DNA of 64,000 nt, taken from NCBI GenBank assembly GCA_965215195.1, contig CBDCDC010000002.1:3104001-3168000 (forward strand), written 5' to 3'. A program made the position numbers and the translations under genes. The stretch comes from Candidatus Latescibacterota bacterium (lineage in GTDB: Bacteria; Latescibacterota; UBA2968; UBA8231). Positions 1-64,000 of the stretch are shown here, piece after piece. Under the pieces are notes generated by a model. The model was not told where the DNA came from. It made no database searches and worked only from the letters and a program-made list of their open reading frames with translations. How positions within the stretch are numbered: position 1 is the stretch's first letter; each line of letters opens with the position of its first letter.

Positions 1-728
1 ACCCACACCCCGAGAAAAGGTACGCAGAGAATTTCCTGCACATGATGTTCAGCCAGCCGTACAACGAGTTTGAGCCGGACCCGGTGCTGGTTGACGCGCT
101 GGATTTGATCTTCCTCCTCCACGCCGACCACGAGCAGAATTGCAGCACCTCTACGGTGCGGATGGTCGGCAGCAGCGAAGCCAACCTCTTTGCCTCGGTG
201 GCAGCGGGCGTCTCCGCCCTGTGGGGGCCGCTGCACGGCGGGGCGAATGTGGCGGTGGTCGATATGCTAGAGAAAATCCGCGACGAAAACATCTCGGTCA
301 GCGACTACGTCGCTCAGGTCAAGGACAAGAAGGCCGGGATCCGCTTGATGGGGTTTGGGCATCGGGTGTACAAGAATTTTGATCCGCGCGCCAAGATCAT
401 CAAAAGGAGTTGCGAGAAAGTACTGGCCAAGCTCCACATCAACGACCCCTTGCTCGACACAGCTAAAGAGCTGGAAGCCGTGGCGCTGAGGGACGAGTAC
501 TTCATCCAGCGCAAGCTCTATCCCAACGTGGATTTCTACAGCGGCGTCATTCTCCGCGCCCTCGGGATTCCCAAGGAGATGTTCACCGTGATCTTCGCCA
601 TCGGCCGCATGCCGGGCTGGATCGCGCATTGGTACGAGGAGAGCAAGGCCACCAAAATCAGCCGGCCGCGCCAGATTTACACCGGCTCGGTTCAGCGCAC
701 CTATCGGCCCGTGGCCGAGCGGTCCTAA
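1..728 (+). CDS. gltA: Citrate synthase (5' end outside window)
   Basis: Motifs [38 protein letters not shown]. Confidence 0.97.
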
Positions 729-757
729 CGCGGGCCGGCGATTAAGTTCTCATCTAA

Positions 758-860
758 CTGATGTTGCGCAGTTTTCCAGCAAATCCTCAACTTCGCCTCA
801 ATATCTTGGCGCAACAGGCTCCGATAATCCACAAGATATAGAGCGAATGCGCAACGTCAT
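758..860. mobile_element. Degenerate MITE-like element, same TIR family as 40256-40328
   Basis: Left CTGATGTTGCGCA (758-770); right TGCGCAACGTCAT (848-860); 2 mismatches; flanks TAA/TTA. Confidence 0.5.
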
Positions 861-892
861 TTATCTAAATAAAACTGAGAAAGGATTAGGGG

Positions 893-1183
893 ATGCAGCC
901 CAGAATCAGTATGCGCCACGGCAAAATTTCAGAAGAAACCAAAGCGCACATTGCCAGTTCTTGTACTAAGCTCGAAAACTACTTCGACCGCATCGTGGAT
1001 TGCGAAGTCGTTCTCGACAAGGAAAAGCACGACGACAAAGTGGAAATTATCGTCAAGGTCCCGCAGCGCACGTTTGCGGCCACCGGGGCGGCGAACAATC
1101 TTTACAAGGCTTTCGCCGAAGCCGAGTCCAAGATCGAAAGCCAGCTCAAAAAACACCACGACAAGCTGGTGTCCCACCACTAA
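893..1183 (+). CDS. hpf: Ribosome hibernation promoting factor (short HPF/RaiA family)
   Basis: 96 aa; pattern KLENYFDRIVDCEVVL...NLYKAFAEAESKIESQLKKHHDK. Confidence 0.88.
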   Translation: MQPRISMRHGKISEETKAHIASSCTKLENYFDRIVDCEVVLDKEKHDDKVEIIVKVPQRTFAATGAANNLYKAFAEAESKIESQLKKHHDKLVSHH

Positions 1184-1186
1184 AAA

Positions 1187-2335
1187 ATGATCGTTGGTAT
1201 CGCACGAGAGACCTTTGCTGGTGAGCATCGGGTTGCCTTGGTGCCGGAGGCTGTTTCCGGGTTGTCGGCCTGCAACGCGGACATCCTAATAGAGCCGGGC
1301 GCGGGTGCCGCCGCCGGCTATGCCGATGCGGCCTATGCCGACCGCGGCGCTCAGATCGCGGCCGACCGCGACGAGGTGTTCGCCCGCGCCGACGTGGTGC
1401 TACAGGTGCGTACGCTCGGGGCGAACCCGGAGGCCGGCCGCGCCGACTTGGCCCGCATCCGCTCCGGTCAAGTCCTCATTGGGGCCTCGGACCCGCTGAC
1501 CGCTGGCCCGCAGTTGGGTGCGCTAGCCGATGCCGGAGCGACCCTGTTCGCCATGGAATTGATTCCGCGCATTACCCGCGCCCAGAGCATGGATGTGCTC
1601 TCGTCTATGGCTACGATCGCCGGGTACAAAGCGGTGCTTTTGGCCGCAGCGGCCCTGCCGCGCATGTTTCCGCTCTTGATGACGGCCGCTGGCACGTTGA
1701 CTCCGGCCCGGGTGCTGGTCATCGGCGCGGGGGTCGCCGGCCTCCAGGCCATTGCCACGGCCCGTCGCTTGGGAGCGGTCATCCGGGCGTACGACGTGCG
1801 GCCGGCGGTCAAAGAACAGGTCGAGAGCCTCGGAGCCGAGTTCGTGGAGCTGGACATTGACGCCGGCGACTCCGAGGATGCGGGTGGGTACGCGCGGGCG
1901 CAGGACGAGGTGTTCTACCGCCGCCAGCGCGAGGAGTTGGCCAAGGTCGCCGGCCAGAGCGACGTGGTCATCGCCACGGCCGCCATACCAGGGCAACCAG
2001 CTCCTTTGTTGATTACGGCCGCGGCCGTGCAGAGCATGGGGCCGGGATCGGTCATCGTGGATTTGGCCGCCGAGCGCGGCGGCAACTGCGAATTGACGCG
2101 CCCTGGGGAGACGGTCGTAGAGGACGGAGTGCAGATCATGGGGCCGCTCAATTTACCGGCTACTGTGCCACACCACGCCAGCCAAATGTACTCGCACAAT
2201 ATCGCGACCTTCCTCCGGCACTTGGCGGGAGAAGGGGAGCTGCAATTCGACATGGAAGACGAAATCACGCGCGAGACCTTGGTGTTGCGCGATGGTGAGA
2301 TCGTCCATCCGCGCATTCGCAAAGGAACTACATAG
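1187..2335 (+). CDS. pntA: NAD(P) transhydrogenase alpha subunit part 1
   Basis: RITRAQSMDVLSSM, GAGVAGLQA, DLAAERGGNC. Confidence 0.96.
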   Translation: MIVGIARETFAGEHRVALVPEAVSGLSACNADILIEPGAGAAAGYADAAYADRGAQIAADRDEVFARADVVLQVRTLGANPEAGRADLARIRSGQVLIGASDPLTAGPQLGALADAGATLFAMELIPRITRAQSMDVLSSMATIAGYKAVLLAAAALPRMFPLLMTAAGTLTPARVLVIGAGVAGLQAIATARRLGAVIRAYDVRPAVKEQVESLGAEFVELDIDAGDSEDAGGYARAQDEVFYRRQREELAKVAGQSDVVIATAAIPGQPAPLLITAAAVQSMGPGSVIVDLAAERGGNCELTRPGETVVEDGVQIMGPLNLPATVPHHASQMYSHNIATFLRHLAGEGELQFDMEDEITRETLVLRDGEIVHPRIRKGTT

Positions 2336-2616
2336 TGGATGTCCTCGTAGCCGCGCTGACGGTGTTTGCCTTAGCCGTCTTCGTCGGCTTTGAAATCATC
2401 ACCAAGATCCCGCCGACCCTGCACACGCCCCTGATGTCCGGCTCCAACGCCATCTCTGGCATCACCCTGATCGGTGCGCTGCTCTCGGCCGGTTCCGAAC
2501 ACTCGTCCTTGGCGACCTATTTGGGGTTGGCGGCCGTCGTCTTTGCCACCATCAACGTGGTGGGTGGGTTCATGGTGACGCACCGCATGTTGGGGATGTT
2601 CAGGAGGCGGGACTAG
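2335..2616 (+). CDS. pntA: NAD(P) transhydrogenase alpha subunit part 2 (membrane)
   Basis: LHTPLMSGSNAISG, INVVGGF; coupled to neighbours. Confidence 0.95.
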   Translation: MDVLVAALTVFALAVFVGFEIITKIPPTLHTPLMSGSNAISGITLIGALLSAGSEHSSLATYLGLAAVVFATINVVGGFMVTHRMLGMFRRRD

Positions 2617-2619
2617 CGC

Positions 2620-3993
2620 ATGAGCGCGACCCTGATTAACTTCGCCTACTTGGTCGCCTCGGTGCTCTTCATCTTCGGCCTCAAGGGGCTGACGCACCCG
2701 CGCACGGCCGTCCGCGGCAATCTGCTGGGTGCCTTGGGGATGTTGTTGGCCGTCGTCGCCACCCTGCTGGACCAGCGGATTCTCTCCGGCGAATACATTT
2801 TGCTCGGCGTAGTAGTAGGTGCGCTGGTTGGCACGATCCTCGCGGTAAAAATCCCCCTAACCTCCATGCCTGAGTTGGTGGCGGTTTTTAATGGCTTGGG
2901 CGGCGGTGCTTCCGCGCTGGTGGCCGGCGCGGCACTGGTTGAGGCGCAGGCCCCTTCCTACCAATTCACGGCCGCGACGGCCGCCTCTGGGATCATCGGC
3001 GCGGTGACCTTCTGGGGCAGTATCGTGGCCTTCCTCAAACTGATGGAAGTGCTCAAGGGCTTGATCCGGTTTTCCGGCCAGCAGTTTTGCAATGGAGTGC
3101 TGGCCCTCGGTAGCGCCGGCTTGGCTGCTTGGCTGGTGCTGGGCGAGCCGGACGCCTTCTGGGCCATGGTCTGCGCGGCCTCGCTGTTGGGCGTGTTGCT
3201 CGTAGTGCCCATCGGCGGGGCCGATATGCCGGTGGTGATTGCCTTGCTCAATTCGTGCTCGGGTCTGGCCGCGGCCGCCACCGGCTTTGTGCTCGACAAC
3301 AACGTGCTGATTATCGCGGGGTCGCTGGTGGGGGCCTCGGGGCTAATTTTGACGCAAATCATGTGCCGGGCCATGAACCGCTCGCTGGGCAATGTGTTCT
3401 TTGGCGGCGTCGGTGCCGAGGTCGCCAGCGGAACCAGCGACGACGAGGTCTATGCCGGCAAGATCAAGTCAACCTCGGCCGAGGAAATCGCGCTGCTGTT
3501 TGACACGGCCCGGCGCGTGGTGGTGGTCCCCGGCTACGGCATGGCCGTGGGTCAAGCGCAACACGCCGTGCGGGACTTGGCCAATTTGCTCGAAGAGCGC
3601 GGCGTTGAGGTCGCGTACGCGATTCATCCGGTGGCGGGTAGGATGCCGGGCCACATGAACGTGCTCTTGGCCGAGGCCGAAGTGCCCTACGACAAGCTGG
3701 TGGAGATGGATCGGATCAATCCGACCTTCCAGCAGACCGATGTGGCGTTGATCATCGGCGCCAACGATGTGGTCAACCCCCTCGCCCGCGACGCGGATTC
3801 CGGGCCGATTGCCGGGATGCCCATCCTCGACGTGGATAATGCGCGCACGGTGGTGGTGATTAAGCGGAGCCTGAGCCCGGGATTTGCCGGGCTGCCCAAT
3901 CCGCTTTTTGCCGCGGAAAATGCGCTGATGTTTTTCGGCAATGCCCGGGAAGCCGTGTTGGATTTGGTGGCCGCGGTAAAGGAGAGCGGATAG
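2620..3993 (+). CDS. pntB: NAD(P) transhydrogenase beta subunit
   Basis: IGGADMPVVI, PGYGMAV, HPVAGRMPGHMNVLLAEA. Confidence 0.97.
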   Translation: MSATLINFAYLVASVLFIFGLKGLTHPRTAVRGNLLGALGMLLAVVATLLDQRILSGEYILLGVVVGALVGTILAVKIPLTSMPELVAVFNGLGGGASALVAGAALVEAQAPSYQFTAATAASGIIGAVTFWGSIVAFLKLMEVLKGLIRFSGQQFCNGVLALGSAGLAAWLVLGEPDAFWAMVCAASLLGVLLVVPIGGADMPVVIALLNSCSGLAAAATGFVLDNNVLIIAGSLVGASGLILTQIMCRAMNRSLGNVFFGGVGAEVASGTSDDEVYAGKIKSTSAEEIALLFDTARRVVVVPGYGMAVGQAQHAVRDLANLLEERGVEVAYAIHPVAGRMPGHMNVLLAEAEVPYDKLVEMDRINPTFQQTDVALIIGANDVVNPLARDADSGPIAGMPILDVDNARTVVVIKRSLSPGFAGLPNPLFAAENALMFFGNAREAVLDLVAAVKESG

Positions 3994-4009
3994 GGCCGTT
4001 TTCCCGCGC

Positions 4010-4585
4010 TCACTCGACGAAAATAGCGTCGTCGGGCCAAGATTCCACGATGAAACCCGCCTTTGTATTTACCATGGGCAAATAGTTGTGCAGCCGCCTG
4101 ATGGGGTCCAACAGGCGGATGGTTTGCATCTCTTGGATAGAGTCCTCGCCGTGGTTTTTTTGCAGCGAGGGGATGATCTTGCCCTGAACACTTTCGGCCA
4201 CATCGCTGTCGGACTCGCCTTCGACGACCATCACCAAAGCGATGTGGCCATCTACTTCGGCGATATAGCTGTCGCGGATTAGCTCGCTGAAGACGTTGGC
4301 GACATTGGGTTCGGAGCGGATTTCCTGCACGATCTGGCTGCGGGTGATGCCCAATTTGAACTTGATGGTGAGCATGTGCTGGGTCGAGAAGCGGCCCGTG
4401 CCCGCGGCCTGCATATCGACCGCCGCGTAGTAGAAGAGGATGTCTTCCTGTTCGAGGCGGGCGCGCTTGCGGCTGACGGTGCGCACTGGTACGCCGGTCA
4501 AGGTGCTGATGCGATTGTCCGAGCAGCGGGGGTTGCGGATGAGGGTGCGGACGATCTGCCGCTCTTGTTCGTCAAAACATCTCAT
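4010..4585 (-). CDS. Lrp/AsnC-like transcriptional regulator, divergent from gltBD
   Basis: N-terminal HTH (IVRTLIRNPRCSDNRISTLTGVPVRTVSRKRARLE). Confidence 0.75.
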   Translation of the reverse strand: MRCFDEQERQIVRTLIRNPRCSDNRISTLTGVPVRTVSRKRARLEQEDILFYYAAVDMQAAGTGRFSTQHMLTIKFKLGITRSQIVQEIRSEPNVANVFSELIRDSYIAEVDGHIALVMVVEGESDSDVAESVQGKIIPSLQKNHGEDSIQEMQTIRLLDPIRRLHNYLPMVNTKAGFIVESWPDDAIFVE

Positions 4586-4692
4586 GGCCTGAATTGTCCG
4601 TTTTTAAGCAAAAGTTAGCGCAATTTAGGCCATATACGATAGTGCTGTCAAGAGATGTTTCAAGAAAGTTGTGGAAACTGGCGTAAGGGTGT

Positions 4693-4720
4693 TTGACAAC
4701 GTAGGCGCAATTCATATATT
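4693..4720 (+). promoter_or_regulatory. Sigma70-like promoter for gltBD
   Basis: TTGACA (4693-4698), 16 nt, TATATT (4715-4720). Confidence 0.55.
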
Positions 4721-4933
4721 AAACCCTCTTACACAATTTGGAAGAACAGACCGAGACGGCGGTCCTGTCCATTAGCTTGTGCGCGTATTTTCTACTGCCG
4801 GTGCGCGGCGTTTCTTCAGTAAACGATGCCAACTTTCGAGTGCGAGCAGGGGTCGTCCCTTGGGTCGGCGCGACCTAGGTGTCTCTTCTGCTTGGCTGTT
4901 ACCTCGACGGGACCTTGAGCAAGGAAAATTAAA

Positions 4934-7900
4934 ATGACCCACGGATACCCGCACAAGCAGGGTCTTTACGACCCAGCCCGCGAAAGCGACGCCTGCGGAA
5001 TCGGCTTTGTCGTCAACATCAAGGGCCACAAGTCGCACAAATTGGTGCGCCAATCCTTGGAGGTCTTGGAGCATCTCAAGCACCGCGGTGCCTGCGGTTG
5101 CGAGCCCAACACGGGCGATGGTTCCGGCATGTTGGTGCAGTTGCCCCACAAGTTCTTTAGTGCTGTCTGCGACTTTGCGTTGCCCTCATTAGGCGAGTAC
5201 GGAGTGGGCATGTTGTTTTTGCCGCCCGATCCCGTCCAGCGCCAAGTCTGCGAGGAGCGCTTCGCCCGCATCGTCGAGGAAGAGGGCCAGCGCCTCCTCG
5301 GCTGGCGGGACGTGCCCACCCACAACGCCGCTTTGGGCCGCACCGCTAGGCTGCGCGAGCCGGTTCAGCGCCAGGTCTTTATCGGCCGCGGCGAAGTGCA
5401 AGGCGACGACGCGCTGGCCTTTGAGCGCAAGCTCTACGTCATCCGCAAGCGCGCTGAAAACGCGATTCGCTACAGCGGCAAAGTCGCCGCGGGCGACTTT
5501 TTCTATCCGGCCAGCCTCTCTTCCCGCACCATCGTCTATAAGGGCATGCTGATCTCCGACCAAGTCGCGGGCTATTTCCCCGACTTGAGCGACGAGCGCT
5601 TTGAAGCGGCCATCGCATTGGTGCATTCGCGCTTTAGCACCAACACCTTCCCGAGCTGGGAGCGGGCGCATCCCTATCGCTATATCATCCACAACGGCGA
5701 GATAAACACCGTGCGCGGCAACGGCAACTGGATGCGCGCACGCGAGGGGATGCTGGCTTCCGCATACTTCGGCGATGACATCGACAAGCTCTTTCCCATC
5801 ATCCACGAAGACGGCTCTGATTCGGCCAAGTTCGACAATGCGCTCGAACTGCTGACCTTGGGGGGACGCTCGTTGGCGCACGCGGTGATGATGATGATTC
5901 CCGAGCCGTGGGAAAACCACGAAACCATGAGTGCCGAGAAGCGGGCCTTTTACGAGTACCATAGTTGCCTGATGGAGCCGTGGGACGGGCCGGCCTCGGT
6001 GGCCTTTACCGACGGCACGGTCGTCGGCGGCATGCTGGACCGCAACGGCTTTAGGCCCTCGCGCTACTACATTGCCAAAGACGATACCCTAGTGCTCTCC
6101 TCGGAAACGGGTGTGCTGACTATTCGGCCGGAAGACGTCGTCTGCAAAGGCCGGCTGCAACCGGGCCGCATGCTCTTGATCGATACGGAGGAGGGGCGGA
6201 TCATCAGCGACGAGGAGATCAAGCACCAGATCGCCACTGAGCATCCCTATCAGGCGTGGCTCGACGCCAATCTAGTCGCGCTCGAAGACCTGCCCGAGGC
6301 CAAGGGCGCACCCCTGCTAGCAAGCCACGAGGAAGTGCTCCACTGGCAGCAGGCCTTTGGCTATACGTTTGAGGACCTGCGCGTCTTCCTCAAGCCGATG
6401 GTCCAGGTGCTCAAGGATCCAGTCGGCTCCATGGGCAACGACGCAGCACTGGCGGCGCTCTCGGAGCGACCGCAGCTCCTCTACAACTACTTCAAGCAGC
6501 ACTTCGCCCAAGTTACCAATCCCCCGCTCGACCCGCTGCGCGAGGAATTGATTACCTCGGCCGAGACCAAGATCGGCCCCGAGCGCAACTTGCTGGAACC
6601 CGAGCCGGCGAGCTGCCGCCAGATCACCTTGCAGCGGCCGATTCTCAAAAACGACGAGTTGGAAAAGCTGCGGCAGGTCGATCGCTTTGGCCACAAGGCG
6701 GAGACGATCCCGATCTTGTTCAAGCGCCAAGACGGCGCGACCGGCCTCGCCAAGGCCATGGACGCGCTGTGCGCCAAAGTCGATGCGGCCATCGCCCGGG
6801 GGTGCAACCTGATCATCCTCTCGGACCGGGGGGTAGATGCCGACACCGTGCCGATCCCGGCGCTGTTGGCCGTGTCCGGGGTGCATCACCACTTGGTGCG
6901 GCTGGAGACTCGCACTCGCGTCGGCTTGGCGCTCGAGTCGGGCGAGCCGCGCGAGGTGCATCACTTCTGCCTGCTCTTGGGCTACGGCGCTCAGGCGATC
7001 AACCCCTACATGGCCTTTGAGAGCCTCAACGACATGATCCGCGAAAACATGCTCGAAGGCCATACTTATGCGGAGGCCGAGGAGCGCTACCTGTACGCGG
7101 CGATCAAGGGCACGGTCAAGGTGATGGCCAAAATGGGCATCTCCACGATCAAATCGTATCGGGGCGCACAGATTTTCGAGACTGTGGGGCTAAACCAAGA
7201 AGTGGTCGATCAGTACTTCACGTGGACCACGACCCAAGTCGAGGGCATGGGCATTGAGGACATTGCCCGCGAGGCCCTAGTGCGCCACGCGGCGGCCTTC
7301 CCCCCGATTCCGACCAACGGCCGCACCCTCGACGTGGGCGGGCACTACCAATGGCGCAAGGGCGGCGAGCACCACCTCTTTACCCCCAAGACGATTCACT
7401 TGTTGCAGCGGGCGTCGCGCACCAACGACTACGCGGTGTACGAGCAGTACGCCGAGCTAATCAACGACCAGTCCGAGCGCTTGGCGACTTTGCGGAGCCT
7501 GTTGGAGTTCAAGGGCGGTGCCGAGCCGGTGCCCATTGAAGAGGTCGAGCCGGTCGAGGCAATCACCCGGCGCTTCAAGAGCGGGGCGATGTCCTACGGC
7601 TCGATCAGCAAGGAGGCGCACGAAGGCTTGGCCATTGCCATGAACCGCCTCGGCGGCAAGAGCAATACTGGCGAGGGCGGCGAAGACCCGGCCCGCTATG
7701 TGATTGAGCCCAACGGCGACTCCAAAAACAGCGCCATTAAGCAGGTGGCCTCCGGGCGCTTCGGCGTGACGAGCCACTATCTGACCCAAGCCAAAGAACT
7801 GCAAATCAAGATGGCTCAGGGTGCCAAGCCGGGCGAGGGCGGCGAGCTGCCCGGCCCCAAGGTCTATCCCTGGATTGCCAAGGTGCGCCACTCGACCCCG

Positions 7901-9514
7901 GGCGTAGAGCTGATCTCGCCGCCGCCGCACCACGACATTTACTCAATTGAGGACTTGGCGCAGCTAATCCACGACCTCAAAAATTCAAACGTCAATGCGC
8001 GGATCAACGTCAAGCTGGTCTCCGAGTTCGGGGTCGGCACCGTGGCCGCGGGGGTGGCCAAGGGCCACGCGGATGTGGTGCTGATTTCGGGGCACGACGG
8101 CGGCACTGGAGCCTCGCCGCAGACCTCGATCAAGCACGCCGGCCTGCCTTGGGAACTGGGGCTGGCCGAGACGCACCAGACGCTGGTGCTCAACGACCTG
8201 CGCAGCCGCATCGTGGTGGAGACCGACGGCCAGCTCAAGACCGGGCGCGACGTGGTCATCGCCGCCTTGTTGGGTGCTGAGGAATTCGGCTTTGCCACCA
8301 CGGCGCTGGTTGCGATGGGCTGCATTATGATGCGGGTCTGCCACCTCGACACCTGTCCGGTGGGCGTGGCGACCCAAAACCCGGAGCTGCGCGCCAAATT
8401 CACGGGTACTCCCGATCACGTGGTCAACTTCTTGCGCTTCGTCGCCGAGGACATGCGCAAGATCATGGCCGCGCTCGGCTTCCGCACGGTCAATGAAATG
8501 ATTGGCCGCACCGACCGGCTCGAGCCCAAGAAAGCCATTGCGCTGTGGAAGGCGGCCGGCATTGACCTGACGCCGATCTTGCATCAGCCCGAGGTCGGCC
8601 CCCACATCGGCCGCTACTGCCAAATCCCGCAGGATCACGGGCTGGACGAGGCCCTCGACAATACCACCTTGCTAAAGCTGTGCAAGCCGGCCCTTGAAAG
8701 CGGCGAGCCGGTTGAGGCGGTATTGCCGATCGAGAATACCCACCGAGTCGTAGGCACGATCCTCGGCAGCGAGGTGACTAGGCACTACGGCCCGGAGGGC
8801 CTGCCCGAGGACTCGATTCGCCTCAAGTTCAAAGGCGTCGCCGGCCAGAGCTTTGCCGCCTTCACCCCTAGGGGGCTGACCATGGAAGTTGAAGGCGATG
8901 CCAACGACTACTTCGGCAAGGGGCTTTCCGGTGCCAAGCTGGTGCTCTATCCGCCCAAAGGCTCTACCTTCGCGCCGTGGGAGAACATCATTTGCGGCAA
9001 TGTCGCCTTCTATGGTGCCACCGCGGGCGAGGCCTATATCCACGGCATTGCCGGCGAGCGCTTCTGCGTGCGCAACAGCGGCGTCCGCGCCGTAGTAGAG
9101 GGCGTTGGCGACCACGGTTGCGAGTACATGACGGGCGGGCGGGTCGTGGTGCTGGGCCGCACCGGGCGCAATTTCGGGGCTGGGATGTCGGGCGGCATTG
9201 CCTACGTGCTCGACGAAGAGGGCGACTTTGCGATCCGCTTCAACGACGAGATGGCCGATATGGGGCTGGTAGAAGACGCTGAGGACATCGCCGAGCTGCG
9301 GGCCATGGTTGAGCGCCACGTGCAGCACACCAACAGCGCACTTGGCCGGCGGGTCTTGGACCAATGGGACGCGGTGCTGCCCCGATTCGTCAAGGTCATG
9401 CCGCGCGACTACCGCAAGATGCTCAACGCCTTCAAGCGCGTCGCGGAACGCGGCCTGACCGGCGACGAGGCCGCGCTAGTCGCCTTCCGCGAGGCCATGG
9501 CTGAAGCGTCTTGA
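4934..9514 (+). CDS. gltB: Glutamate synthase large subunit
   Basis: DACGIGF N-terminus, [30 protein letters not shown]. Confidence 0.98.
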
Positions 9515-9529
9515 ACAGGAAAGAAATCA

Positions 9530-11023
9530 ATGGGTAAACTCACCGGGTTCATCGAATTTGCACGCGAGTTGCCAAAAGACCGCGACCCGTTAGAGCGCGT
9601 CGCGGATTGGGACGAGTTCCACGAGCACTTCCCGGACGAGCGCCTGCGCGATCAGGGTGCGCGCTGCATGGACTGCGGCATCCCCTTCTGCCACTTGGGC
9701 GACATCGTCAGTCAGGGCGACAAAGGTTCTGGCTGTCCGATCAACAACCTAATCCCCGAATGGAATGACTTGGTCTATCGCGGGTTGTGGCGGGAGGCGC
9801 TGGAGCGGCTGCACAAGACCAACAACTTCCCGGAGTTTACCGGCCGGGTCTGCCCGGCGCCCTGCGAGGGGGCCTGCGTAGTGGGGATCAACGCTCCGCC
9901 GGTGACGATCAAGAGCGTCGAGTGCGCCATTGTCGATAAGGGTTTTGCGATGGGCTGGATTGTGCCCGAGCCGCCCGACAAGCGCACCGGCAAGAAGGTC
10001 GCCATTGTCGGCTCAGGCCCGGCGGGCTTGGCCTGCGCTGCCCAGCTCAATCGCGCCGGCCACTGGGTGACCGTGTACGAGCGGGCCGATCGCATCGGCG
10101 GCCTGCTGATGTACGGGATACCCAACATGAAGCTCGATAAGAAAAAGGTGGTGCAGCGCCGCGTCGATCTGATGGAGGCCGAGGGCGTCAAGTTCGTCAC
10201 CCGCACCGAGATCGGCGGGGATCTTCCGGCGACCCAGCTAGTGGAAGAAAACGACTCGGTGGTGCTCTGCGGCGGGGCCACCAAGCCCAACGATCTGCCG
10301 ATTGAGGGGCGGGACCTGCAGGGCATCTACTTTGCGATGGACTTTTTGCACGCCAACACCAAGAGCCTGCTCGACTCCAATCACGCGGATGGCAGCTACA
10401 TCTCGGCCAAGGACAAGCACGTGATCGTCATCGGCGGCGGCGACACCGGCACCGATTGCGTCGGCACGTCGATGCGCCACGGATGCAAGACCCTCTCGCA
10501 GTTCGAGATCATGCCGCGGCCACCGGACGAGCGCGCACCCAACAACCCCTGGCCGCAGTGGCCCAACGTCTATAAGCTCGACTACGGTCAGGAGGAGGCC
10601 AAAGCCCGTTTCGGCGACGACCCGCGCACGTACCTGATTATGACTCAGCGGTTCGTCGGTGACGACGCGGGCCGCGTCAAGGCACTACACACGGTCAATA
10701 TCGAGTGGGATAAGGATGAGAACGGCCGCTTCACGCCGGTGCCGATTGAGGGTACCGAGAAGGTCTGGCCGGCCGATTTGGTGCTGTTGGCGATGGGTTT
10801 CCGCGGGCCAGAGGACGCGATGCTCGAACAGCTAGGCGTCGAGCGCGATGAGCGCTCCAACGCCCGTGCTGCACACGAAGAATACGCCACCAGCGTCGAG
10901 GGCGTTTTTGCGGCTGGCGACATGCGGCGCGGCCAGAGCTTGGTCGTGTGGGCCATCAACGAGGGCCGGGGTGCCGCCCGCGAGGTGGACCGCTATCTGA
11001 TGGGCAGCACACAGCTACCTTGA
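9530..11023 (+). CDS. gltD: Glutamate synthase small subunit
   Basis: [43 protein letters not shown]. Confidence 0.97.
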
Positions 11024-11084
11024 GCGGCGACAGGTCGCACGAGGACAAGGCCCCTATGACGACAACGGAGCGAATTGTTCATCA

Positions 11085-11378
11085 CCTACACTTGTTCTGC
11101 GTGCTTTGCTTGGAACGCATAGCGATTGGCTTATTTGTATGATCTCGTCCCAACTACACCACGAAGTTGCGCATATCGACGAAGTAATCCGCGATTCGGA
11201 CCCTGATTTTACTCAAACGGGCCTTAAAACCACGAATCTCATTCGCGTTACTCGAATTGCCGTAGTTTCAGCGGATTTATTCAAGGGAAGTATCGGCAAA
11301 GTAGATAACAGGCGTCTTGAGCGAATGCAAAATCGTTTAGCCGGTTGGTTGCGAGCCTCTCAGCAGAATCTCCCCTAG
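11085..11378 (+). pseudogene. N-terminally truncated PemK/MazF-family toxin
   Basis: PTLVLRALLG..DWLICMISSQ..DPDFTQTGLKTTNLIRVTRIAVV..GSIGKV..RL; N-terminal strand and antitoxin absent. Confidence 0.6.
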
Positions 11379-11394
11379 ATTCGGAGGTGGCGAC

Positions 11395-12864
11395 ATGCGT
11401 CCCTTCTACTCTTTTCTCATCTCTCTCGCCTTCTTCCTCCCGGCGGATGCAAGGAGCGGCCCGGATTTCGCGGAGGCTTTTCCCGACCCGGCCATGCTCA
11501 TGGCGACCGCTGACATCGAAGAAACGCGGGAACTACTCCATACGGTGCAACTTCCCGAGACGGACGCACACCACGACGCGCTGCTGAAGGCACTCGACGA
11601 TGTAGAAGCGATAGACAGTGAGCACCTCGTGCTGCTGACCGAAGCGGTTGCCATTCCGCCGCGGCTAACGGATGCCAAGACTGGGATAAAGTCGATCATC
11701 AAGGCAGTGATTGACGGCCGGGATATCGCATATAGCCGAGGGGAGGGCGAGTTTTCGCACGTCATTGACGACCTCCTCCTCGCCGGGGCCAAGAAGCTGA
11801 GCGATGTCGGTCCCCAGAGCTTTGGCCGCCTCGTATCCGTTGCGCAGACGCCGGAGGCTATCGTCGCGCTAAGCGATATCCTGCTAGAGCGCTCTGACTC
11901 CGGATCCACGAGCGATTTAGAGGCGATCCTCCGAGAGATTCCTTGGGACGGCGTCCGCCAAGAACTCTGCATTGAGGTCCTGATTCCCCGCGGCCTCCTA
12001 AAGGATGAGCGCACCGATATTGCGATTGAGTCGATGCGTTTCGATTCAGGCCGCACGGCCTTGATCGGTGCCGTGTACAAATCACTTGACGCGCTGGACG
12101 CGGCGACTCTTATGCGGCACGTGCGCTTGCAGGGCTTCGACAGCGGCAGGACGGATGTCGTTGAGGAAGGCGTTGCCGTGCTCGACCGCATAGATGGCTC
12201 GGTGGCGTTGGCGTTGGTGGAGACGGCGGGTTTTGATTCGGGCAGGGAAGCGATCCTCAAGGCATTGCTGCCAAAGCTGGCCCTGCGCAACGCCGATGAG
12301 ATGCTCGCTTTGGTGCGGACGAACTCGTACGATTCAGGTCGGGAGGCCATGCTCAAGGCATTGCTGCCGAAATTGGAGCGGATTGACGGCTCGGTGGCGT
12401 TGGCGTTGGTGGAGATGGCGGGCTATGATTCGGGCAGGGAGGCGATGCTCAAGGCATTGCTGCCGAAGTTGGCCCTGCGCAACGCCGATGAGATGCTCGC
12501 TTTGGTGCGGACGAACTCGTACGATTCAGGTCGGGAGGCCATGCTCAAGATCGGTGTCAAGCTCGGATCGAACTTCCCGGCGGTACGTGCCGACGATCTC
12601 GTATCCTATGCCCAAATCGGCAGCTTCGATAGTGGCCGCAACGAGATGCTGAGGCTGGTCGCGCCGCACTTCAAAGGCGGGTTTACGAAGCAGAGCGCAA
12701 CGCGGTTGCTCGGGGCGTTCTCGTTTGATAGCGGTCGATTGGATGCGGTCGAGTTCTTTCGGGAGGAGCTACAGAAGTTGTCCGAGAAAGATCGCCGCGA
12801 CGTGCTGGGTCCATTCTCGAGGGCATCGAGCCGCGAGGAAGCGGTGGAACTGCTGCTCCAGTAG
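11395..12864 (+). CDS. Secreted helical-repeat protein with ~32-aa (F/Y)DSGR repeats (DUF4476-like)
   Basis: Signal peptide; eight (F/Y)DSGR motifs. Confidence 0.65.
   Translation: MRPFYSFLISLAFFLPADARSGPDFAEAFPDPAMLMATADIEETRELLHTVQLPETDAHHDALLKALDDVEAIDSEHLVLLTEAVAIPPRLTDAKTGIKSIIKAVIDGRDIAYSRGEGEFSHVIDDLLLAGAKKLSDVGPQSFGRLVSVAQTPEAIVALSDILLERSDSGSTSDLEAILREIPWDGVRQELCIEVLIPRGLLKDERTDIAIESMRFDSGRTALIGAVYKSLDALDAATLMRHVRLQGFDSGRTDVVEEGVAVLDRIDGSVALALVETAGFDSGREAILKALLPKLALRNADEMLALVRTNSYDSGREAMLKALLPKLERIDGSVALALVEMAGYDSGREAMLKALLPKLALRNADEMLALVRTNSYDSGREAMLKIGVKLGSNFPAVRADDLVSYAQIGSFDSGRNEMLRLVAPHFKGGFTKQSATRLLGAFSFDSGRLDAVEFFREELQKLSEKDRRDVLGPFSRASSREEAVELLLQ
12196..12549 (+). repeat. Intragenic near-identical duplication (12196-12357 and 12388-12549, 192-bp offset)
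   Basis: Direct DNA comparison; offset equals two 32-aa repeat units. Confidence 0.9.
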
Positions 12865-12882
12865 CCCGGCCCGCGCCGTTTG

Positions 12883-13836
12883 CTACCCCACAATCCCCAG
12901 TGTCTTGAGCGCAATCCCCAAGCCGACGACGATGATGATCACCGAGCTGGCTATGGGCAGCCGCTGAATCCAGCGGCCGTCGCCCGAGAATTGCTCCACG
13001 AGCGGTCGCGCCTTGACGATGAGTACGCCGATGGCGATGAGGATGGCGGCCAGCCCGACGCTGAACGCCACCAAAAGCAGCAGACCAAAGGAAATGCGAT
13101 GCAAGGCCACGGCCAGCAACAGGATCACCAAAGCCCCTGGACAAGGCACGATCCCACCGGAAATCCCCAGCGTTAGGAGACTGCCGAGGGTCACTTTGCC
13201 GGGTATCTCATGGCTGTGCCCGTGCTGGTGCTTCTCTTCATGACTCTGGTCGTGCCCGTGGTGATGTTCCCCATGAGGATGATCGCGGTGGTGCTCTTCT
13301 GCATGGCTGTGCCCGTGGTGGTGCGTCCCATGAGAGTGGCTGTAATCATAGCCTCGCCCTCTGAGATGATTGACCAAAAGCCATGTGCCTAGTCCCATGA
13401 TTAGGAGACCGGACGCCGTGCCGAGATACGGGAAAATCTGTTCCGGAAGGATGTACTGGGAGGCAAAAAGTGCCACTAGGCCCAACAAAATGACGCTCAT
13501 GGTATGCGTGAGGGCGACCACCCCCCCGAGGAAAAGGGCATTGCCTACTGTGCCGCGTGCGCCGACGAGGTAGGCAGCGACGATGGTCTTGCCGTGCCCT
13601 GGCTCTAGGCCGTGGGCCGCGCCAAGGAAAAGGGCGAGGGCCAACGCCCCCGCGATCAGACCGAGGCTCAGCTCTTCAGAGCGCAACATATCGCTGAGGG
13701 CATCCGTTTCCCCGTCGTCAGCGTTTGCCGTCCCGACGACACTGACCTTCGGCAGCCGTCCCGATTCGCCGGGCTCATCCCCCCAAGTCGGGACAGCAAT
13801 TGCCATCGCTACTAGTGCTAGTAGTATTTTCTGCAT
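12883..13836 (-). CDS. RcnA-like nickel/cobalt efflux transporter
   Basis: AHGLEPGHGKT, His-rich loop, GGIVPCPGAL. Confidence 0.88.
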   Translation of the reverse strand: MQKILLALVAMAIAVPTWGDEPGESGRLPKVSVVGTANADDGETDALSDMLRSEELSLGLIAGALALALFLGAAHGLEPGHGKTIVAAYLVGARGTVGNALFLGGVVALTHTMSVILLGLVALFASQYILPEQIFPYLGTASGLLIMGLGTWLLVNHLRGRGYDYSHSHGTHHHGHSHAEEHHRDHPHGEHHHGHDQSHEEKHQHGHSHEIPGKVTLGSLLTLGISGGIVPCPGALVILLLAVALHRISFGLLLLVAFSVGLAAILIAIGVLIVKARPLVEQFSGDGRWIQRLPIASSVIIIVVGLGIALKTLGIVG

Positions 13837-13913
13837 CGCTCGTTCTCCACGGTAGCAGTTACAGCACTTCCTGCACAGGTCTTACCCGGGGTTCTGGCAG
13901 TGGAAGACCCTTA

Positions 13914-14046
13914 GAAGCGGTCTGCAAACTCTCGGCGAACCGCGTTGAGCAGCGGTTGAGCGGCCCTCGGATGGCGCGTTTTTCGAGGGCGAGACGCCCT
14001 CGATCCTACACACAAGGGACGATACCTAGAATTTTCAGACCGCTTC
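13914..14046. mobile_element. MITE (133 bp) with internal REP-like hairpin
   Basis: TIRs GAAGCGGTCTGCAAACTCT and revcomp GAAGCGGTCTGAAAATTCT; TA on both flanks; hairpin CGAGGGCGAGACGCCCTCG from 13984. Confidence 0.75.
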
Positions 14047-14249
14047 TAAATCGCTTCTGAACTTGCACTTAAAATAAATACTCTTAAAGAAGCATCGTCC
14101 AGAACTCCGTTGCTATGCTCAACATTCGCAGACGCGACTACGGTCGAGGGGTTGGAACATCTCGCGTATCTGCTGAGCCAGCGGCGAATCTGGATAGGAC
14201 CGATCCTCACAAGCGCAATCCCGCTGCGAAGGCGATCCCGAATTGGACA

Positions 14250-15467
14250 CTAAAATAAAAATTTCCGCACAGTTTTCTCTTGAATTTCGGCACCGCCATG
14301 CGAGCTAAATCGCGGGCGGACTCGAATTGTCGTAACAGACTCGGTTTCATCATCAACCAACAAGGCTTCACCTCTACGATTCAAGTTGCGAATGTAGCTC
14401 TTTAAGTCTCCCCCCATATACGTTGCACTCAGTCGGTCAAGTGCATTGATGTCGTCCCAAGTTGTAATTTTGTGCGCGACAATGACGTCGCATTGTGATA
14501 ACAGTTCAGGATCAATCGCGGCCGGCTGTTGCGTCGCTACGACGAGGCTGAGACCGGGTTGACGTCCCTCTTTCACCCAACGAATGAGCATTTCCTTGCA
14601 GAGCGAGGCTCGTCCTTTCGGCACAAATTGATGGGCTTCGTCAATCGCCAGCCAAACCCGCGGTAGCTTCGTTGACAAGCCAAACTCCTCTCTTCGTCTT
14701 TCTCGGGTTCGCTCAGAGAAAAGACGGTGGGCGACAACGTCTAGCACCATATTGCGTAGTCCTTTCGTACCCGCATCAATCACACTTAGGTCTAAAACAT
14801 TGATCTGGTTCAAGAGAAACACATCATTCAATGAGGTAGGTTCTTCTGCGAAGATACCCCATCTATTCGCCGCCGTTAAACGGTTTTCTAAAGCCTCTTT
14901 AGAGGTGTCTTTCGCTCTTGGATCTCTCTTGATTACCGCAAGGATGTCATCAATCGTAAAATGCTGGTCTTTTTCGAGAAGTGTATCAACTGCTCGCCAC
15001 AAAACAATCCCCATCACTTCGTTTATGCCAATGTCAAACAGCTCGCACCACGCCTCGGGAGAGAGATCTGCGGTGCTAATTTGGAGTGGAACAACTTCGA
15101 CATCGTTCTCTCGCAACTTCGTAAGCACTGCGGCATCGCCGTATCGAATCAACGGATCACCAGGGACAATTAGTCTAACGGGGAAGCCACTGGTAAGAAA
15201 TCCGGCATGACGAACTTCATCCGCCTGGGTTTGGTTCGGCAGAGCCATCGTGTGGTAAATTCCCATCGGGTCGGCAATGATAATTGTTGCCTCGCCTTGT
15301 TCTTGGCTGAACAGTTCTTCGACGATGACGCCCATCGTGTAGCTTTTGCCAGAACCACGCTTGCCGCAAATGAATACGGCACGTGCTCCTGTTGCATTCA
15401 TATAAATCAGTTCGCCACTTTCGTATTCAGTACCGATTCGCAAGTTGACCTCTGCCATTTGAATCAC
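14250..15467 (-). CDS. HerA/FtsK-superfamily ATPase (DUF87-like), last gene of defence-like operon
   Basis: Walker A GKRGSGKS, IIADPMG, Walker B WLAIDEAH, KEGRQPGLSLVVATQQP. Confidence 0.88.
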   Translation of the reverse strand: MIQMAEVNLRIGTEYESGELIYMNATGARAVFICGKRGSGKSYTMGVIVEELFSQEQGEATIIIADPMGIYHTMALPNQTQADEVRHAGFLTSGFPVRLIVPGDPLIRYGDAAVLTKLRENDVEVVPLQISTADLSPEAWCELFDIGINEVMGIVLWRAVDTLLEKDQHFTIDDILAVIKRDPRAKDTSKEALENRLTAANRWGIFAEEPTSLNDVFLLNQINVLDLSVIDAGTKGLRNMVLDVVAHRLFSERTRERRREEFGLSTKLPRVWLAIDEAHQFVPKGRASLCKEMLIRWVKEGRQPGLSLVVATQQPAAIDPELLSQCDVIVAHKITTWDDINALDRLSATYMGGDLKSYIRNLNRRGEALLVDDETESVTTIRVRPRFSSHGGAEIQEKTVRKFLF

Positions 15468-16609
15468 CTACCATTTGGGATAATGTCGAATAATGGAACG
15501 AAAGACTCTTGTGCAGAAATTCCACCGTGAAATCCCCACTCCGTCACCTTTCGGTTCCTAGCGATGACTTCATCGTCTGTTAAAACCGTAAATGTCTCTC
15601 CAGATTCAGCAATAGTGATTCCCGACATGTCTGATGAGGTTTCTGCATAAGTATAACGAGAATAACGGGCGGACGTACTCCTTAATTGAACTGGCATCAC
15701 TTTCTGTTCTTTGAACCAGAGAATCCCATGGTCGCTAGTTATAAAAATCCGTACAGTCTTTTCAGACGATCCGACTGCTTCAACAATCTGCTCAATGTTC
15801 AATTTAAGTTGGTTCAGCATCGCTTCAATGTTCGGTTTTTCTCTATGACTATGGCAAACCCCATCAAGTCCTGTCCGCACAATCTGAATGAACATCCGGT
15901 CAGTCAGGTCAGCAGTCTGTAATTTATCCAATACTTCTTCAAAGGTTGTGACGCGAAACAGTTGGGTCGGTGGAAACTCGGAAAAGAGTACATCGGTAAG
16001 CTGATTTTGAGAACGCTCCCAATATGAAAATCCGACCCGCTGTGCGTACCCTAACGCAAACAATCGATGCGTTAAGGGTGGCGACCCGATTAGTCGACAC
16101 ATGCTGCTCGTTGTGATGCTTAGTCCATCAACAAGACATGGTTCACACATCATGAGCCAAGATTCTGGGAATGACCAATCGATCACATTGTACAACGACA
16201 GCCCATCAAACACCAGAAAAACCACAATGTCAGGAAGTGTGTGTGATACGCGATCTGTAATGGTCTGGGCGAGTTGCGATTGTTTCAAGAGTTTCGATTT
16301 ATCTGTGCATAAGGTGTTGAAACGGTCGGGTAATTTCTGGTTCACCCATTCGATTGGAGGAAACGCGGGAAGGTCAATTGTGGGGAAACCGAAAGTGTCT
16401 GTCAATTCTTCGCTTTCAGCCTCTGGGAAGTTCACAAAGAGCACTTCCTTTGTAGGAACTTCCCATGGCGTATCAACAACACCTCGCCATTCTGCCAGCG
16501 AACTGGGACGCCAAATATCAGACAGGCATATTTCCCATAGCCCTTGCGTCTCCTTTGGCAGAGTTGTCAGGCATGGGATTCGCTTTAGAAATTTGAATAA
16601 CCTATCCAA
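15464..16609 (-). CDS. PglZ-domain alkaline-phosphatase-superfamily protein
   Basis: FLVFDGLS, ITSDHG, FHGGISAQESFVP; ATGA overlap with the HerA gene. Confidence 0.8.
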   Translation of the reverse strand: MDRLFKFLKRIPCLTTLPKETQGLWEICLSDIWRPSSLAEWRGVVDTPWEVPTKEVLFVNFPEAESEELTDTFGFPTIDLPAFPPIEWVNQKLPDRFNTLCTDKSKLLKQSQLAQTITDRVSHTLPDIVVFLVFDGLSLYNVIDWSFPESWLMMCEPCLVDGLSITTSSMCRLIGSPPLTHRLFALGYAQRVGFSYWERSQNQLTDVLFSEFPPTQLFRVTTFEEVLDKLQTADLTDRMFIQIVRTGLDGVCHSHREKPNIEAMLNQLKLNIEQIVEAVGSSEKTVRIFITSDHGILWFKEQKVMPVQLRSTSARYSRYTYAETSSDMSGITIAESGETFTVLTDDEVIARNRKVTEWGFHGGISAQESFVPLFDIIPNGR

Positions 16610-16622
16610 TTCACGCCTCGCT

Positions 16623-19600
16623 TTATGCAGTTGTACGTGAGACTTTGATGTTCAGCCAGTTACGTTGGTATAATTCTTCGAGACTCTCAATAATCTCTGA
16701 AGTTGAACTGAACACTTCATTCGCAGACTGCCTGAGATTAATAATAAGTTCTGTGAAATCTTTGTCCGTATTCATTTCAATCAGATCCAAAAGCACTTTT
16801 GCGTTTGGACTTAGAGCCTATACGAAAATTGATTTACTGTTAATAAAAAGGTCTTGGCAATCTACGCTTTCCTTACCTATTGACCCTCAATCAAGTCCGA
16901 ATTGTCGACCGTTTGACATAATTTTCGTATAGGCTCTTAACTCACTTTTGTCACATCTAAGTTGACCTTGAATGTCTTCCCATCTTTTGAAAACCGCGTT
17001 ACCCACCTCCAAAATCGAATTGAGTGATTCCACCCACTCCGATAACTGGGCGTCAATAGCATCAGGTTTCAGGGCAACTTCCACCTCATTGATCCTATGC
17101 TCCAAATCCAGTACCTCACTGTCTAGGTCAATTGCCTGATTTTTGATCTTGTCACTGACGGTGAAGACCTCAATCGGTTTCATCAATTCGTTTTTTCGTT
17201 TTTCAATGCTTTCAATTGCGGGTTTGATAACAGATTCACGAATCTTCTCAACCGCTTTTTCACGGACTCGGCGGTAGGAACCTTCTTCGTCGGAGGGGTT
17301 GTATTGTTCGCTGATGCTTGGTCTGTTAGTGAGTTGGTGAAGTTGGTTTTCAATAGAGGCTTGAAACCGGATAAAGTCATCTTTTCGGCGTTCAGAGATC
17401 TGGTCAAATTCGATCTTGATTGCGGTGATTTGATTGGAGAAGTACTCGTGATCATCTAGCACCTGCTTGACGGTTTTCGTCTGGTCTGCAAGATGGTGCT
17501 TAATCCGCTGCTGTTCCTCGTCTAGTCTAACACAGAGTTCTTTAACCGCGTCTATCTCTTGGGCATCAGTCATCGTCAGCCGGTCACGCTCAACTTGTCT
17601 GGCAAGATTGCGCCATTTCTCAAATAACTCATAAAGCATTTCAACTTCTGCACACTTCTCGCGAAGTGCATCAATCTTCTTACCAATCGTCTGTATAGAA
17701 CTACGAAGATTAGCTGCCACTGCAATCGCTTTTTCAGAGATTTGATTGGATATGTATTCTTGCATCTTCTCATCGTGAATCGCCCGTACTTGCTTTTGTA
17801 TCTTAGCTATTTCTTGAGGAATGAAGGCATAAGCCTTCCGAATTTCATTGCGGACATCCTGAAACAGTAAAACTGAGAACTCGGTCGCCGGGTGTCCGGT
17901 CTCTTGCTTCAGTACCCTCGGCGGCTCTAATCTCAGTGTTTCACCCTCTGTGGCCTTTCGTTTTAGTTGGTCTGCGGCTGTCCCTATCCACCCCGCACAT
18001 TGCGTTTTGAAAGCGTCCTCAATTGAATTGAGTTTTTGCCGCAATGAATCCTTGCGGACTTCATCGGACTCAATTCCGACTACTTGGAAATCTGCCTGAA
18101 CCGACGATAACGAGTTATCTCCGTCGCTTTCTGGCGTGAAGCCCTTTGATTTTGCCAGTGCTTCCAGTGCCTCAAGCCGTTTGAGTTTGCTCTGCAGTTC
18201 GGCGAAACTGATCTCTGTCTCAACACAATACAGATAATCAATCCCTTGCTGCTGCTTTCTATCGACCAATCCTCTTGCTTCCAACACTTTGATTAACTCC
18301 TCAATTTCATCATTGAGATATCCAAGCCCCGCTTCTTGCTGGAAGACCTCGTGGCATTTTACTGCTTCGGTAGGCTTGCCATCAACAACGATGCTTTCCA
18401 CACTTGCCTCAAGCATCTTCAAAATGCGCTCTTCCATGTCATGGAGTTTGAAATATACAGCGACGGCTCCCTGATTGTTTTTCACGTCAACGCCTTCCGC
18501 TATGGTTTTGCCATTGGCGTCAAGTTCATTAACGAGCAAAAGATCACGCAAAATACCACCTGGATAGAAGGTATTGGAAAAAGTGGTGTGCTGACCAACC
18601 TTAAACATTCTTGGCACCTCTTTGCCACTCATTTTCATCGGTTCCTCGCCCCGTCTCACACCGAGGCTTTCGACATCTTTCAGTGCCAGTATGTAAATTC
18701 CTAAATTCTTTTTCCACTGATGCGAGATCGCCACAGCACGATATGATTTGAACTTCTCCCGTATCAGTACGCCCAAAGCTCGTTCGACAAAACTTTTCCC
18801 GGCCAATACTTGTGCTAAATCTGCTTGCTGTGATACGGCACTCTCCTTGACCTCAACGGAAAAGAAGTAACTGATCAATTGGTCACGAATTCGGGATTTC
18901 AAGAGTTTTACCTGCGATTCCTGTTTCAACTCCTTGATTTGGGCGATAGTCGTTTCTTTGTCAAAGAAGTTGAGCATCGACAAGAGCAATGAAGGAGTAA
19001 CAGACTCTGGCAGAAATAGATCGCCAAGTTTGCCAATATCTTTTGGGATTTCTAGTTTGTCGATCGCTTCCGAGATGTTGAGGTGGAAACAGAGTTTGTC
19101 TGCATGAACATCACAGGTATTTAGAATGTGCTTGTCCTGCTGAGTTTGAAAAATAAAAGAGGCGAACAACTGGCTTTCACGGTAGGCACCGCTAATTTCC
19201 TGGAACTCCTCGGTGCCAACATGGACAGTCAATGTCCGAGCTGGATAATCTCGGAGAGAACTTCCCGACAGTACGGCCTGAAAAATCGGTTCCATATCCC
19301 CCTCCATCTTTTTCAGCCCTCCCCAACCCGTAAAGGACGCTCCAACAGTCTGTGTGAAGATTTCGGGTAGAATGTAATTCGCAAATGACCTGACAGCGGC
19401 GCGATGGGTTTCTTCACTTGCGGGGTTGTACTGATTCCGCAGGATTTTAAGGATTTCAACGAGCGCATCGCCTGCCTGTAAATCATCCTTGTAGTGGGTT
19501 AATGTTGGCCCGGTGATTTTCGTAATAACATGTGTGCCCAACAATCCTTCCACGACCGCCAAGCGGTCTTCACCAGAGATGCCGTGCTTCTTGAAAAGTT

Positions 19601-20834
19601 CCTCCGGTACGCCATCTGGGCAGACGCATAGGAGTTTAACGACCTGCTGTTTCGCTTTGTTAGCACCGATGATGGGTTGACTCATGATTGAGGTGTGTGC
19701 TTTAACCGTGTCGATTTCCTGATTGTTGAAGCAAATGCGACCTTGAGAGATATAATCTTCGCAAAAATCGAAAATTGAATAGGGTTGTTTCGTTTCGCTG
19801 AAGCGTATTGCGGCATATCGAAACACCGCAACAACTGATCGGGGACCACTGATCAGTTGCGTTGTGCGTTGGTGCCCTAAAAACTGCCCGAGGGCAAACA
19901 GCACATCCGGATCGATCGCGTTTTGCTCCTCATTGGATAGTTTACACGCAATGGACAATTTCTCCCAAAGGTCGTGGGCGAAAGATCTATTGTTTTCAAT
20001 TTTTCCATACGCCTGCTCGAGATCAATCAAACTTCCTGTAGGCTTGTTGAAGCGTGCAAACATGTAAGGTTCTCTGAGTTGGATCTCCGAAAAAGTTCGG
20101 CGGTAGGTCAGAACAATACATCCAATTGGGAAACTGTTTTCTTGGAAGATGGGAAAAATAAAGTCCTTGAGTTCAGAAAAGTTCTTGGCGATGTCTGGAT
20201 TCGTATTGGCAAAAAGCTCGAATTCATCCGGCAGAATAAGCAATCCTTTGTAATCTGCCTCAAGAAGCGTTGCCGTTGCCTTCCGTAGGTAGTCAATGAG
20301 GCGGTTCGCGGAAATAGAATCAGTTAGCTCACCTTTCGCTTTGAGCGACTGAACAACCCGTCTGGCGTGATCGAGCGGAATATCTTCTTCTTGACTGGTT
20401 CTGCGGGCACGGTCTTCGTCGCTGCTTTCAATTAGCGTCTTATACCGCTGTTCTAGATCGGGAATCAGATCTGGTCTCTTCGCCTTTAAACGATAACAGA
20501 CCCATCTATGAGTTGCGATAAGCATGTCGGCAATGCTATTCCACGCAAACGGTGGAACAGTAACAATCTCCCGTTGTTCCGCATAATGCCAAAATGAGGC
20601 TGCTGTTGAGGTTTTGCCGTAGCCCGTATCGGCATGGATGAGCCCGGTTGCCGAACGCCCTCGCAGAAGGTTGTTGAGAATGGCATCCCACTTATCGGCC
20701 ATATCGGCAATAGCGACATGTGTTGAGACGTGAAATTGAAAACGATTTGCCCATTCACCTGGTCTCGCCGCGAGGTCTGATGCGCTTGGCGTATCAACCA
20801 CAACACTCTTCTGAATGATCTCTTCCAAAGCCAT
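16623..20834 (-). pseudogene. Large P-loop ATPase with long coiled coil (BrxC-like), interrupted by a MITE; current ORF 16887-20834 (1315 aa), restored ORF 1361 aa
   Basis: Walker A ADTGYGKT, Walker B LILPDEFE, coiled-coil C-half; removing MITE plus one TTA restores frame to TAA at 16623-16625. Confidence 0.75.
16814..16936. mobile_element. MITE (123 bp), IS5/IS1031-like ends
   Basis: Perfect 17-bp TIR GAGCCTATACGAAAATT / AATTTTCGTATAGGCTC; TTA at 16811-16813 and 16937-16939. Confidence 0.92.
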
Positions 20835-20877
20835 GTGTAATCTCCTCTCCCTAGTCGATCTGGAGCCTGCTTATGTC

Positions 20878-21411
20878 TTATATCGCGTGTTCTGCTAGCA
20901 TTTTAAGTTGTTCCCAAATCCCCGAGCGGTGGCGTTCAAAACTGTCCACCTTATCAATTGGCGAATGGGCAAAAAATTTACGCATCACGCCCTCAATTTG
21001 CGCCACATCTCTATCTGTCAGATCCAACTCAATGCTCCGAACCGCATCATCAATCGGTTGGCGCGTCACCAAAACTACCGACGACGCGCTGGCCCAAAGC
21101 ATATCCCCAAAGATCGACCGAGCTAAATTTCGGGCAGACGGTGCGTTATCAATGATAACTACTGAATTTGGGGAAATTTCCGTTCTTGGACAATTTTCCA
21201 TAGATGAAAAATAGAGACCTTCTGCACAGTGATGGAGATAGTGAGCGAGAAACGTTTTGCCGATTCCTGGATTCCCCCAGAGATTGATACGTTGTTGATA
21301 GTCTCCAATCTCCTGTCGCAAAAACTGACAGACCGCTTGTTGAGAAGTTGTCAAAGCCTCATTGGTTTCCGCCAATGCAAGCAGTTTTCTATGGTGAGAT
21401 TGCCAGAGCAT
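20878..21411 (-). CDS. Small P-loop NTPase (BrxB-like position)
   Basis: Walker A GNPGIGKT, Walker B-like VVIIDNA; 177 aa. Confidence 0.65.
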   Translation of the reverse strand: MLWQSHHRKLLALAETNEALTTSQQAVCQFLRQEIGDYQQRINLWGNPGIGKTFLAHYLHHCAEGLYFSSMENCPRTEISPNSVVIIDNAPSARNLARSIFGDMLWASASSVVLVTRQPIDDAVRSIELDLTDRDVAQIEGVMRKFFAHSPIDKVDSFERHRSGIWEQLKMLAEHAI

Positions 21412-21565
21412 CGAATTTAATTCACAGATGTTTTGCGTCTCATTTTTACCGTTTGTTGATGCTTTCGCAGCAACTCAGTACGTTCTTGCCAGAAAGCCAG
21501 TTGTTCTTTGAAACAGACGTATCCGCATATACGCTCAAAATCTGTGTATTCAACTTTCAATCCTC

Positions 21566-22405
21566 TCAATCAAGAAAATCCCTGACCTCAAGCTCCTGAT
21601 TTAACACCACGTAAACCCCGTCCCAACTCCGCTGTACCGACAGGTACGAGATTTGACGCAACGCCTCGTCAAGCATGAGATCAAAACCGGTTTCGTCAAT
21701 GAGACAGAAGCAACAAACGGCTTGTTTTCGCTTGTCGTCAATTTTGACCAACTCCCCAAATGATGTATCAGACTCTCGCACAATATAACTGAGTCCCATC
21801 ACAAAAAGCGGTGTTGAACAGAATGGTCGTTGTGCGAATGTCGCGCCCTTAAGTGATTTGCCGCCACCCTCGCCGTTCGCGAAGACGGGCGGCTCTAAAG
21901 GCAGGAGCCAATCGTAAGCATCTTTGATTGATTTACTGGAGAACGCATTGCCAATATCCAGCGGAATCACTACTTCGTCAGAAGCACGAAGGTCATTGAT
22001 GTAAGCCACCAGTTCCCGATCTCTATCCGGCAACGTCTGCCGTGTCCACAGGTAGTCACAGATGTTTTTGTACGCCCACGACGCAATGTTTTGTTCAGGA
22101 GCGTTTTGTGTCCATAGACCGTATTGCCGTGCGTGTAGAAAATCAATTGCGGTACTTCGTTTCGTTTCCCACAAGAAATAGAAAGCCTCGCCTTCGGGAG
22201 TTAATGACCTGCTTTTTCCATCTGCGAATCCCCATTCGCTTAATAGCTGAACTGCTTCATAACGCGCTGTATCCGTTACTGTGTATCCATTTTCCAAAGC
22301 GATTTTGACCATTCGCCGAATTGTAGTAAGTCCAGGGTGATATTTGTGGACCCACAATGCCGACTCCAAATCCGAAAACCCTTTTAGAATGTGCGAGCGT
22401 ACCAT
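21566..22405 (-). CDS. Uncharacterised protein, possibly winged-helix (BrxA-like position)
   Basis: ATG at 22405 with GGAGG RBS; function inferred from operon position only. Confidence 0.5.
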   Translation of the reverse strand: MVRSHILKGFSDLESALWVHKYHPGLTTIRRMVKIALENGYTVTDTARYEAVQLLSEWGFADGKSRSLTPEGEAFYFLWETKRSTAIDFLHARQYGLWTQNAPEQNIASWAYKNICDYLWTRQTLPDRDRELVAYINDLRASDEVVIPLDIGNAFSSKSIKDAYDWLLPLEPPVFANGEGGGKSLKGATFAQRPFCSTPLFVMGLSYIVRESDTSFGELVKIDDKRKQAVCCFCLIDETGFDLMLDEALRQISYLSVQRSWDGVYVVLNQELEVRDFLD

Positions 22406-22415
22406 AAATCCTCCG

Positions 22416-24041
22416 TTAAAGGTCATGATTATTAACAGGCCACAAGTATTCACCTATTAAGCTCTGTGACATGCGGTAGTACGATCCTGATAGCTCGCGT
22501 AACATATCCGTTCGAGGTATTCGTTGATGCGTTTCCAACTCTGCCATGACGGTCAGATTGTGCATAATCCGACTCCATCGGTTGTTTGAAAGTCGATCGA
22601 AAGAATCGCAAAACGGACAGTCATGCCTTATACTTTCTTTCCATAATTTGAATTCTGTTTCATTCAAACTCCCGTTCTTTCGGGAATTAAAAGTAACCAG
22701 ATAACCTCGCATAAATGGAAGGAATATCTTGCCATATCCACCAGAGCGCATCCAACCATTAGAGTCAAATGAATGCACACCGGCTAATGATAGCAGATAG
22801 ATTGCAGGCGGTGTTGAAATACCGAAGGTGTGTAGTTTGACACCGTCAGAATCCAGCATCCGAGTCAATTGTCGAAGAATCATCAGCGCACTGACATTCA
22901 ATCGGTTGATAGAGTTTGAAGTCCCACTTGTTGGAAATGAACCGAACCCGATTCTCTTAAAATTGGTATATTGTCGTAGGCAATAGTCGAGATGTTCACT
23001 TCTCGTTGCGTGAACAACGGGCATCGCCTTCTGCTGAATTGCGTAAGAAAGGTCACCATAAAGTTGCAGGCTACCTTCAACAGTTTGTTTTATCTTCGCT
23101 TCCGCAGAACTCAGCGAATCTTTGCTGAGTGGTGGATTATCTGGAAGAACATAGATATCCGCCCAATCCTCCTGCTGATAGCGTTCATAGAGTTTTCGGT
23201 GAAGGTCGTAGTAAGAGATGTCTCCTTTCTGGACGAAATAGCCACCAGAGTCGAACATGACTACTTCCGTTTCACCTATTCGTTTCAGTTCCCGGACAAA
23301 ATCGAAGGTGTACTTGTGAGCAACGACAGGAGAGATAAGCACCCGTTGAAATGGATTCGGTTTGCCGAACTTCCAATCAAAATCGTGTGCATTTTTATGC
23401 CAGAGGCGGTGCAATGTCCTCATCTCATCCGGTTTAACAGTCAGGGAGGCGTAGAAATGCGCGAGTGCGTGAGGTTCGGTTCCCCATGTGAAGGATTGCT
23501 GTAAAGCCTGATTACCAACCATGCGGAGAAAGGAGGTACTCGGGGGTGTTTCCGCGTATGAGCCGTGTATTGGGGGGAGGTGGTAGTACCACACCTGGAG
23601 CCGTCTCTTTTTACCTTGCTCCGTTTCGGCATGCCGAAATCCGCATTTTTGGTAAAATTGATTGGCACTCAGATCTTGTGGGCACTTGAGACGAACATAT
23701 TGCCCACCGGCGAGGTGAACACGTCGAATTAATTCGCTCAGCAAACGGGTGCCGACACCTGTGCGCCTATATGCGTCAGCTACTGCAATTTCGTACAGTG
23801 TTGCGTTTCTATCCCGTCTGATTCGGAAGTTTGCAAAGCCTGTGACCATGTCACGCTTTCTCTGATCCTTCCATTCGGCGGCAACGAGCAGCCACCCTTT
23901 GCTTTGTGCTGCCCGCAAAATGGCGATGTTGACAAACCCTAATTCCGATCGATATTGATCCGCAATCCGTTTCGCGCCTTCAACGTCCGCTTTCCGCGCA
24001 AGTCGAACGGTTATTGGTTGTTGATGTTGTGGCAAAATCAT
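22416..24041 (-). CDS. GNAT acetyltransferase fused to TGT/DpdA-like transglycosylase
   Basis: GNAT: LYEIAV..YRRTGVGTRLL, ANQFYQKCGF. TGT: MFDSGGY, LPDNPP, LHTFGI, SFDSNGW, HDCPFC..HNL. Confidence 0.82.
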   Translation of the reverse strand: MILPQHQQPITVRLARKADVEGAKRIADQYRSELGFVNIAILRAAQSKGWLLVAAEWKDQRKRDMVTGFANFRIRRDRNATLYEIAVADAYRRTGVGTRLLSELIRRVHLAGGQYVRLKCPQDLSANQFYQKCGFRHAETEQGKKRRLQVWYYHLPPIHGSYAETPPSTSFLRMVGNQALQQSFTWGTEPHALAHFYASLTVKPDEMRTLHRLWHKNAHDFDWKFGKPNPFQRVLISPVVAHKYTFDFVRELKRIGETEVVMFDSGGYFVQKGDISYYDLHRKLYERYQQEDWADIYVLPDNPPLSKDSLSSAEAKIKQTVEGSLQLYGDLSYAIQQKAMPVVHATRSEHLDYCLRQYTNFKRIGFGSFPTSGTSNSINRLNVSALMILRQLTRMLDSDGVKLHTFGISTPPAIYLLSLAGVHSFDSNGWMRSGGYGKIFLPFMRGYLVTFNSRKNGSLNETEFKLWKESIRHDCPFCDSFDRLSNNRWSRIMHNLTVMAELETHQRIPRTDMLRELSGSYYRMSQSLIGEYLWPVNNHDL

Positions 24042-24055
24042 GCGATGGAACTCTT

Positions 24056-25816
24056 TTATAATTTAGGTATTAAGTCTTCGAAAGTAAGATTGGTATAGTC
24101 AAAATCCGTTTCCTCCTCAATTTTGTTTACCTGTGACTTCAACGTCCACTCGAAAGGCATCGTTTCCACAAACAAATCTGTATAAAAATTTAATGCTGCG
24201 ACAATCAGTCTCGTCTCCTCTGGGTCTTTGGGGGACAATACCTGAGCAATCCACTCAATAGGTAACGGTCCATTTGACAGTAACTGTGTGAGGACTTGTC
24301 GATATTTTGAGGCTTCCTCCCAAAGGTACAAGCCGTAGGTATCATTATCATAAACTTGAAAGCGGTAAGGTTGTTTTTCGCAGATGCCGACAACATCAAA
24401 AGGCGTCAACCTGAAGTTGCCGAGTTGACTCCATATTCCATTGGCAATCGCTTTTGCCGCGGTGGGTTCATTGGTCATTCGGAGATACCATTCGATGAGT
24501 GACGCTTGTCCTATGGCAGTCATTGGCTTTTCAGGGTTGAACCACGTCCACTCCTTTAGCCCGATGAGTATTTTTCCATACTGATGAACTTTCAAGAGGG
24601 GATAACTTGTAATCCTATTGAGCAAATGCTCTGAATCGAAAGCTGTTTTGCTCTTTTCTTGAATGAGGTGTTGGCATTCTGCCAATGCTAAAGGCCAATA
24701 GCCGTAACATTGGAGTCTCGCTGCAAATTTTGCAAAAACATCTTGAATGCGTTCTCCTGATTTCAGATGGCAGACGCCATCAATAATTTTGTAATCGTCT
24801 GTCCCTAAGCATATCCATGCATCACCGAATGCTTCATCAAACCAGTCGCTAATCCACTGTTCACTATCGCCCCATCCCAACCGCTGATGAATAATTTCTC
24901 GGAGATTCTCGACGGAACACCACCCACCACCCTTTGCTAAAACATCGCGGATAGATTTGTTCAAAAGACGGCAGATCGTGGTTGCAATTAAGTGATTGTC
25001 CGCGCCTTGATTAATTTTATTGTTGATTGCCTTCTTAATTTGCCTGACTCGCTCACGGCTAACCCCAAGTAATTCACCGATTTGCTGTAAATTTTTAGGG
25101 GTTTCCTCATAACCATAGTAGTACTTAACAATCTCCTGTTGGCCGGATTGCAGGCGTTGAAAAACTACGCGACCGAGTTCGGAAAGCATCTGAATCTGCG
25201 GTAATTCGCCAGAATGACCATTATTCGGATCAAACACATCAGGATTTGCTATGACCTTATTTACTGTTTCCTGAATTTCAGCCAGAGATTTGTGTCCAAA
25301 ATTCCTAAATCTGCCGAGCCATTGTTTGGGAGGGAGTTCGGCAATCTCTGCAAGTGTTTTGAAGCCTTGATTAAGGAGAATATTTTGCGTCCGAACACTC
25401 CAGGTGAATTGACGGATAGAACTGTTTTGAAGAGCGTTCCAAGTATAGGAGGGTACTTTTATGTTCAGGAGGGGGATAAAGACCGATTGCACTTCTGTAG
25501 AATGCTCATCGTTCGTATTGGACGATATAATTTCTGATCCTCGATCGCAGTTGGAGGCAAATTTTAAGCTCGTGAGAAATGTCCAAATCTCTTCGGCTGT
25601 TTGTTTGCCACAATTTCTGAGAGCAAGTAGACAATCAAGAGTTGTAATTTTCTCGATTAGCTCTTGTTCGTCTATAATGTTTGCCATTGACAGACAATTG
25701 GATGCACGAACGCTAAATCCTTTAGATCTCCAGAATTGTGCAGTTATTTTTCTTTTTCTAGGTTCCATCCGTGCTTCTCTAATCCGTTCCTTCACTGTCA
25801 TTTTGAGTCGAAACAC
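24056..25816 (-). CDS. Two RNAP alpha-CTD-like domains + sigma70 region-4 HTH + uncharacterised C-terminal region
   Basis: FSVRASNCL..LRNCGKQTAEEI; WSVRTQNIL..FRNFGHKSLAEI; NLQQIGELLGVSRERVRQI; start codon uncertain. Confidence 0.78.
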   Translation of the reverse strand: MFRLKMTVKERIREARMEPRKRKITAQFWRSKGFSVRASNCLSMANIIDEQELIEKITTLDCLLALRNCGKQTAEEIWTFLTSLKFASNCDRGSEIISSNTNDEHSTEVQSVFIPLLNIKVPSYTWNALQNSSIRQFTWSVRTQNILLNQGFKTLAEIAELPPKQWLGRFRNFGHKSLAEIQETVNKVIANPDVFDPNNGHSGELPQIQMLSELGRVVFQRLQSGQQEIVKYYYGYEETPKNLQQIGELLGVSRERVRQIKKAINNKINQGADNHLIATTICRLLNKSIRDVLAKGGGWCSVENLREIIHQRLGWGDSEQWISDWFDEAFGDAWICLGTDDYKIIDGVCHLKSGERIQDVFAKFAARLQCYGYWPLALAECQHLIQEKSKTAFDSEHLLNRITSYPLLKVHQYGKILIGLKEWTWFNPEKPMTAIGQASLIEWYLRMTNEPTAAKAIANGIWSQLGNFRLTPFDVVGICEKQPYRFQVYDNDTYGLYLWEEASKYRQVLTQLLSNGPLPIEWIAQVLSPKDPEETRLIVAALNFYTDLFVETMPFEWTLKSQVNKIEEETDFDYTNLTFEDLIPKL

Positions 25817-26071
25817 CTCAGACCCAAGATGCCCGTATGCAGAACACGCTCACGGCCCTGTCCGATCAGCGATAGGCCGCTTCCAAGCGTACCGCTCGTC
25901 CTCGTGATCCAGTGGAACCAAAGTGCCCGTTTTGCAATTTTTCAATATAAAGACAACCGACCTGGCCTTCAACCGACCCCACGAACCTCCCGGTAAGCCA
26001 AGCCGATCCATTGTAATGAGCCAGTGTTCCTATATATTAGGAACAGCCAACACCTCCCACCCCAAGCCGCC

Positions 26072-27877
26072 ATGCACAACCTGCGCCAATTTCTCGCTCG
26101 CCTGCGCCGCGAAGGCGAGCTCGTCACCGTTGACGCCCCGGTTTCCTCTGATCTCGAAATCGCCGAGATCCATCGCCGCGTCCTTGCCGCCGCTGGTCCG
26201 GCCCTGCTCTTTACCCATGTCGAAGGCGCGGATTTTCCTTGCGTCACCAATCTCTTTGGCACGGCACGGCGCGTCGAGCTGGCCTTTGGCCCTAGGCCGG
26301 AGCAGTTTATCCAGCAACTAGTACAACTCGCCCAAGACCTGCCGTCGCTTTCGCCGGGCAAGCTCTGGCCGCACAAAAACCTGATCCCCGCCGCCCTGAA
26401 AGTCGGGCTGAAGACCGTCGGCAAAGGCCCCATCGGCGAATGCGTACAGTCGCCGCCCGACCTTGCGCGCCTGCCCTTGCTCAAGACTTGGCCCGAGGAC
26501 GGTGGGCACTTCATCACCTTGCCGCTGGTCTATAGCCAACACCCCGATACTGGCCATCACAACCTCGGCATGTACCGCATTCAGCGCCACGACTCCCAGA
26601 CCCTCGGCATGCACTGGCAAATCCAGAAAGGCGGCGGCTTCCACTACCACGTCGCCGAGCAGCGGGGCGAAAACCTGCCGCTGGTCGTCTTCGTCGGCGG
26701 GCCGCCGGCCCTGATCCTCGCGGCGATTGCGCCTTTGCCCGAGGATTTGCCCGAGCTGATGTTGGCCTCCCTGTTGCAGGGCGAGCGCCTGCGCCGCGTG
26801 CAAGGCTCCAGTCTGCCGCTGATCGCCGAAGCCGAATTCGCCATTGAGGGCGTGGTGCTGCCGCACGTGCGCAAGCCCGAAGGGCCTTTTGGCGATCACT
26901 ACGGCTATTACTCGCTGCAACACGACTATCCAGTGCTCCAAGCCAAGTGCCTCTACCACCGCAAAGACGCCATTTTCCCGGCCACCGTCGTAGGCAAGCC
27001 GCCGCAGGAAGACATGTTCCTCGGCACCTACATCCAGCAACTCATGACGCCCTTGAGCAAGTTGGTAATGCCCGCGATCAAGGCCATGTGGAGCTACGGC
27101 GAGACCGGCTATCACTCGCTGGCGGCCATCGTCGTGGAGGAGCGCTACCCACGCGAGGCCATGAAATTCGCCTTCCGCATCTTGGGCGAGGACGGCGGCC
27201 AGCTCAACCTCACCAAGTTCTTGGTCGTAGTAGATCGCCCCTTGGACTTGGGCGACTTCCGGCAAGTGCTCGCGCATGCCCTAGCGCGTGCGCGGCTCGC
27301 AACCGACCTTTTCGTCATCGCCAATCTCGCCATGGATACCCTCGACTACACCGGGCCGGCCGTGAACCAAGGCAGCAAAGGGATCCTCCTCGGCGTGGGC
27401 GATCCGATCTGGGAATTGCCCGGGGAGTTTAGCGGCGACCTGCCCGGCGGGGCGCGCGCCGCCGCGGTCTATTGCCCTGGTGCTCTCGCGGTCCAAGGCC
27501 CGGCTTACGAAGAAGATCCCGGCTACGCCCAACGCCTCGCCGAAGACCGAGCCGTCGCAGCTTGGCCGCTGATATTTTTAGTTGACGACGCCAGTACAGT
27601 CGCCAAGAACGTCACCTTTCTCTGGAGTACCTTTACCCGCTTTGAGCCGGCTGCCGACACGTATGCCGCCGCCGTCCAGCTCCGCCGCCACCACCCCTGC
27701 TATACGCCGCCGATTGTCTTGGACTGCCGCATGAAACCCGGCTACCCAGACGAGCTGATAACGGACGAAGAAACGGCGCAAAAGGTCAGCCGGCGCTGGC
27801 GGGAGTACTTTCCCCAAGGCGGTGTAGAAGGCGCGGAAGACCGCCGCGGCTACGCCGGATTTTCCCTGTTGGATTAA
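26072..27877 (+). CDS. UbiD-family (prFMN) decarboxylase
   Basis: NLGMYRIQ, EGPFGDHYGYY, TVVGKPPQED, DTLDYTG. Confidence 0.9.
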   Translation: MHNLRQFLARLRREGELVTVDAPVSSDLEIAEIHRRVLAAAGPALLFTHVEGADFPCVTNLFGTARRVELAFGPRPEQFIQQLVQLAQDLPSLSPGKLWPHKNLIPAALKVGLKTVGKGPIGECVQSPPDLARLPLLKTWPEDGGHFITLPLVYSQHPDTGHHNLGMYRIQRHDSQTLGMHWQIQKGGGFHYHVAEQRGENLPLVVFVGGPPALILAAIAPLPEDLPELMLASLLQGERLRRVQGSSLPLIAEAEFAIEGVVLPHVRKPEGPFGDHYGYYSLQHDYPVLQAKCLYHRKDAIFPATVVGKPPQEDMFLGTYIQQLMTPLSKLVMPAIKAMWSYGETGYHSLAAIVVEERYPREAMKFAFRILGEDGGQLNLTKFLVVVDRPLDLGDFRQVLAHALARARLATDLFVIANLAMDTLDYTGPAVNQGSKGILLGVGDPIWELPGEFSGDLPGGARAAAVYCPGALAVQGPAYEEDPGYAQRLAEDRAVAAWPLIFLVDDASTVAKNVTFLWSTFTRFEPAADTYAAAVQLRRHHPCYTPPIVLDCRMKPGYPDELITDEETAQKVSRRWREYFPQGGVEGAEDRRGYAGFSLLD

Positions 27878-27882
27878 CCCTC

Positions 27883-29283
27883 ATGGACGATGCCCTAGCG
27901 TTTGCCCCCGTCGCCGAACTCGCCACCCTGATCCGCCGCGGCCAACTCTCCCCGCTCGAACTCACCGATCTGTACCTAGAGCGCATTGAGCAGTACGATC
28001 CGGCGCTCAATGCCTATCTCGCCGTCACGGCCGAGCGGGCGCGCGCCCAAGCCCGCGCGGCCGAAGCCCAGATCGCGGCCGGCACCTACCTCGGCCCTTT
28101 GCACGGCATTCCCCTCGCCTTTAAGGATCTCGTGGATGTGGCGGGCCTGCCCACCACCGGCGGCTCAACCCTGCTGCGCGACAACATCGCCGCGGCCAAC
28201 GCCGCGGTGACCCGCCGCCTTTTTGCCGCGGGCGTCGTGCTCTTGGGCAAGACCCAGCTCGTGGAATTCGCTTTTGGCGGCACTGGCGTCAACCATCACT
28301 ACGGCACCCCGGTCAACCCTTGGGATCCCGAAATCCACCGCCTGCCAGGCGGGTCGTCTTCTGGCTCGGGCGTGGCCGTGGCGGCTGGACTGGCACCGGC
28401 GGCCCTCGGCTCGGACACCGGCGGGTCGGTGCGGATTCCCTCGTCCTTTTGCGGCCTTACCGGCCTCAAGCCCACCTTTGGCCTGCTCCCCAACACCGGC
28501 GTCTTGCCCCTCGACCCCACCCTCGACAGCATCGGGCCTTTGTGCCGCACGGCACAAGACTGCGCCCTGTTGTTCCAAGCGATGGTGGACCCGGCCCTTT
28601 GCGACTCGATTTTGGAGCGTTTGGAAGGCGAGGTCGCCGGCCTCCGGCTCTGCTTTCCGCGCGAGTATTTCTGGGACGATGTCGATGCCGAGGTCGAAGC
28701 GGCCGTGCGCACCTCGGCGCACATTTTCGCCGACCTCGGCGTCTATGTCGATGAAATATCGCTCGATGTGCTCAACGACTTGGCCGAATGGCGCAGCGGG
28801 CCTAGCACCACGGCCGTCGAAGCCTATCTCTACCACCAGCGCAACCTTGAAGCGCACCTCGATCAGTTCGACCCCATTGTCTCGGCGCGCATCCTCGACG
28901 GCCGCGATACTCTCGCCGCGGACTTCCTCCGGCAGCTCAGAGTGCGCGACGCGCTGCGCCGCAAAGCCCGCATGGCCCTTGAAAACGTAGATTTTCTCAT
29001 TACCCCAACCACCCCTTTTGCCGCCCCGATTCTCGACGAGATCGACCGCGACGACGTCTATTTCCCCATCAACGGTCTCTGCCTGCGCAATACCATCGCC
29101 GTCAATCTCCTCGACCTGTGCGCCGTCTCCCTACCCTGTGGCTTCACGCGCGATGGCCTGCCCATCGGCTTGCAGCTCATCGGCCACCCTCGCGACGAGG
29201 CGCGATTGCTGCGCCTCGCCCGCGCCTTTGAGCAAGCCACCGACCACAATCTCCTCACGCCTGCGCTCGACGACTTCGCCTAG
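27883..29283 (+). CDS. Amidase signature family protein
   Basis: GPLHGIPLAFKD, GGSSSGS, GSDTGGSVRIP. Confidence 0.93.
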   Translation: MDDALAFAPVAELATLIRRGQLSPLELTDLYLERIEQYDPALNAYLAVTAERARAQARAAEAQIAAGTYLGPLHGIPLAFKDLVDVAGLPTTGGSTLLRDNIAAANAAVTRRLFAAGVVLLGKTQLVEFAFGGTGVNHHYGTPVNPWDPEIHRLPGGSSSGSGVAVAAGLAPAALGSDTGGSVRIPSSFCGLTGLKPTFGLLPNTGVLPLDPTLDSIGPLCRTAQDCALLFQAMVDPALCDSILERLEGEVAGLRLCFPREYFWDDVDAEVEAAVRTSAHIFADLGVYVDEISLDVLNDLAEWRSGPSTTAVEAYLYHQRNLEAHLDQFDPIVSARILDGRDTLAADFLRQLRVRDALRRKARMALENVDFLITPTTPFAAPILDEIDRDDVYFPINGLCLRNTIAVNLLDLCAVSLPCGFTRDGLPIGLQLIGHPRDEARLLRLARAFEQATDHNLLTPALDDFA

Positions 29284-29290
29284 GGACGGC

Positions 29291-29319
29291 TTGCCAATAT
29301 GCGGAGCGAACTCTATATT
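29291..29319 (+). promoter_or_regulatory. Sigma70 promoter of tRNA-Glu
   Basis: TTGCCA, 17 nt, TATATT, ending 15 nt before the tRNA. Confidence 0.65.
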
Positions 29320-29333
29320 TTTTTGCTCTACGT

Positions 29334-29408
29334 GCTCCCATCGTCTAGCGGTTAGGACCCAGGGTTTTCAACCCTGTAACCGGAGTTCGAGTCTCCGTGG
29401 GAGCACCA
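29334..29408 (+). tRNA. tRNA-Glu (anticodon TTC)
   Basis: Acceptor GCTCCCA/TGGGAGC, anticodon arm CAGGG-TTTTCAA-CCCTG, T-loop GTTCGA, encoded CCA. Confidence 0.96.
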
Positions 29409-29434
29409 TTTTTATGTACGCTGAGGAGGATCTT

Positions 29435-30304
29435 ATGTTCGACATTGGCATCTTCGCCCCCTTTGGGGCCGACCACGATCGCAATATCGCCTATTGCCGC
29501 GACGCCGGTGCCACCCACATCGTCTTGAACACCGGCCAAATCTCTTCAGACGACGCGCCCGCGGCCGACGCACTCAAGACACTAGCCGACCAATACGCCA
29601 GTGCCGAAGTTGTGCTAGCCGGGCTGACCCCGCCTCGCCTCAGCCTCAACGCCTGCGTTGACGACGCGGCCCGCACACGCGAAGTGGGGTACATGCGCCG
29701 CCTAATCGAAAACATGGGGCACGCGCAAATCCCTTTCGTGCATTTCTACCTCAGTGCCGACGCGGCCCCCACCGACCCGGACCAGCGGCAGACGCACTGG
29801 CAGGGCTTGGTGGAGATCTTCCGCGAACTCGGCCAAATCGGCCAAGACGCCGGCGTGCGAATCTCCACCCACACGTTTCACGTGTCCGACCGCCTGATCT
29901 GGAACAGAGAGACCTTTGCGAATCTAATGGCCGCAACCGGCTCGCCGGCCCACGGCCTGACCTTCTGCCAAGGCAAGTCGCAAATGGCCGGCGATAGCCT
30001 GCCCGACACCATCCGCCACTTCGGCGAAAAGGTCTTTATGGTCCACGTGCGCGACATCGCCACCAAGGCCCAAGGGCCTTCTACCCCGAAAATCGAGCAG
30101 CGGCTGGCAGACTTGGGCTACCTCGAAGTGCCCTTTGGGCAGGGGGAAGTCGATATGGTCGGCACCATCCGCGCCCTCAAAGAGATCGACTACAAGGGCC
30201 AGATTTACCCCGAGCACTTCCCAGCCATCGCCGGCGACCACGCCGCCGGGCTGGCTTGGACTATTGGTTACATCCGCGCCTTAGACCAAGCGGTCGTCTT
30301 CTGA
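29435..30304 (+). CDS. TIM-barrel sugar isomerase / UxuA-like protein
   Basis: GLTFCQG, VHVRD, VPFGQGEVDM, YPEH; start after GAGGAGG RBS. Confidence 0.75.
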   Translation: MFDIGIFAPFGADHDRNIAYCRDAGATHIVLNTGQISSDDAPAADALKTLADQYASAEVVLAGLTPPRLSLNACVDDAARTREVGYMRRLIENMGHAQIPFVHFYLSADAAPTDPDQRQTHWQGLVEIFRELGQIGQDAGVRISTHTFHVSDRLIWNRETFANLMAATGSPAHGLTFCQGKSQMAGDSLPDTIRHFGEKVFMVHVRDIATKAQGPSTPKIEQRLADLGYLEVPFGQGEVDMVGTIRALKEIDYKGQIYPEHFPAIAGDHAAGLAWTIGYIRALDQAVVF

Positions 30305-30314
30305 GAGGATTGCC

Positions 30315-31067
30315 ATGTCTCATCTCTCGTCCGTAGACAAGCGTTCCTTTAGGGAAAGTGGCTGTCTCATCGTCCGCGGCGCACTCACGTCCGCGCAAAT
30401 CCAAGACGCTCAGGACGCCCTCTGGACCGGCATTGAGGCCGACCGCGACGATCCTGCAACTTGGGTTGAAGCGGGGCCTCGTTCCCCGGTGCCCGCCCAT
30501 CACCCGGCCATCCGCGCCGCCGTCCACGAGTCGCCGCTCTTTGCGATGATGGAGGAAATGGTCGGCGAAGGCCAGCTCAATCCCAACAACGCCGGTCCCG
30601 CGCTGGTTTACCCATCCAAAGACAAGGCTTGGTCTCTGCCCGAGCGCGGCCATCTCGACGGCTACTACACCCCTACCAACGGCGTACCCGAAGGCACGGT
30701 CAGCTACATGACCATCAACGTCACGATCTACGTCGAGGACATCGACTCGCAAGGCGGCTGCTTCATCTATTGGCCCGGCAGCCACAACGTGGCGTACGAG
30801 TACTTCCAGACGCACTCGCTGCTGTCCGTGCAGGGCGGCGTTTCCAGCGACGTATTTCCCGAAGGAACCTTTCCCAAAGGGTGCGAATTCGTCGGTAAAG
30901 CCGGCGATGCCATCTTCTGGCACGGCCAGCTCTTTCACACGGGCTCCAAGAACGTCAATCGCAGCATCCGCATGGCTCTCATCGGCCGCTTCTCGCGCAA
31001 AGACGCCAACGATATCCGCTTCGAGACCTGCGACGACCAATGGGCGCATTGGAAGGGGATTCGCTGA
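30315..31067 (+). CDS. Phytanoyl-CoA dioxygenase (PhyH) family
   Basis: GHLDG, WPGSH, AGDAIFWH..FHTG. Confidence 0.85.
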   Translation: MSHLSSVDKRSFRESGCLIVRGALTSAQIQDAQDALWTGIEADRDDPATWVEAGPRSPVPAHHPAIRAAVHESPLFAMMEEMVGEGQLNPNNAGPALVYPSKDKAWSLPERGHLDGYYTPTNGVPEGTVSYMTINVTIYVEDIDSQGGCFIYWPGSHNVAYEYFQTHSLLSVQGGVSSDVFPEGTFPKGCEFVGKAGDAIFWHGQLFHTGSKNVNRSIRMALIGRFSRKDANDIRFETCDDQWAHWKGIR

Positions 31068-31837
31068 TGCACCTCGTCTTCAGCCCGACCCTCTGCCCGG
31101 ACCTGCTCTTGCCCGAGGTGCTCGAGCTCGCCAAGGCGGCCGGCTTCTCCCGCGTCGAACTCTTCCGCGCTTATACCGAGAGCACCCCCGTCCACGGCGA
31201 CTGGTCCGTGCCGATGGTCCGCACCGCCATTGCGGACGCCGGCCTGCAATTTGCCGGCTTCAACATCCGCAACCTCACTGGCCGCAAGGCCGACTCGGAC
31301 GAGCGCAACCTCGCCTACAACCTGCGTCAGCTCGAATGGGATATCCACTTGGGTCGTGCCCTTGGCATCAAAACCCTGAACGCGAAGGGCGGTGCCCGCA
31401 CGGACGAGGCCCTCGCCGACCTCATTGAAGGCGTCAACAAGCTCCTCGACAACATCCCGGATATCGCCCTCAACTTGGGCAACCACAAAGGCAATCGCCT
31501 CCAAGGACTGGCCGACTACCAAGTGGTGCTGCCCGAGCTGCCCGAGCGGGCGCGGGTGCTCTTAGACACCGGACACCTGCTGTCGGTCGGCGAGCCGATC
31601 CTGCCCTTTGCCGAGGCCCTCGCCGGGCGCATCGGTCTCGTCCACCTGCGCGACCAGCGGGGCGAAAAGCCCGTGCCCTTCGGGGAAGGCGAACTGCCCT
31701 TTGCGGAGTTGTTTAGACTGTTAGCGGATAGCGGGTACGACGGCCCCCTCGTCGTCGAGCTGGAGGGCGTTGATTGGGACGAGCCGCTCCCGGCGGCCAT
31801 TGCCGCACGCCAATACGTCGAGGCCCTTCCCGGCTGA
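31067..31837 (+). CDS. Sugar phosphate isomerase/epimerase (TIM barrel)
   Basis: LLDTGH, VHLRD, PFGEGELP, GYDGPLVVELE. Confidence 0.85.
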   Translation: MHLVFSPTLCPDLLLPEVLELAKAAGFSRVELFRAYTESTPVHGDWSVPMVRTAIADAGLQFAGFNIRNLTGRKADSDERNLAYNLRQLEWDIHLGRALGIKTLNAKGGARTDEALADLIEGVNKLLDNIPDIALNLGNHKGNRLQGLADYQVVLPELPERARVLLDTGHLLSVGEPILPFAEALAGRIGLVHLRDQRGEKPVPFGEGELPFAELFRLLADSGYDGPLVVELEGVDWDEPLPAAIAARQYVEALPG

Positions 31838-31879
31838 GTTGGGGCACGACACCCCGTAGAAGCCGTTTTGAACTTTTGA

Positions 31880-32167
31880 TTAGGCGGCTTTTGGCTTGAC
31901 GTAAATTTCGACTTGCATCCCGGCCCGCGTCAGCATATTAATCAATTTATCCACACTAAAACGACTGATCTCCCCCTGCATTAAATTGCTAATGCGCGGT
32001 TGGGACTCGCCAAAAAATGTCGCGGCTTGACGTTGGGTCCATCCTCTAGTTTCGATGTACTTTCTCAGGTCGAGCATTAAATCAGCCCGGACTTTTAAGC
32101 TCGCCGCTTCTTCCCGCTCAAAACCAATATCCTCAAATACGTTATCGCTGCCTCGGGTCACTTCCAT
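31880..32167 (-). CDS. HigA-like XRE antitoxin
   Basis: GSDNVFEDIGF, WTQRQAA..QPRISNL..FSVDKL. Confidence 0.88.
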   Translation of the reverse strand: MEVTRGSDNVFEDIGFEREEAASLKVRADLMLDLRKYIETRGWTQRQAATFFGESQPRISNLMQGEISRFSVDKLINMLTRAGMQVEIYVKPKAA

Positions 32168-32182
32168 AGCGTAGCCTCCTTA

Positions 32183-32515
32183 TCATCCTTGCCTATGTTT
32201 TAGCAGCATTCGGTATCGTTGCTGGCCAAGTTGAATATCTTGCCTCGATGTGCGCTGCGTTTTTTTTTGGAAAGCATGCAAGACGTAGATGTCTTCTGCA
32301 AATTTGGCGACGTAGAAGATGCGATAAGCATTGCCTATATTGATGCGAATCTCCATGACGCCTGGGCCAATTGAGGGCATAGGTTTACAATCGGTCGGCG
32401 TTTCTCCCCGCTGCAAGGCTTGCAGTTCAAGACCTGCTTTACGGCGGGCCGATGTGGGGAAATTGCGTAGATCCTCTCTTGCAGACGCGACCCAAGAAAT
32501 AGACTTGTTTAACAT
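32183..32515 (-). CDS. RelE/ParE (Gp49-like) toxin
   Basis: AREDLRNFP..GPGVMEIRI..YRIFYVAKF..VLHAFQKKTQRT; start placed at ATG 32515. Confidence 0.88.
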   Translation of the reverse strand: MLNKSISWVASAREDLRNFPTSARRKAGLELQALQRGETPTDCKPMPSIGPGVMEIRINIGNAYRIFYVAKFAEDIYVLHAFQKKTQRTSRQDIQLGQQRYRMLLKHRQG

Positions 32516-32909
32516 ACACTTAATATACCTAATTCGGCATAAAAGCAACTGCACTAGTTGCAGTACATCTATTTTGCCTAAGGGATAAGACTCGGGTTTT
32601 CCTAGACCAGCAGCCGGTTGAGCAGGGCGTATCGCCGTCGCATCCTGCCCTTTGCCGAGGCCCTCGCCGGGCGCATCGGTCTCGTCCACCTGCGCGACCA
32701 GCGGGGCGAAAAGCCCGTGCCCTTCGGGGAAGGCGAACTGCCCTTTGCGGAGTTGTTTAGACTGTTAGCGGATAGCGGGTACGACGGCCCCCTCGTCGTC
32801 GAGCTCGAGGGCGTCAATTGGGACGAGCCGCTCCCGGCGGCCATTGCCGTGCGCCAATACGTCGAGGCCCTTCCCGGCTGAGTTGGGACGCAGCACCTCG
32901 TAGAACTAG

Positions 32910-35108
32910 CTACCGCAGCAGGGTGAGCTTGCGCGTCAAGACCGCCTCGTCCGTCACCAGTTGATACAGGTACGCGCCGCTGGCTACCGGGTGCCCGGCG
33001 GCGTCCCGACCGTCCCAGTGGAGCCGATGGTAGCCGGCCTGCTGCAGCCCTTGGTGCAAGACCGCCACCCGTTGCCCGCTCAATGCGAATACTTCTAAAC
33101 GCACCCGGCCCGGTTCCAGCAGGAAGTACGAAAGAATCGTCTCGCTGTTGAACGGATTGGGCGTGTTTGGCAGCAATTGGGTGCGGTCGGGCAGGGCTGC
33201 CAGCTTGCCACTGCCAAAAAAATCGTCGAAGCCAGCGAAGTTCGACTCTTGCCCGATGGCGGTAAAGGTCACCGGCTCAAGACCGGCGATAGTGGCCTCA
33301 ACGGTATTCGTCCCCGGATCGGAGCCTAGCCTCAGCACGTTTCTGGCTCGTCCGCTAGCATCGGTGGTGGCCGTTTCTGCCGACATCGTCCCGCCGCCGG
33401 CAGTGACCGAAAACGCGACGACTGCCCTCGCAATCGCCTCGTCGTCTTCATCCAACACTAAAACCACAAACGGCGCGCTTAGTTGTGCGCCGGCCAGCCC
33501 TTCTTGTCCATCGCCGGAGACCTTCGTCAGGCTGTGGGGAATTTGCACGACGGCGGCAGCAGTAAAAGTCACTACTTCAATTCCATCAACGGTGGCTTCA
33601 ACGGTGTTCGGCCCCGGATAGCTGCCCAGCGTCAGCTTGGTAGCGGCGCGGCCATTGACATCGGTCGTGGCGGTGGCCGCCGAGAGCGTCCCCCCGCCGG
33701 CAGTGACTGCAAAAGTGACGACCGCCCCGGCAAAAGCCAACCCGTCTTCATCCAACACCGAAACCACAAACGGCGCGGCCAATTGCTCACCGGCTGGTCC
33801 TTGCTGCTCATCGCCAGAGACCTTCGTCAGGCTGTGGGGAATTTGCACGACAGCGCTAGCAGTAAAAGTCACGGGTTCAAGACTATCAACGGTGGCTTCA
33901 ACGGTGTTCGGCCCCGGATCGCTGCCCAGCGTCAGTGTGGTAGCGGCGTGGCCGTTGACATCGGTCGTGGCGGTGGCCGCCGAGAGCGTCCCCCCGCCAG
34001 CGGTGACTGCAAAGGTGACGACCGCCCCGGCAAAAGCCAACCCGTCTTCATCCAACACCGAAACCACAAACGGCGCGGCTAGTTGCTCACCGATCGGTCC
34101 CCGTTGACCATCGCCTATTTTCACTAGGCTCTGAGGACGGGGTGGCACCCACTCAGATGTGTCCCATAACTTGATCGTGCCATCAATTGACCCGGAAGCG
34201 AGCATGGCCCCGTCGGGCGAAAACGCCACAGGATAGACAAAAGGCTCATGCTTGAAGGTGGCGATACTTTCTTTGCTTAAAACGTTCCAAAGTTTGACGC
34301 TGTTACTGCCGGAAGCGAGCGTGGCCCCATCGGGCGAAAACGCCACAGGCCAAAACCCATCCTCAGGACCAAGGATGGCAATAGTTTGTCTCGTCGCAAC
34401 GTCCCACAGCCTGGCCGTGCCATCAATTGACCCGGAAGCGAGCGTGGCCCCGTCGGGCGAAAACGCCACGGACCAGACGTGATTTAGATGCCCCTCAAGG
34501 GTGGCGATATTCCTTCCGGTCTCTACATCCCACAGCTTGACCGTGCTGTCCTGTGCCCCGGAAGCGAGCGTGGCCCCGTCGGGCGAAAACGCCACCGATT
34601 GGACCGTACCCGTATGGTCTGGAAGGATAGCCGTGTTGGCCCCGGTCGCAACGTCCCACAGCTTGAGCCCAGCAAAGAAATCCATAGAAGCAAGCATCGC
34701 ACCATCGGGCGAAAACGCCACAGCTCCATTTCCTCTAAGGGTGGCGGTATTTTCGCCGGTCGCAACGTCCCACAGCTCAATCCCCCTACTCGACCCGTAA
34801 GCGAGGGTCGCGCCATCGGGTGAGAACGCGACCGAGACGAAAAAGTTCGAAGCCCCACCCTCGGAGAAGGTGGCAACATTCCTTCTCGTCCCTACGTCCC
34901 ACAGCTTGACCGGGCCGTCCGATGAAACGGAAGCGAGCGTTGCTCCGTCGGGCGAAAACGCCATCGAGAGGATCCAATTCGCATGCCCCTTAAAGGTGGC
35001 GATATGGTGTGGCGAAGCTGGCGCTGACGACGCATGTACGACCACCAGTGGCAAGAAAGCGAGGCCGATTAGCGCGAAACGGGCGGAGTGAAAAACCGGG
35101 GTTTTCAT
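32910..35108 (-). CDS. Secreted WD40 beta-propeller + 3 Ig-like domains + FlgD/T9SS-like C-terminal domain
   Basis: Seven AFSPDGA repeats with KLWD; three ~100-aa Ig repeats; PNPFNSET..HWDGRDAAG..ASGAYLY. Confidence 0.88.
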   Translation of the reverse strand: MKTPVFHSARFALIGLAFLPLVVVHASSAPASPHHIATFKGHANWILSMAFSPDGATLASVSSDGPVKLWDVGTRRNVATFSEGGASNFFVSVAFSPDGATLAYGSSRGIELWDVATGENTATLRGNGAVAFSPDGAMLASMDFFAGLKLWDVATGANTAILPDHTGTVQSVAFSPDGATLASGAQDSTVKLWDVETGRNIATLEGHLNHVWSVAFSPDGATLASGSIDGTARLWDVATRQTIAILGPEDGFWPVAFSPDGATLASGSNSVKLWNVLSKESIATFKHEPFVYPVAFSPDGAMLASGSIDGTIKLWDTSEWVPPRPQSLVKIGDGQRGPIGEQLAAPFVVSVLDEDGLAFAGAVVTFAVTAGGGTLSAATATTDVNGHAATTLTLGSDPGPNTVEATVDSLEPVTFTASAVVQIPHSLTKVSGDEQQGPAGEQLAAPFVVSVLDEDGLAFAGAVVTFAVTAGGGTLSAATATTDVNGRAATKLTLGSYPGPNTVEATVDGIEVVTFTAAAVVQIPHSLTKVSGDGQEGLAGAQLSAPFVVLVLDEDDEAIARAVVAFSVTAGGGTMSAETATTDASGRARNVLRLGSDPGTNTVEATIAGLEPVTFTAIGQESNFAGFDDFFGSGKLAALPDRTQLLPNTPNPFNSETILSYFLLEPGRVRLEVFALSGQRVAVLHQGLQQAGYHRLHWDGRDAAGHPVASGAYLYQLVTDEAVLTRKLTLLR

Positions 35109-35291
35109 TGGGTTCAGACTCCTGTGTGTTCGGTTTGCGTCCACGTCGGACGTGGCCGGACCGTATTCTGCTCTAGCGCTGCGGAAAGCTCGTACAAGGG
35201 CAAGGCACTGTCAAGAAAGCATTCGCACAGTTTGCCCCAGCCTATACCACCTCATACATTCCCCGCCTAGACCCCCACCGAGGAGCCTACC

Positions 35292-37178
35292 ATGAAACGC
35301 ATCACCGCCACCGACTTCCGCGACTATCGCCGCGACCGCTTCATCGACGCCCAAACCACCCCGGCCGCCCGCCTCGCCCCCACCTATCTGCTCACCAACG
35401 AAATGGGCGTTGACGGCGATATCTGCGAGGAACTCACCCCGGCCTCTTGTGCAAAGGTCGAATTCAACATCCCCTCGGCCAAGACCAAAGGGGCCGAGTT
35501 GCTTTTCTACGTCAACGCCGACCAAACCACCGCCGACAAACCCATGCGGCTCCAAGTCAACGGCCACGTCCTCACGCACCGCCAAGACCGCCAGCGCATG
35601 CTCACCGGCGGTTGGGACCGCAAGAAAATCGCCGCCAAATACCTCAAAAACGGCACCAATGAATTCGTCTTCTCGCACAGCGGCGTGTTGCACATTGACC
35701 CCTTCCCGGGCGGTCTGGCCGACGCGCCCCCAAGCCATTCGAGCCGCAGCTTTGACGGCGGCAAGACTTGGCACCAAGGTGCCCTCGGCGAGGCCCGCGC
35801 CATGGACGGCGAGTACCTAGTGCGGCTGCGCCTCAAGGGGCATCCGCCCCAAGGGACGCTCTGCTCGCCGGTCATTGACCTCGCCGACGAAGACGGCCGC
35901 GGCCGCATCGCCCCTCGGCTGGGGATTCGCCGCCTACACCTAAAAGCGCGGATGCGCCAGCCGCAGGGGACCCAGATACACTTTGAACTGCGCACGGGTT
36001 CGACGCCTTCCTTTGACCCGCGCACTTGGACAGCTTGGGAACGATGCACGGCCTTGCAGTGGCCCGAGCGCTTTGTGCAGTGGCGCGCCATCCTTGAAAC
36101 CGACTCGGCCAACAAGACCCCGACGCTTCAGGCCGTCACCCTCCAAGCCGACATTGAGGAAGACGCCCAGAGCCTCGCTCCCTTCAAGCGGGCAGAACTT
36201 GACCAACCCCAACTCGTGTACAGCTCGTACCCCTTCGCCTATATGGGGCTGCACCCGCACCAAGAGCGGCTGCGCAAACAGTACCGCCTCGACGAGGTCA
36301 TCGCCGCCGGCAAAACCGAACTCGAACAGCTAGCGCTCTTGCGCGACTGGGTCCACAGCCAGTGGCTGGGCTGGCAATCCGACAAATATCCCCACTGCCC
36401 CTCTTGGAATCCGCTCGAAGTCCTCGACACCACCAAGGGAGACTGGGGCTTTGGCATGTGTACCCACTACGGAGCGGTGTTCGCCGGCTGTGCCTCGGCC
36501 TTGGGGTGGGTGGCCCGCTCAATCGTCGTCGATCACCATTGCTTGGCCGAGGTCTGGTGCGAAGAGTTGCAAAAGTGGATCCTCGAAGACGCCGGGCCGA
36601 CCCGCGAATTCGACGCCACCTACGAAATCGACGGCGTACCCATCAGCGCCTTGGAGCTGCACGAGGCCGCCGCGGACGAGCGGCGCGAAACGATCATGGC
36701 CAACAAGCTGCCGCAAAAAGTCGTCGAGCCCATGTCCAGCTACATCGACGTCTTCTGCCGCTTTGGCATTCCGCTGCGCAACACGCACCTGATCTTTGCC
36801 GAGCCGGCCGAGCTGCGCCACGGTGCCGGGCAGTACCACTGGGATGGCTATCTGTGGTGGTCGGACGACGTCGATCCCCGCTACGCCGAATACTCCTTGC
36901 AGACCTCCCGCCCCGGGGATTTCTACTGGTCGGTCAACCAGACGCGGCTCTACCTCCAAGTGGCGGAAAAGGCGCGTACTCTGCAAGTCGATCTAGAGCA
37001 CACCGCGCCCAACTTCTCGCACTTCTTGGTGCGCCAAGACGGCGGCCCATGGCGCGAGGAGCGCGAGGCCCGCTTTGAGTGGACGCTCGCCGCGGGCGAA
37101 AACCTACTCGAAGCGCGGGCGGTCAATGTCTTCGGCAAGAAGGGCCGCATCGCCAAAGCATGCGTCGAAGCGTCGTAA
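35292..37178 (+). CDS. Transglutaminase-like (Cys-His-Asp) domain protein
   Basis: GMCTHYG, HHCLAEVW, WILED. Confidence 0.7.
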   Translation: MKRITATDFRDYRRDRFIDAQTTPAARLAPTYLLTNEMGVDGDICEELTPASCAKVEFNIPSAKTKGAELLFYVNADQTTADKPMRLQVNGHVLTHRQDRQRMLTGGWDRKKIAAKYLKNGTNEFVFSHSGVLHIDPFPGGLADAPPSHSSRSFDGGKTWHQGALGEARAMDGEYLVRLRLKGHPPQGTLCSPVIDLADEDGRGRIAPRLGIRRLHLKARMRQPQGTQIHFELRTGSTPSFDPRTWTAWERCTALQWPERFVQWRAILETDSANKTPTLQAVTLQADIEEDAQSLAPFKRAELDQPQLVYSSYPFAYMGLHPHQERLRKQYRLDEVIAAGKTELEQLALLRDWVHSQWLGWQSDKYPHCPSWNPLEVLDTTKGDWGFGMCTHYGAVFAGCASALGWVARSIVVDHHCLAEVWCEELQKWILEDAGPTREFDATYEIDGVPISALELHEAAADERRETIMANKLPQKVVEPMSSYIDVFCRFGIPLRNTHLIFAEPAELRHGAGQYHWDGYLWWSDDVDPRYAEYSLQTSRPGDFYWSVNQTRLYLQVAEKARTLQVDLEHTAPNFSHFLVRQDGGPWREEREARFEWTLAAGENLLEARAVNVFGKKGRIAKACVEAS

Positions 37179-37191
37179 AATCACTTAGCCT

Positions 37192-38631
37192 GTGAGCGCC
37201 TCGCTCTCCCTTGCCACGCGCGCCCTGCGCGGTTTCCTCTGGAATGGCAGTGCTTCCCTCATCCAGATCGGCGTCATGCTGGCGCTTTACGCGCTCTTGC
37301 CGCTCGGCGACTTGGGCCGTTTTGAGTGGGCACTAGCCCTAGTGATGCTCCTATCGCTGGTCGGCGACTTGGGTCTGGGCGCAGCCCTAATCCAGCTACC
37401 GGACGCGGGCGAGGAACACTTTGACGCGGCCTTTTGGACTTGTTTGAGCTGGGGACTGCTGCTCACGGCCGCGGTCGTGGCCGCGTCTTCTTGGCTGGCC
37501 TCTTTTTTGGGGGGCGAAGACCCGCACACCTTCGGCCGCGTCCTGCGCACGTTCTGTCTGGCGATCCCCTTTGCCTCATTGGCGGGCCTGTTGCGGGCCA
37601 GACTACAGCGCGACCTCAACTTCCGCGCCGTGGCCCTTTCCGAGCTCGTTTCGGTCCTGACCTTCGGCCTCGCGGTGACATTCCTGCTTTTCTGGCGCCC
37701 GGACTTGGGCGTCTTGGTCCCGGTCGTCGGCTCAGTCGTGCGCGAACTAGGTCTTTTCAGCAGCCTCGCGCTTTCGTCCCGCTGGCTTCCGCGCCTGCGC
37801 TTCCGGCCCCAAGCGCTGCGCCAGATTCTTGGCTTCGCGCTGAATTTTACGGGTTCGCGTGCGGTCGCCTTTCTCAATGCCAAGATCGCTTATGTCTTCA
37901 TCTTCGTACCGCTGGGGGCCACCGCCCAAGCCTATTACAGTTTGGCCGAGCGATTGACCTTGCAGCCTTTGACCCGGCTGGCCACAACCATCCAGCGCAT
38001 CTCCTTCCCAACCTTTTCGGCGATTGTAGAAGACGACTCGCTTCTGCGCCGCGGCTATTTGTCCTCGGTACAGGGCTTCGTGCTGGCGCTGGGTCCGGCC
38101 CTCGCGGGGATATTCGTCTTCGCGCCGGAGATTGCCGCCTTGGTCAACACCGAGCCGATGTGGATGGTGCTTCGCCTGTTGGCCGCAGCCACGCTTTTGA
38201 AAGTAGCTGGCTCCTTGGTCGGCTCAATTTTCATGGCCAAAGGCAAGGCCAACTGGTCTTTCTATTGGTCGCTCTTTAGCATGGGGGTGCTGATCCCGGC
38301 ACTGTACTTCTATGGCCTGCCGCACGGCGTCGAAGGCGTGGCCAGCGTCATCGCCGCGGCCGCTTTGCTGTTCCTGCTGCTTTCGCAGCATCTCGTCAAC
38401 CGCTTGATTGACCTGCCTTTTGCAACCTATCTCGCCGCGCTCAGCCGTCCCGGTTTGGTGGTTGCCTTCGTCTTCGTCGTCCTCCTGCTCGGCCGCTCCT
38501 TATTGTCGGGACCACCACTTGCCGTTCTCGCCGTCGGTGCGGCCCTCGGTGTCGGCGCGGCCTCAGCGGCCCTTTTCCTCTTCGCCCGTGCCCTCTGCCG
38601 CACCTATTGGCAGAGCCTGCGCGGGCATTGA
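37192..38631 (+). CDS. Wzx-type oligosaccharide flippase
   Basis: DLGLGAALIQ, LQRDLNFR, many TM segments. Confidence 0.85.
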   Translation: MSASLSLATRALRGFLWNGSASLIQIGVMLALYALLPLGDLGRFEWALALVMLLSLVGDLGLGAALIQLPDAGEEHFDAAFWTCLSWGLLLTAAVVAASSWLASFLGGEDPHTFGRVLRTFCLAIPFASLAGLLRARLQRDLNFRAVALSELVSVLTFGLAVTFLLFWRPDLGVLVPVVGSVVRELGLFSSLALSSRWLPRLRFRPQALRQILGFALNFTGSRAVAFLNAKIAYVFIFVPLGATAQAYYSLAERLTLQPLTRLATTIQRISFPTFSAIVEDDSLLRRGYLSSVQGFVLALGPALAGIFVFAPEIAALVNTEPMWMVLRLLAAATLLKVAGSLVGSIFMAKGKANWSFYWSLFSMGVLIPALYFYGLPHGVEGVASVIAAAALLFLLLSQHLVNRLIDLPFATYLAALSRPGLVVAFVFVVLLLGRSLLSGPPLAVLAVGAALGVGAASAALFLFARALCRTYWQSLRGH

Positions 38632-38708
38632 TTCGGCCCTAGCGAAAATTGCGTGGGGGGCTGTTTTGGAATATGTTTTTAAGGAACTGCTCTAAAGGAG
38701 ATTGCGCT

Positions 38709-39608
38709 ATGAGCGAGATACAAAACGGCCAGAGTGGCACCCTGCGCCTCAAGACTGGCCTCGCCGAAATGCTCAAGGGCGGGGTCATCATGGACGTCGT
38801 CACCGCCGACCAAGCCAAGATCGCCGAAGACGCCGGGGCCGCCTCGGTCATGGCGCTGGAAAGAGTGCCCGCCGACATCCGCGCTGAAGGCGGGGTGTCG
38901 CGCATGTCGAGCGTCGAGAAGCTGCGCCAGATCATGGAGGCGGTCTCCATTCCGGTCATGGCCAAATGCCGCATCGGGCACTTTGCCGAAGCGCAGATGC
39001 TGCAAGCCCTCGGGATTGACTACATCGACGAAAGCGAGGTCCTGACCCCAGCCGACGAGCACTATCACGTCGATAAATTCGCCTTTGAGGTGCCCTTTGT
39101 CTGCGGCTGCCGCAACCTCGGCGAGGCCCTGCGGCGGATTGGCGAGGGCGCGGCCATGATCCGCACCAAGGGCGAGGCTGGCTCGGGCAACATCGTCGAG
39201 GCCGTGCGCCACATGCGCTCGGTCACCGACGAGATCCGCCGGCTGACCATCTTGCGTCCCGAGCAGCTAATGACCGCGGCCAAAGACCTAGGCGCACCGT
39301 ATGAACTGGTCTGCTGGATCGCCGAGCACGGCAAGCTGCCGGTGCCCAATTTTGCCGCCGGCGGCGTGGCCACGCCAGCCGATGCCTCCCTGATGATGCA
39401 GCTCGGGGCCGAGGCCATTTTCGTCGGCTCTGGGATTTTTAAGTCCGGCGATCCGGCCAACCGCGCCAAAGCCATCGTCGAGGCCACCACCCACTACGAC
39501 GACCCAGAGGTCCTAATCCGCGTCTCTGAAAACCTCGGCGAGGCTATGGTCGGCATCAACATCGACACCCTCGAAGAGAAGGACAAACTACAAACCCGCG
39601 GCTGGTAG
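38709..39608 (+). CDS. pdxS: PLP synthase subunit
   Basis: [31 protein letters not shown]. Confidence 0.97.
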
Positions 39609-39682
39609 GACGCCGCACCGATGCAAACGGAAAATGCCCCGTCTCTGCTGTGTCAGGGACGGGGCAATTTTATGGTAAAGCG

Positions 39683-40249
39683 ATGATTGGAATTTTGGGA
39701 TTGCAGGGTGACTACGCAGCCCACGGCAAAATGCTCGACGCCTTGGCGGTCGAATCCCGCGTGGTCAAAAAGCCGGCGCAATTGTCTGCGGTTGACGGCC
39801 TGATCTTTCCCGGCGGCGAGAGCACGACGCTCATCAAGCTCATGGACTCTTGGGCTTTCTGGGCACCGCTGAGGGACTTTGCCGCGGCCGGCAACCCCAT
39901 CTTTGGCACCTGCGCCGGGATGATCCTATTGGCCAAAGGCGTCTCCAACCCGCCGCAGAAGTCCCTCGGCCTGATCGATATCGACGTCGAGCGCAACAGC
40001 TATGGCCGCCAAGTCGATAGCTTTGAGGGGACGGGCGGATGGGCGGCGGATGGGCAATCGCGAGCATTGCCGATGATCTTTATCCGCGCACCCCGCATCG
40101 CGCGGTTGGGCGACGGGGTCGCGGCACTGGCCACGTGCGGCGACGATGTGGTTGTGGCGCGCCAAGGCCAAGTGCTCGTCGCCTCGTTCCATCCCGAACT
40201 GACCAGCGACTTGAGCCTACATCGCTACTTTGTCGCTATGGTTGGATAA
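39683..40249 (+). CDS. pdxT: PLP synthase glutaminase subunit
   Basis: PGGEST, GTCAG, RNSYGRQVDSF, FHPEL. Confidence 0.96.
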   Translation: MIGILGLQGDYAAHGKMLDALAVESRVVKKPAQLSAVDGLIFPGGESTTLIKLMDSWAFWAPLRDFAAAGNPIFGTCAGMILLAKGVSNPPQKSLGLIDIDVERNSYGRQVDSFEGTGGWAADGQSRALPMIFIRAPRIARLGDGVAALATCGDDVVVARQGQVLVASFHPELTSDLSLHRYFVAMVG

Positions 40250-40255
40250 TAATAA

Positions 40256-40328
40256 CTGATGTTACGCAGTCGTTCTCGGTGGTGTCATTCCCGCTTGCAC
40301 AGGCATGACAAACGCTGCGTAACATCAG
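40256..40328. mobile_element. MITE (73 bp) with internal REP-like remnant
   Basis: Perfect 14-bp TIR CTGATGTTACGCAG / CTGCGTAACATCAG; TAA on both flanks; internal TGTCATTCCCGC...GCATGACA. Confidence 0.8.
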
Positions 40329-40345
40329 TAAGAAATTGCTCTGGA

Positions 40346-40849
40346 TTAGTCGAAATTCTCAACTGGCTCCAGCTTGGCGGTTACTGACTCTTGCTCTCCA
40401 GCCTCGTCTGAGAAAGTTAGGATTGCGTAGATGGCTGTCGTCCCATCCTGAGCGGTGGATTCTTGGAGGGATACGTTTATCGTGGTCGATTCAAACTTGA
40501 ACATCGCTCCCGTGAAGAAGTCAATGGCCCAACTCGGTAAGCTGAGTAGGTTCAGGAATGTTACCTTGCTGACGCCTCCCTTTACGATGCCTACGGTCTT
40601 GGTCTCGTATCCTTCTAGGCTGATGGTTACGGCGTAGTCCTTGCCCTTGCGTAGCTTGGCAGTCATGGGAGTGTGGCCTTCGTCGACCAATACGCCCTTG
40701 TGCTTGATCTCGACTTTGGCATTGCCTGGGTACGAGTTTACACTCACTTCGTCGGATGTGCCCGTAAAGACTGTGGCACATCCTGATGCTGCTATGAGGA
40801 TGTATGTCGCTAAGAATCGGGATGCGTGAGCGATGCGTCTGCGTGTCAT
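40346..40849 (-). CDS. PEGA-domain lipoprotein
   Basis: Lipobox ASGC, SYPGNAKV..GHTP..LEGYE, AIDFFTGA. Confidence 0.7.
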   Translation of the reverse strand: MTRRRIAHASRFLATYILIAASGCATVFTGTSDEVSVNSYPGNAKVEIKHKGVLVDEGHTPMTAKLRKGKDYAVTISLEGYETKTVGIVKGGVSKVTFLNLLSLPSWAIDFFTGAMFKFESTTINVSLQESTAQDGTTAIYAILTFSDEAGEQESVTAKLEPVENFD

Positions 40850-41091
40850 AGGTTCTCTCCTATGGATTATGTGAGCAATTAGGCGACCCTAGGGTGCCGG
40901 GTAGTTGCTCACAATCACGCAGACTAGTGCGGGAAGGTTCCTGCCTATTCGCCAAATCAAGGAGCGACCTTGATTTTTTTCTCGGCTATTGTATTCAACA
41001 GGCCACCCGACGCAGGGCGGTCTGCTATGATTGTGAGCGACGGTAAAGATATAACTTCTAAAGAAAATGACAAGCCCTTGAGGAGTGCTCC

Positions 41092-41931
41092 ATGATCGTC
41101 GATACCCATGTACACATCTGGGAAATGTCCGACAAATATCCCATCGGACCCACCGCCCCCAACTGGACCTCCGAGCCGGACGAACCCGCCACGGCCGACG
41201 AACTGATCGAGGACATGGACCAAAACGGCGTTGAGCGCAGCGTCTTGGTGCAGACTAGCTGGTCCACCTGGGACAACGGCTATATCGCCGATTCGCAGGC
41301 CCGTTTCCCCGACCGCTTTATCGGCCACGGCATGATTGACCCGCAAAACCCAGACAACGCCGCGCAGGTGCGCTACTGGATGGAGGAACGCGGCTTGGTG
41401 GGTTTCCGCTTCCATCCCATGTACTACCCGGACGAGCGCGTCCTGACCACGCCCCAAAACCGCCCCTTGTGGGAAGTCCTCGACGCAATGGGCGCTGTCG
41501 TCCAGTTCCATCTCAACGCCGCTTGCGCCGATCAAGTAGCTGCAATCGCCCGCCGCCACCCCCAGATGCCCCTGCTATTGGACCACATGGGCTATCCCAA
41601 TCTCGACGAGCCCGCCGCGGCTTTTCAGCCTATCGTCGAGTTAGCTGGCTTCGACAATGTGGCGGTGAAAATATCGGATGTCCACGGCCGCTCAAAGCAG
41701 GCTTTTCCCTATGCCGACGTGCATCCCTTCATCCAGCGTCTGCACCACGCCTTTGGGGCCGAGCGCATGCTGTGGGGCACCGGCTATCCGGGGCACCACC
41801 GCACCAAGCACAACTGGCCGACCCTAGCCGAAGAGTTGCGCCTAGTGCAGGAGGGTTTCGACTTTCTCAGCCAGCGCGAAAAGGACCAAATGCTAGGCGG
41901 TACGGCCGCCCGCATATGGGGACTGACCTGA
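41092..41931 (+). CDS. Amidohydrolase family protein
   Basis: DTHVHIW, LDHMG, FGAERMLWGT. Confidence 0.88.
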   Translation: MIVDTHVHIWEMSDKYPIGPTAPNWTSEPDEPATADELIEDMDQNGVERSVLVQTSWSTWDNGYIADSQARFPDRFIGHGMIDPQNPDNAAQVRYWMEERGLVGFRFHPMYYPDERVLTTPQNRPLWEVLDAMGAVVQFHLNAACADQVAAIARRHPQMPLLLDHMGYPNLDEPAAAFQPIVELAGFDNVAVKISDVHGRSKQAFPYADVHPFIQRLHHAFGAERMLWGTGYPGHHRTKHNWPTLAEELRLVQEGFDFLSQREKDQMLGGTAARIWGLT

Positions 41932-41974
41932 CCTTTGCAAGTTTGTTCGTACCCAATCCACAAGGAAGGCCCGC

Positions 41975-43492
41975 ATGACATTGGACACCAGCGACCAAAA
42001 CATATACCAAGCCATCGGCGTCGAACCCATCATCAACTGCCGCGGCACGTTTACCATCATCGGCGGCTCGGTCGAACTCCCCGAAGTTGTAGCGGCCATG
42101 GAAGCGGCCTCGGGCTACTTCGTCCAATACGACGAACTGGCCGAAGCCGTCGGCCAAAGGCTGGCTGAAATCACTGGGGCCGACTGGGGCCTGATTCCGG
42201 CGGGCTGCGCCGCTGGCCTCAAGCACATCACGGCAGCTTGCGTCACCGGCGGCAATCCCGAAAAGCTGATCCGCATCCCGGATTTGACCGGCCTAGACAA
42301 AACCCAAGTCGTCATTCCCCGGTACGCGCGCAATGCCTACGACCACGCCGTGCGCAGCATTGGCGTCGAAATTGTCATGGTCGAGACCCGGGCCGAACTC
42401 GAGCGGGCCATCAATCCCCGCACCGCCATGATCTACATAACCACCGGGGCCGGCTCTGCCACCGGCCAGCCGCTTTCCCTAGAGGTCATTGCCGACGTGG
42501 CCCGGCCGCACAAAATTCCCATCCTCGCCGATGCCGCGGCCGAAGACCTCACCATTCCCAATGTCCATTTGCAAAGGGGTGCCACGGCCGTGGCCTACAG
42601 CGGCGGCAAAGCCCTGTGCGGGCCTCAGTGCGCCGGCTTGGTGCTGGGCGACAAAGCCTTGTTGCAGTCGGCGTGGCAATTCAGCTCACCGCACCACGGG
42701 CCGGGCCGCGACGATAAAATCGGCAAGGAGGAGATCATGGGGATGCTGGCGGCGGTGGAAGCCTGGGTGCGCCGCGACCACGCGGCCGAGTGGCAGACTT
42801 GGCTGTCCTATCTCGACCATATCGCCCAGCGAGTGCGCCGCATTGACAGCGTATGGACCGAGGTCGCATACCCCACCGGCCTGTCCAACCGCGCCCCGGT
42901 CCTCACCATTAGTTGGGACCCAGCGGCCTTGCACATTACCGGCGCAGAGGTCGCCGAGGATTTTGCCCGCAACAAACCCCGCATTGCCGTGGCCAGCGGC
43001 AATGCCAACGGCCGCACCTCCATCGGCATCACGCCCAACCAGATGCAGCCGGGCAACGACCGAGTGGTCGCCGAGCGGATCCACCGCATCTTATCCGCGC
43101 AACGCAGTCCTCAATCGACCGAACTAGCCCCTCCGGCAACCGATGTCAGCGGTGCTTGGGACCTCACCATCAACTATTCGAGCAGCAGCAGCCAGCACCA
43201 GCTATTCCTCGAACAGGAGGGGCATTGGATCGGCGGCACCCACATAAGCGATTTTTCCCAGCAGCAAATTGTCGGCGTCATTGAGGGCGACCAGGTAACG
43301 CTGCGCAGCGAAGTGCGGCGGCCGGGCGATACCATCCCCTTCCTGTTTGCCGGCCGCGTTGCAGAAGACCGCCTTTCGGGATTCATTCACCTAGGCGAAT
43401 ACCGCAACGCCGATTTCACGGCCTGCCGCTCCCAGTACGCAAAATCGCCGATCTCTATTAGCATACCCGGCGGAGCACCGCTGGCCACCTAA
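41975..43492 (+). CDS. SelA-like PLP-dependent enzyme with C-terminal extension
   Basis: INCRGTFTIIGGS, DAAAE, YSGGKALCGPQ, KIGKEEI. Confidence 0.82.
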   Translation: MTLDTSDQNIYQAIGVEPIINCRGTFTIIGGSVELPEVVAAMEAASGYFVQYDELAEAVGQRLAEITGADWGLIPAGCAAGLKHITAACVTGGNPEKLIRIPDLTGLDKTQVVIPRYARNAYDHAVRSIGVEIVMVETRAELERAINPRTAMIYITTGAGSATGQPLSLEVIADVARPHKIPILADAAAEDLTIPNVHLQRGATAVAYSGGKALCGPQCAGLVLGDKALLQSAWQFSSPHHGPGRDDKIGKEEIMGMLAAVEAWVRRDHAAEWQTWLSYLDHIAQRVRRIDSVWTEVAYPTGLSNRAPVLTISWDPAALHITGAEVAEDFARNKPRIAVASGNANGRTSIGITPNQMQPGNDRVVAERIHRILSAQRSPQSTELAPPATDVSGAWDLTINYSSSSSQHQLFLEQEGHWIGGTHISDFSQQQIVGVIEGDQVTLRSEVRRPGDTIPFLFAGRVAEDRLSGFIHLGEYRNADFTACRSQYAKSPISISIPGGAPLAT

Positions 43493-43631
43493 GCGGTCAC
43501 TAGTCGCCAGAAACAACGAGGGGTCGGACTACCCAGAACTGGTAGCCGTGTGAAGGGCTCAATTAGTGTCTAGCAGAAATCCGCTCACCCTGTGTCTCCA
43601 GACGCGAATGGGATTTCCCGAGGGATGGCGC

Positions 43632-44005
43632 ATGATCCTCGACTCCTCGGCGATCGTCGCCATCCTGCTCCGGGAGCCGGAGCACGAAGCCCTTCGGTCC
43701 AAGATCGCCGCCGCGCAGGCACACCTACTCTTCTCGAAACCGCCATTGTGCTGTCAGCTCGCCTTGAACGCAACGCTCAGGGGACTCTTGATCGGTTCAT
43801 ACAGGAGACCGACACCATCGCAATTCCATTCAGTCAGGCCCACTGCTCCGCGGCCCATCAGGCTTGGCTCAGCTACGGCAAAGGGCGTCATCCGGCGGCA
43901 CTCAACTTCGGGGATTGCGCCACCTACGCTACCGCCCAACTCGCTGGCGAGCCGCTCCTCTGCACGGGGGACGACTTCTCGCAGACGGACCTCGAACTCG
44001 CCTGA
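43632..44005 (+). pseudogene. Frameshifted VapC (PIN) toxin
   Basis: MILDSSAIVAIL in one frame; TLLET..YGKGRHPAALNFGDC..GDDFSQTD in another; shift near 43715. Confidence 0.85.
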
Positions 44006-44318
44006 TTCAGTCAGGGCGGCGACCTGACAGGCCGGTTAACGGACTCCTCATTCCGTCGTACTTCACAAATATCCCTCTCCCAATATCCTCTCTCAAGCTC
44101 GCCAGACAAAGGCACTTGAGCATCCCCGCCAGCAGTAGTCCGTAATTCTCGTCCAACCGATAGCCCTCCTTATTTTGCACCAACAGCCCGGCCTCAATCA
44201 GTTTGCCAAGCACATCCGTCAGTGCCTGCGAGGACTCGGCCAATTAGCGCGTTTGCCCAGTTGTCGGCATTGAGGAACGCGAAAGTAGGTCAACTGCTGG
44301 TTGAGCTTTTCCCTTACG

Positions 44319-45719
44319 TCAGAGAAGCGGGCGCTCGTGGCTCCAGGAGGCGAGCTGCTCAAAGGCGCGGGCGGCGCGCAACACGGTGAGGTCCTGCCGC
44401 CAGCCGCCGATGATTTGCAGGCCCACGGGCAGGCCATCGACGCGGCCGCAGGGCACACTCGCAGCGGGCAGGCCGGTGAGGTTCACTGGGTAAGTGAAGG
44501 CCGTCCAGCTCAGGTACGTGGTATCGCGGCCGGCGATCGAACCGGGGTGATCGTCGCCGGCGGCAAAGGCGGTGACCGGCAGGGTCGGCGTCAACAGCAG
44601 GTCGTAGTTCTCGTAGAACTGCCGCCATTGGTGATAATACGCGTTGCGTTCTATGTAGGCATTGGCCACGTCCGTGCCGCGGAATTCGAACCCCTCTTCG
44701 ACGACGGTGCACAAGCCGGGATCGAGGCGATCGGCGATCTGGTCGAACTGGTCGCGGAAGGTGGCGGCGAAGGCCGTTGACCACAGGATGTGGATGAGAC
44801 GCCACGGATCTTCACCGGCCGGGTGCGCCTCCTCAAGGGTGCAACCGAGATCCGAGAAGCGCCGGGCGGCCGCTTGTGCGGTCTCGACGACCTCGACATC
44901 GACAGCCGCGTACCCGAGATCGGACGACCAAGCCACGCGCAGCCCGTCCACGCCGGTTTCGATCTCATCAAATGCCAACGGTGCGGCCGGCATTGAGGTG
45001 CGATCCCGCACATCGGGACCGACCATGACGTCGAGCATCCGCACGGCGTCGCCAACGGTGCGGGTGATCGGCCCGGCGTGGGACAGGGTCTCCACCACGC
45101 TGGCCGGGTACTGGGGGATTCGTCCCCAAGAGGGTTTGAAGCCAAAGGCGCCCGAAAAGCCGGCCGGGATGCGGATCGAGCCAGCGCCGTCCGTGCCCTG
45201 GGCCAGTACGCCCATGCCAGCGACCACGGCCGCGGCCGCTCCGCCGCTGGAGCCGCCCGGTGTGCGTCCGTGCCGCCAGGGGTTGTGGGTTGGTCCGACG
45301 ACGCGATTACCCGAATCTCCCTTCCAGCCGAGCTCCGGCGTGTTCGTCTTGCCGACCAGCACCATGCCGGCGTCGCGCAGGCGTTCGGCGAGGGGCGCGT
45401 CGAAGTCCGGGATCCAGTCGGCGGTCAGCAGCGACCCCCGGGTGGTGCGGATCCCGCGCGTCGCCGTCAGATCTTTCAGCGAGCCGGGGATGCCGGCCAA
45501 AGGAGGCGGGTCCTCGGCACCGGCAAAGGCGGCTTCGGCGGCGCGCGCCTCGGCCAAGGCCCGCTCCGGCGCAATCGTGATGAAGGCGTTGAGCCTTGGG
45601 TCGAGCGATTCGATTCGGCGCAGCACAGCCTCGGTGACCTCCACCGGAGACAGCTCGCGGCACTCGTACAGGCGGCGCAGTTCGACGCCGGAGAGATAGC
45701 ACAGATCGGTGTCGTTCAT
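44319..45719 (-). CDS. Amidase signature family protein
   Basis: GKTNTPE, GGSSGG, GTDGAGSIRIP. Confidence 0.92.
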   Translation of the reverse strand: MNDTDLCYLSGVELRRLYECRELSPVEVTEAVLRRIESLDPRLNAFITIAPERALAEARAAEAAFAGAEDPPPLAGIPGSLKDLTATRGIRTTRGSLLTADWIPDFDAPLAERLRDAGMVLVGKTNTPELGWKGDSGNRVVGPTHNPWRHGRTPGGSSGGAAAAVVAGMGVLAQGTDGAGSIRIPAGFSGAFGFKPSWGRIPQYPASVVETLSHAGPITRTVGDAVRMLDVMVGPDVRDRTSMPAAPLAFDEIETGVDGLRVAWSSDLGYAAVDVEVVETAQAAARRFSDLGCTLEEAHPAGEDPWRLIHILWSTAFAATFRDQFDQIADRLDPGLCTVVEEGFEFRGTDVANAYIERNAYYHQWRQFYENYDLLLTPTLPVTAFAAGDDHPGSIAGRDTTYLSWTAFTYPVNLTGLPAASVPCGRVDGLPVGLQIIGGWRQDLTVLRAARAFEQLASWSHERPLL

Positions 45720-45873
45720 ATTTCTATGGATCCGAAAGCACCACTTCTCGCCCAAGGCGGGACGACTCCATGTACGCCGTCACCGATGATTCCGACTTCG
45801 TGCATCTTATCCTCGATTTGAAAGGATAGGAGTATAAACGGGCATTTGCGCTGGCGAGTTTGGGTGTAATCCC

Positions 45874-46815
45874 CTACGGTTTCTGGGCTCCCCTCGTCTC
45901 GACGTACACCGAGAACAGCGACTGCGAACAGGTGATGAACAGTCTGTTCTTTTTTGCGCCGCCGAAGCAGAGGTTGGCGCAGGGTGCCGGCAGGTGGATC
46001 TTGCCGATCAAGGTGCCGTCGGGGGCAAAACAATGCACCCCGTCGTAGCCCTCGCCCCCCCAGCAGGCCCCCGACCACAGGTTGCCATCCACATCAGTGC
46101 GAATCCCGTCCGACGAGCCGGGCTCCATGTCGGCGAAGACGCGCCCATTGGCGATGCGGTCGCCGTGGACGTCGAAAACGCGGATGTGGGTGGGGTATTC
46201 GGGGCCGTCGGAACGCCCGGTATCGACGATGTAGAGCAGGGACTCGTCCGGGCTGAAGCAGAGGCCGTTTGGCCGCCGGAAGTCTCCTGCCACCACTGTT
46301 GCTTCCCCAGCGTTTGGGTCGAGACGGTACACGTTGGCCTCATTCTCGAACGCATCCCGATGCCCCTCGTAGTTTAGCAGAATGCCGTACCCAGGGTCCG
46401 TGAACCAGATCGATCCATCCGACTTCACCACGATGTCGTTGGGGGCATTCAAGGGCTTGCCCTCAAACTGGTCCATCAACACGGTGATCGAACCGTCGTA
46501 TTCCGTCCGGGTGACTCGGCGCGCGTCGTGTTCGCACGACAACAAGCGTCCCTCGCGGTCGCGCGTGTTGCCGTTGGTGTTGTTGGATGGCTTGCGGAAG
46601 ACCGAGACGGCTCCGGTCTCTTCTTCCCACTTGAGAATGCGGTTGTTGGGGATGTCGCTGAACAGTACATAGCGGCCGTCGCCAAACCACACCGGGCCTT
46701 CGAGCCAGCGGCCGCCGGTCCAGAGCATTTCGAGGGCGGCATTGGCCAGCTTGTACTTGGCGAAGCGCTCGTCGAGCACTTCAATGCGGCAGTCTGGATA
46801 CCTCACAACAGTCAT
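45874..46815 (-). CDS. SMP-30/gluconolactonase family
   Basis: EGPVW, LNAPND, PNGLCFSPDE, DGIRTDVDGN. Confidence 0.92.
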   Translation of the reverse strand: MTVVRYPDCRIEVLDERFAKYKLANAALEMLWTGGRWLEGPVWFGDGRYVLFSDIPNNRILKWEEETGAVSVFRKPSNNTNGNTRDREGRLLSCEHDARRVTRTEYDGSITVLMDQFEGKPLNAPNDIVVKSDGSIWFTDPGYGILLNYEGHRDAFENEANVYRLDPNAGEATVVAGDFRRPNGLCFSPDESLLYIVDTGRSDGPEYPTHIRVFDVHGDRIANGRVFADMEPGSSDGIRTDVDGNLWSGACWGGEGYDGVHCFAPDGTLIGKIHLPAPCANLCFGGAKKNRLFITCSQSLFSVYVETRGAQKP

Positions 46816-46823
46816 GGCAGCTC

Positions 46824-47672
46824 CTAAACGCGGCGGAATTTCTGCACCCTATTGTGCAGAGTGGCTACTTCACCGATGTACAGCGAGCCTTCCTCATCTA
46901 CCCAAATGCTGTGCGGGGAGTCGGCGAATTGACCCGGGGCCGAGCCGTCCTCGCCCCAGCGGGCCAGTAGGTGTCCTTCTAGGTCGAAGATGCTGACGCG
47001 CGATGGGGCCTCGACTATGTACACTGTATTGTCCGGGGTGATAAAGAGGTCCATGGGCGTTACCAAGTCGCTCCATTCGTCCAAGTAGCGGCCCCCGGAG
47101 TCAAAGCGCTGGATGCGGTTGTTTTCGCGGTCAACGGCCCAGACGCGTTCATCGCGGTCAACCCACAGGCTGTGGGGCAGGGCGAATTGACCCGGACCGG
47201 TGCCCGCGGAGCCCCACGAATGGAGCAATGCTCCCGCAGCCGAAAAGCGGTGGATGCGGAATTGGCCGTACCCGTCGGCCACGTACAAATCCCCGGAAGG
47301 GCCGCGCATGGCTTTAGTGGGCTGGTTAAAGGGCTGGTCGGGTGCGCCCGGCACTTTAGGTGTGCCCCAAGTGTTGACCAGTTCTCCCTGCGGATTGAAG
47401 CAGCGGATGGTGTGGCTGTCGGTGTCGGCCGCGTACACTTGGTCCTCGCCGTCAACCCACAGGAGGTGGGGGTTGGCCAGCAGGTCGGCACCCCAAGTGT
47501 CGAGATAGGCCCCATCGCGGTCATAGACCAGCAGGGCGGGGGGGTGACGGCGGGCCACAAAGACCCGGCCTTGGGCATCGGCAGCCACTCCGGGCACGAC
47601 GCCGCCCATGGGGCGGCCTTGGGGGCCTAGGCCCCAGTGTGCGACGACTTCGTAATTATAGGTAGCGCTCAT
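46824..47672 (-). CDS. NHL-repeat protein (PAL-like)
   Basis: FNQPT, YVADGYG, GPGQFALPH, DRENNRIQ. Confidence 0.85.
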   Translation of the reverse strand: MSATYNYEVVAHWGLGPQGRPMGGVVPGVAADAQGRVFVARRHPPALLVYDRDGAYLDTWGADLLANPHLLWVDGEDQVYAADTDSHTIRCFNPQGELVNTWGTPKVPGAPDQPFNQPTKAMRGPSGDLYVADGYGQFRIHRFSAAGALLHSWGSAGTGPGQFALPHSLWVDRDERVWAVDRENNRIQRFDSGGRYLDEWSDLVTPMDLFITPDNTVYIVEAPSRVSIFDLEGHLLARWGEDGSAPGQFADSPHSIWVDEEGSLYIGEVATLHNRVQKFRRV

Positions 47673-47893
47673 GGCATCCCTCGCGGTTAGGGGGAAAGGC
47701 CAAATATGATAGACAATACGGACGGCGGCCTGCAATAGGCACAGAGCAGCTTGAATGCGTAAGACAGAAAAGAAGCGGCCAATCATAGCGGGGTAAGCGA
47801 TGAAGACGTACTATCTGCAAACGGCCGACCCGGTGTAGCGGTCAGAGGAATCGCGAGGTCATGCGCAAACAAAAACGCAACGGAGGAGAGAGC

Positions 47894-48700
47894 ATGAAAC
47901 TAACAGACAATCACTTGCAGACCTTTGTAGAACAGGGCTTCGTAGTAGTAGAAAATTTCTATCGCGAGGAACGCCGGGCCCAGATCGCCGCGGCCATCCG
48001 CCGAACCCTCCTCCCTTGGGAAGCACTCGCCGACGATCCGCCCGCAGAGAGGCTCCTAAAGGACGACTTTCCCTACGCCGATATGTTCTTCAATGAATTC
48101 ATCATCGACTGGGATCTCATCGAGTTCGTCCAGCGAGCCCTCGACACCGTGGACATCCACTTTCGCTATGCTCACAACTGGGCGCGCTACCCCGACCCCG
48201 AAGCTGTGCAGCCAGACTTGCACATCGACAATGGCAACAACTCGCTCCTGCCCCCCACATCCGACCGGCGCTACGGACAGATCAGCACTTGGTACTTTCC
48301 CGAAGCTGTACGAGAAAACCAAGCGCCGATGCAGATCGTGCCCAAGCCCTATGGCCGGGATCTGAGCAAGCGGGTTTTGCTGACGGTACCGGCGGGCACG
48401 CTCATGATCTTCAACACCCATTTGTGGCACTCGGCAACCATCTTCAAGGGCCGCGAGGGGCAGCGCTATTCCGCCACCCGAATCTACGGCCGCGCCGACC
48501 ACTACTGGGAGGGCGTGAGCAGCTTTACCAATCGGGGGATGAACGAGCACTTCAGGGCTTTTATCGGTCGGCTATCGGCGCGCGAACGGGAACTTTTCCG
48601 CTTTCCGCCCGCCGGCCACGAATACTACACCCAAGAGACGCTGGCCCGCCTCGAAGAGCAGTATCCGGGCTGGAATGCGCGCGGAGAGTACGACTTATGA
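47894..48700 (+). CDS. Phytanoyl-CoA dioxygenase-like protein
   Basis: FVEQGFVVVENF, LHID, PAGTLMIF..LWHSA. Confidence 0.8.
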   Translation: MKLTDNHLQTFVEQGFVVVENFYREERRAQIAAAIRRTLLPWEALADDPPAERLLKDDFPYADMFFNEFIIDWDLIEFVQRALDTVDIHFRYAHNWARYPDPEAVQPDLHIDNGNNSLLPPTSDRRYGQISTWYFPEAVRENQAPMQIVPKPYGRDLSKRVLLTVPAGTLMIFNTHLWHSATIFKGREGQRYSATRIYGRADHYWEGVSSFTNRGMNEHFRAFIGRLSARERELFRFPPAGHEYYTQETLARLEEQYPGWNARGEYDL

Positions 48701-48742
48701 GCGACGAAAGAACCGATCTCCCCGCCGCGGATAGCACCATTT

Positions 48743-49010
48743 TTTGAACAATGCGATTTCCAACTTCCACGCCGCAACGTTCTCGGTTACACCGGTATAG
48801 CCCTCAACGGTGTGCTGGTGGAAGGCAGTGCCGCCAAAGGCCCCAAACCACAGTAGGCATAGTACCCTCGGCGGGATGAGTACAAAAATGGTGAATTCGC
48901 GCACTGTGCGGCCCTTGGAAATGCGGGCGATGAACGTGCCGACGAAGGGGGGGCCAAGCAAACCACCATGCCCAGTAGAATGTCGTCCGATCGTGCAGGA
49001 AATCCACATC
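48743..49010 (-). pseudogene. Internal fragment of a BCCT (betaine/choline/carnitine) transporter, frameshifted
   Basis: TFYWAWWFAW then frame change to PFVGTFIARISKGRTVREF..WFGAFGGTA. Confidence 0.8.
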
Positions 49011-49144
49011 CGCGCGCCCTACCCAGTTGCTGGGTACTCCTCGTCATCCGGCAGTTGGGGTTGTTTTTTATCTCCATTCGTCGGCAACATGGCCTGATGT
49101 GGCCTTCCTTTCTGCGGCATTGTTGCTTCGGAGCAACGCCTATT

Positions 49145-50442
49145 TCAAAAGCGGATGGTAAAGCGGGTCGGGTCGGCCGCCGGGCTTTCTAAAGAAAAGG
49201 CAAAACCGTGCCGACTCAAAATCTCCTGCACCAACGTCAGGCCGAGACCCCGTCGGTTTTCCTTGGTACTGAAAAACGGCGTGAACAGGCTCTCGGCCAC
49301 TTCCGGGTCGATCCCCGTACCCGTATCCTCGACCACGGCAAAGGGCCGGTCTTGGAGCTGCCCCAAGCGAATCGTTATCCGGCCGTCCTCGCCAATGGCC
49401 TCCACCGCATTTTTCAGGATATTGACAAACACCTGCTCCATTTGGTTTTCGTCCATGGGGATGCGTTTCAGGTCTGCCTGAACGTCCCAATTCCACTTGA
49501 TGTTGCGGCGTTCGCACTCGGCGTGCATCAGCAGGGCGATGTCGCGCAACAGGGCTTCGAGGTCCACGGGCTGCAAGTGTGGTGCCGGCAGTTTGACCAC
49601 CTCGGCGAAGCTGCGCATGAAGGCGCTGAGATGATCGATGCGGTCAATGGCCACTTGCAGGGCGTTTTCAAAATCGCCGCGGTCGGCTTCCCGCAATTGT
49701 CCCTTGTAGTTGAGGCAGGAGTGCAGCAGGGAATGGACCGCCCCGGTTGAATTGTTCACCTCGTGTGCCAACAGGCGAATGACTTTCTCGTAGGCGGCCT
49801 TCTCCGACAGGCGCAATTCCTCGGTCAATTCCTCCATGAGGATAAAGCTGCGTGGGAATCCCCGGTCCAAAAACTGCGCCTTGTGGCAGCGCACCCGCAG
49901 CCCTTGCAGCGGCAGCACCTGGGACTCGCCGACAGCCAAGTCGTGCAAGGCGCGGGCAAATGCCGTTCCCAAATCGTCCAATGGCCGGTCAAGTGCCGCG
50001 CTTTCGGCCAGTCCTAACAGGCGGCTAGCACTGGGATTGACTAGGGCGACTTTGTCGTCGAAGTCGAGGGTGATAACGCCCGATGGCGAGGCCGTCAGGA
50101 TCTTGTCCATGAAGTAGTGCTGTTCCTGCAGCCGTGTGCGCTCTTCGCGCAATTGGTCGATCATGCGGTTGTACACGCGCACGAGCTGATCCATTTCCGG
50201 CTGGCCCACTTCGACGAACTTGCTGGTGAAATCGCGCTCACCGATGAGTTCGGCACCCGTGCGGATCAGATCGAGCGGCACCCAAAAATGCTGGATCAAG
50301 CGCACACCGATCGCAAAAGACAGGACGAAGAATGCTTCAATCCCCAATAACCAAGGCTTTTCCTCTCTCAACAGGTACCCAGCAAGCCCCGCGAAGACGA
50401 GGTGAATACCGATCAGATAGAGGATGAGTTTGGAACGCAGGC

Positions 50443-50446
<4 letters not shown>
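49145..50446 (-). CDS. PAS-domain sensor histidine kinase
   Basis: LAHEVNN, NILKNAVEA, DTGTGI, PFFSTK, GLGL. Confidence 0.93.
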
Positions 50447-51813
<1,367 letters not shown>

Positions 51814-51881
51814 CGCTTGGTCCTTGGTTGCATTTATCACGGATCAAATGAAGTTCGAGCCTCCCCACCTGTCGCAAGCTG

Positions 51882-52131
51882 TCATATTCCCGCCAGTTTT
51901 TCGTGGTCGGTTTGAGCAGCGGACCTATAGGCATTGGCCTGCGAGGGGGTTCGGAATTCTCGGTTTGATTCTCGTTCCTGACGCCTGAGATCCTCGCATA
52001 TTGCGTGCAGATCAAAATTAAACTGCTCTGCATAAGCGCGGCTAATCTGACGTATTTCGTTCACAATTGGGTCATCAATCATCTTCGACCTCCAGTAATT
52101 CTTCGGGTGTACAGAGGATAGGAGGAGCATA
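51882..52131 (-). pseudogene. C-terminal remnant of a PIN-type toxin (52075-52131) and its 66-aa downstream partner ORF (51882-52082)
   Basis: YAPPILCTPEELLE stop overlaps MIDDPIVNEIRQI..FNFDLHAICEDLR, a pair I recognise from PIN loci. Confidence 0.55.
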
Positions 52132-52223
52132 TTTTTTTGCGGCTTCCGGGTCGCCGCCCGAACATTCGCGGACTACTAGTTGGGAGACAAATAAGTTGAA
52201 TCGCTGGGCCGCGGTTGACCACC

Positions 52224-54575
52224 TTACATCCGTACAGTACCCCCAAAATCAAAGCGCACCAAGCTCAGCCCCATGCTCCAGCCGGGCCGATCCAAACGCC
52301 GGGTGAAATCGAGGCGCAGCAGATGATACAGCATGAGCGAGACTCCCACCTCATGGCGGAAACTCTCCTCGTAGCGCGGATCGTATCCGAGGGCGGCCCG
52401 CCGCTTCGGGCCGATCCACGTCCGCCCCGAAGCCCCATGCACCACCAGCCCCGTGCCCCGCATGGCCCAATCCCATAGCCCCAACAACTCAAAGGGCGTG
52501 GTCTTGAAGTTGTGCTCCCAATACAGGGCCGCGTAGTGTTCGCCTTCTAATGGATGGCCATGCACCGTGCGGAAAGCACCAAAGGGAGAGAAGAAGCCCA
52601 TGCTGGCCTCCAAGGATCCAAAGCCCTGCACGGGCACATCGCCGATTGAGTGGCCCGCCACCAGCCGCACATCAAGCGCGTTGGGCGCAAAGCGGCGCTT
52701 GAGGAAGGTCTTGAAATGGCCGTCCAAGGCCAAATGCAGGCGGGTAAAGGAAAAGTCGCTACCCAGCCTGCCGCTGCTGTGCTCCACTCCCATTTCGACT
52801 CGCCGATTGGCCGCCACGCCGAATGGCCGGTACGGCCCGCCCCACTCAAACCCCACTTCCAGCGAGCGCAGCCGCCCTTCCTCAATGGCCGGATTGGGCC
52901 GTGGCCTCCAGTTCCGATTCAACAGACTGAAAGCGGTCGTCTCCTGTAGCGAAGAATGCGCCTCGTGGTTAAAGCCCACTTGCAAGCCGACCTGACTCGG
53001 CAAGGAGAAATGGAGCCGAGCTCGCAGCCTTTCGTTCCAGTAATAATCAAAATAGTCGTCCAAGCCTAGCAGGCTCTGGCCGCTGTTGAGCAAAAGGGAA
53101 TAGCCGTCCGAAGGAATGCGCGGCACCGGCCCTCTCCCGTACTCCAGAACCACCCCGCCGGCGATCCCCTGCCAGCCGACCCGGCCCCGGTAAGACCAGC
53201 GCTTCAGACCAACGCTGTACCCGGCACCACCGCCGACCAAACCCCGATTCCCCTCCAGTCCCAGATGCGCCCCGCCCACCCGGTCGTATCGCACGACCGA
53301 GCCCCAGCGCGACGACTCCGCCCGCTCCTCTGTCTGCTCGGCTTGCTCCTTCACCAATAAACGGGCGAGAAACCCCGTAGGCTGAAAGGCCCGTTCAAAG
53401 CGCATGGTGCTGTCGATGGTCGCATAAGCGGCCTGTTCGCGCACCGACAGGGGCACTTGGTCGGCCAGCCGGGCAAAGGAACTGTCCTGAGCCACGGCCA
53501 GCGAATCGACCCGCAGAACCTCCTCGCGGGCGTAGAGCGAGTCGGGCACATCGACATTGACTTGGTAATCGCTCAGCCGCGTCACCGCATTGTATTTGAG
53601 CGCCGGGAAGTGCAGCCCCACCATGCCGATTTTTATCGCCATGGAAGCCCGATAATCGACCGGCAGCCACACCCCTCCGGCAAAGCCGCGGAACTGTTGG
53701 CGATAGGCAAAATCCATGTGCTCGATCAGGGGCAGGGGAATGGCCGAGGTCGTGGTCGCCCGGCTGGGCGCCAGATCTACTTCGAGCAAGCCGAAATCCT
53801 CGTCCAATACTGCGACGCGGCCGACAAAAGCGGCTTGCAATTTATTCTTTGGCTCGACCGAAATATCGAATACCACCTTATCATCTAAATAGCGCTGGCC
53901 GATCAAGCGGAAGCGGTAGTGCTCGAGGGCATCGGGATGGGTCGGCCCGATCAGGGTGTGGCCGATAAAGGGGATATCGTCGTCGTAGAAATTCGCAACC
54001 CCCTCCAAGGCCGAGGTATATGCTTCGTGAGAATCCAAATTTCGGGTCTGACGCCTCGACTTGATCACTTCGCGCAACCCCCGCTCCCGCTCCCAGTAAA
54101 TTTCCGAAGCCAATTCGCCGATCACGACGATGCCTTCCTCGTTTTCCAAAACTCGCCGGGTATAGGCTTGCGCCTGATAGCTGCTCAGGCCGGGTCGCCA
54201 CGCTTGTTTGCGGCCAATGACTTGGCGCATGATGTCCTCGGCTGAGTTTTCGGCCGTCACCACTATGGTATCGAACTGAAAGGGCACTGGCGTCAAAGCG
54301 AAATCGACCCGTTCCGCAGAGGCCGTCACCACGCGGTCTTGAGAGGCATACCCGATATAACTTACCTTCAACGTCGCCGGCAGGTGCTGCACCTTGAGCA
54401 AGTACTCGCCCTCGTCGTTGGCTATGGTCCCGCGATAGGTGCCGGCTAGCTGGACGGTAGCCGCTGGCAGGGGTTGCCCGGTGGCCGCGTCGAGGACAGT
54501 GCCGCGCACCAACCACGGCTGGGCATGGGCTGCGGGGGCGGTCCATAAGGCAGCCAAGATCGCTAATCTAGCCAT
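52224..54575 (-). CDS. Outer-membrane protein: carboxypeptidase-regulatory-like domain + DUF5686-like barrel
   Basis: VRGTVLDAATGQPLPAATV..SYIGY N-domain; beta-rich C-terminus. Confidence 0.78.
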   Translation of the reverse strand: MARLAILAALWTAPAAHAQPWLVRGTVLDAATGQPLPAATVQLAGTYRGTIANDEGEYLLKVQHLPATLKVSYIGYASQDRVVTASAERVDFALTPVPFQFDTIVVTAENSAEDIMRQVIGRKQAWRPGLSSYQAQAYTRRVLENEEGIVVIGELASEIYWERERGLREVIKSRRQTRNLDSHEAYTSALEGVANFYDDDIPFIGHTLIGPTHPDALEHYRFRLIGQRYLDDKVVFDISVEPKNKLQAAFVGRVAVLDEDFGLLEVDLAPSRATTTSAIPLPLIEHMDFAYRQQFRGFAGGVWLPVDYRASMAIKIGMVGLHFPALKYNAVTRLSDYQVNVDVPDSLYAREEVLRVDSLAVAQDSSFARLADQVPLSVREQAAYATIDSTMRFERAFQPTGFLARLLVKEQAEQTEERAESSRWGSVVRYDRVGGAHLGLEGNRGLVGGGAGYSVGLKRWSYRGRVGWQGIAGGVVLEYGRGPVPRIPSDGYSLLLNSGQSLLGLDDYFDYYWNERLRARLHFSLPSQVGLQVGFNHEAHSSLQETTAFSLLNRNWRPRPNPAIEEGRLRSLEVGFEWGGPYRPFGVAANRRVEMGVEHSSGRLGSDFSFTRLHLALDGHFKTFLKRRFAPNALDVRLVAGHSIGDVPVQGFGSLEASMGFFSPFGAFRTVHGHPLEGEHYAALYWEHNFKTTPFELLGLWDWAMRGTGLVVHGASGRTWIGPKRRAALGYDPRYEESFRHEVGVSLMLYHLLRLDFTRRLDRPGWSMGLSLVRFDFGGTVRM

Positions 54576-54666
54576 TGTCAAAAGCAAATCCGCGTTAATT
54601 TTTTTGCAACCCATAACATGGTGCCGGGCCTCAACTGGCCGTGCTGGTGGTCCGACGCGAGAACCA

Positions 54667-54777
54667 GCGGAAGTAAACGGGTCGTTCAGGCGAATGATGC
54701 ACAAGAAGCTAACAGCCATGTTCGTTCTTCCTTCTTATTGGCGGAAGTAAACGGGTCGTTCAGGCGAATGATGCACA
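54667..54777 (+). repeat. Two exact 37-bp direct repeats separated by 37 bp
   Basis: GCGGAAGTAAACGGGTCGTTCAGGCGAATGATGCACA at 54667-54703 and 54741-54777. Confidence 0.92.
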
Positions 54778-54789
54778 GCAATGGAACGC

Positions 54790-56013
54790 TCAGAGTTCGC
54801 TCAACAGCGAGCCGATAACCGCGTCGATCCTGTCCGTGATATCAGGACTGTAACCAAGGACATCATAGGCGACTTTGCCTGCGCCGTCTATGATCACGTG
54901 ACGCGGATAAGCTGTGCCGAAAGTATGCACGACCTCGTCATTCGCCACGGCGATGTCATAGATGAATAGATGCTTCTTCAGAAACGGCGTCAACTCCGCC
55001 ATTTCATTGTCGGCGATGGCGAGGAATTCGACGTCGCGGTCTGCGTACTTCTCGACTAGTTCGTTGAGTTCGGGCATCTCCGCGATGCAGGGTGAACAGG
55101 TGGTTTGCCACCAGTTGATGACCACGGGCTTGCCGCGCAGTGTCGTCAGGTCGATAGCACTGCTGTCGAGCCGAGTAACGGTGACGTTGGGCATCTCAAA
55201 GCCTACGGCGAGAGCTACGGTTTGCTCGCTGCGCTCGATTACTAGCCGATCCCCTGTCGCCGACACATCGGCCAACTTGTAAACTTGGTCGTTGATTATG
55301 AAGGGGTCGTCGACCTCGAAAACCTCGTCCTCCAGTTTCTCGGTTTGGCCGTATAGATAGGTCAGGAATACGCCGTCTCCATCGCGGTCAATCAGGAGAT
55401 GGCATGAAGTCCTTCCTAATGAGTCAGCGCGTGGGGAGTAGGTTCCAAAATACGGCTCCCTCACTAAGGCTATGGCATAGCGCTGGCCGCCAATGTCGGC
55501 CTCACCCAGCCGCAGTTCGAGGTTGCGGTGCAGCGCGTAATTCCGTTCGCGACTGATAAAAAGTTCGATTTTGAACTCAGATGCTTGGCCAGCCGGGGGC
55601 ACGATCAGTTCGGCTCGCAGGGCATCATCGGCCGGAACGCCGTCAAAAGAACCTCTTGTCAACTGGAGTCGCTGCGGCTGGGCGGTGGAGTCGGCAACGA
55701 CGAAGGCGATATCCTCTCCGTCGCTATCCTGTCCCACTATGACAATCGGCTCAGCCGGCGAATCGAGGAACGACAAGCGGGCGTGCAGGGGTGCATCAAT
55801 GTCTAGCCCGGCAGCCAATTGGGTCTCGGGCAATCCTTCCGTCATCCGCGAGATAGCCAAGCCACCCGGCATAAACGGCTGAAAGAGATGCTCTACGGAA
55901 TCCTTATGCGCAGATTCCATTTTCACCGCGATGCTCTCTGCGCCAGCCAGTCCACAACTGAACGCAGCGGCGACGGTGGCGATTGGTGCGATGGCAGATT
56001 TGATCGATTTCAT
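54790..56013 (-). CDS. Exported TlpA-family thiol-disulfide oxidoreductase with long N-terminal region
   Basis: GKPVVINWWQTTCSPCIAEMPEL; start after RBS. Confidence 0.82.
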   Translation of the reverse strand: MKSIKSAIAPIATVAAAFSCGLAGAESIAVKMESAHKDSVEHLFQPFMPGGLAISRMTEGLPETQLAAGLDIDAPLHARLSFLDSPAEPIVIVGQDSDGEDIAFVVADSTAQPQRLQLTRGSFDGVPADDALRAELIVPPAGQASEFKIELFISRERNYALHRNLELRLGEADIGGQRYAIALVREPYFGTYSPRADSLGRTSCHLLIDRDGDGVFLTYLYGQTEKLEDEVFEVDDPFIINDQVYKLADVSATGDRLVIERSEQTVALAVGFEMPNVTVTRLDSSAIDLTTLRGKPVVINWWQTTCSPCIAEMPELNELVEKYADRDVEFLAIADNEMAELTPFLKKHLFIYDIAVANDEVVHTFGTAYPRHVIIDGAGKVAYDVLGYSPDITDRIDAVIGSLLSEL

Positions 56014-56066
56014 GGCATCCTCCTCTGGGATGTGTAGTAGTGCGTTTGGGATAGCCACCTTCCGAC

Positions 56067-57236
56067 TCATTCGTAGTGCAGGGCCTCGACCGGCTGTATC
56101 CGGCAGGCCAGCCGCCCCGGATACAGACTGCACGCGACCACGAGGCCGTAAATCACTAAGGCCGCAAAGGCCAGACTGAGCGCGTAGATCCCTCCGGTGT
56201 AATTGAGCAGCCCCAGCAGCGGAAATTGCACGATGACCAGCAGGCCAGCGATTACGCCGACGCTGGCGACCACCAGTATCTCGCCCGTCAACTGTGCGTA
56301 GATACTGGCCGCGGATCCACCCAAGGCCCTTCGCAGGCCGATCTCCTCAATTCTCAGCGTCGTCCGCTGCCACAGTACGCCGCTCAACGACAGGGCCACC
56401 ATGCCCAGCACCAACACCGAGACGACCCCAGCGGCGAACAGGGGTATCAGGCTCAACTTGAACGACGAAGCGCGATCTTCCTCTAAGGTCGTGATTTCGG
56501 CTCGGTACCCCGGAGCCATGGCCTCGAGCCGTCTGTCGATTTGCTCTTGGGCCGACAGCGGCGTACCGGGACGCACTTTGATTAAAAAATGAACATACGC
56601 ATCGTCTGCCAAGCGAGTTAGTACGAAGAAACGGGGATCGGAAAACTCCCCGCGGCGACGATAGTCGGAGACCACCCCGACGACCCGCGCGTCCCCTTTA
56701 CCGCTTTTCCACTCTTCGACCCGCTGGCCGAGGGGATCTTCACGGCCAAAGAGTGCCTCACTGAGCGGCTGGGTTATCACGAGCGGCTCCCAGTCCAGCG
56801 CCGCGTCCTCCTCGCTGAACCACCGCCCGCGGACCAAGTCGAGCTCGAACACCGCGTGGAATTCATCCGAAAAATCACCATAGTCAACCGGCTGTTCGTC
56901 TATAGTGGTACTGTGCCGAGAGCCACCATAGGGGAGTGCTGAGCCGTTCGCCGCGGCGACCGACTCAATCCAGTCGAAAGACTCTAGGGCCTGATAGACC
57001 TGTCTGCGGCTGGGCACTTCCACTTCGCTATCCGACGGCAGTTCTCGATCCCGCCAGAAGGCTACGACCCATCTATTTTCGTAGGAGAATCCGAGGGGCC
57101 GCCGGTAATTGTTGGCTTTATCTACGGCGATGGAGGCCGTGATAAAGACGATTAAAAAAGAAATGAAGATCTGGAAGGCGGTGAGCGCGTTCGCCCTTTT
57201 GCGGTTCCAAACTAGCTTGCAGAGATGGCGTATCAT
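56067..57236 (-). CDS. MacB/FtsX-like ABC permease
   Basis: LVRGRWFS, RIEEIGLRRALG. Confidence 0.88.
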   Translation of the reverse strand: MIRHLCKLVWNRKRANALTAFQIFISFLIVFITASIAVDKANNYRRPLGFSYENRWVVAFWRDRELPSDSEVEVPSRRQVYQALESFDWIESVAAANGSALPYGGSRHSTTIDEQPVDYGDFSDEFHAVFELDLVRGRWFSEEDAALDWEPLVITQPLSEALFGREDPLGQRVEEWKSGKGDARVVGVVSDYRRRGEFSDPRFFVLTRLADDAYVHFLIKVRPGTPLSAQEQIDRRLEAMAPGYRAEITTLEEDRASSFKLSLIPLFAAGVVSVLVLGMVALSLSGVLWQRTTLRIEEIGLRRALGGSAASIYAQLTGEILVVASVGVIAGLLVIVQFPLLGLLNYTGGIYALSLAFAALVIYGLVVACSLYPGRLACRIQPVEALHYE

Positions 57237-58495
57237 TGCTTCCTCCTTCTGAGGGCCTCTACGATATGCAGGCGCGACATTTTCCACGCCGGGTACGCGC
57301 CGGAAATCACACCAAAGCATAGGGTCATCACCAAGCCGTAGAAAAAGATGCGATGGTTCAGGTGGAATTCGGCGTATGGCACAATGTCGCTGGCACCGAG
57401 CATTTGTAGGACGAGAAAAGTAAGCACCAGCCCGAGAGCACCGCCCAAGAGCGTGAGAATGACGTTCTCCACCACGAACTGCCCCACCAAGGTGAGCGAA
57501 GACCCGCCGAATGCCTTGCGCACCCCGATTTCAGAGGTGCGCTCCAAGATGCGGGTGGTGTTGATGTTGATCAGGCTGACCACCGGCAGAAGCATGAAGA
57601 GCAACCCCAGACCACTGAGCAGCAAAATCATCCCATCGATTCCATCGGTGCCACCGAAGCTCCTGAATATGAACATCATACGCGCAGCCTCTTCTAACAG
57701 CGTCTCAGGGCCACCGATGAGGCGGTTAATGCCATCGGAATCGGGATATTCGATTCGAGTGAGCACATCGGCGAATTCCTCTTTGATGAGCGGTATTGCG
57801 TCCGCATTGCGCGCCAAGATCAGCGCCTGAAAGTGGCCGAATATCGAATCATACCGCAGGTACTCATCCGTTTCGCGGGCAGTGACGGGCACCCAAATAT
57901 CGGCAAAGGACGCCACGCGAAATGCTGGCACGTTGGGTACGACTCCTACCACGCGGAACGATCGTTTCTTGAATTCGATGTACTTCCCCGCCGCCTGCTC
58001 TCCCCCGAAAAACACCCGGCGCGTCTCCTCGTTGATCACGACCACCCGTTGGCCCTCCTCTACCTCCTTTGCGGTATAGGGGCGGCCTTCGAGGAAGTCG
58101 AATTCGAGGATCTCCCAGAAAGCCCCGTCCGTGTACTTGAAGGCGGTTTCGATCTTCACGCCCTTGCGATACGTTACTTCCGAGTTCCAGAAGCCAGTGG
58201 AAATGGATACCTTTTCGGCCTGAGTTAGTGGAGACACATACCGCTGCAAAAAGGCGTAGCTAGGTTGCCCGATCCTCTTGACTGGTTCCTCTGTGTTTTC
58301 TCCTGTGAGCATCTTCAGGAGTAGCGTGCGATCGGCCCGCGTCTCCGGCGGGAAGGAGCCAAAGACGTGGTCGAACAAGGCGGTTGCCACCATCAGCACC
58401 ATGAGCGTGAAGCTGATGGTAAAAAGGCTGATGCAGGTAAAGACCTTGCGCCGCAACAGGACCTTGAGGGCCATTTTGATGTAATTCTTCAGCAT
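57233..58495 (-). CDS. MacB/FtsX-like ABC permease
   Basis: MLKNYIKMALK, ERTSEIGVRKAFG. Confidence 0.9.
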   Translation of the reverse strand: MLKNYIKMALKVLLRRKVFTCISLFTISFTLMVLMVATALFDHVFGSFPPETRADRTLLLKMLTGENTEEPVKRIGQPSYAFLQRYVSPLTQAEKVSISTGFWNSEVTYRKGVKIETAFKYTDGAFWEILEFDFLEGRPYTAKEVEEGQRVVVINEETRRVFFGGEQAAGKYIEFKKRSFRVVGVVPNVPAFRVASFADIWVPVTARETDEYLRYDSIFGHFQALILARNADAIPLIKEEFADVLTRIEYPDSDGINRLIGGPETLLEEAARMMFIFRSFGGTDGIDGMILLLSGLGLLFMLLPVVSLININTTRILERTSEIGVRKAFGGSSLTLVGQFVVENVILTLLGGALGLVLTFLVLQMLGASDIVPYAEFHLNHRIFFYGLVMTLCFGVISGAYPAWKMSRLHIVEALRRRKQ

Positions 58496-58507
58496 CTCGT
58501 CCTCCTC

Positions 58508-59173
58508 TCACTGGACCTGCCGCCCGTCGAAGAGCCGCACCGTGCGCCCGGTGTGGTCGGCCAAGCGCTGGTCGTGCGTCACCATGACGATGGTGGTGCC
58601 CTCTTCGTTGAGCTGCTGCATGATGCCCATGATTTCGTCGCCCATCTGGCTGTCCAAGTTGCCGGTCGGCTCGTCGGCCAGCAGGATGTGCGGCTGAGCG
58701 ACGATGGCCCGGGCCACGGCCACGCGCTGCTGCTGCCCGCCCGACAGTTGCGACGGAAAGTGCCGCACCCGCGAACTCAGCCCCACCCGATCCAGCGCCT
58801 TCAGCGCCATCGCACGCCGCTCCTTGCCCGACAGGCCGCGGCGATAGAGCAGGGGAATCTCCACGTTATCGACCACGTTCAAATCGGCGATCAGGTGGAA
58901 GCTCTGAAAGATGAAGCCGACCTCCTCGTTGCGGATGCGCGCCAAGTAGCGGTCGGCGTAGGAATTGATGTGCCGCCCGTTCAGGCTCAGGTCGCCAGCC
59001 GTAGGCTCGTCGAGCAGGCCGATGACGTTGAGCAGGGTGCTCTTGCCCGAGCCGGATGGCCCCATCACCGAGATGAACTCCCCCTCGTCAACGGCGAAAT
59101 TGATATTGCTCAAGGCGAGGGTCTCGACTTGCTCGGTGCGGTACACCTTTTCGATGCCTGCGAGTTTAATCAT
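58508..59173 (-). CDS. ABC transporter ATP-binding protein (LolD/MacB type)
   Basis: GPSGSGKST, LSGGQQQR, ADEPTGNLD. Confidence 0.95.
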   Translation of the reverse strand: MIKLAGIEKVYRTEQVETLALSNINFAVDEGEFISVMGPSGSGKSTLLNVIGLLDEPTAGDLSLNGRHINSYADRYLARIRNEEVGFIFQSFHLIADLNVVDNVEIPLLYRRGLSGKERRAMALKALDRVGLSSRVRHFPSQLSGGQQQRVAVARAIVAQPHILLADEPTGNLDSQMGDEIMGIMQQLNEEGTTIVMVTHDQRLADHTGRTVRLFDGRQVQ

Positions 59174-59184
59174 GGCAGTCTCCT

Positions 59185-60453
59185 TTATTTTATTTGGACC
59201 TCGTCCAAGTGCAGGTAGTCTTTCACATTCGAGATGATCACCTCGTCGCCTTCGATTAAGCCCTCCTCCACCTCGCAGTACTCGAAATTGGCAAGGCCGA
59301 TGCGCACCTCGGTCTTCACCGCGGTTTGGCCGCGCACCACAAAGACCTCGTGCAGGCCCGCCCGCCCGCTGATGAACGGCCCCCGCTTGAGGCGCAGGGC
59401 GCGGTCCTTGCGGGCGGTGACGATATAGGCGTCCACCCGCTGATTGGGCCGCAGCAGCGCGTGCGCCGAATCCTCTAGCTCAACTTCGAGCTGGATGATC
59501 CCACCTTCGACCGTGGGCAAGATGCGGGCGATGTGGCCCTTTACGTATTCTTCCTCGTTGATGCGCAGGCGCACCCACAGCCCCTCTTGGAGCCGGCGGG
59601 CGTGGATATCGGAAACAGTGACATCCACGCGGAACGAGCTGAGGTCGGCGATGCGGGCGATTTCCTCGCCCTGTCTGATGGAAGCCCCGACTTCTGGCGC
59701 AATCGCCGTGAGTACGCCATCCCTATCGGCCCGAATGTGGGTGCGCTCCAAGCGACGGCGGGCCTCCTCGCCCTCGCGCTCGAGGATGTTCATCTCCAAG
59801 TGCAGGGCCTCCAACTGGGCTTGGGTGGATTCGACGAGGTTGCGGCGGTCTTCTTGGAGTTGCTGCAATTCAATCTCGGCGCGCTGTTCTTGCAGTTGCG
59901 CTTGGCTCAGTTCTTCTTGGGAGACCGCGCCGATACCCTGCAACTGGCGGTACTGGGCGGTGCGAGTCTGAAACCGCTGAAATTCCAAGTTTTTCAGCCG
60001 CCAGCGCGTGTCCAGATCGCTCAGCTTTTTGCGTTTGTCCAATTCGAGTTGGGTGCGGCGATTCTGCTTGAGGGCCAGCTCTTCGGCCCGTTTCCCCACG
60101 TCGAGCCGCGCTGCGTTCAAGTCCAGTTCGACGATGGGCTGTCCCTGCTGCAACATAGCCCCGGGCTTTTGCAGGATGCGCACCAGCCGCGTATTGACGG
60201 GGCTAAAGATGATCTGCTCAAACTGGGGTACCACCGTGCCCGAAGCGGTAATCGTCTCTTCCACCGCGCCCCACTGCACCTGTGCGGTGCGAATGCGGTC
60301 GGGGTCCAGCGCCGGCTTGATCCAACTGGGCAACCAAACAGAGAGCCAGATAAGCGCAGCCAGTCCGGTCGCCGAATAGGCGATGCGTTTGCCGCGCTGG
60401 CGTCGTAGGAAGGCGGGATCTATTGGGCGGTCCATAGCGTTCACGGGGTTCAT
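59185..60453 (-). CDS. Periplasmic adaptor (HlyD/MacA family)
   Basis: N-terminal TM, coiled-coil hairpin, GLIEGDEVI. Confidence 0.9.
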   Translation of the reverse strand: MNPVNAMDRPIDPAFLRRQRGKRIAYSATGLAALIWLSVWLPSWIKPALDPDRIRTAQVQWGAVEETITASGTVVPQFEQIIFSPVNTRLVRILQKPGAMLQQGQPIVELDLNAARLDVGKRAEELALKQNRRTQLELDKRKKLSDLDTRWRLKNLEFQRFQTRTAQYRQLQGIGAVSQEELSQAQLQEQRAEIELQQLQEDRRNLVESTQAQLEALHLEMNILEREGEEARRRLERTHIRADRDGVLTAIAPEVGASIRQGEEIARIADLSSFRVDVTVSDIHARRLQEGLWVRLRINEEEYVKGHIARILPTVEGGIIQLEVELEDSAHALLRPNQRVDAYIVTARKDRALRLKRGPFISGRAGLHEVFVVRGQTAVKTEVRIGLANFEYCEVEEGLIEGDEVIISNVKDYLHLDEVQIK

Positions 60454-60476
60454 ACCTCCTTTTGGCTACTACCTAA

Positions 60477-60491
60477 ACAAATTCCGTGCCA
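60477..60491 (-). promoter_or_regulatory. Sigma54 -24/-12 promoter of the ABC operon
   Basis: TGGCACG-GAAT-TTGT versus consensus TGGCACG-N4-TTGC; AT-rich tract upstream; NtrC-type activator in the same cluster. Confidence 0.7.
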
Positions 60492-60676
60492 AAAGGTAAC
60501 TAATTGTTTTTACTTGATTTATTGATTTTAGTACTAGGGTGTTTTCGTCCGCTTTTGAACACTCACTGTTCATTTTCGCACAGTTGTTCGAGATGGGGAT
60601 GCAACCGTTGGGGTGGGGCGGGCACTACGGGCGCAATGGGAGACGAAATCGGGGCGGAAATCCCGGGATTGCCCTA

Positions 60677-61477
60677 TTACGACCGAGCGACCCAGTGGCG
60701 GAACAAGGGCTGGACCGGGGCGGGCAGTTCGGCAAAAACGCCGGCCGGCAGCGGGGGCACGGCGTTTTCCTTGATGCCGGTTTCTTCGGACAGGCGGCGG
60801 CGCTCGTCCGAGCCGGGACGCAAAACCTCGACATTGAGCCACCAAGGGGCGTAGCGCACGACTACCGAGGTGCGGGGTTGGCGCGAGCGGTTGGGCGCGG
60901 TCGCGTGCCACAAGCGGCTGTCGAGCACGAGCACGCTGCCGGCCGGGCCGCAGGCATTTACTTCTGTGGGATAGGGGGCCAGTGGATCGACGCCATTGTC
61001 GCCGGTGGGGTTGTTCGGGGATCGGTGGCTGCCGGGGACGAGGAGGGTGCCGCCGTTTTCCTCGGTGAAAGGCGCAAGCATCCACAAGGTGGTCAAGTGG
61101 ATCGTCGCGTCGGGATACGGCGCGGGGATATGGCCGGCGTTGATCTGGTTAAAGGGCCAGTCGGCGTGCCAGCCGCCGCGCTCGTTGCCCGGGTAGTTGA
61201 TCGTGCCGGTGGTGAAGGATATGCGCGGATGCGGGCCTAGTATCGCGCCGACCAAGGCGAGGAGATTTTCATCCGCGAGAAAAGGCGCGAAAGACTGGTC
61301 GAAGTTGATCGCGCCCGGCAAATGGCCAATGCCGGGCGGAGCTGCGGGGTTGCGGTGCGCCGCGACCGTGGCCTCGACGCTGCGGCGCACGTGTTCAATC
61401 TGGTCGGCTGGGATGACGCCTTCGAGCACACACCAGCCGTCTATTTTTAGGTGCTGAAGCAGTCGTTCTAGCTGCAT
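60677..61477 (-). CDS. Phytanoyl-CoA dioxygenase family
   Basis: DGWCVLEGV, WHADW, NGGTLLVPGSH, LWHA. Confidence 0.9.
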   Translation of the reverse strand: MQLERLLQHLKIDGWCVLEGVIPADQIEHVRRSVEATVAAHRNPAAPPGIGHLPGAINFDQSFAPFLADENLLALVGAILGPHPRISFTTGTINYPGNERGGWHADWPFNQINAGHIPAPYPDATIHLTTLWMLAPFTEENGGTLLVPGSHRSPNNPTGDNGVDPLAPYPTEVNACGPAGSVLVLDSRLWHATAPNRSRQPRTSVVVRYAPWWLNVEVLRPGSDERRRLSEETGIKENAVPPLPAGVFAELPAPVQPLFRHWVARS

Positions 61478-61518
61478 AAGATCGCTCCCTGTCAGCGGCT
61501 ATATATAATAGAATAGAC

Positions 61519-61670
61519 CTTAGTACACGACCCCTAAAGTAGGCGCCCCTTACTTTGAGTACGCCTTTTCTGCGGTTTCCGCTGGGTGCGGGATCGAGGG
61601 CGTCCCGCCCTCGCCGAGGGCCAGATGCCCTCGATCCTTGGCAGGATGAGGGCTGGTGTCGTGTAGTAAG
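61519..61670. mobile_element. MITE (152 bp) with 9-bp target duplication, carrying a REP doublet
   Basis: AGAATAGAC at 61510-61518 and 61671-61679; TIR CTTAGTACACGAC vs revcomp CTTACTACACGAC; inverted REP-like pair at 61591-61637. Confidence 0.85.
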
Positions 61671-61794
61671 AGAATAGACTTTTGTCGGGGGTGGCAATGG
61701 ACGCTGGCAACGCGAGGGTGGCTTGACAGTGAAGGGGTGGTCGTGGAGTTTGGAGCCGGTGTAGAGCGAATGCCAATTTTTTGGGAACCGGCCG

Positions 61795-62658
61795 ATGAGT
61801 ATGGAAGGGGCAGTGCCCCTCTGGTTATTGCTGCCGCTGCTGATGGAATTCGGCTTTGGGCAGTTGTTCAAATGGGCCACGCAACGCCGGTGCTACGCCC
61901 CGACCGTGGTATCGACCAACTATTGGGTCCTAGCTTCCATTCTGCTGCTCTATCTGGGATTCACAGGACAATTGCACCTACCGGCCGCCGCAGTAAAGGT
62001 CGGCGCAATCACCGGCGCGGTCTTCATCAGCTCCATGCTGTTGATGACGCGCTTGTTGCGCACCTTTCGCGTGGCTTCGGTGTTGACCGCTTTCCGTTTG
62101 GCCATCGTCGTGCCGGTGGGGCTGGGCGTACTGCTGTGGGACGAGCCGTTGGGCGGCCTCCAACTGGTGGGCTTGGGCTTGGCGTTGGGGGCCGTTTTGC
62201 TGATGTCGCGGCACGCTGGCCGTCAGACCGATGTTCCGCGCTGGATCGCCACGGTGCTGCTGATATTGGTTTTTAGTATCCAAGGGATGAGTATCTCCTG
62301 TCTGCGCTGGGTGCATTACGCCGGCTTGGACGATGCGTATTTGCAAGTGCTCATGGTCATCGGCTTTACCGCCGGGACCCTTGGTGCCACCGCATTCTTA
62401 TGGGAGACGCGCCAGCGCATTCGGCGCTTCGATCTGGCGGTGGGCACCGGCATCGGGGTGTACAATCTGTTCGCCTTAATGGCCGTCCTGATCGCGCTCA
62501 AGCACGTGCCGGGCACGGTATTTTTCCCATTGGTGGGCTGCGGCGTCGTCATTTTGGACAATGTGACAGCACCGCTGTTGTGGAAAGAGCCGATCAGTCG
62601 GGCGGCCGTTTTGGGCGTGGGCATAGGCGTGTTGGCGGTGATTTTGGTGGTTCAATAA
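61795..62658 (+). CDS. EamA/DMT-family transporter
   Basis: About 10 TM segments in two repeats, LLWDEP and LLWKEP. Confidence 0.8.
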   Translation: MSMEGAVPLWLLLPLLMEFGFGQLFKWATQRRCYAPTVVSTNYWVLASILLLYLGFTGQLHLPAAAVKVGAITGAVFISSMLLMTRLLRTFRVASVLTAFRLAIVVPVGLGVLLWDEPLGGLQLVGLGLALGAVLLMSRHAGRQTDVPRWIATVLLILVFSIQGMSISCLRWVHYAGLDDAYLQVLMVIGFTAGTLGATAFLWETRQRIRRFDLAVGTGIGVYNLFALMAVLIALKHVPGTVFFPLVGCGVVILDNVTAPLLWKEPISRAAVLGVGIGVLAVILVVQ

Positions 62659-62682
62659 ATCAAAGCGACGAGGAGTAGAATT

Positions 62683-63822
62683 ATGAGCAAGCGCTACAAG
62701 GCCGGCGTCATCGGGCGCACGGGTGCCGGCGATTACGGCCACGGCTTGGAAACCGTTTACCGGGGCTTGGAGCAAGTGAATTTAGTCGCGGTGGCCGACC
62801 CCGATCCCGAGGGCCGCGCCGCAGCCGGCGAACGCACGAGTGCCCAGCGGCTCTACGCCGATTACCGTCAGATGCTCGCCGCGGAGGACTTGGATATAGT
62901 CAGCGTCTGTCCGCGAATGCCCGACTGCCACGCCGACATGGTCATCGCCTGTGCCGAGGCCGGGGTGCGAGGCGTGTTTATTGAGAAGCCGCTGACGCCC
63001 TCTCTGCGCGAAGCCGACGCCCTCTTGGCGGCCTGTCAGGAGCACGGCGTCAAGACCGCAGTGGCGCACCGACGCGCCAATCCCTACGAGCAGTACGGCA
63101 AAAAGCTGGTTGACGAGGGCGTTATCGGCCAGCTACAAGTGCTGCGCAGTCACGGCAAGTCCGACCACCGGGCCGGGTCTCAGGATCTGATGGTCTTGGG
63201 CACCCACATGATGGACAGCATGCGCTACTTCGCCGGGGCTGAGGTGGCTTGGGCCCACGGGCACGTCACCCAAGATGGGCGCGAGGTGACGTTGGCCGAT
63301 GTGCGGGAAGGGGACGAGCGCATCGGCTTGATCGCCGGCAACGGGGTGGCGGCGTACTACGTTTTTGAGAACGGAGTAACCGCGCATTTTGAATCGCAAC
63401 CGGGCTATCCAAAAGGGTTCAACAGCCGTTGGTTCGGCTTTGAGGCGCACGGCAGCGAGGGCATCATCGCCCTGCGCAATTCGCCCAACGGCGAGATGTA
63501 TATCTATCGCCAGGGTTTGTGGATCCCCGGCGAGGAAAACGGCACTTGGGAACGGGTGCTGTTGGACGAATGGGAACAGTACTCGGCGGGCGAGCGCACG
63601 CACCAGAGCAATTTGATCATTGTGCGGGAATTGATCCAAGCCATTGAAGAGGATCGCTCGGTGCGGGCCTGTTCCAGCGGCGAGGACGGGCGAGCAGCTC
63701 TGGAAATGATCATGGCGGTACACGAGTCGCAGCGCTTGGGCACGCGGGTGTCCTTGCCTTTGGCGAACCGGGAGAATCCCTATGAGACTTGGCGACGGCA
63801 GCATGGGGAAAAGGCGACATAG
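62683..63822 (+). CDS. Gfo/Idh/MocA oxidoreductase
   Basis: LVAVADP, YADYRQML, FIEKP, GTHMMD. Confidence 0.92.
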   Translation: MSKRYKAGVIGRTGAGDYGHGLETVYRGLEQVNLVAVADPDPEGRAAAGERTSAQRLYADYRQMLAAEDLDIVSVCPRMPDCHADMVIACAEAGVRGVFIEKPLTPSLREADALLAACQEHGVKTAVAHRRANPYEQYGKKLVDEGVIGQLQVLRSHGKSDHRAGSQDLMVLGTHMMDSMRYFAGAEVAWAHGHVTQDGREVTLADVREGDERIGLIAGNGVAAYYVFENGVTAHFESQPGYPKGFNSRWFGFEAHGSEGIIALRNSPNGEMYIYRQGLWIPGEENGTWERVLLDEWEQYSAGERTHQSNLIIVRELIQAIEEDRSVRACSSGEDGRAALEMIMAVHESQRLGTRVSLPLANRENPYETWRRQHGEKAT

Positions 63823-64000
63823 GCCGTTTGTCGCTTGCCATAGAAATTAGGTGGTCACCGTCTGGCTCGAGCGTTGCTCGAAGGAACTACGACTATCAAG
63901 GCCGTCCAATTTGCACAGATGCCCGAGCCAGACGTCATCGAAGATATTTGATAGTGGCCATCGCTTAACAGCGGGTTAATGCTGCGCGGCCTTCGCCGCT

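What the first reader, a model, noticed from the sequence alone, without database searches (positions are those of the whole stretch)
14250..25816. Candidate hybrid defence system: BREX-like core + HerA + GNAT-TGT base-exchange enzyme, with no methyltransferase
Seen: seven co-oriented, closely spaced genes in a visibly AT-richer island. Order is alphaCTDx2-sigma4 protein > GNAT-TGT > unknown > small NTPase > large coiled-coil ATPase > PglZ > HerA. Known: canonical BREX pairs PglZ and a BrxC ATPase with a PglX methyltransferase (a PAPS-reductase-like protein in type 4). Dpd systems use the TGT paralog DpdA to insert 7-deazaguanines into DNA. HerA usually partners NurA, Sir2 or another effector. 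I recognise no PglX, BrxL, DpdB/C or NurA here. Inference: a BREX-related anti-phage system that marks self DNA by base exchange, possibly followed by acetylation. I recall a comparative-genomics proposal of a BREX/HerA/Dpd hybrid and cannot verify whether this matches it, so novelty must be checked. I know of no experimental characterisation.
Basis: partly seen in the sequence, partly recalled or inferred. Interest (0 to 1): 0.92.

Follow-up and report, generated by a model that had tools for sequence, protein, structure and literature searches.

The report
BREX-related HerA defence island with TGT
This is a horizontally acquired seven-gene operon of a rare, recently described but untested kind of bacterial anti-phage system that probably marks DNA by swapping guanine for a modified base, and here one of its genes is cut short by a small mobile element.

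Summary
Seven co-oriented minus-strand genes fill 14250-25816, in a 46% GC island within 61% GC DNA. The domain calls are right: alphaCTD x2 + sigma-4, GNAT-TGT, an unknown protein, a small P-loop NTPase, a 1315-aa ATPase, PglZ and HerA. There is no methyltransferase. A 126-bp multicopy MITE truncates the big ATPase.

The gene order is strongly conserved. All 31 related loci that span TGT to HerA keep GNAT and the unknown protein; 30 keep the NTPase, the ATPase and PglZ.

The system is not new. It matches the "BREX-Related Capture (BRC)" system defined in silico by Rakesh & Krishnan (NAR 2026, PMC12839542), which has never been tested experimentally.

- The first gene is a conserved core component, in 28 of 31 loci. 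It is related to MzaA and PglW, and relatives carry a HARE-HTH domain. The paper's main text does not list it.
- GNAT was present in all 31 loci, fused or separate.
- The TGT keeps the three catalytic aspartates with DpdA-like spacing, plus a zinc site.
- The "unknown" protein matched no DUF4007 model.
- The host has QueC and QueF.

Verdict: a new member of a known, computationally defined kind. How it works remains inferred.

The parts
24056..25816 (-). SIG: a DNA-binding protein. It has two RNAP alpha-CTD-like helix-hairpin-helix repeats (about residues 20-86 and 127-187), sigma-70 region 4 (219-264), and a C-terminal part that includes a HARE-HTH-like module (about residues 436-505, window 24302-24511).
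   Evidence: Pfam. Of 29 family members, 28 match Sigma70_r4, 19 the alpha-CTD, 12 HARE-HTH (best 1.3e-9) and 7 Sigma70_r2. In PADLOC 22 of 29 match MzaA (best 1.9e-41) and 17 of 29 match PglW. The HARE-HTH in the window's own protein is inferred from the family alignment A9 only. The gene is present upstream of TGT in 28 of 31 loci.
22416..24041 (-). GNAT acetyltransferase (about residues 1-165) fused to a TGT-fold transglycosylase (about residues 185-541).
   Evidence: D264, D301, D426, H473, C475, C478 and H494 are invariant in 39 sequences. Twelve of 104 relatives carry a precomputed PF01702 hit. A profile of the domain finds archaeosine TGT 1iq8 (E 0.017) and DpdA 7ui4 (E 0.25).
21566..22453 (-). 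U3: a roughly 278-aa protein of a family with no Pfam model in this library. The likely start is M17 at 22405. It has an N-terminal winged helix and is probably a multi-wHTH DNA-recognition subunit.
20878..21411 (-). Small P-loop NTPase, the 'STAND NTPase' of the BRC description.
   Evidence: AAA_16 1.6e-4 and nSTAND3 0.05. Walker A (G46, G49, G51, K52, T53) and D88 are at least 95% conserved in 47 sequences.
16887..20834 (-). BrxC/BrxD-like ATPase with a long coiled-coil C-terminal half. It is truncated here: about 1299 native residues followed by about 16 MITE-encoded residues.
   Evidence: Eleven of 25 family members match Pfam PF10923 BrxC_BrxD (best 1.5e-5). Walker A (G71, G73, K74, T75) and Walker B (D203, E204) are invariant. 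Nine of ten homologues are 1324-1394 aa long; the tenth is 1053 aa.
16810..16935 (.). 126-bp MITE inserted in frame near the 3' end of the ATPase gene. It brings in two stop codons.
   Evidence: Contigs of runs X2 and X4 join 16809 to 16936 and skip 126 bp, but with only 26 letters on the shorter side.
16623..16809 (-). Orphaned last ~61 codons of the ATPase gene. The frame is still open and still close to intact homologues.
   Evidence: Tail of the tblastn alignment.
15464..16609 (-). Short PglZ (alkaline-phosphatase superfamily) protein, the candidate nuclease or phosphodiesterase effector.
   Evidence: D135, G136, T166, D293-H294-G295 and H361-G362-G363 are invariant in 23 sequences. The family profile finds PDB PglZ 9zn5_B at E 0.039.
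14250..15467 (-). Short-form HerA/FtsK ATPase. Its start overlaps the PglZ stop by 4 nt.
   Evidence: DUF87 7.7e-17, PADLOC HerA 3.8e-23, and mad8 1e-20 over the full length. Walker A and Walker B (D276, E277) are conserved in 31 sequences.

Best explanation
The locus is a horizontally acquired defence island of the BREX-Related Capture (BRC) type, in its GNAT/TGT-bearing form. The working model below is inferred, not shown.

1. A modification module marks host DNA. The DpdA-like TGT exchanges guanine in DNA for a 7-deazaguanine base taken from the host queuosine pathway (preQ0 or preQ1). It is probably helped by one of the P-loop NTPases, as DpdA needs DpdB. The GNAT then acylates that base or its precursor.

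2. DNA-recognition subunits place the enzymes and read the mark. These are U3 (multi-winged-helix) and SIG (alpha-CTD repeats, sigma-4, HARE-HTH).

3. A restriction module acts on unmarked incoming DNA. It consists of the BrxC/D-like ATPase scaffold, PglZ and the HerA translocase, whose gene overlaps the end of the PglZ gene by 4 nt.

In this particular genome a MITE removes the last ~61 residues of the BrxC-like ATPase, so the restriction arm may be impaired.
For: Shown:
- The seven genes and their domains are as reported.
- The island is compositionally foreign.
- The housekeeping flanks (NicO, UbiD, amidase) carry no integrase.
- Distribution is patchy: U3 was found in 9 of 168 genomes of the phylum.

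Synteny. Among 91 related loci, 31 span TGT to the short HerA. Of these 31, GNAT is in 31, U3 in 31, the NTPase in 30, the BrxC-like ATPase in 30, PglZ in 30 and SIG in 28. Twenty-four of them follow the order SIG, (GNAT), TGT, U3, NTPase, BrxC-like, PglZ, HerA, (GNAT) in its three commonest forms. No other gene is conserved with them.

TGT.
- The three aspartates D264, D301 and D426 and an H-C-C-H zinc site are invariant in 39 sequences.
- Their spacing (37 and 125 residues) mirrors DpdA's Asp95, Asp130 and Asp256 (35 and 126). These are DpdA's acid/base, base-recognition and nucleophile residues (PMC10164549, passages).

Host pathway. The genome has two QueC matches (5.9e-61 and 5.4e-54), QueF (2.4e-31) and a separate canonical Tgt (4.8e-166).

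BREX link. Eleven of 25 family members match PF10923 BrxC_BrxD. PglZ matches appear in three libraries, and the metal and nucleophile motifs are conserved.

Reader candidate. HARE-HTH occurs in 12 of 29 SIG relatives. HARE-HTH was proposed as a sensor of modified DNA, and the ASXL1 domain bound 6mA DNA in vitro (PMC6591016, passages).

The same overall model is proposed in print for BRC (PMC12839542, section 36).
Against: - There is no functional evidence of any kind, here or in print.
- Several family assignments for the window's own proteins fall below curated cut-offs: TGT 20.8 bits against 26.3, PglZ 21.8 against 25, and the NCBIfam hits far below theirs. They rest on family-level transitivity.
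- The TGT domain is equally remote from tRNA and DNA transglycosylases (E 0.017 and 0.25), so DNA as the substrate is inferred from context.
- No DpdB or DpdC homologue and no preQ0 genes lie in the operon.
- The GNAT's best named match is RimI, a protein acetyltransferase. Its gene sits next to TGT or is fused to it in 17 of the 31 loci, and lies after HerA in the other 14.
- The two Pfam families the paper names (DUF6079, DUF4007) were not matched by any of 25 and 105 family members.
- The ATPase gene is broken in this genome. It is deleted or shortened in L006 and L082, and L011 is a degraded locus.
Confidence: 0.6

Rival explanations
1. GNAT and TGT form an effector rather than a self-marking module. 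On infection they attack RNA or protein: the TGT acts on tRNA, and the GNAT acetylates aminoacyl-tRNA or proteins, as GNAT toxins do (that comparison is recalled). Alternatively they damage phage DNA by excising guanine. The result would be abortive infection or direct damage, with no host DNA mark.
For: The TGT domain's best solved relative is a tRNA enzyme, archaeosine TGT (E 0.017, against 0.25 for DpdA). The GNAT's best named match is RimI (3.6e-9). No DpdB or DpdC lies in the operon. The GNAT gene lies after HerA, away from TGT, in 14 of 31 loci.
Against: Both PDB matches are marginal. The genome already has a canonical Tgt. The operon partners are DNA-oriented: multiple DNA-binding domains, a HerA translocase and PglZ. 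BREX-like systems are modification-dependent. A constitutively expressed active transglycosylase in an operon fits a housekeeping self-mark better than a toxin.
Confidence: 0.15
2. The island is not an immune system. It would be an epigenetic or transcriptional device in which a sigma-derived protein redirects RNA polymerase to DNA marked by TGT/GNAT.
For: SIG is built from RNA polymerase modules. Seven of 29 relatives keep sigma region 2 as well as region 4.
Against: In PADLOC 22 of 29 SIG relatives match MzaA and 17 of 29 match PglW, both components of defence systems. PglZ, a BrxC/D-like ATPase and HerA are hallmarks of defence systems. The patchy distribution, foreign composition and recurrent decay are typical of defence islands.
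Confidence: 0.07
3. Whatever the family does, the copy in this genome is a decaying, non-functional relic, because the MITE truncates the ATPase.
For: The insertion adds two in-frame stops and removes a conserved tail of about 61 residues. Nine of ten homologues are 1324-1394 aa long. Other loci show independent loss or shortening of the same gene: L006 has 1053 aa and L082 lacks it.
Against: All other six genes are intact. The orphaned tail is still open and similar to L001, so the insertion is recent. About 1299 of 1360 residues remain, including the ATPase domain. A possible MITE-free allele is seen in two other runs, but on weak grounds (26 letters on the shorter side).
Confidence: 0.4

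Closest known systems
BREX-Related Capture (BRC) system (Rakesh & Krishnan, Nucleic Acids Res 2026, PMC12839542; in silico only)
   Same: It lists the same seven components: PglZ, a BrxC-like AAA+ ATPase, a small active NTPase, a DNA-binding protein of about 280 aa, HerA/FtsK, GNAT and TGT (the paper notes GNAT is 'occasionally fused with TGT'). It has no methyltransferase and no DpdB or DpdC. The proposed logic is the same.
   Different: The paper's main text lists no alpha-CTD/sigma-4/HARE-HTH protein, which is core here (28 of 31 loci). It says GNAT and TGT occur only in a subset, whereas every locus I reached has GNAT; note that all my loci were found through TGT. It labels the ATPase DUF6079 and the DNA binder DUF4007, and neither Pfam model matched any member here. 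I could not see its Figure 10 or its supplementary tables.
Type 2 BREX / Pgl (PglW, PglX, PglY, PglZ, BrxD, BrxHI)
   Same: Both have PglZ and a BrxC/BrxD-family ATPase. SIG is homologous to the central alpha-CTD-like plus HTH region of PglW: 17 of 29 relatives match, best 4.2e-28, and the window's protein matches PglW positions 800-987 at 1.2e-4.
   Different: This locus has no PglX methyltransferase, no kinase domain and no BrxHI. HerA, TGT and GNAT are added.
Dpd 7-deazaguanine restriction-modification system (DpdA-K)
   Same: Both have a TGT-fold enzyme with the three catalytic aspartates at DpdA-like spacing, and both would depend on host preQ0 synthesis. A language-model lead links U3 to DpdG-like proteins (0.91 and 0.89).
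   Different: This locus has no DpdB, no DpdC and no Dpd helicases. The TGT is only marginally similar to DpdA (E 0.25). The DpdG link is unconfirmed: PF28110 is not in the library and there was no PADLOC hit.
MADS MAD7-MAD8 and DndH-type HerA modules
   Same: The short HerA matches PADLOC mad8 over its whole length (1e-20) and DndH (1.9e-7). It is an ATPase paired with a putative nuclease, here PglZ.
   Different: None of the six other proteins matched a mad model (mad1-mad7) in PADLOC at E <= 0.01. The locus has no m6A methyltransferase.
MZA system protein MzaA
   Same: Twenty-two of 29 SIG relatives match PADLOC MzaA (best 1.9e-41). NCBIfam MzaA matches the window's protein at 1.8e-5.
   Different: I did not search specifically for the other Mza components. 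None of the seven proteins matched an Mza model other than MzaA.

Membership tests
BRC (BREX-Related Capture) system | PglZ-domain protein in the operon | tested here: met
   Pfam PglZ 2e-4 (below cut-off), PADLOC PglZ 5.9e-6 and NCBIfam BREX_PglZ_4 3.4e-7. The family profile finds PDB PglZ 9zn5_B at E 0.039. The DG..T..DHG..HGG motifs are invariant in 23 sequences.
BRC (BREX-Related Capture) system | BrxC-like ORC/Cdc6 AAA+ ATPase annotated as DUF6079 | tested here: inconclusive
   None of 25 family members matched DUF6079 at E <= 0.1, but 11 of 25 matched PF10923 BrxC_BrxD (best 1.5e-5). Walker A and B are invariant. No BrxC structure was hit in the PDB.
BRC (BREX-Related Capture) system | Small, enzymatically active STAND NTPase (BrxB homologue) | tested here: inconclusive
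   It is a 177-aa P-loop protein. Walker A and D88 are at least 95% conserved in 47 sequences. Matches are AAA_16 1.6e-4 and nSTAND3 0.05. The relation to BrxB needs a fold comparison, and structure prediction was off.
BRC (BREX-Related Capture) system | Tripartite DNA-binding protein annotated as DUF4007 (BrxA-like) | tested here: inconclusive
   Neither 36 nor 105 U3 family members matched PF13182. hhalign of U3 against real DUF4007 sequences from the same phylum gave probability 5.6% and E 0.0068, but the alignment was colinear over 235 columns. Weak winged-helix hits and Atlas leads to FokI recognition-domain and double winged-helix families fit a multi-wHTH protein.
BRC (BREX-Related Capture) system | HerA/FtsK translocase, universally present | tested here: met
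   DUF87 7.7e-17 and PADLOC HerA 3.8e-23. It is the best-conserved gene: 70-95% identity in L001-L010.
BRC (BREX-Related Capture) system | GNAT and TGT domains (in a subset of BRC loci) | tested here: met
   GNAT 1.6e-11. TGT is supported at family level, and its catalytic aspartates and zinc site are invariant. GNAT is present in 31 of 31 loci.
Canonical BREX (types 1-6) | PglX/BrxX N6-adenine methyltransferase, or PAPS reductase in type 4 | tested here: not met
   None of the seven proteins matched such a family in Pfam, PADLOC or NCBIfam. The seven genes leave no room for another gene in the island. No further conserved gene appears in related loci.
Canonical BREX (types 1-6) | BrxA, BrxB and BrxL (or BrxHI/BrxHII, PglW) recognisable by their models | tested here: not met
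   No such hit was found apart from a partial PglW match of SIG.
Dpd system | DpdA-type DNA-guanine transglycosylase | tested here: inconclusive
   Three invariant aspartates have DpdA-like spacing, but the profile matches DpdA 7ui4 only at E 0.25 and archaeosine TGT at 0.017.
Dpd system | DpdB (ParB-like ATPase) and DpdC (DUF328) | tested here: not met
   Neither is among the seven proteins, and neither appears among conserved neighbours.
MADS | Eight-gene mad1-mad8 operon with an m6A methyltransferase | tested here: not met
   Only mad8 matches, via HerA (1e-20). One of 29 SIG relatives gives a weak mad1 hit.

The most novel reading that the evidence does not exclude
The universally linked GNAT and TGT together install a DNA base not yet described: an N-acylated 7-deazaguanine, for example acetylated dPreQ1 made from host preQ1. 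The HARE-HTH module of the RNA-polymerase-derived SIG protein is its dedicated reader. This would be the first BREX-like immunity keyed to base exchange rather than methylation or phosphorothioation. A still bolder variant is that SIG's arrays of alpha-CTD and sigma-4 domains act as decoys for phage proteins that hijack host RNA polymerase.
Probability: 0.2. Interest if true: 0.85.

Novelty: new member of a known kind. Interest (0 to 1): 0.45.

Why it matters
BRC has only been described by comparative genomics. If the model is right, it would extend BREX-type immunity to a third chemistry of self-marking, base exchange. It might also add a new hypermodified DNA base and an ATP-assisted, sequence-directed enzyme that edits guanines in double-stranded DNA.

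This locus and the roughly 30 complete relatives gathered here do three things:
- They give natural intact operons to clone.
- They define the real core: eight domains, including a PglW/MzaA-like protein whose relatives carry a HARE-HTH and which the published main text does not list.
- They point to specific residues to mutate.

The finding also shows the island moving among MAGs labelled Latescibacterota, Gemmatimonadetes, Poribacteria and Anaerolineae, and being eroded by MITEs and deletions.

Tried and rejected
1. Membership by the paper's own Pfam labels. DUF4007 (PF13182) was not matched by the window's U3, by 36 close relatives or by 105 distant ones. It was not matched in the island when I searched the whole genome either. 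DUF6079 was not matched by P0005 or by 25 relatives.

2. Profile-to-profile comparison. U3 against DUF4007 gave probability 5.6%. The SIG C-terminal part against DUF4007 and against U3 gave 0.2%. I therefore reject SIG as the 'DUF4007' of the paper.

3. Solved structures.
- The whole GNAT-TGT query and profile returned only GNATs.
- The U3 profile gave only weak winged-helix hits and spurious TALE-repeat hits.
- The BrxC-like profile gave only coiled-coil noise.
- The HARE-HTH region profile gave nothing meaningful.

4. DpdG lead for U3. Atlas scores were 0.91 and 0.89. PF28110 is not in the library, and no PADLOC model matched 105 members in a relevant way. It remains a lead only.

5. Empty-site reconstruction. 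The NicO and UbiD flanks are not adjacent in genomes of the genus that lack the island, so no clean empty site could be defined. In 4 of 4 carriers of the same genus the island lies next to UbiD.

6. Expression. No RNA holder was listed for the stretch.

7. Reads. All four runs laid were contigs. A 126-bp skip that coincides with the MITE appears in X2 and X4 with only 26 letters on the shorter side, below the tool's 31-letter bridging rule. This is suggestive, not established.

8. Structure prediction, fold search and complex prediction could not be run. No complex result exists.

9. Supplementary Data S1 and Figure 10 of PMC12839542 were not available. They may already list these loci and the SIG gene.

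Full report
**What is there**

Seven co-oriented minus-strand ORFs fill 14250-25816, with gaps or overlaps of at most 154 nt. The stretch from 14.0 to 26.0 kb has 43-50% GC in every 1-kb bin, against 55-66% elsewhere. By my own count the island is 0.462 and the flanks 0.614 and 0.608. The flanking genes are housekeeping (NicO-like transporter, UbiD-family decarboxylase, amidase), and I found no integrase.

- Two RNA polymerase alpha-CTD repeats plus sigma-70 region 4.
- GNAT plus a sub-threshold TGT.
- A 295-aa protein with no family.
- A 177-aa P-loop NTPase.
- A 1315-aa ATPase with only an AAA_16 hit.
- A short PglZ protein, with weak matches in three libraries.
- A 405-aa HerA, which also matches PADLOC mad8 over its full length.
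- No methyltransferase, PAPS reductase, BrxL, DpdB/C or NurA among the seven.

**The MITE**

A perfect 18-nt inverted repeat brackets a roughly 126-bp element at the 3' end of the big ATPase gene. A 141-nt query across it finds 17 matches in the window's own genome. Five are near full length at 95-100% identity, counting its own site.

An intact 1367-aa homologue from L001 aligns with the window in a single frame from 20834 to 16632. The alignment shows a 42-codon insertion that carries two stops, and the last ~61 codons are still open behind it. Nine of ten homologues in genome records are 1324-1394 aa long, and one (L006) is 1053 aa.

I laid public contigs on the site:
- Run X1 bridges both MITE junctions.
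- Runs X2 and X4 each hold one contig that joins 16809 to 16936 and skips exactly 126 bp.
- Those contigs have only 26 letters on the shorter side, below the tool's own bridging rule.

A MITE-free allele is therefore suggested, not shown.

**Conserved synteny**

A scan of genome records with the GNAT-TGT protein gave 11 loci. They come from MAGs labelled Latescibacterota, Gemmatimonadetes, Anaerolineae, Poribacteria and 'uncultured bacterium'.
- Nine loci (L001-L008, L010) hold all seven genes in the window's order.
- L009 has the small NTPase after the big ATPase, and only a 59-residue alpha-CTD-like match upstream.
- L011 is degraded.

A metagenome scan with the TGT-domain alignment confirmed 180 relatives, and 80 loci were kept. 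With family profiles built in the script box, 31 of the 91 loci span TGT to the short HerA. Their content:

| Component | Loci with it, of 31 |
|---|---|
| GNAT | 31 |
| U3 | 31 |
| Small NTPase | 30 |
| BrxC-like ATPase | 30 |
| PglZ | 30 |
| SIG | 28 |

Two of the three loci without SIG begin at the contig end, so SIG could not be seen there. The third is L009.

GNAT is fused to TGT in 12 loci. It is a separate gene just upstream of TGT in 5, and a separate gene just after HerA in 14. No further gene is conserved with the operon.

Conservation is uneven. Against the Anaerolineae locus, HerA is 70% identical, TGT 59%, U3 50%, the ATPase 43%, PglZ 38%, the small NTPase 31% and SIG 28%.

**It is already described in silico**

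A full-text search for PglZ, HerA, TGT and GNAT returned one relevant paper: Rakesh & Krishnan, Nucleic Acids Res 2026, PMC12839542 (preprint October 2025). I read its section 36 in full, section 38 in full, and term passages.

The paper defines a 'BREX-Related Capture (BRC)' system found in 45 taxa. It lists seven components: PglZ, a BrxC-like DUF6079 ATPase, an active STAND NTPase, a DUF4007 DNA binder, HerA/FtsK, GNAT and TGT. It notes that DpdB and DpdC are absent and that GNAT is 'occasionally fused with TGT'. It proposes GNAT/TGT self-marking plus HerA-assisted PglZ restriction.

Two further searches found no experimental work.

(a) SIG is a core component.
- Of 29 relatives, 28 carry Sigma70_r4, 19 the alpha-CTD (one to six tandem copies), 12 HARE-HTH (best 1.3e-9) and 7 also Sigma70_r2.
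- In PADLOC, 22 of 29 match MzaA (best 1.9e-41) and 17 of 29 match PglW (best 4.2e-28).
- The window's own protein matches Pfam HARE-HTH at no threshold. Its module at about residues 436-505 is assigned through the family alignment, which has I, F, L and W invariant.
- In the parts of the paper I read, no alpha-CTD, sigma or HARE component is mentioned for BRC. Its figure and supplements were not visible.
- HARE-HTH was proposed as a reader of modified DNA in restriction-modification contexts. The ASXL1 domain bound 6mA DNA in vitro (PMC6591016, passages).

(b) The TGT looks catalytically competent.
- D264 (in FDSGG), D301 (in LPD), D426 (in SFDS) and H473, C475, C478 and H494 are invariant in 39 sequences down to 31% identity.
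- The aspartate spacing is 37 and 125 residues. That matches DpdA's Asp95, Asp130 and Asp256, at 35 and 126.
- Twelve of 104 relatives carry a precomputed PF01702 hit.
- The domain is still remote from every solved TGT: archaeosine TGT at E 0.017 and DpdA at E 0.25.

(c) The host can supply 7-deazaguanine bases. It has two QueC matches, QueF and a separate canonical Tgt.

(d) The big ATPase belongs with BrxC/BrxD by PF10923 in 11 of 25 relatives. None of the 25 matched DUF6079.

(e) U3 is a family of its own.
- It has 194 representatives at the 50% identity level.
- It has no Pfam hit, and none to DUF4007, in 105 members.
- hhalign against genuine DUF4007 sequences from the same phylum is colinear but not significant, at probability 5.6%.
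- Weak winged-helix hits point to a multi-winged-helix DNA-recognition protein. So do language-model leads to DpdG-like, FokI recognition-domain and double winged-helix families.

(f) The motifs of PglZ, the small NTPase and HerA are conserved.

**Distribution**

U3 was found in 9 of 168 genomes of the phylum: 5 of 31 in the window's genus, counting the window's own genome, and 4 of 31 in a second family of the phylum. In all four other carriers of the genus the island lies beside the UbiD gene.

The island is 44-49% GC inside 56-65% GC flanks in six loci of genome records (L001-L003, L005, L006, L010). In the Poribacteria locus it matches its flanks, 0.47 against 0.48-0.50. This is compatible with spread from a lower-GC donor, which is an inference.

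**How it most likely works (inferred)**

- Modification arm: the TGT exchanges guanine in DNA for preQ0 or preQ1, helped by an NTPase. The GNAT modifies the base or its precursor.
- Recognition: U3 and SIG bind DNA and read the mark.
- Restriction arm: the BrxC/D-like ATPase, PglZ and HerA act on unmarked DNA. The HerA gene overlaps the end of the PglZ gene by 4 nt.
- I hold this at about 0.6. Most of the doubt is about the substrate and the role of GNAT.
- The rivals are a tRNA- or protein-directed effector module, a non-immune epigenetic or transcriptional device, and inactivity of this particular copy because of the MITE.

**Limits**

No fold-level test of the BrxA/BrxB/DUF4007 claims was therefore possible. 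Supplements of the BRC paper were not available.

**Verdict**

The interpretation matches a published computational proposal. This is a new member of a known, experimentally untested kind, with some new anatomical detail. Interest 0.45.

Noticed in passing
window 13911-14049: A second MITE-like element sits just outside the island's HerA end. It has 25-nt inverted arms with 89 nt between them. A 151-nt query across it gave 51 matches in the window's own genome.
   Followed up: partly
own genome, e.g. G000:C2:4138882-4139831: Several matches to the ATPase-gene MITE are split. Positions 6-91 and 96-135 of the query lie about 860 bp apart. This suggests a longer parent element of roughly 950 bp with the same termini.
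   Followed up: no
window 16537-16636: Contigs of runs X2 and X4 join 16537 to 16636, skipping 98 bp across the ATPase stop and PglZ start region. Only 30 letters lie on the shorter side. It may be a strain variant or an artefact.
   Followed up: no
L006:13674-16832; L082; L011: The system decays repeatedly. L006 has a 1053-aa ATPase that lacks about residues 200-504. L082 lacks the ATPase gene, although its near-twin L081 has it. L011 keeps only fragments.
   Followed up: partly
L015:3572-7906; L068:4568-9453; L050:244-3192: SIG relatives vary a great deal. They range from 526 to 1445 aa and carry one to six alpha-CTD repeats. Some have duplicated C-terminal modules, and L068 has two SIG-like genes in tandem.
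   Followed up: partly
genomes of the window's phylum (L092-L111): Genuine DUF4007 proteins occur in 45 of 168 genomes of the phylum, but not in the window's genome. They presumably belong to Ssp or BREX type 4-like systems.
   Followed up: no
G000:C1:324270-326975 and G000:C2:1430713-1431321: The genome has two QueC paralogues. One lies in a 387-aa open frame about 2 kb from QueF.
   Followed up: no
L061:1-3834; L037:1724-4666: Long HerA-like proteins (1278 aa and 981 aa) lie beside two of the related operons. In L061 one stands in place of the short HerA.
   Followed up: no
L090:598-11347: Two copies of the TGT/U3/ATPase part lie on one contig in opposite orientation. The two ATPase genes converge, tail to tail.
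   Followed up: no
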